Below are positions 1 through 22,459 of a stretch of 22,459 nt of DNA, piece by piece. This stretch comes from Candidatus Izemoplasmatales bacterium. Lineage in GTDB: Bacteria; Bacillota_I; Bacilli_A; Izemoplasmatales; Hujiaoplasmataceae. Where the stretch lies: the NCBI GenBank assembly GCA_050177605.1, contig JBFXGX010000028.1:1-22459 (forward strand), written 5' to 3'. The notes beneath the pieces were generated by a model, which saw only the letters and a program-made list of their open reading frames with translations, made no database searches and was not told the DNA's origin. The position numbers and the translations under genes are program-made. Numbering within the stretch: the stretch's first letter is position 1; each line of letters begins with the position of its first letter.

Positions 1-2
1 TT

Positions 3-1349
3 CAACTTGCCTTGTCAATCGATTATTCAATTTTTATGATTCATCGATATTATGAAGAAAGAGAAACCAAAGAAAAAGTTGAAGCAATCAAATCCTCAGT
101 AAAAAGAAGTTTTCGTCCTATCGCTATCTCTGCCTTAACAACAATTGCTGGTTTTAGTGCACTTGGATTTATGAATTTTCTTATTGGTAAAGATATTGCT
201 ATTGTATTATCCAAAGGCATTTTTTTCAGTTTTTTAGGAACGATGATTATTCTGCCGATTTTACTTTATTGGTTTGATCACATCATTCATAAGTTGAAAC
301 ACAAAATCGTAATGCCAAAACTTGATTTTATGACAAAAATACAAATTAAAAGTCGTTATGTTCTCCTAGTATTATTCGCCATCGTCTTTATTCTTGGCTT
401 TATTTTTCAAACAAAAACAGAATATTTATATGGGTCTTCAAATCTCTCTGATGAAGATACCATCGTAGCGGATGACACGGCATATATCAATCATCTATTT
501 GGCGAAAACAATCAAATTGTGGTTATCGTACCTACAGAGTCATTACAAGAAGAATATGCCCTCATCAGTGAACTTATGAACACAGATCATGTTATTTCAG
601 TGACAGGGCTGTCTACTATGGTTGATCCAAATACGCCTCTTGACTATCTTCCAGGTTCAGTAACAGCCCCATTTATTCAGGGAGGGTACTCGAGAATTAT
701 TATAAATACCGATATCGAATCGGAAAATGAAGAAATGTATTCTTTTAGTGGAAAACTCAAAGAAGTTGTAAGAACACATTACAGCGAATATTATCTGGTC
801 GGTTCAGCAACCTCAGTGACTGATATGCGAGATTCCATCACCAGTCAAGGGTCACTCATTATGGGACTCACGATTCTCTTTGTTGGTTTTATTGTGGGAT
901 TAATCTTTAAATCATGGAAAATTCCGCTGATTCTTCTTTCGGTTATCACGGCAGCTATCTTTATCAGTTTAGGTTATTTAGCGCTGACAGACCAAAAAGT
1001 GCTGTATATTGGTTATATTATCGTTATGAGTATTCAACTTGGCGCGACCATTGACTATGCGGTTTTGCTAACGAACAGGTACTTAGAAGAGCGAGTACAT
1101 AAAAACAAAAAAGAAGCATTGACGATTGCTTTTCAAAAATCATCAATGTCCATCCTCGTATCTGGTTCTATTCTTACAATCGTAGGATTCGTTGAAGCAC
1201 TTTATTCGAATTTGTCTTCGATTACAAGTATTGGCTATATGCTTGGTAGAGGAACCCTGATTTCACTCATAATGATTCTTTCCATTCTACCTCCACTTTT
1301 ATACATTCTTGACCCTTGGATTATCAAGCATCAAAAGCATTTAGAATAA
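3..1349 (+). CDS. MMPL/RND-family membrane transporter, C-terminal part (5'-truncated by window edge)
   Basis: Frame is open from position 3 (CAA CTT GCC TTG). Two MMPL TM-repeat motifs, QLALSIDYSIFMIHRYYEE and QLGATIDYAVLLTNRYLEE, with hydrophobic helices flanking a soluble loop. Confidence 0.88.
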   Translation, partial: QLALSIDYSIFMIHRYYEERETKEKVEAIKSSVKRSFRPIAISALTTIAGFSALGFMNFLIGKDIAIVLSKGIFFSFLGTMIILPILLYWFDHIIHKLKHKIVMPKLDFMTKIQIKSRYVLLVLFAIVFILGFIFQTKTEYLYGSSNLSDEDTIVADDTAYINHLFGENNQIVVIVPTESLQEEYALISELMNTDHVISVTGLSTMVDPNTPLDYLPGSVTAPFIQGGYSRIIINTDIESENEEMYSFSGKLKEVVRTHYSEYYLVGSATSVTDMRDSITSQGSLIMGLTILFVGFIVGLIFKSWKIPLILLSVITAAIFISLGYLALTDQKVLYIGYIIVMSIQLGATIDYAVLLTNRYLEERVHKNKKEALTIAFQKSSMSILVSGSILTIVGFVEALYSNLSSITSIGYMLGRGTLISLIMILSILPPLLYILDPWIIKHQKHLE

Positions 1350-1350
1350 A

Positions 1351-1381
1351 CAAAAAGAGATGAATTGTTCATCTCTTTTGT
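1351..1381. terminator. Bidirectional intrinsic terminator between convergent MMPL and pheA-like genes
   Basis: aaaagagatgaa-ttg-ttcatctctttt hairpin with A/T tracts on both sides. Confidence 0.85.
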
Positions 1382-1944
1382 TATAACGAATACATTTCAA
1401 AGGTTGTTTTATTGTCTTTACGATCTTCCAAATGCTCCTCTAACAAATATAACCCATGGTGCACTCCAGCGCTTTTACGACAAAGTACCGCTGTTGTTGG
1501 TTCAAACAAGTCAATACTTAGTTTCATTGCTGCTGTTGCGGTATCTTCATCTGGGATTAATTCAATACTTGAGTAAAGCATTGTTAAATTCTTTTCACAT
1601 TGAATAAATGCCTGTGAATGTGAAGCAATTGCTTTAATTTTATCTTTGGTGATGGAAGCGTCCTTGACAAATAAATGATGGGTAATCTTTAAAGTAATCT
1701 CATCTACATATTTGACCTTCATATATTTGAGCGATTGAATACTTTCTTTCACCGTTCCACCCGTGTTATTTCTCATTGCGACAACACCGTAATCAATTGT
1801 TTTTGAAACAATATTTTCAATTACATTAAAAGATGATACAAGCGGAATGAGCTTAACATCTTGAAATCCCTGTTTTTTTGCAAGTTCAATTGCTGCTTTC
1901 TCACTATTACTTCCTTTAATTCCTTGATATCCTACTAAAATCAT
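1381..1944 (-). CDS. Prephenate dehydratase-fold protein, catalytic domain only (no ACT domain), divergent motifs
   Basis: GYQGIKGSNSE, DYGVVAM, I.SHSQAFIQC, DTATAA, EDRKDNKTTF follow the PDT domain pattern. RBS gaggtgg upstream of ATG. Confidence 0.78.
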   Translation of the reverse strand: MILVGYQGIKGSNSEKAAIELAKKQGFQDVKLIPLVSSFNVIENIVSKTIDYGVVAMRNNTGGTVKESIQSLKYMKVKYVDEITLKITHHLFVKDASITKDKIKAIASHSQAFIQCEKNLTMLYSSIELIPDEDTATAAMKLSIDLFEPTTAVLCRKSAGVHHGLYLLEEHLEDRKDNKTTFEMYSL

Positions 1945-2012
1945 TTTACCACCTCTTGTCTAGTTCATTTTACATCAAAATGTTCAATTTAAAAAAAGAT
2001 AACGTTTTTATG

Positions 2013-2038
2013 AAAAAAAAGTCCTTGATAAAGGACTT
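2013..2038 (-). terminator. Intrinsic terminator of the pck-thr-alkA operon
   Basis: aagtcctt-gata-aaggactt hairpin followed by a T run on the minus strand, directly after the alkA stop. Confidence 0.8.
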
Positions 2039-2639
2039 ATATTGCGTTATATCTCCATAATGCTAGGGAAACATAAGTTTGGTGTGGTTCCCATTTTTTT
2101 GAAATATTCATCATTTCTTCAAAAGAAAGACTTTGATCATATAGTTTTTGGAGACCACTACGAAGGCCTAAATCGAGTACACTAAAAACGTTTTTTCTTC
2201 CTAGTGAAAAAATTAAAAACATTTCAGCTGTCCATGGACCTATCCCTTTGATTTTTGTTAACATATCAATGATTTCTTGATTTGAAAGAAGTGAAATATC
2301 ATCAAGATGTACTTCTTTCGAATTTACTTTACTTGCTAATGATTTGATATAGTCGACTTTTCGATAAGAAAGGCCAAGTTCTCTTAAAGCTTCAGTGTCT
2401 GCTTGGATAATTTTTTCTGGTGTAACCTCATCTTTAAAAAAAGATAGAACTCGACGATAGATTACATCCGCGACTTTTCCCGAGAGTTGTTGTGAAACAA
2501 TCGCGCCAAGCAAAGAAAGGAAATAATCATTTTGTAGTTTGATTTCAACACTAGGTACAGCATCAAATAACTTCTTTAATTCGTTATCTTGTTCGATTAA
2601 CGAAGTAATTACTTCAGACTCTTTCTGATAACTTAGCAT
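2037..2639 (-). CDS. alkA: DNA-3-methyladenine glycosylase II (AlkA/HhH-GPD family)
   Basis: AIVSQQLS, LRELGLSYRKVDYI, helix-hairpin-helix LTKIKGIGPWTAEMFLIFSLGR, catalytic Asp in VLDLGLR. RBS aggaggt. Confidence 0.88.
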   Translation of the reverse strand: MLSYQKESEVITSLIEQDNELKKLFDAVPSVEIKLQNDYFLSLLGAIVSQQLSGKVADVIYRRVLSFFKDEVTPEKIIQADTEALRELGLSYRKVDYIKSLASKVNSKEVHLDDISLLSNQEIIDMLTKIKGIGPWTAEMFLIFSLGRKNVFSVLDLGLRSGLQKLYDQSLSFEEMMNISKKWEPHQTYVSLALWRYNAI

Positions 2640-2653
2640 TTAGTTACCTCCTA

Positions 2654-3961
2654 TTAATCTCTAAATGACTCGTATATTGTTTGAATCGTTCTTTCAAAAT
2701 CATCATTCTTCACACCGACAACTATATTGATTTCTTGGCTTGATTGAGCAATCATATTGATATTGATTTGTTTTGAACCTAAAAGACCAAATAGTCTTCC
2801 TGCAATGCCAGGGCGAGTAGACATATTACGTCCTACAATACTAATTAATGCCATTTCTTTTTCTGTATCAATGCGTAATACATCTTCGATTTGGTTGATG
2901 GAACTAATCAAACTATAAAACACCTTTTCGACTTGAACTGCTTCACAAATCACGCTAAATGAATCGATTGATGAAGGAATATGTTCTATATTCACATTAA
3001 ATCGTTCGAACACTGATAGTACATCTTGAATGACTTTGATTTTCTTAGATTTATTCGATTTTGTAATGGTGAATACTGTGAAATCTTTTTTTCCAGAAAT
3101 CCCTGTAATAATCGAAGAATCATCAGTACAGTGTGCTTGGATTAAGGTTCCTGGTTCGTCTGGGGCAAATGTATTTTTAATATTAATCGGAATATCGACT
3201 CCTTGAAGTGGCAAAATTGAATCTTCATGGAGGACATTCGCTCCCATATAAGATAACTCTCGTAATTCCTCATATGTAATTTGAAGGATTTGTTTTGGAT
3301 TTTTAACGATTTTTGGATCCGCCATTAATATTCCTGAAACATCAGTCCAGTTTTCATAGACTGAAGCTCCGAGTGCAAATGCAGCAATACTTCCTGTAAG
3401 GTCAGAACCTCCGCGTGAAAGCAACCTTACACTACCACTTGGATAACTTCCATAAAAACCAGGAATAACCATGGGTCCTACTTGATCAAATATCCTTTGG
3501 AATGCTTCTTGCGTTTGGGCATTATTAAGCAGACCATCGTAGTCATATTTGAGTAACTGAATACTATCAACGAAAGCATAGTTTAAAAACTTACTCATAA
3601 GCAATGCGTTAAAGTATTCTCCTCGGCTCACAAGATATTCTTCACTGATATTTTTCGTGAGTTCTTTTTTTAAGGAATCAAATTTTTCTTCAATCCCAAC
3701 ATAGAGTCCTAATTCTTTTTCAATTGTTAAGAAACGTTCCTTAATCAAATCAAAAACAGTTTGATAGGCAACACCGTACTTGATATGAGCATAAAGCAAG
3801 TAAAGCAAATCCGTAATTTTATTATCATATTGGCTCGATTTTCCAGGAGCACTAACGACGATGACTTGTTTTAATTTATCTGCCTCAACAATGGATTTTA
3901 CACGTCTAAAGCTTGAAGCATCGGAGAGTGATGAACCACCAAATTTCGCTACTTTAATCAC
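2654..3961 (-). CDS. lysC: Aspartate kinase with C-terminal ACT domains
   Basis: VAKFGGSSL, VVSAPGK, SRGE, SRGGSDLTG, WTDVSGILMADP; ACT repeat ISIVGRNM. GTG start overlaps the asd stop (GTGA). Confidence 0.93.
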   Translation of the reverse strand: MIKVAKFGGSSLSDASSFRRVKSIVEADKLKQVIVVSAPGKSSQYDNKITDLLYLLYAHIKYGVAYQTVFDLIKERFLTIEKELGLYVGIEEKFDSLKKELTKNISEEYLVSRGEYFNALLMSKFLNYAFVDSIQLLKYDYDGLLNNAQTQEAFQRIFDQVGPMVIPGFYGSYPSGSVRLLSRGGSDLTGSIAAFALGASVYENWTDVSGILMADPKIVKNPKQILQITYEELRELSYMGANVLHEDSILPLQGVDIPINIKNTFAPDEPGTLIQAHCTDDSSIITGISGKKDFTVFTITKSNKSKKIKVIQDVLSVFERFNVNIEHIPSSIDSFSVICEAVQVEKVFYSLISSINQIEDVLRIDTEKEMALISIVGRNMSTRPGIAGRLFGLLGSKQININMIAQSSQEINIVVGVKNDDFERTIQTIYESFRD

Positions 3962-4965
3962 ACTGATCCCACCTTTTCAATTGCTTTTAAGAATATTTGA
4001 ACTGCATTACTAGCAGCGCCTTTTCTCACGTTGTCCGCAACGCAATAAAACAAATAGCTATTGTCTTCAGAAATATCTTCACGTATTCTTCCTACATATA
4101 CTAAGTCATTACCTTCTGCTATAATCGATGTTGGATATTGATGATTCATAGGATCATCAACCAAAACGATTCCTTCAAAGTTCGCTATAACTTGCCTTAT
4201 TTCTTCTACGGATGTTCGTTTTGTTAATCGAACTTTTACGAGAACCCCATGTCCAACTTCAATCGGAACACGAATGCATGTAGCACTGATTTTCAAGTCA
4301 GGTCGGTCTAAAATTTTTCTGGTCTCATTGACCATTTTCATTTCTTCATAGGTATATCCATTTTCTAAGAAACGATCAATTTCTGGAATACATGTCTTAC
4401 TAATATCATAAGGATAAAACGATGGTTTTTCGCCATTTTTAGTCCTATTATAGTCATCAATCCCTTTTTGACCAGAGCCAGAAACAGCTTGATAGGTTGC
4501 ATAATTGACTCGTTCAACATGGAACTGTTGGTCAAGGGCTTTAAGAGGTAACATCGCTTGAATTGTAGAACAGTTTGGGTTTGCGATGATTCCTTCTAAA
4601 GTGATTTTGTCAGGATTAACTTCTGGGACAATTAATGGACAATTCTCATCCATCCTCCACGCACTTGAATTATCGATGACAAGTGCCCCGTGTGAAACAA
4701 ATATAGGAGCCCACATCTTGGAGATACTTCCTCCCGCACTGAACAATGCAACATCGATTCCTTCAAGTGTATCTTCTTTTAATTCTTCGACTTGAACATT
4801 TTTTCCAAGAACCTCAATGATTTTTCCGCTGCTTCTAGCTGAAGCAAACAAACGAACTTCACCAATCGGCAAATGATACTCTTCGATTACTTTAATAAAA
4901 TTTGTACCGACAAGACCTGTCGCTCCAACAATTGCGACACTATATTTTTCTTTTTTAGTTAACAT
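3958..4965 (-). CDS. asd: Aspartate-semialdehyde dehydrogenase
   Basis: VAIVGATGLVG, VIDNSSAWRM, IIANPNCSTIQ (catalytic Cys), TYQAVSGSG, DNVRKGAASNAVQI. Confidence 0.97.
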   Translation of the reverse strand: MLTKKEKYSVAIVGATGLVGTNFIKVIEEYHLPIGEVRLFASARSSGKIIEVLGKNVQVEELKEDTLEGIDVALFSAGGSISKMWAPIFVSHGALVIDNSSAWRMDENCPLIVPEVNPDKITLEGIIANPNCSTIQAMLPLKALDQQFHVERVNYATYQAVSGSGQKGIDDYNRTKNGEKPSFYPYDISKTCIPEIDRFLENGYTYEEMKMVNETRKILDRPDLKISATCIRVPIEVGHGVLVKVRLTKRTSVEEIRQVIANFEGIVLVDDPMNHQYPTSIIAEGNDLVYVGRIREDISEDNSYLFYCVADNVRKGAASNAVQIFLKAIEKVGSV

Positions 4966-6049
4966 TTTTCTTCACCCTCACATAACACTTTGCGTTTGGA
5001 TAAGATGCTTTTAATACTTCTTCGGTTAGATTTTCTTTTTCAAAAATACCTTCTTCAGTTTCAACATAATAATTTGAAATCAAAGAAGATTCCTTAACAT
5101 ATAATTCTTTGTTTGTTTCTTCAAAGTGATAACCCTCATGATCAGTAATTTTTACTAAGTCAAGAAGTACACCACTTGCGGTTTGTCTACCACCAGCGCC
5201 AGAACCAATTAAAATGACTGGTCCTCTTTTCATCGTATTGATATACAATATATTTTTTTCATCATTTACACTAGAAAATAAGATGTCCTTCCCAAATGCG
5301 ACGACTTCTACTTTAAGTACAATTTCATTATTCCTTTTTTCGCTCACAATGATATATCTCATAATCAATTGATGTTTTTTTACATAATCTATCATCTTTT
5401 GTGAAATACTCGATAATGCTTGAATGCTCACTTGATCTTTTGTAAAATAACCATGGTAGGCAATATCGGATAATATCAACATTTTTCTCATCGAATCAAA
5501 ACCATCAAGATCATCCGTTGGATCACTTTCTAAATAACCAAGTTCCATCGCTTCATCGAAAGCTTCCTGAAAAGTATAGCCATCACGAAAGATTTTTGTT
5601 AAACAGTAATTCGTTGACCCATTGACAATACCATGCATCGACGTGATTTCATCACTACGGATTAAATCGTACATTGTTTGAATCACAGGCATCCCAGACA
5701 TAGTTGATCCTTCAAAGAGAAATAAACAATTGTTTTCTTTCGCTAGCTTTTGTAGTTCATAAAAACCTTTCGCTACAGCTGCCTTATTTGATGAAACCAC
5801 ATGTTTTCCTTTGGCTAATGCCCTCTTCATTAAATCAAGTGCGGGTTCCTCATGAGCACTTACTTCAATCAAACAATCAAAATCATGAAGAAATAAATCT
5901 TCTTCATTGAAATAAAAAAGATTCTTGATATCTTCTCTTCTTAATTTTTTAGGATGATGTACTAAAATGGATACAACCTCATGTGTATCTTTCACCATTT
6001 CGTAAAATGCATTTCCAACATGTCCAAATCCAATGAATGCTAACTTCAC
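4955..6049 (-). CDS. hom: Homoserine dehydrogenase (no obvious ACT domain)
   Basis: GFGHVG Rossmann motif, KHVVSSNK, GIVNGSTNY, LGYLESDPTDDLDGFD, GSGAGGRQTASGV. GTG start overlaps the thrB stop. Confidence 0.93.
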   Translation of the reverse strand: MKLAFIGFGHVGNAFYEMVKDTHEVVSILVHHPKKLRREDIKNLFYFNEEDLFLHDFDCLIEVSAHEEPALDLMKRALAKGKHVVSSNKAAVAKGFYELQKLAKENNCLFLFEGSTMSGMPVIQTMYDLIRSDEITSMHGIVNGSTNYCLTKIFRDGYTFQEAFDEAMELGYLESDPTDDLDGFDSMRKMLILSDIAYHGYFTKDQVSIQALSSISQKMIDYVKKHQLIMRYIIVSEKRNNEIVLKVEVVAFGKDILFSSVNDEKNILYINTMKRGPVILIGSGAGGRQTASGVLLDLVKITDHEGYHFEETNKELYVKESSLISNYYVETEEGIFEKENLTEEVLKASYPNAKCYVRVKKNVN

Positions 6050-6924
6050 TTTATAACCTCATTTATTCTTGTGCCTTGTAAGTCAACTTCTACATGAGCG
6101 ATGCGCCAACCATCAAGTTCATGAAGAGAATATAATGAATCCAAATCGTCTTGTTTGGTCATTACACAAAAAAGCGTTGATCCACTACCACTAATCGTGA
6201 GTGGAAATCCGAATTCTTTGCATCTTGCTTGAATCGATTCATACCCAGGAATTAAGAATTTACGATAAGGTACATGAATTTTATCTTCCATCACTTTTGA
6301 GATGAATTCTAAGTTTCCACTCATAAAAGCATCTTTTAAATGAACAGCTCTAGACATCGAAAATACAATTTCAGACTTTGAGTAACTTTGTTTTAATACT
6401 TTTCTTGCTTCTTTGGTTGATACTTGATAATCGGGAATCAAACAAACAAAACGGAGATTGTTATGAGGCCGAACTTTCGATACGTAAACTTCACCATCAT
6501 GAACAAAACTTGTTGTCAAACCACCAAATAGGCTTGCGCTAACATTGTCAGGATGTCCTTCGATTGCATTGCAAATCGCAAGGCATTCTTCTAATGTGTA
6601 AGGTTCACCCAACATTTTATTTGCAGCAACAACCCCTGCGATGATACAACTTGAACTACTGCCTAATCCTCTAGATAAAGGAATCTCATTTCTTACTAAA
6701 GAAATTTTAACTGGAATTACTTCTTTTTGACATTTATCAAATACATATTTATATGCATAATAGACCAAATTCTTATCATTAGAAAAAATAGGTAAAAAGC
6801 CAAAATAAGAGGTTTCTTCGGCTTCTTCAAACTGAAAAACATTATACAGATTTACAGCCATTCCAGCGACATCAAATCCACTACCTAAATTCGTTGTGGA
6901 AGCCGGTACTTGAACTTCAAACAT
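6046..6924 (-). CDS. thrB: Homoserine kinase
   Basis: VPASTTNLGSGFD, GHMP motif IPLSRGLGSSSS, EGHPDNV, ISGSGST. ATG at 6924 preferred over 6933 because the RBS aggtga lies 5 nt upstream. Confidence 0.95.
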   Translation of the reverse strand: MFEVQVPASTTNLGSGFDVAGMAVNLYNVFQFEEAEETSYFGFLPIFSNDKNLVYYAYKYVFDKCQKEVIPVKISLVRNEIPLSRGLGSSSSCIIAGVVAANKMLGEPYTLEECLAICNAIEGHPDNVSASLFGGLTTSFVHDGEVYVSKVRPHNNLRFVCLIPDYQVSTKEARKVLKQSYSKSEIVFSMSRAVHLKDAFMSGNLEFISKVMEDKIHVPYRKFLIPGYESIQARCKEFGFPLTISGSGSTLFCVMTKQDDLDSLYSLHELDGWRIAHVEVDLQGTRINEVIK

Positions 6925-8371
6925 CGATTTCACCTACCAATTTTTTAAGATTTGTTAATGCGTTTTCTTTCGTCCAAAGGACTTTATTTACGGATGTATT
7001 CATATAGTTATAGATTCGTTTATCAATCGATAAATGATACTTTTGATGAAGTAATTTGATTTCATCTTCAAAAGAACCTTGGATCTTTTCCTTCAAGCCA
7101 AGAATCATTGCACTCGTGAACTTGATAGGACTCGCTGTAGAAACAATCACAGCTACTTTTGACTTCATTTGATTTCTTAGTGAGTTTCGAACTTGAATTG
7201 CTACAGCAGTATGAGGGTCTACTAAAACATGATACTTCGTATAGGTAGCCAGGACTGTTTCAAGAACGGTTTGCTCATTAGCCCATCCAGATAAAAAGGT
7301 CGATAATACAGGGTGAGTTAAGTTTTCTAATTGATAGAAACCATCTTCTTTTAGTTTACTCATAAAAAAACGAATCGCTGATTCTTTTTCATCTAGTAGT
7401 TCATAGAGCAATCTTTCTAAATTAGATGAAATTAATATATCCATTGACGGAGAACTCGTTTGGATAAACTTTCTCCTTCGGTCATATATTCCTTCTTTAA
7501 AAAATTCTGTTAACACATGATTATCATTGCTTGCGACAACGAGTTTATCAATTGGTAAACCCATTTTTTTTGCATAATATCCTGCCAAAATATTTCCAAA
7601 ATTCCCAGTAGGTACGACAAAATCGATTTTGTCACCAAAAGAAATTTTGTGACGTTCGACGAGTAACTTATAGGCATAGAAATAATAGACTACTTGTGGA
7701 ATTATCCGAGCAATATTAATCGAGTTTGCGGAAGAAAATTGTGCGTTTTCTAATTCGATTTCTTGGAACCCTTGTTTGATCAGATTTTGACAATCATCAA
7801 AATTTCCTTGAATGGCAATGGTTCTTCTTAATTCGTTAGAAAAGTAATGCATTTGCTTTTCTTGAAATGACGATACTTTTCCTTCTGGATAGAAAATGAT
7901 GATTTCAGTTTCTCTATCTTGCGCAAATCCACTGAGCACTGCACTTCCAGTATCTCCGCTCGTAGCACTTAAGATAATCGTCTTTTTCGTTTCATTTGAC
8001 TTGATCTTCGCAAGTTTTAAAAGAGAAGAAAACATTTGAAGTGCCATATCCTTAAAGGCAAACGTTGGTCCATGAAAAAGTGTTAAAAGATAATCATCTC
8101 CAAGTGGATCTAGTCCAACGATTTTTTCTGGAAACGCATCTTCACTATAGGTTTGACTCACAATCTGTCTTAATTCATCTTCGTTAAAATCGTCCAAAAA
8201 GTATTTTAATACTTCTACTGCTATTTCTTGATATTCTAACTTAGGAAGAACGCCCAAAAACAAAGCTTTTGGCCATGCTGTTTTAACGTATAAGCCACCA
8301 TCTTCGCTGATACCATGGGTAATAGCGTAAGAAGCTGTGACTGTCTCTTTACCTCTTGTAGATTTATACAT
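6917..8371 (-). CDS. thrC: Threonine synthase
   Basis: MYKSTRG, LFHGPTFAFKDMAL (PLP lysine), ATSGDTG, SANSINIAR, VPTGNFGN, SPSMDI, DPHTA. Confidence 0.97.
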   Translation of the reverse strand: MYKSTRGKETVTASYAITHGISEDGGLYVKTAWPKALFLGVLPKLEYQEIAVEVLKYFLDDFNEDELRQIVSQTYSEDAFPEKIVGLDPLGDDYLLTLFHGPTFAFKDMALQMFSSLLKLAKIKSNETKKTIILSATSGDTGSAVLSGFAQDRETEIIIFYPEGKVSSFQEKQMHYFSNELRRTIAIQGNFDDCQNLIKQGFQEIELENAQFSSANSINIARIIPQVVYYFYAYKLLVERHKISFGDKIDFVVPTGNFGNILAGYYAKKMGLPIDKLVVASNDNHVLTEFFKEGIYDRRRKFIQTSSPSMDILISSNLERLLYELLDEKESAIRFFMSKLKEDGFYQLENLTHPVLSTFLSGWANEQTVLETVLATYTKYHVLVDPHTAVAIQVRNSLRNQMKSKVAVIVSTASPIKFTSAMILGLKEKIQGSFEDEIKLLHQKYHLSIDKRIYNYMNTSVNKVLWTKENALTNLKKLVGEIDV

Positions 8372-8374
8372 TCC

Positions 8375-10093
8375 TTACTCCTTCTCAATGAGTTTCAAAA
8401 GAGATGCCGCTGCATCAATGACACCCGCATGCTCTTTTCCTTTCACTGCAAGTTTCGTATATAATTCACCAACGAACACAGAATCGGCAAATAATTGTTC
8501 GAACATCTTTTGTAATAGAACTTCGGTTTGTTCCTGTTTTTGAACAGGTCCAAAAGGATTAGCAAAATAAGAAGTCACAATTCCTTCTTCTGTAGTTGTA
8601 CCTTTTGCTTTTCTTTTTCCCTCCCTAAAAACATCAAGGGCATCCTTAACTTGTTTGAACTTGTGGATTGAAGTATCATGATCATCATAGTTGTTCGCAT
8701 AAAGACAAATATCCACACGTGTTGGAGTCGTAATCGTTTCATAACTAGAAACCGGTAAAATCACTCGAGCATTGACCCTTTCTGGATTCAAAAAGAATGC
8801 TCGGTCAATTTCTTTATAAGCATACCCACTTTCTAGGTCATCTAGACGAATAAAAGCCCCAATTTCCGTTCCAACTGCATAAATTTGATTCTTTTCATAG
8901 AAAAATACACCCATATCATCAAAAATGGTTTTAAGTTCACGAATATTTTTACCAGCGATGATTCGAAGCGCTTCGAGTGTTTCAGATTTTCCTGCACCAC
9001 TATCGCCAATAATACAAACATTTTTAACCGAGTTATCATTTAACTTGATTGAAACCATCGCTCCATGGATAGGTAGTCTTCCGTGATCAATCATATATAC
9101 GTTATGAAGGGTTAATAACATCTTCTTCATATATCCAAAATAATCATTTTTGCTATCTCTAGAAACATAACCAATGTAGATGTCATTTTCTTGATCATGA
9201 TAATACGTATTATCAAATAAAGCAAAGGTATCCCCATATACATAAATTAAATCCGGTTTTTTATGAGATACTTCTTTAAAAAGTGCTGGTTCAAACAGGT
9301 TACTTAAGGCAACGCCATGATGTAAATAATCACGATGAAAATAGACAAAAGCTAGTAAGGTTCCAACTTTCACAGGATACATTAACCAATGTCTTTCAGT
9401 TAAATTTGTATTTGTTAAAGGAAATTCATTCGTTTCTTTAAAAATACCACTTCTCGTATTCATCACGCTATGACCGATAAAAGGCGTTCTTAACATGACG
9501 GTATCAATCATATCAATGTTATCTAATGCCTGATATTCTTTAGGTGCCTTCCAAGGATTTTTTGCGACAATTAATCCAGCATTTAATCCTGCGGGTGTTT
9601 GACGATAAACATGAATGTTTTTACCAGAAATATTTTTGGTGATTTTGCGGTATAAAGCAAGAATCATTTTGGTTAAAATTTCTGTTGTTTCAATGAGCGA
9701 CTCATTGTCTTGATTTAAAGCTCTTAATTTCTTTTGAATAATTCCATATCGTTCAAAATGTCGCCAATAATCATAGAGTTGTTCTGTGAAATGATAAAAA
9801 GCACGTCGATTGACGAGCACTTCTTTCGCTTCTGTTGTATTTTTAATAATGTCTTCATATGAAAAAGCAAGTAATAACTTATAGATATCGATGACTTGCT
9901 TGGTCCCTGAAACTGAATTTTTTATTAAGAGACAATCATCGCTTGAATGGCTATCGATTTGATTGATATATTTCTCCACAACTTGTTCAAATCCTGCACT
10001 TTGTAAAATCTTTAATTCGCTATCACATACACTGATACTCAAATTAATGATTATTTTTTTGTCTGTCATATGGAATGGTTTTATCACAGCCAT
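8375..10093 (-). CDS. Atypical phosphoenolpyruvate carboxykinase-family protein
   Basis: PEPCK-like motifs DYFGYMKKMLL, LPIHGAMV, P-loop GDSGAGKSET, metal-binding IFDDMG. RBS gagggag; 3-bp gap to thrC. Confidence 0.75.
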   Translation of the reverse strand: MAVIKPFHMTDKKIIINLSISVCDSELKILQSAGFEQVVEKYINQIDSHSSDDCLLIKNSVSGTKQVIDIYKLLLAFSYEDIIKNTTEAKEVLVNRRAFYHFTEQLYDYWRHFERYGIIQKKLRALNQDNESLIETTEILTKMILALYRKITKNISGKNIHVYRQTPAGLNAGLIVAKNPWKAPKEYQALDNIDMIDTVMLRTPFIGHSVMNTRSGIFKETNEFPLTNTNLTERHWLMYPVKVGTLLAFVYFHRDYLHHGVALSNLFEPALFKEVSHKKPDLIYVYGDTFALFDNTYYHDQENDIYIGYVSRDSKNDYFGYMKKMLLTLHNVYMIDHGRLPIHGAMVSIKLNDNSVKNVCIIGDSGAGKSETLEALRIIAGKNIRELKTIFDDMGVFFYEKNQIYAVGTEIGAFIRLDDLESGYAYKEIDRAFFLNPERVNARVILPVSSYETITTPTRVDICLYANNYDDHDTSIHKFKQVKDALDVFREGKRKAKGTTTEEGIVTSYFANPFGPVQKQEQTEVLLQKMFEQLFADSVFVGELYTKLAVKGKEHAGVIDAAASLLKLIEKE

Positions 10094-10229
10094 AAGATAT
10101 CACTCCCTCTAAATTCTTTTTACTATATTATCATATCTAGGGTAGAAAAAAAAGCCGAATTGCGCTTTTTATATACTAAAATCGTGTCTTTTATCTTTCT
10201 TTAATAGCGACTAAAACTTCCTCCTTCAA

Positions 10230-10243
10230 TGTATGCGTTATCA
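10230..10243. promoter_or_regulatory. cre-like (CcpA/LacI-family) operator candidate upstream of the pck-thr operon
   Basis: TGTATGCGTTATCA, one mismatch to TGWNANCGNTNWCA, with AA/TT flanks. Confidence 0.45.
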
Positions 10244-10255
10244 TTAAAAAATGAT

Positions 10256-10289
10256 AAAAAAGAAAAGTTTGACAAAAATTGTCAAACTT
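10256..10289 (-). terminator. Intrinsic terminator after lipoprotein gene
   Basis: aagtttgacaa-aaa-ttgtcaaactt hairpin with a T-rich tail on the minus strand. Confidence 0.75.
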
Positions 10290-10308
10290 AAGTGATGAAT
10301 TGGAATAT

Positions 10309-11370
10309 TTATGGCATTGTCACAAATGACAAATCAATCTCGGTTGAAACAGAAGGGATGATATAGAAATAATAATTACCGCTCTCTGGAATGGTTACTT
10401 GAATACTATTGACTGCATTATACTCAATCAATTCCATCGAACCATTCACCAAATAAGAACTGGAAATTACTCCAAAGTTTGATGATTCAATATTATAGGT
10501 CCCTGCTTCTAAATAGAGCTGAATCCATCCGTTTTCTCCTTCAACAACAGGTAATTGAATCTGTGAATCACTCGGATAGACTTTGGTTGCTAAACGAATA
10601 TCATCAACAGCGATAAATGTATAATCATTTGAAAAAACATCAAATATTTGAGGATCGCTTGGAATCGTCATGACAGTATGATTCGTGATTGAAATCGTTG
10701 CATAATTGCCATCATCAAAAGCAATTTGATATTCCGTCAAGGATGCATTGATATCAATCATACTTTCTTCTTCCGTAAACTGGACAGTGACGTGAGCCAA
10801 GGCATTATCAAAGACAGATAGTCCTTCCTCAAAAATTGAAAATTGTTCAGCTAACGTAGTTAACTTGTCTAAATCTACAACTTGAGTTAAAAAGATATCA
10901 AACTCATATTGATGATCTCCAGTGACATTTTCATTTGAAATATCATTTAAAGAAAATGAGTTATCTGAATTAAAAATATTCGTATTTACACTTTCTTCTG
11001 ATGTTGGAATGGTAGGTAAAATCGTGTTTCCATCAATGACATATTCAATCGTAAGAAGAGGTAATTTTTGAAATAAGCTTGCTGTTTGATTTCCATCTAG
11101 ATTTTGTTCTATATACGTTAGTGAATTTGTTTTATCAATCACAAAATTAATCGAGTCTGAAAAACTAGTCAACCCTTCGACATTTGTGTCGATCACATTC
11201 ACCGAAGTATCTGTGCTAACTGTATAAAATGTGGCGTTTTGATAAATTGGCGTATAAATATTGTAATCTTCTGAAAAACCTTTCACCGCTTTGATTGAAG
11301 ATAATAGACTACATCCAGTGAGCAAAACACCAAAACTAAAAAACATCAATAGTAATATAAATTTCTTCAT
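10309..11370 (-). CDS. Hypothetical acidic, beta-rich lipoprotein
   Basis: Signal MKKFILLLMFFSFGV plus lipobox LLTGC. RBS aaggggg. No family recognised. Confidence 0.8.
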   Translation of the reverse strand: MKKFILLLMFFSFGVLLTGCSLLSSIKAVKGFSEDYNIYTPIYQNATFYTVSTDTSVNVIDTNVEGLTSFSDSINFVIDKTNSLTYIEQNLDGNQTASLFQKLPLLTIEYVIDGNTILPTIPTSEESVNTNIFNSDNSFSLNDISNENVTGDHQYEFDIFLTQVVDLDKLTTLAEQFSIFEEGLSVFDNALAHVTVQFTEEESMIDINASLTEYQIAFDDGNYATISITNHTVMTIPSDPQIFDVFSNDYTFIAVDDIRLATKVYPSDSQIQLPVVEGENGWIQLYLEAGTYNIESSNFGVISSSYLVNGSMELIEYNAVNSIQVTIPESGNYYFYIIPSVSTEIDLSFVTMP

Positions 11371-11403
11371 AAGAACCCCCTTTGAATTGACTAAGATATT
11401 TCT

Positions 11404-11440
11404 ATCCTACCATAAATAGCATCTTTCTTCAAGAAAGATG
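11404..11440 (-). promoter_or_regulatory. Putative sigma-A promoter of the lipoprotein gene overlapped by a perfect 21-bp palindrome
   Basis: Minus strand TTGAAG-17 bp-TAGGAT with TG extension. Palindrome catctttctt-c-aagaaagatg at 11420-11440. Confidence 0.55.
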
Positions 11441-11465
11441 AAAAGAAAAGACGCCAACGGCGTCT
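11441..11465 (-). terminator. Intrinsic terminator after ilvE
   Basis: agacgcc-aac-ggcgtct hairpin followed by tttctttt on the minus strand. Confidence 0.8.
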
Positions 11466-12471
11466 ATTTAACAATATGAATCCATCCCTCTGGACCTTCA
11501 ATATTTCCAAATTGAATGTTAATTAGGATATCATATAACTTCCGAATTACTGGTCCAACTTCTGTCTTAGAGTAAAATACATGTTCTTTATCTTGATACG
11601 AGATATACCCAATGGGTGTAATCACAGCGGCGGTTCCACAAGCACCTGCCTCAGTAAACTCATCGAGTTTATCAATATAGACATCACGTTCTTCTACAAC
11701 CATATGAAGTGTTGAGGAAGCAATTTCGATTAACGATTTCTTTGTAATTGAATTTAGAATTGAAGATGATTTTGGGGTTACAAAATGATTATCCTTGGTG
11801 ATGCCAAAGAAATTAGCTGCCCCAACTTCATCAATTTTCGTATGGGTTAAAGGATCCAAGTAAATACAATCTGCAAAACCAAGTTCATGGGCAGTATGGT
11901 TCGGTAGTAAAGACGCAGCGTAATTTCCCCCAACCTTTTGTTTTCCAGTGCCATTTGGCGCAGCACGGTCATATTCTGTGACCATAAATCCAACAGGTGA
12001 AAGACCAGATTTAAAATAAGATCCAACAGGGCTACACAGAACACCAAACAAGTATTCAGTTGCCGGTTTCACGCCTAGATTGAGCCCAACACCAATCATA
12101 TATGGACGTAGGTAAAGCGTTGAATTAGAGCCATAAGGCGGCACAAACTCTTCGTTTGCTTTCACAACCATATCAATTGCTTTTAAAAACATTTCGTCAC
12201 TGACTTCAGGCATCAATAAACGACTACAAGATTCACGAAAACGAGCCGCATTCTCCAAAGGACGAAATAACTGAATGTTTCCATTTTTAGTACGATATGC
12301 TTTCAACCCTTCAAAAGCTTGTTGGCCATAATGAAGCGCTGGAGAGAATGCTGAAATGGATAAGGTATCCGTATCTCTTAACTCCTCTTTGACCCATTTG
12401 CCTTCTTTGAAGTGTGCTAAGTAATTATAATTTGTCTTATGATAATTAAATCCTAAATTAGTGAAATCCAA
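11464..12471 (-). CDS. ilvE: Branched-chain amino acid aminotransferase
   Basis: LHYGQQAFEGLKAYR, LYLRP, KVGGNYAAS (PLP lysine), EVGAANFF, ACGTAAVITP. TTG start with RBS gggag. Confidence 0.95.
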   Translation of the reverse strand: MDFTNLGFNYHKTNYNYLAHFKEGKWVKEELRDTDTLSISAFSPALHYGQQAFEGLKAYRTKNGNIQLFRPLENAARFRESCSRLLMPEVSDEMFLKAIDMVVKANEEFVPPYGSNSTLYLRPYMIGVGLNLGVKPATEYLFGVLCSPVGSYFKSGLSPVGFMVTEYDRAAPNGTGKQKVGGNYAASLLPNHTAHELGFADCIYLDPLTHTKIDEVGAANFFGITKDNHFVTPKSSSILNSITKKSLIEIASSTLHMVVEERDVYIDKLDEFTEAGACGTAAVITPIGYISYQDKEHVFYSKTEVGPVIRKLYDILINIQFGNIEGPEGWIHIVK

Positions 12472-12503
12472 TTCTGAATCCTCCCTAGTGATGTCGTAAT
12501 TCC

Positions 12504-12532
12504 ATTATACAAGAAAAACACTCAACTTGAAA
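12504..12532 (-). promoter_or_regulatory. Putative ilvE promoter
   Basis: Minus strand TTTCAA-17 bp-TATAAT (-10 at 12504-12509). Confidence 0.5.
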
Positions 12533-12550
12533 AGATTTTACGAAAATAAT

Positions 12551-13303
12551 TTATTTCTTTTCGATAACTCTTTTAAGGAACTCAGCAGTTCTTTTTGCCT
12601 TTGGTTGATGGAAAATCACTTCAGGCGATCCAGATTCAATAATTTCGCCTTTATCCATAACATATATTACATCAGCTACTTCTTCAGCAAAACTCATTTC
12701 ATGAGTCACAATCACCATTGTCATACCATTACTAGCCAAATTTCTCATAACATTGAGCACTTCTCCAACCATCTCTGGGTCAAGTGCACTGGTAGGTTCA
12801 TCAAATAGCATAATATCTGGTTTCATCACCAAACTTCTTGCTATCGCAATTCTTTGTTTTTGTCCGCCAGAAAGTTGATTTGGAAAATTATCAATTTTAT
12901 CCATAAGTCCAACTCTAGAAAGCATATCCTTAGCTAATTCTAGCCCTTCTGCTTCAGTATATTTTTTTAATTGCTTTGGCGCAACTAATAAATTATTTAA
13001 TACACTTAAATGGGGAAATAAGTGGAATCCTTGAAAAACCATTCCCATTTTTTGACGAAGTAAATTAATATCCGTTTGTTTACTCAAAAGGGAAATTCCT
13101 TCAAAAATGACATCACCCTTCGATGGCGTTTCAAGTAAGTTTAACGTTCTGAGTAATGTAGACTTTCCTGATCCAGATGGACCAATAAGTACAACCACTT
13201 GATTCTTATATACTTGAAGATTGACGTTTTTTAAAGCTTCAGTCCCATCAGAAAATGTTTTACTAATTTCTTTAACTTCAATAATAACTTCTTTATTTTG
13301 CAT
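12551..13303 (-). CDS. Polar amino-acid ABC transporter ATP-binding subunit (GlnQ/ArtM-like)
   Basis: Walker [10 protein letters not shown], signature LSGGQKQR, Walker B/D-loop [14 protein letters not shown]-loop VTHEM. Confidence 0.95.
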
Positions 13304-13973
13304 CAGCTTTTCCTAGTCTCCTTTCAAAATATTGCATCAATTTAGAGGTTGGGAAAGTCAGTAAGAAATAAAGCATTGCCGCAACCAAATAGCTTTCCAT
13401 AAATCCATAGGTTTCAGATTTTATCATCTGTGCTTCATAGGTTAATTCCGCAACACCTGAATACATCAAAATGGATGTCTCTTTTATTAAAGTCACAAAT
13501 TCGTTTCCAAGTGCAGGCAAGATATTTTTTATCGCTTGAGGGAAGATTATTTTCTTGAATGTCATAGCATAATTCATCCCTAAGCTGCGTGATGCTTCCC
13601 ATTGACCTTTATCAACAGAGTTAATACCCGCACGGATGACTTCGGCCATATAGGCACTTGAATTAATGAAGAGTGTAAACATTCCAGGAACAAATGGACT
13701 GATATCATAAGATCCACCAATAAGAATCACTGGAACATGAAACATACTATAAAAAATGATTAATTGAACAACGACCGGTGTTCCTCTTAATATTTCAACA
13801 TATGCACCAAAGACAAAACGAATGACTTTAAATTTAGTCATCCGCATCAGTGCAATACCTACTGCAAGAATGGTACCAAGGGCTACCGCAAACAGTGCTA
13901 AGACGACTGTTGTTGCTAGCCCTTGAAGTAACAATTTAATGTAGTAGGATTCTAGTAAGAAACTAAAATCCAT
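13293..13973 (-). CDS. Polar amino-acid ABC transporter permease
   Basis: [36 protein letters not shown] (EAA loop), [15 protein letters not shown]. Confidence 0.95.
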
Positions 13974-13978
13974 CTTGA

Positions 13979-14794
13979 CTATTCGCCTGTGTTTAGGTTA
14001 ACCATATCGGAAACGATTTGGTCAAGATCTCCAGAGGTAATCAGGTCGTTTAACACTTGGTTAATTGTCGCTAATAATTCAGCATTTCCTTTTTCTACAG
14101 CAACTGCACTACCGCCATCAGGTTCGCCAATTTCAAGATCAAGTATTTGAAGTCCAGACATATTTGCTAAATATCCTTCAGCAACTGGTTGTTCTAAAAG
14201 TACTGCTTCTACTAATCCTTGAGATAACTTTAACATTAAATCAGGAACGGCTTGTAGATATACTTTTTGAGCTAATGGGAAGTTTTCATCTGCTAAATCT
14301 TGTTGGATTGCGCCCATTTGTGCTCCAACTCTAATTGTAGCTTGATTGAGATCCTCAAGAGATGCAAATGAAGATGCAAGTGTATCCGTAGTCACAACGA
14401 CTTGGTGCGCTTCATAATATATCATCGAAAAATCAACGATTTCAGCTCTTTCATCTGTTGGTGTCATACCAGCAATAACGAAATCAACTTTTCCGCTTGT
14501 AAGGTCATCTAGTAAGTAATCAAATGCCTTATTTACAACTTGTAGGTTTTTACCTAAGGCTGCCGCAATTGCTTTACCAATTTCAATGTCAATACCAACG
14601 ATGGTTTGTTTTCCATCCACATTCATTGGCCATTCATAAGGCGCATAATCAGCACTTGTTCCCATAACGATATAATCATCATAAGATTCATCAATGACAT
14701 AGTTGTACACATTGCTTGCTGTACATCCACTTAAAAAGAACGTGAAACCTAAAATAACGACTAACAATAAACTACCTAAACTTTTTTTAAACAT
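13979..14794 (-). CDS. Polar amino-acid ABC transporter substrate-binding lipoprotein (family 3), probably arginine by T-box specifier
   Basis: Lipobox FLSGC; GTSADYAPYE, GIDIEI, GKVDFVIAGMTPTDERAEIVDFS. RBS aggag. Confidence 0.92.
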   Translation of the reverse strand: MFKKSLGSLLLVVILGFTFFLSGCTASNVYNYVIDESYDDYIVMGTSADYAPYEWPMNVDGKQTIVGIDIEIGKAIAAALGKNLQVVNKAFDYLLDDLTSGKVDFVIAGMTPTDERAEIVDFSMIYYEAHQVVVTTDTLASSFASLEDLNQATIRVGAQMGAIQQDLADENFPLAQKVYLQAVPDLMLKLSQGLVEAVLLEQPVAEGYLANMSGLQILDLEIGEPDGGSAVAVEKGNAELLATINQVLNDLITSGDLDQIVSDMVNLNTGE

Positions 14795-14836
14795 AATCTT
14801 CTCTCCTATATTTTATAATTTTTGTTTAAACTATAT

Positions 14837-14958
14837 AAAAAACGCCCTCGGCAAAAAAACTTTGCCAAGGACGGATTTTCCGCGGTACCACCTTGATTCT
14901 ATCCCGAAAAAGAAGGATAGCTCCTCGTAAAGTTAACGCCTGTATTACGTTTAAACCT
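14837..14958 (-). ncRNA. Second, partial T-box unit (3' strand of Stem II, Stem IIA/B, Stem III, antiterminator, terminator; no Stem I)
   Basis: T-box AAGGUGGUACCGCGG at 14894-14880 pairing with CCGUCCUU; GGCGUUA box; Stem III cuaucc...ggauag; terminator cguccuuggcaaa...uuugccgagggcg-UUUUUU. Confidence 0.88.
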
Positions 14959-14980
14959 ATGTAATCTGATGTCAAGAAAT

Positions 14981-15205
14981 AAAAAAATCCCTAGCATAAA
15001 TGCTAAGGACGATTGTACCGTGGTGCCACCTTAATTCTGGAAAAGTTCCAGCTCTTGACATAGTTAACGCCTATCTACGTTTAAACCTCAGAATACTTCG
15101 ATCTAAATGCTCCCAAGCACGTTCATCTTGATGTTTAACTTGTTTTCACCAACCACAAGCTCTCTACCTAAATCAACAAAGATTACTACTCTTGTTCATC
15201 GCTTT
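14981..15205 (-). ncRNA. T-box riboswitch, complete unit, specifier CGU (Arg)
   Basis: Stem I with GA motif GCGAUGA, AGUA, AGAGA and GGUGAAA boxes; specifier loop GAA-CGU-G (codon at 15121-15119); Stem II; GGCGUUA; Stem III cuggaa/uuccag; T-box AAGGUGGCACCACGG (15032-15018); terminator uccuuagcau-uu-augcuaggga-U7. Confidence 0.93.
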
Positions 15206-15212
15206 GAGATAA

Positions 15213-15240
15213 ATTATACTTGTTTTTAAAAAAGATGCAA
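15213..15240 (-). promoter_or_regulatory. Sigma-A promoter of the T-box/ABC operon
   Basis: TTGCAT-16 bp-TATAAT ending about 8 nt before Stem I. Confidence 0.75.
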
Positions 15241-15252
15241 TAGAAAAAACAA

Positions 15253-15266
15253 TGAAAATGTTTTCA
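15253..15266. promoter_or_regulatory. cre-like palindrome upstream of the T-box promoter
   Basis: TGAAAATGTTTTCA, near-perfect palindrome, 12 bp upstream of the -35. Confidence 0.45.
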
Positions 15267-15320
15267 TAACTTAATAATTTTTTTCTCTTTTTATCTAATC
15301 TCTTAGAGATTAAATTTGAT

Positions 15321-15350
15321 AAAAAAAAGTAAGGCAATGTATGCCTTACT
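15321..15350 (-). terminator. Intrinsic terminator after eam
   Basis: agtaaggca-atgta-tgccttact hairpin plus a T run on the minus strand, overlapping the stop codon. Confidence 0.85.
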
Positions 15351-16617
15351 GATGATAATGATCTTTAAGTTTCATTTTTAGGTCGACAGAAGGATGATTT
15401 TCATACCTAATCACTTCATTTTCCCAGGTCCGTAATGTAAAGTAGTCTTTCCCTCTGGACAGAATATAGTTTGGAAGGATTGGTGTTTTTCCTTTTCCTT
15501 TTGGTGCATTCACAATGTAATAAGGAATCGCAAGACCTGAGGTGTATCCTCTTAAATATTCCATAATTTCAATACCATCGTCGATGGATGTATTAAAATG
15601 AGTCGTTCCTCTCACCGTTTTTGCATGGAAGATATAATAGGGACGAACCCGTATTTTTAGAAGTTCTTGATTAAGACAACGCATAATATATTTATCGTTA
15701 TTTATCCCATTGAGCAAGACCGCTTGATTCCCTAACACAATTCCCGCGTTTGCAAGTTTTTCACATGCAAGTCTACTTTCATCAGTGACTTCCATTGGAT
15801 GATTAAAATGCGTGTTAAGGTAGACTGGGTGATATTTCTTGAGCATTGACACCAACTTATCTGTAATTCTCATCGGCATCGTAACTGGCGTTCTTGAGCC
15901 AATACGGATAATCTCAACATGAGGAATGCTTCTTAGTTCTTTTAATATCCACTCAAGATAAGCGTTTGCCATCGTTAATGGATCACCGCCAGTAATTAAA
16001 ACGTCCCTAATTTCGTTGTTTTCCCTTATGTAATCAATTGATTCCATGATTTTCGCTTTCGGACTAACTTTATCAACGTCGCCTATATTTCTTCTTCTTT
16101 GACAGTGCCTACAATACATTGCGCATTCATTTGTGACATTAATTATTAACCGATCAGGGTATCTTCTCGTGATAAATCCTGCGGGGTTGGTATATTCCTC
16201 TGCCATAGGATCTAATTCATGCATGAAATCATCAAGTTCCAAAAAGGAAGGAACAGATAGTAATTTAATTGGGTCCATCTGGTCATTTGGATGAATTAGG
16301 CTTAGATAATACGGTGATATAGCCCAGCGATACACTTTCGATACTTGTTTGATATCTTTCATTTCTTCTTCAGACAACGGTATAAATTTGGATAAAGTAT
16401 CTGCGTCTTTAATGCGGTTTCTTAATTGCCAGTGCCAATCGTTGAATTCTTCGTCACCAACGCCAAATGATTTCTTAATCTCATTTTGTCTTTGTTTAAT
16501 AAACGTTTGTTCTTCTCTTCCCTTCAAAATTGTAGGGCGGACGGTTAAATAGTCTTCTATTCTCCCTTTAAGTTCAAGAGCCCTTTCGATTGATATTTGT
16601 CTCTTGGATTTTTTCAT
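15346..16617 (-). CDS. eam: Glutamate 2,3-aminomutase (radical SAM/PLP, KamA family)
   Basis: CAMYCRHC radical-SAM motif; DPMAEEYTNPAGFITRRYPDRLIINVTNE; N-terminal ISIERALELK extension; YYIFHAK and YIVNAPKGKGK carry Lys/Asn where lysine 2,3-aminomutase has its two substrate-binding Asp. ATG at 16617 has RBS aaggagg. Confidence 0.88.
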   Translation of the reverse strand: MKKSKRQISIERALELKGRIEDYLTVRPTILKGREEQTFIKQRQNEIKKSFGVGDEEFNDWHWQLRNRIKDADTLSKFIPLSEEEMKDIKQVSKVYRWAISPYYLSLIHPNDQMDPIKLLSVPSFLELDDFMHELDPMAEEYTNPAGFITRRYPDRLIINVTNECAMYCRHCQRRRNIGDVDKVSPKAKIMESIDYIRENNEIRDVLITGGDPLTMANAYLEWILKELRSIPHVEIIRIGSRTPVTMPMRITDKLVSMLKKYHPVYLNTHFNHPMEVTDESRLACEKLANAGIVLGNQAVLLNGINNDKYIMRCLNQELLKIRVRPYYIFHAKTVRGTTHFNTSIDDGIEIMEYLRGYTSGLAIPYYIVNAPKGKGKTPILPNYILSRGKDYFTLRTWENEVIRYENHPSVDLKMKLKDHYHQ

Positions 16618-16653
16618 AACAACCTCCTTTATGATAATAATTTGATTAATTTT

Positions 16654-16681
16654 ATTATAGCACATCAGCAAGTTTGTTCAA
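16654..16681 (-). promoter_or_regulatory. Sigma-A promoter of eam (extended -10)
   Basis: TTGAAC-16 bp-TATAAT with TGn extension. Confidence 0.7.
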
Positions 16682-16688
16682 AATCACG

Positions 16689-16716
16689 AAAAAAGGACTA
16701 TAGTTTATAGTCCTTT
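16689..16716 (-). terminator. Intrinsic terminator after nucleotidyltransferase-like gene
   Basis: aaaggactata-gtt-tatagtccttt hairpin overlapping the stop, with a T tail on the minus strand. Confidence 0.8.
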
Positions 16717-17264
16717 AAGTAATCCTGCATATGTATTTTGATGTTTATTGGAAGATTCCGAAGTGACATGATTTGTTTTAGATAATCCAATGATTCTTTC
16801 ATGTTTTTCTTGAAATGTCGTTCCAATAATTTAACCTTTTCATCGCGTTCAATCAATTGATATACTAGATACCATTCTTCAAGCAAAGCAACATTGAAAT
16901 CAAATCCATGATAAGTAATCAATTGTAATCCACTCGCTTGAAGCATTGGATAGTGATAATCAAACTGCTCTTTATTGATTTTAAAATCAAATACGAGATC
17001 AAATTGAACATGATGATAATCCACTTTTACAAGCGTATGTGTTTGATAGAGCGGATTGGTTTTGGGAATAATTCTGTTAGGGCATTTTCGAAAGATTGAA
17101 AATGCTTTATGGTAATCTCTAATATCGAGTAAAATATCGACATCATAAAAATCTTCGGTGATGTCGTGGAGCATAAGCAAGAAACTACCGCCAACAGCGT
17201 AATTTATTTGTTGCTCATCCAGTAACTTAAGGAAGTCAATTATCTTTGGAATTCTTTCATCCAT
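16698..17264 (-). CDS. Hypothetical protein, nucleotidyltransferase (Pol-beta superfamily)-like
   Basis: YAVGGS...YDVDILL (hG[GS]-x-DxD motif) and a later FDL acidic residue. RBS agaggtg. Confidence 0.6.
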   Translation of the reverse strand: MDERIPKIIDFLKLLDEQQINYAVGGSFLLMLHDITEDFYDVDILLDIRDYHKAFSIFRKCPNRIIPKTNPLYQTHTLVKVDYHHVQFDLVFDFKINKEQFDYHYPMLQASGLQLITYHGFDFNVALLEEWYLVYQLIERDEKVKLLERHFKKNMKESLDYLKQIMSLRNLPINIKIHMQDYLKDYKL

Positions 17265-17282
17265 AAAATAACACCTCTTTAT

Positions 17283-17310
17283 TTGTATTATACCAAATAT
17301 CTAGTATAAT
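17283..17310. promoter_or_regulatory. Overlapping divergent promoters (ispG and nucleotidyltransferase-like gene)
   Basis: Plus: TTGTAT (17283-17288)-16 bp-TATAAT (17305-17310). Minus: TGgTATAAT with -10 at 17292-17287. Confidence 0.6.
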
Positions 17311-17327
17311 AGGAAGTGGTGATGCTT

Positions 17328-18383
17328 ATGAATCGTACATTTACGAAAAAGGTCATGATCGGTGATGTCCAAATTGGTGGGAATAATCAGATCGTTTTAC
17401 AGTCAATGACCACGACAAAAACAAAAGATAAAGATGCAACAATCAAACAAATTCATCGATTAGAAGACGCTGGATGCGAGATTGTACGACTAGCAGTTCT
17501 CGATATGGAAGACGCGAAATCGATCGGATATATCAAAAGATTTACAAAAATTCCTTTAGTCGCGGATATCCATTTTGATCATCGTTTAGCGATTGAATGT
17601 ATCCACCAAGGGATTGATAAAATCAGAATTAATCCCGGTAATATTGGGTCCGTTGATAAAATTAAAGAAGTTGTTTCTTTATGTAAAGAAAAGAAAATTC
17701 CAATTCGAATTGGTGTGAACTCTGGATCTCTAGAAAAACACATTCTTGAAAAATATGGACATCCAACCGCTGATGCTATGGTTGAATCTGCTAAATATCA
17801 TGTAGATATTTTAGAACAACTCGGTTTCGAAGATATTATCATCTCTTTAAAATCGACTGATATGCTTCAAACAATTGAAGCATACAGGAAAGCATCAACC
17901 GTTTTCCCTTATCCACTTCATCTGGGAATCACAGAAGCAGGAACACTGTTTAGCGGAACGATTAGAAGTTCAATCGGACTGGGTGTTTTGATTTCTGAGG
18001 GCATTGGTTCAACAATGCGTGTCAGTTTGACCGCTGAACCTGAAGAAGAGATTAAGGTCGCAAAAGAGATTCTTCAGAATTTTGGTCTATACCATAAACC
18101 AAAACTAATTAGTTGCCCTACCTGCGGTCGTATTGAATATGATATGATCCCGATTGCGAAAGAAATTGAAGAATTTCTTTTCACTGTAAACAAGAACATT
18201 AAAGTTGCGATTATGGGCTGTGCAGTGAATGGCCCTGGCGAAGCGAAGGATGCCAATATCGCCATAGCCGGAGGTTCTAAAGAAGCTTTACTCTATATTG
18301 ATGGTGTCAAAGTAAAAAAAGTACCTCAAGAGCAACTTGTTGAAACGTTAAAAGATGCGATTATAAATTACAAAGAGCGCTAA
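17328..18383 (+). CDS. ispG: 4-hydroxy-3-methylbut-2-en-1-yl diphosphate synthase (MEP pathway)
   Basis: [60 protein letters not shown]. Start placed at ATG 17328 behind ggtga. Confidence 0.97.
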
Positions 18384-18402
18384 TTTGAGCGCTCTTTTTT
18401 TT
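18372..18402. terminator. Terminator between convergent ispG and nitroreductase
   Basis: aaagagcgct-aatttg-agcgctcttt followed by a T run. Confidence 0.85.
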
Positions 18403-18403
18403 A

Positions 18404-18991
18404 TTAGACTCTTACTAAAATACGGCTTTTTACTGGAACTTCATGTTTTTTATCAGGAACTGATAATATACTACCAAATGGCATTTGACCAATAAGGCGC
18501 CAATCAGGACTGACGTCAAATAAGTCTCTTACAAGTGTATCAATAACTTCATTGTAATGTTGAAGCGATGCACCAAGTCCTAGACTTGTCAATACGTTCC
18601 ACACATTCATTTGAAGCATACCACTTTGTTCTAAAGCCCACACATTTACATTTTTAGAGTAAAGGGGAAATTTCTCTTCTAATGCTTTTGTAACCGAAGA
18701 GTCGTCATAAAACAAGATTGTACCTTTTGCTTTAATAAAAGAATTGATTTTATTGGTTGTTTTTTCTTTGTTTTCAGATAAAGGTAATAATAACTTCAGT
18801 GTTTCATTCCAAAAGAGTTCATGTTCCTTATCAAGTAACAATAAAACTCTTTGGGTTTGTGCATTGAATGCACTTGGTGTTCTAGCTAGTGTATGTTCAA
18901 TACGCTCGATAATCTCTTGGTTTGACAGTGAAACTTCGTTACCGAGTGAATAGATACTACGACGTTGTTCTAATATATCATTCATATTCAT
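18404..18991 (-). CDS. Nitroreductase family protein (Frm2-like subgroup)
   Basis: RRSIYSL, TPSAFNAQ, GTILFY, GLGASLQHYN, WRLIGQMPFG. RBS aaggag. Confidence 0.9.
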   Translation of the reverse strand: MNMNDILEQRRSIYSLGNEVSLSNQEIIERIEHTLARTPSAFNAQTQRVLLLLDKEHELFWNETLKLLLPLSENKEKTTNKINSFIKAKGTILFYDDSSVTKALEEKFPLYSKNVNVWALEQSGMLQMNVWNVLTSLGLGASLQHYNEVIDTLVRDLFDVSPDWRLIGQMPFGSILSVPDKKHEVPVKSRILVRV

Positions 18992-19021
18992 CAGGATTCT
19001 CCTTTATAACTTATCATATCT

Positions 19022-19050
19022 ATTATATATAATAGCTTATTTTTATACAA
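19022..19050 (-). promoter_or_regulatory. Sigma-A promoter of nitroreductase
   Basis: TTGTAT-17 bp-TATAAT on the minus strand. Confidence 0.65.
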
Positions 19051-19095
19051 AGAGTATGCATTTTTGAATAGAATGAAAATGTTACCACTTAAGAA

Positions 19096-22000
19096 TTAAG
19101 AATTCATTAATCTTTCTCTCAAAAAATAGACAAAATGGTCAGATTCCATTTCAAGAAGTTGATAGTAATCTTCAAGTTGATCAAATTTCTTCTTTCGAAT
19201 ATCTTTTAACATATCTTCCGTTAGTACTTTTAGCCTTTTTGCGGCTAAGTACGAAACACTTCCTTTGTAGTAGTGAACTGCTTCTTCAATCTTTTGAAGA
19301 TTGTTTGTGTTAAGTGCAATTCTAATCTTTAGCAAATCAGCTTCATAGTCCTCAATGAATGTATGAATTATTTCATGTTCAATCTCTTTGCTATTTTGAA
19401 ATGTTTCCTGGAATAAATCTTCGTCAAACATATCGATTTGACCTTGAATAAGACTCTCTCTTTTGTTGTTTTCTAGTTCCACAATAATATATTTCTTAAT
19501 TGTTTCTGATAAAGTTGAAACGACGAATGGTTTTGTAATCACATCATTCATTCCTGCATTCATTGCATCCTCTTTTGCTTCATGAAGTGCATTCGCTGTA
19601 AGTGCAATAATCGGAATGTTTCTAAATGATTCCTCCATATTCCTGATAACTTTCGTGGCTTCATAACCATTCATTTCAGGCATTTGGATATCCATCAAAA
19701 CAACATCAAACTCATTTTCCTTCAATAAATCAATTGCGTTCAACCCATTATCCGCAGTAAGAACATGGTACCCAAGTTTTTCAAGCAAAATCGTGAGCAC
19801 ACTTCGATTCATACGATTGTCATCAACGACAAGCAATTTACCTGTTTGAGAAGGGTTAGACATTTTTTCGAGACTAATCGAATCGGTCTTTGGATCTTGG
19901 AACTGAGCCATAATTGTGTCGCACACTTTTTTTCTCGTTGTCGGAATATTGAAGATATAATCAAAACCAAGATCTTCAAATTTAAGTAAAGCGATTGATT
20001 GTTCAAGATTAAAGGTAAATACTTTAGAACCATCCTTGCCAAGTAATTTCCTCCAAGTAAACACTAAATCCTTGTTAATCTGAGTGAAGTCATCTAATAG
20101 GGCAATAAAATCAAATTGATTTTTGTGTGGACACTTCTGATAGTCTTTTTGAGAATTGATAAGATAAGTTTCAATCCCAATTTGATGAAAGAATTGAATC
20201 GAGATTTGTTGTAAAACATCTCTACCGCCAACGATGGCTACTTTTTTTCCTCGAAGCGGTTTATAGATATCTTTCACTTCTTTCGCGATTTTCAAATCAA
20301 GAATGAAATTAAAATCACTGCCCCTACCAACTTCAGAGGTTATCTCTAGTTTGGATCCTAATAAAGTAACTAGATTTGAAGCAATTGGTAATCCAAGTCC
20401 AGTACCTGAATATTTCTTATTGAGTGAAGAATCAATTTGATAAAACTTATCAAATAGTTTCTTAATATTGGCTTCAGATATTCCGATGCCAGTATCTTTT
20501 ACAGTAAACTTGATTTGTGCGGACTCTTTGTTTTTTGAGATTAAGTCAAGCCTTAAAGTGACTCTTCCTTTTTCAGTATATTTGATTGCATTATTTACTA
20601 AATTTAAAATCACTTGTCTTATTCTAACTTTATCAATGTAAACTTCCCATGGAATATTATAATCAAACTCGAAACGTAATGTGATTCCTTTTTCTTTCGC
20701 AATCGTTTCTTGCATTAGATAAAGTTGATACATTGTTTCTTCAAGATCATTCTTTTCGTAATACAAATCGATTTTTCCGGCCTCAATTTTACTAAGATCA
20801 AGAACATTATCAACGATTCCCGATAAACTTTCTAAAGATGCATTTAAGATTTCCAAATAGTTTTGTTGTTCATCAGTTAACTTGGTATTGTTAAGAAGAT
20901 AAATTGCGTTATACATTCCCGATAAAGGTGTTCTTATTTCATGGGACATATTCGCCAAAAACTCCGTTTTTGCAAGAGATGCTCCTTCTGCTTGTTTTAT
21001 TGCCTCGGCTAGAGCGTTTTGATTATCTTGTTTGATAAATAAATTAGTAAAGAGTTCGGCTAATACTCTAAGCATTGCTTGATCCTTTTCAGACCAAACT
21101 CTTTTTTCTTTTACACTATCAAAACCAACAAAGCCAATACACTCAGATTGATTCATCAAAGGAATCGTAATAAGAGATTGAATCTTTTGTTGTGATAAAA
21201 GTTGATAGAGTTGTGACTCATGATTTATTTCGTTAATATCATTATAAAAGACTTCTTTTCCCTGAAGATGATTTGAAACCCAACTAGCTTCAATATCTTG
21301 AATCAAGAGGTTCTGTAGATGTTCGATTTCGGGCGTTACACCGAGACTTACCCATTCATGCGTATTTGAAGTGATGCCTTTTTTAAAGTCATAACTAAAA
21401 ACATAGGCTCTATCTGCATTTAAATACTCACCTGTTAATTTTAAAGCTTTATGTATTGCGTTATCCGTTTCACTTGGAATCTGATTAATGAATTCAGTCG
21501 CGATGTTCATTAACACAGCTTGAAACTGTGCATTTTTTTCGATACTTTCCTGAGCCTTTTTTATATTGGTAATATCATGTCCAAAACTGAGTACACCGAT
21601 GATGTGCCCTTCTTCATCTCGAATCGGCGTTCTTACAGATTCAACATTTTTAATGCCCGCATCACCAATCATTTCGATTTCTTTCCTTACGGAGTGTCCA
21701 AGGTCAATGACTTCTTGATCGAGGGCTAAAACATTTCTAGCTTCTTCCTCATCATAAATTTCCTCAATCGTTTTTCCAATTATCGTTTCAAAATCATTTA
21801 AATATAAATCATCTGCTTTTTGCGAAGTAAATTGATATCGATGATTCAAATCCTTATATGCAACGATGTCTGGTAAATTTTTGATGATATTCTTAAGTAA
21901 AAATAGTTTTTTATTTGATTCTATAACGCGAATAAAATGAACAAATAGAGTATTGATATTATTGATTGCTATCGGGCCAAAAAAGAAAGGGTCATCTTCG

Positions 22001-22305
22001 TCTTTTGACTCTAAAACGACAAAATAATCGTCGTGAATACGATAAAAATAACGAGTATACTCTAAATATTTTTTCTTGACAACTGCATCTTGAACTGAAC
22101 CATGTATGGAATCCATAAAGTCAGTAACAAATTCAAGACCTTGTTCAGAAATAATCTTCTTATCAGTAATAAACCAAGCTCTTTCAAGCCCTAATTCTTC
22201 AACAATTATAACAAGATATTTTTGGATGGCGATGTCCATCTTGTCTGTTTCTAACATCACCATAAAACATCTTTGCATCAAACTACTAAATATCCTATTA
22301 CGCAT
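19096..22305 (-). CDS. Soluble hybrid sensor histidine kinase (PAS-GAF-HisKA-HATPase-degenerate REC-REC-HPt)
   Basis: PAS (LPDIVAYKD...TPIRDEEGHIIGV), GAF (NADRAYVF...GFVGFD), H-box FLANMSHEIRTPL, N-box NLVNNAIKYT, G-boxes DTGIGI/GTGLGL, REC (VVDDN...MDIQMPEMNG...KPF), HPt HYYKGS. RBS ggggagg. Confidence 0.93.
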   Translation of the reverse strand: MRNRIFSSLMQRCFMVMLETDKMDIAIQKYLVIIVEELGLERAWFITDKKIISEQGLEFVTDFMDSIHGSVQDAVVKKKYLEYTRYFYRIHDDYFVVLESKDEDDPFFFGPIAINNINTLFVHFIRVIESNKKLFLLKNIIKNLPDIVAYKDLNHRYQFTSQKADDLYLNDFETIIGKTIEEIYDEEEARNVLALDQEVIDLGHSVRKEIEMIGDAGIKNVESVRTPIRDEEGHIIGVLSFGHDITNIKKAQESIEKNAQFQAVLMNIATEFINQIPSETDNAIHKALKLTGEYLNADRAYVFSYDFKKGITSNTHEWVSLGVTPEIEHLQNLLIQDIEASWVSNHLQGKEVFYNDINEINHESQLYQLLSQQKIQSLITIPLMNQSECIGFVGFDSVKEKRVWSEKDQAMLRVLAELFTNLFIKQDNQNALAEAIKQAEGASLAKTEFLANMSHEIRTPLSGMYNAIYLLNNTKLTDEQQNYLEILNASLESLSGIVDNVLDLSKIEAGKIDLYYEKNDLEETMYQLYLMQETIAKEKGITLRFEFDYNIPWEVYIDKVRIRQVILNLVNNAIKYTEKGRVTLRLDLISKNKESAQIKFTVKDTGIGISEANIKKLFDKFYQIDSSLNKKYSGTGLGLPIASNLVTLLGSKLEITSEVGRGSDFNFILDLKIAKEVKDIYKPLRGKKVAIVGGRDVLQQISIQFFHQIGIETYLINSQKDYQKCPHKNQFDFIALLDDFTQINKDLVFTWRKLLGKDGSKVFTFNLEQSIALLKFEDLGFDYIFNIPTTRKKVCDTIMAQFQDPKTDSISLEKMSNPSQTGKLLVVDDNRMNRSVLTILLEKLGYHVLTADNGLNAIDLLKENEFDVVLMDIQMPEMNGYEATKVIRNMEESFRNIPIIALTANALHEAKEDAMNAGMNDVITKPFVVSTLSETIKKYIIVELENNKRESLIQGQIDMFDEDLFQETFQNSKEIEHEIIHTFIEDYEADLLKIRIALNTNNLQKIEEAVHYYKGSVSYLAAKRLKVLTEDMLKDIRKKKFDQLEDYYQLLEMESDHFVYFLRERLMNS

Positions 22306-22439
22306 ATAGAGTCCTCCCCAGTTTTTTGGCTTAAAAAAACTGACGTTTGGTGAAGAGTGTTGTTGGATAATTCATCAGGCCGAGAAATATAGGTAAAATA
22401 ACAAATTTTATAATTTAAAAAAATATAAATAGTGAATCA

Positions 22440-22448
22440 TGGTATAAT
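22440..22448 (+). promoter_or_regulatory. Extended -10 element for a gene beyond the window
   Basis: TGGTATAAT at the end of an AT-rich intergenic region. Confidence 0.4.
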
Positions 22449-22459
22449 AAAGGTGCCAA

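Follow-up and report, generated by a model that had tools for sequence, protein, structure and literature searches.

How can an RNA leader with a single tRNA-sensing arm govern two transcription terminators in succession? The question is raised by a leader on a 22,459-nt contig (JBFXGX010000028.1, assembly GCA_050177605.1) of a Candidatus Izemoplasmatales bacterium—a stretch referred to here as the window. A first-pass annotation of the window had described one Stem I followed by two antiterminator/terminator modules, and had suggested that the linker between them refolds the leader once the first terminator has been read through. Here we follow up this suggestion by comparing orthologous leaders and calculating folding energies, and we weigh the proposed refolding against its rivals.

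The Leader and Its Promoter

Two matches to the Rfam model RF00230 and two terminators bear out the layout of one Stem I with two modules, on the minus strand and with each element where the annotation had put it (Table 1). Unit 1 matches the model over its full length (15208..15002, model positions 1-219) and scores 144.2 bits, where the gathering score is 93; the match of unit 2 (14985..14864; 47.4 bits, E 7e-10) is 5'-truncated and covers model positions 96-219 only. Both terminator-like hairpins (15010-14987 and 14873-14843) overlap the 3' side of their own antiterminator. Unit 2 has no Stem II 5' strand in its match to RF00230 and no second specifier loop was seen by eye, so the leader is not fully tandem; with one specifier hairpin and two antiterminator/terminator sets, on what we infer to be a single transcript, it falls among the partially tandem T-boxes. 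The annotation had placed the start of unit 2 at a repeat of the Stem II 3' strand and Stem IIA/B, and two direct repeats agree with it: 14946-14958 is identical to 15076-15088 (13 nt, 100%), and 14919-14941 resembles 15050-15072 (23 nt, 78%). UUUAGAUC (15107-15100) can pair with GGUUUAAA both at 15087-15080 and at 14957-14950; the latter copy is called the orphan strand here.

The specifier is CGU in 21 of the 22 double leaders and CGA in the other (L131). The source genome, an Acholeplasmatales-like MAG, encodes a tRNA-Arg(ACG) with G73 and an encoded CCA, which suits a CGU specifier; the bulges of T-box 1 (UGGC) and T-box 2 (UGGU) complement the G73-CCA end of this tRNA. Judged by its sequence, the leader is a partially tandem, arginine-specific transcriptional T-box, for which a response to tRNA is predicted.

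Table 1. Features of the leader, its promoter, and the downstream operon, in window coordinates.
Feature	Coordinates	Strand	Basis or remark
Probable leader promoter	15213..15240	(-)	-35 TTGCAT 15240-15235, 16-nt spacer, -10 TATAAT 15218-15213; by eye
Unit 1, complete transcriptional T-box (Stem I, Stem II, IIA/B, Stem III, antiterminator)	15002..15208	(-)	RF00230
Specifier codon CGU (Arg)	15119..15121	(-)	Alignment to Rfam model; context GAA-CGU-G 15124-15118
Sole Stem II 5' strand, UUUAGAUC	15100..15107	(-)	Pairs with both GGUUUAAA copies
Helix B 5' strand, GUAUUCUG	15089..15096	(-)	In Stem II apical loop (proposed toehold)
Unit-1 Stem II 3' strand, GGUUUAAA	15080..15087	(-)	Displaced in proposed hand-off
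Unit-1 Stem IIA/B pseudoknot element	15060..15080	(-)	F-box GCGUUA
Helix A 5' strand, AUGUCAAGA	15053..15061	(-)	Overlaps purine string AAGAG 5' of Stem III(1)
T-box sequence 1, GGUGGCACCACG	15019..15030	(-)	Bulge UGGC
Terminator 1	14980..15010	(-)	Hairpin 15010-14987 + U-tract
Helix A 3' strand, UCUUGACAU	14969..14977	(-)	In linker; 9/9 complementary to 15053-15061
Helix B 3' strand, CAGAUUAC	14961..14968	(-)	In linker
Unit-2 orphan Stem II 3' strand, GGUUUAAA	14950..14957	(-)	Preceded by spacer AUA 14960-14958
Unit 2	14864..14950	(-)	IIA/B(2), Stem III(2), T-box 2, antiterminator 2
IIA/B(2)	14950-14927	(-)	
Stem III(2)	14920-14899	(-)	
T-box 2, GGUGGUACCGCG	14892-14881	(-)	
Terminator 2	14837..14873	(-)	Hairpin 14873-14843 + U-tract
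Polar amino-acid ABC transporter operon, downstream of leader	12551..14794	(-)	ORFs + Pfam
Substrate-binding lipoprotein	13979-14794	(-)	Pfam SBP_bac_3
Permease	13293-13973	(-)	Pfam BPD_transp_1
ATPase	12551-13303	(-)	Pfam ABC_tran

The probable promoter upstream of Stem I is missing from the output of the promoter scan because its -35 hexamer matches at only three of six positions. Its -10 hexamer, just before Stem I, is exactly TATAAT in 20 of the 22 distinct double leaders and TATACT in two (L031, L113). A conserved palindrome lies upstream of this promoter; since no match to the Arg_repressor_C domain was found in the source genome (89% complete), the palindrome cannot be named an ARG box.

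A second promoter, inside the linker, could drive unit 2 independently, an alternative that the first-pass annotation had itself named as fatal to its proposal. The linkers of this leader and of L138 do contain a perfect -35 hexamer (TTGACA, 14976-14971 here); however, neither the promoter scan nor the comparison of orthologues lends the idea support. The scan finds no site in the linker, and no acceptable -10 was seen by eye 16-18 nt downstream of the hexamer, which belongs to helix A, is altered in L113 (TTGATT) and L003, and is absent from the linkers of the Acholeplasma clade. Nothing promoter-like and comparable to the upstream TATAAT was found in the linkers of the double leaders, and we consider an internal promoter barely credible.

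Double Leaders in Related Genomes

Two T-box motifs 105-160 nt apart occur at 21 of the 54 loci around orthologous binding-protein genes; together with the loci from a genome search, these give 22 distinct double leaders, Acholeplasma laidlawii, A. granularum, and Paracholeplasma vituli among their sources. Of the sequencing runs listed for the A. laidlawii leader none is recorded as RNA, and contigs from four runs break off at the repeated T-box sequence. An exact-motif search for two T-boxes about 110-150 nt apart found them in 6 of 401 genomes sampled from the class or phylum, each time in this Arg leader; the same exact pattern occurred in none of the 201 genomes examined from the order around Bacillus cereus and in none of four named genomes. 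In two leaders (L121, L124) the duplication starts at the Stem III 3' strand instead, and the minimum free energy (MFE) structure pairs the orphan strand with the Stem III 5' strand of unit 1.

Module 2 looks competent from its sequence: both T-box bulges are UGGY in all 22 leaders, and the distance from F-box to T-box is 36-46 nt in module 1 and 37-53 nt in module 2, with the two modules of one leader differing by 0-15 nt (at most 2 nt in 9 of the 20 leaders listed). A complete discriminator of this kind would also serve an independent second check or a reset, in which module 2 senses the tRNA 3' end itself or is a plain attenuator, and in which the new pairing would serve only to take the spent sensor apart, to release the tRNA, or to stabilise the 5' end of the read-through mRNA or direct its processing. 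An extended helix could be a nuclease or stability element, and two single-module relatives (L004, L005) retain a relic of both linker and orphan strand after their only terminator. These relics, however, have lost the complementarity, with energies of -3.9 and -5.5 kcal/mol where cognate pairings average -13.5. Moreover, IIA/B always stands directly after the orphan strand, at an F-box to T-box range like that of module 1, which a stand-alone discriminator would not need. In 16 of 19 leaders an A still stands directly before the orphan strand, and in 15 of 19 the 5' GAA is present, so an S-turn-like internal loop appears to be kept in the exchanged helix, a further point against a mere second check—an explanation that we judge unlikely.

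Covariation of the Orphan Strand with Stem II

The claim that the orphan strand pairs with the only Stem II 5' strand was examined on a MAFFT alignment (A2) of 19 leaders, from which the type-B leaders and one near-duplicate were excluded. The exchanged helix (columns 2-9 against 192-199) is paired in 96.0% of 151 cells, and four of its eight pairs have changed on both sides. Its covariation of 0.375 was reached in none of 500 shuffles, a kind of control that, for helix B as well, overstates significance because the sequences are kin; helices slid out of register were paired in 12-62% of cells. Native Stem II, with 98.7% of cells paired and a covariation of 0.357, is equalled by the exchanged helix; the column-8 pair is U-A in 10 of 19 leaders for the exchanged helix, and U-G in 16 of 19 for the native one. 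The compensatory changes thus uphold the claim.

Could this complementarity be a neutral relic of a recent partial duplication, with no refolding under selection? Tandem duplication automatically yields a second 3' strand that pairs with the 5' strand, and module 2 of L114 is decaying. Nor do the module identities date the event: module 1 is 0.74 identical across species and module 2 0.68, and the identity across modules is 0.685 between species and 0.74 within a leader. Since these values show no single ancient duplication, the two Stem II 3' strands may have evolved in concert; concerted evolution would not, however, explain helix B. Duplication gives direct repeats rather than helix B, which varies between lineages yet stays paired. 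In addition, the Stem III and IIA/B loops differ between the modules of each leader, and the layout is found with binding-protein orthologues that share only 53-83% identity with the query alignment (best segment). A neutral origin of the pairing is therefore very improbable in our estimate. A third copy of GTTTAAAC, after terminator 2, is not conserved in L138, L003, or L113 and was left out of the proposed mechanism.

Pairing of the Linker: Helices B and A

Helix B joins GUAUUCUG (15096-15089) in the apical loop of Stem II to CAGAUUAC (14968-14961) in the linker, with seven of eight positions paired and one U-U mismatch, just as the first-pass annotation had it. Across distant relatives, the 7-10 nt of linker that precede the orphan strand remain complementary to the apical loop. 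The loop pairs with its own linker at a mean of -8.6 kcal/mol and with non-cognate linkers at -5.6; none of 20000 permutations gave a mean as low as the cognate one (n=20; likewise with 18 and 11 representatives). When the loop was compared with about 235 windows downstream of it, its best partner in 9 of 20 leaders was the one that directly precedes the orphan strand. A covariance model built from the MAFFT alignment (R1) set helix B out of register and was replaced by one from four in-register leaders (R2). On the model-fitted alignment A6, to which 17 of 21 loci matched, helix B is paired in 87.4% of 127 cells, compared with 67.1 +/- 2.6 in shuffles; all eight pairs have changed on both sides, and the covariation is 0.437 against 0.125 (0 of 500 shuffles as high; slid controls 30-47%). 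The pair types at its variable positions include U-A, A-U, C-G, and G-C. There are exceptions: L012 has no convincing helix B (-2.4 kcal/mol, with all 19 non-cognate linkers better), and that of L003 is weak.

The consensus structure depends on the alignment used. RNAalifold chose native Stem II on the unfitted alignment A2 and did not recover helix B there; on A6 it chose the exchanged helix together with helix B, but A6 had been fitted to that structure, and its pair counts lean toward it accordingly.

Helix A, the third pairing in the annotation, joins AUGUCAAGA to UCUUGACAU. Its nine pairs are perfect in this leader, but as a universal element it does not stand, since a strong equivalent was found in only 8 of 20 type-A leaders (L001, L138, L003, L113 with the near-identical L031, L012, L034, and L131). 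Most leaders of the Acholeplasma clade have, instead, a (G/A)GUA(C/U) motif able to pair with T-box 1. The annotation had looked to covariation of all three helices in orthologous leaders; the orphan helix and helix B show it, helix A is present in some clades only, and from these comparisons we take helix A to be clade-specific.

In a single-sequence control, the 20-nt linker (14977-14958) of this leader was shuffled 1000 times. An equally low MFE arose in 7 shuffles, an equally good loop duplex in 15, an equally good helix A duplex in one, and both duplexes together in none.

Energies of the Exchanged and Native Forms

The MFE of the whole leader, whose structure includes the complementary blocks of helices A and B and Stem II, has a z of -3.0, and none of 100 shuffles folds as well. 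For the segment from Stem II through F-box 2, the MFE structure contains at least six of the eight exchanged pairs in 13 of 19 leaders. When each helix was forced in turn, the exchanged form was more stable in 15 of 19 leaders, by an average of 5.3 kcal/mol, and the native form in 4 of 19—in nearest-neighbour energies, which take no account of kinetics, bound tRNA, the S-turn, or the IIA/B pseudoknot. As the transcript of this leader grows, successive MFE snapshots pass from native Stem II to helix A, then helix B, and then the exchanged Stem II; the change takes place between 3' ends at 14976 and 14952. Helix B takes up the 3' half of the unit-1 S-turn (UGA) in the exchanged form, where a variable spacer stands in its place; tRNA docking may be affected by this, a point against the hand-off.

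These energies bear on a further rival, docking without displacement, in which a pseudoknot between the linker and the Stem II loop tethers module 2 near the Stem I-tRNA complex, Stem II(1) remains closed, and no pairing forms between the orphan strand and the 5' strand. Helix B has the strongest support of the new helices, and since most of it falls within the loop it could form without opening Stem II; native Stem II is, in fact, predicted to be retained in 4 of 19 leaders (L003, L016, L012, L035). However, docking leaves the orphan strand without a role for its conservation, for its covariation with the 5' strand, which is as good as that of the native strand, or for the stronger column-8 pair in 10 of 19 leaders. 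Helix B also often extends 1-3 nt into the native 3' strand, so that helix B and native Stem II compete. Finally, an intact Stem II(1) would leave IIA/B(2) without the coaxial position below a Stem II that the canonical architecture, as reviewed (PMC7583486), calls for. Docking alone seems to us quite improbable.

A Proposed Hand-Off of Stem I

We think it fairly probable that, after read-through, strand exchange hands the single Stem I from module 1 to module 2, and this is our best explanation of the leader. As an RNA structure the strand exchange is well supported by comparative covariation and energy calculations; the packing of module 1 into an insertion within Stem II, as first suggested for this leader, agrees with covariation in 17-20 leaders and with those energies. 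That the same Stem I and the same tRNA would act at the second decision and give a sharper response is what we infer from this structure.

The hand-off would proceed as follows. Unit 1 would fold and decide at terminator 1, with uncharged tRNA-Arg on Stem I and Stem II and its 3' end in antiterminator 1. On read-through the linker would emerge and, in this clade, helix A would clamp the base of module 1; the linker would then pair with the Stem II loop, which would act as a toehold (helix B), and by branch migration the orphan strand would oust the Stem II 3' strand of unit 1. The product would be a longer Stem II with a GAA/xxA internal loop in mid-helix and module 1 looped out at its apex, so placed that IIA/B(2), Stem III(2), and antiterminator 2 would come directly after the exchanged Stem II at a spacing similar to that of module 1. 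The same Stem I, and probably the same tRNA, would then govern terminator 2; a long Stem I is able to hold tRNA in the absence of Stem II. The leader would be expected to gain a lower leak and a steeper response with no need of a second arm to bind tRNA.

A more general reading is possible, though we put it forward tentatively and at somewhat less than an even chance. A single sensor domain may be passed between expression platforms by programmed toehold strand displacement, with the same bound tRNA read twice. Dedicated clamps would detach discriminator 1 from the 3' end of the tRNA and pack module 1 away as an insertion: helix A over the Stem III purine string in this clade, and in Acholeplasma the (G/A)GUA(C/U) motif, paired with the bulge of T-box 1. 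The same design may have evolved with either of two breakpoints, in the Stem II loop or in the Stem III loop.

The locus and its 21 relatives offer a concrete, covariation-backed mechanism with named nucleotides, and one of the relatives, Acholeplasma laidlawii, can be cultivated. If the hand-off is true, an RNA sensor can be re-used serially through programmed refolding, which would square the terminator leak without a second ligand-binding domain.

Comparison with Known Systems

Unit 1 has what is found in a canonical transcriptional T-box (RF00230; B. subtilis tyrS-type; PMC7583486), namely a long Stem I with a specifier loop, Stem II with GAA, a IIA/B F-box, Stem III, a UGGN bulge, and an antiterminator/terminator pair. 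A long Stem I is described in that review as binding tRNA with no need for Stem II (PMC7583486). The difference here is a second set of IIA/B, Stem III, antiterminator, and terminator that has neither its own Stem I nor its own Stem II 5' strand.

Fully tandem T-boxes, of which thrZ of B. subtilis is an example, share with this leader two sequential termination decisions for one amino acid; each of their units independently binds its own tRNA, whereas this leader has a single Stem I with a single specifier. A full tandem is found in a metagenomic relative of this operon (L039), whose two Stem I arms both carry CGU. Series of two or three complete leaders are described for trp, thrS, ilv-leu, and ABC transporter genes (PMC12452182).

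The leader belongs to the same class as partially tandem T-boxes, which have one specifier hairpin and two antiterminator/terminator sets. Vitreschak et al., in RNA 14:717 of 2008, reportedly dealt with such partially tandem T-boxes or duplicated terminator-antiterminator elements. The literature agrees with the first-pass annotation that partially duplicated T-boxes were already on record; how they act is listed as unknown in a 2020 review (PMC7583486). Our literature search found no description of the hand-off, of which an earlier sketch is possible in Vitreschak 2008 or Gutierrez-Preciado 2009. To the catalogued partially tandem T-boxes, this leader and its relatives add a conserved orphan strand, a covarying loop-linker helix, a second type of breakpoint (at Stem III, in two of the relatives), and a proposed refolding mechanism that is spelled out and backed by covariation.

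The tandem-aptamer glycine riboswitch is reported to combine two aptamers with one expression platform (PMC12452182). It resembles the present leader in having a non-standard ratio of aptamer to platform that shapes the response; here, in contrast, the ratio is inverted—one sensor, two platforms—and the platforms would act serially via refolding rather than through cooperative ligand binding.

Co-transcriptional strand displacement operates in the expression platforms of ZTP and other riboswitches, where, as proposed here, an unpaired toehold next to an existing helix lets a strand from downstream invade that helix. If the hand-off holds, it would be a natural case of toehold displacement that rebuilds rather than destroys an aptamer, with a bearing on the theory of riboswitch folding and on synthetic RNA circuits. 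The known cases destroy the aptamer for a single decision; in the leader described here, strand displacement is proposed to rebuild the sensor for a second.

Anatomy of the leader

The leader combines a complete arginine T-box (unit or module 1, ending at terminator 1) with a partial copy (module 2, ending at terminator 2), and the coordinates and pairings proposed in the first-pass annotation were all borne out when we re-checked the window sequence. Unit 1 carries the specifier loop GAA-CGU-G, and the same genome has a tRNA-Arg(ACG) whose discriminator is G73 and whose CCA is encoded. Searched alone, the stretch past terminator 1 matches T-box model positions 96 to 219 only (47.4 bits, E 7e-10)—a match that spans the Stem II 3' strand, IIA/B, Stem III, and antiterminator, without a Stem II 5' strand. 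We call this unaccompanied 3' strand the orphan strand; paired with the sole 5' strand it forms the exchanged helix, as opposed to the native helix of unit 1.

Features of the leader and its operon in the window
Feature	Position	Strand	Remark
Leader		minus	between radical-SAM aminomutase-like gene and polar amino-acid ABC transporter operon
Terminator of upstream radical-SAM aminomutase-like gene	15350-15328
Unit 1, T-box	15208..15002	minus	Rfam model end to end, 144.2 bits (gathering score 93)
Sole Stem II 5' strand	15107-15100	minus
Native Stem II 3' strand	15087-15080	minus
Terminator 1-like hairpin and U-tract	15010-14987	minus
Helix A	15061-15053 with 14977-14969	minus	second strand in linker
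Helix B	15096-15089 with 14968-14961	minus	Stem II apical loop with linker
Orphan strand	14957-14950	minus
Terminator 2-like hairpin and U-tract	14873-14843	minus
Binding lipoprotein, transporter operon	13979-14794	minus
Permease, transporter operon	13293-13973	minus
ATPase, transporter operon	12551-13303	minus

The whole-leader fold has z = -3.0, with the proposed long-range helices present in its MFE. When the 20-nt linker of the window was shuffled, the MFE was as low in 7/1000 cases; helix B was equally good in 15/1000, helix A in 1/1000, and both together in 0/1000. An internal promoter in the linker, which the first-pass annotation had raised against its own reading, is extremely improbable: the linker does contain TTGACA, but this belongs to helix A and lacks both a -10 partner and conservation, and the linker held nothing that scored as a promoter-like site.

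Several features surround the leader. The product of the upstream gene (15346-16671) is a radical-SAM enzyme whose C-terminal domain is of the lysine-2,3-aminomutase type. A third exact copy of GTTTAAAC stands at 14824-14831, just past terminator 2 and ~20 nt before the ribosome-binding site; it could pair with the Stem II 5' strand at 7/8 bases, and L138, L003, and L113 do not conserve it. The 14-bp palindrome TGAAAACATTTTCA, at 15253-15266 and ~12 nt upstream of the leader -35, looks from its sequence like a transcription-factor operator. The same or a near-identical palindrome occupies this place in L002-L006, L008, L011, L014-L016, and L114, with no clear copy in L007; matches with <=2 mismatches are no commoner in the window than chance (6 vs 4.5 expected), and the genome holding the window, which is 89% complete, showed no ArgR C-terminal domain.

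Relatives and leader types

Orthologues of the binding protein occur in 14/71 genomes of the family, and at E <= 1e-70 the hits within the order (13/158 genomes) are confined to that family. A search with an alignment of 12 orthologues (A1) gave 80 metagenome and 78 genome loci, and the 800 nt upstream of the gene were scanned for T-box motifs in the 54 best-scoring loci (15/80 metagenome, 39/78 genome). Two motifs stood 105-160 nt apart at 21 loci and 243 nt apart at one; 11 loci had one motif and 21 had none. With four loci from a separate genome search, less three duplicates, there are 22 distinct double leaders. All 22 have an Arg specifier CGN (CGU in 21, CGA in L131), and 20 are built as in the window (type A), including those of Acholeplasma laidlawii, A. 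granularum, and Paracholeplasma vituli, among others. In the remaining two, L121 and L124 (type B), the copy does not begin until the Stem III 3' strand.

A metagenomic relative with 50% binding-protein identity (L039:600-1215) has a complete tandem ahead of the same operon, each half with its own CGU Stem I arm; thus single, partial (of two kinds), and full tandem forms all occur within this gene family. In L004 and L005, single-module leaders of the same genus, a relic of linker and orphan strand persists past the only terminator and pairs poorly with their own Stem II (-3.9 and -5.5 kcal/mol), and in L114 module 2 is decaying, with F-box 2 and T-box 2 degenerate—sequence relics that suggest module 2 has been lost repeatedly.

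Type B leaders have features of their own. Module 2 starts at the Stem III 3' strand, without IIA/B(2), in both L121:733-1130 and L124:742-1125; ahead of it stands a linker hairpin whose sequence covaries from one leader to the other. Their MFE places the orphan Stem III 3' strand on the unit-1 Stem III 5' strand, which at n=2, with no double changes, is no more than suggestive. Separately, contig C1 of the window's genome (about 78855-79100, plus strand) shows two identical T-box motif contexts 227 nt apart with a run of N between them; an assembly repeat or a further tandem could account for this.

Conservation of the exchanged Stem II

The proposed pairing of the orphan strand with the sole 5' strand held up across 19 type A leaders aligned with MAFFT (A2; both type B leaders were excluded, as was L031, nearly identical to L113). 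The exchanged helix is paired in 96.0% of 151 cells (slid controls 12-62%), with double-sided changes at 4/8 pairs and a covariation of 0.375; the native helix is paired in 98.7% (slid controls 15-61%), with double-sided changes at 3/8 pairs and a covariation of 0.357. For each helix, 0/500 shuffles were as high. Column 8 of A2 is U-A in the exchanged helix of 10/19 leaders and U-G in the native helix of 16/19. Directly 5' of the orphan strand, 16/19 leaders retain an adenosine (15/19 ahead of the native strand), and 15/19 retain the 5' GAA; an S-turn-like internal loop is therefore preserved in the exchanged helix.

Pairing of the linker

Just ahead of the orphan strand, 7-10 nt of linker are complementary to the Stem II apical loop, and both sides vary among lineages.

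Loop and linker strands of helix B
Leader	Loop	Linker
Window (L001)	GUAUUCUG	CAGAUUAC
L123 and L125	UCUUGAG	CUCAAGA
L127	GUUUGAG	CUCAAAC
L132 and L134	UGAUGAG	CUCAUCA
L113	GUUUUGA	UCAAAAU

Cognate loop-linker duplexes average -8.6 kcal/mol vs -5.6 for non-cognate ones (n=20), a mean matched in 0/20000 permutations (likewise with 18 and 11 representatives), so this block of the original proposal stands, with L012 (none convincing) and L003 (weak) as exceptions. Loop plus 5' strand against the linker side gives -13.5 vs -8.1 kcal/mol, and among ~235 downstream 16-nt windows the best partner for the loop is the one adjoining the orphan strand on its 5' side in 9/20 leaders. A neutral relic is a very improbable account of such pairing, even with the decaying module 2 of L114.

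Helix B was out of register in the MAFFT alignment and in a first covariance model; a second model, for which four in-register leaders were given the exchanged structure, aligned 17/21 double loci (L016, L012, L035, and L131 fell below its E 1e-12 cut-off and were left out). On this alignment helix B is paired in 87.4% of 127 cells vs 67.1 +/- 2.6 when shuffled (slid controls 30-47%), with double-sided changes at 8/8 pairs and a covariation of 0.437 vs 0.125 (0/500 shuffles as high). The alignment was fitted to the exchanged structure, hence biased to it; the cognate and position tests are independent of it.

Helix A, between the linker start and the IIA/B(1)-Stem III(1) junction, including the purine string 5' of Stem III, fared unevenly: the 9-nt complement is present in the window, and pairing is strong (-9.4 to -15.5 kcal/mol, with differing sequences) in L001, L138, L003, L113/L031, L012, L034, and L131, but weak in most Acholeplasma-clade leaders. 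These helix A-weak leaders and both type B leaders carry (G/A)GUA(C/U) right past the terminator 1 U-tract (L117, L120, L123, L125, L127, L129, L132-L134, L190, L191, L121, L124). The motif pairs with T-box 1 positions 5-9 (GUACC) in the MFE of 7/14 carriers, where the invariant T-box gives no covariation signal; it may act, much like helix A, as a clamp or a release element. In such models, the motif and helix A would each enclose module 1 and cover parts of discriminator 1, a possible release step.

Folding energies and order

From Stem II to F-box 2, the MFE holds >=6/8 exchanged pairs in 13/19 leaders and native pairs in 4/19; with helices forced one by one, the exchanged form is stabler in 15/19, by a mean of 5.3 kcal/mol. 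Docking of the linker without displacement, which the native-pairing minority would suit, is an unlikely alternative, as the orphan strand covaries with the sole 5' strand about as well as the native strand does. RNAalifold returned native Stem II from the unfitted alignment and exchanged Stem II plus helix B from the fitted one, a split that two mutually exclusive conserved conformers would give, and not independent proof of them. In MFE snapshots of the growing window transcript, native Stem II (8/8 pairs) lasts up to a 3' end at 14976; helix A forms at 14968, helix B forms and native Stem II is lost at 14960, and exchanged Stem II forms from 14952 and lasts to terminator 2.

A proposed model for the hand-off

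These comparisons establish how the leader is built, that exchanged Stem II and helix B are conserved and covary, and that both are predicted to be stable. In the proposed mechanism, once terminator 1 has been read through, the Stem II loop would offer the linker a toehold, and displacement of the unit-1 Stem II 3' strand by the orphan strand would follow; the exchange would rebuild Stem I, Stem II, IIA/B, Stem III, and antiterminator for module 2, with module 1 looped out. A long Stem I does not depend on Stem II for holding tRNA, according to the review PMC7583486, and one and the same tRNA could therefore remain bound through the exchange.

The F-box to T-box spacing of module 2 has a range similar to that of module 1, and both T-box bulges are UGGY in 22/22 double leaders, compatible with G73. 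Module 2 could with such parts be an independent second discriminator, with the pairing used for reset or for the stability of the mRNA—a reading we consider rather unlikely. Comparative sequence and folding models support the exchange interpretation at the RNA-structure level, and from it we infer a functional hand-off of one sensor to terminator 2; the likely payoff, if so, would be lower leak and a sharper response from one sensor.

Comparison with known T-boxes

T-boxes with duplicated terminator-antiterminator elements were reportedly described by Vitreschak et al. in 2008, and a 2020 review (PMC7583486) treats how partially tandem T-boxes act as an unsettled point. No proposal of T-box hand-off or strand exchange was found among the full texts searched, a scope outside which Vitreschak et al. 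2008 and the 2009 MMBR review lie. Two exact T-box motifs at such spacing occur in 6/401 genomes of a class/phylum sample, each time in the same Arg leader, and in 0/201 genomes of a Bacillales-type order sample. The available portions of PMC12452182 and PMC9413887 discuss complete tandems only, TBDB (PMC7778990) names tandem T-boxes as future work, and Wels et al. (PMC2494555) leave them unmentioned. A leader with one sensor and two terminators makes the acknowledged question of how partially tandem T-boxes act directly testable.
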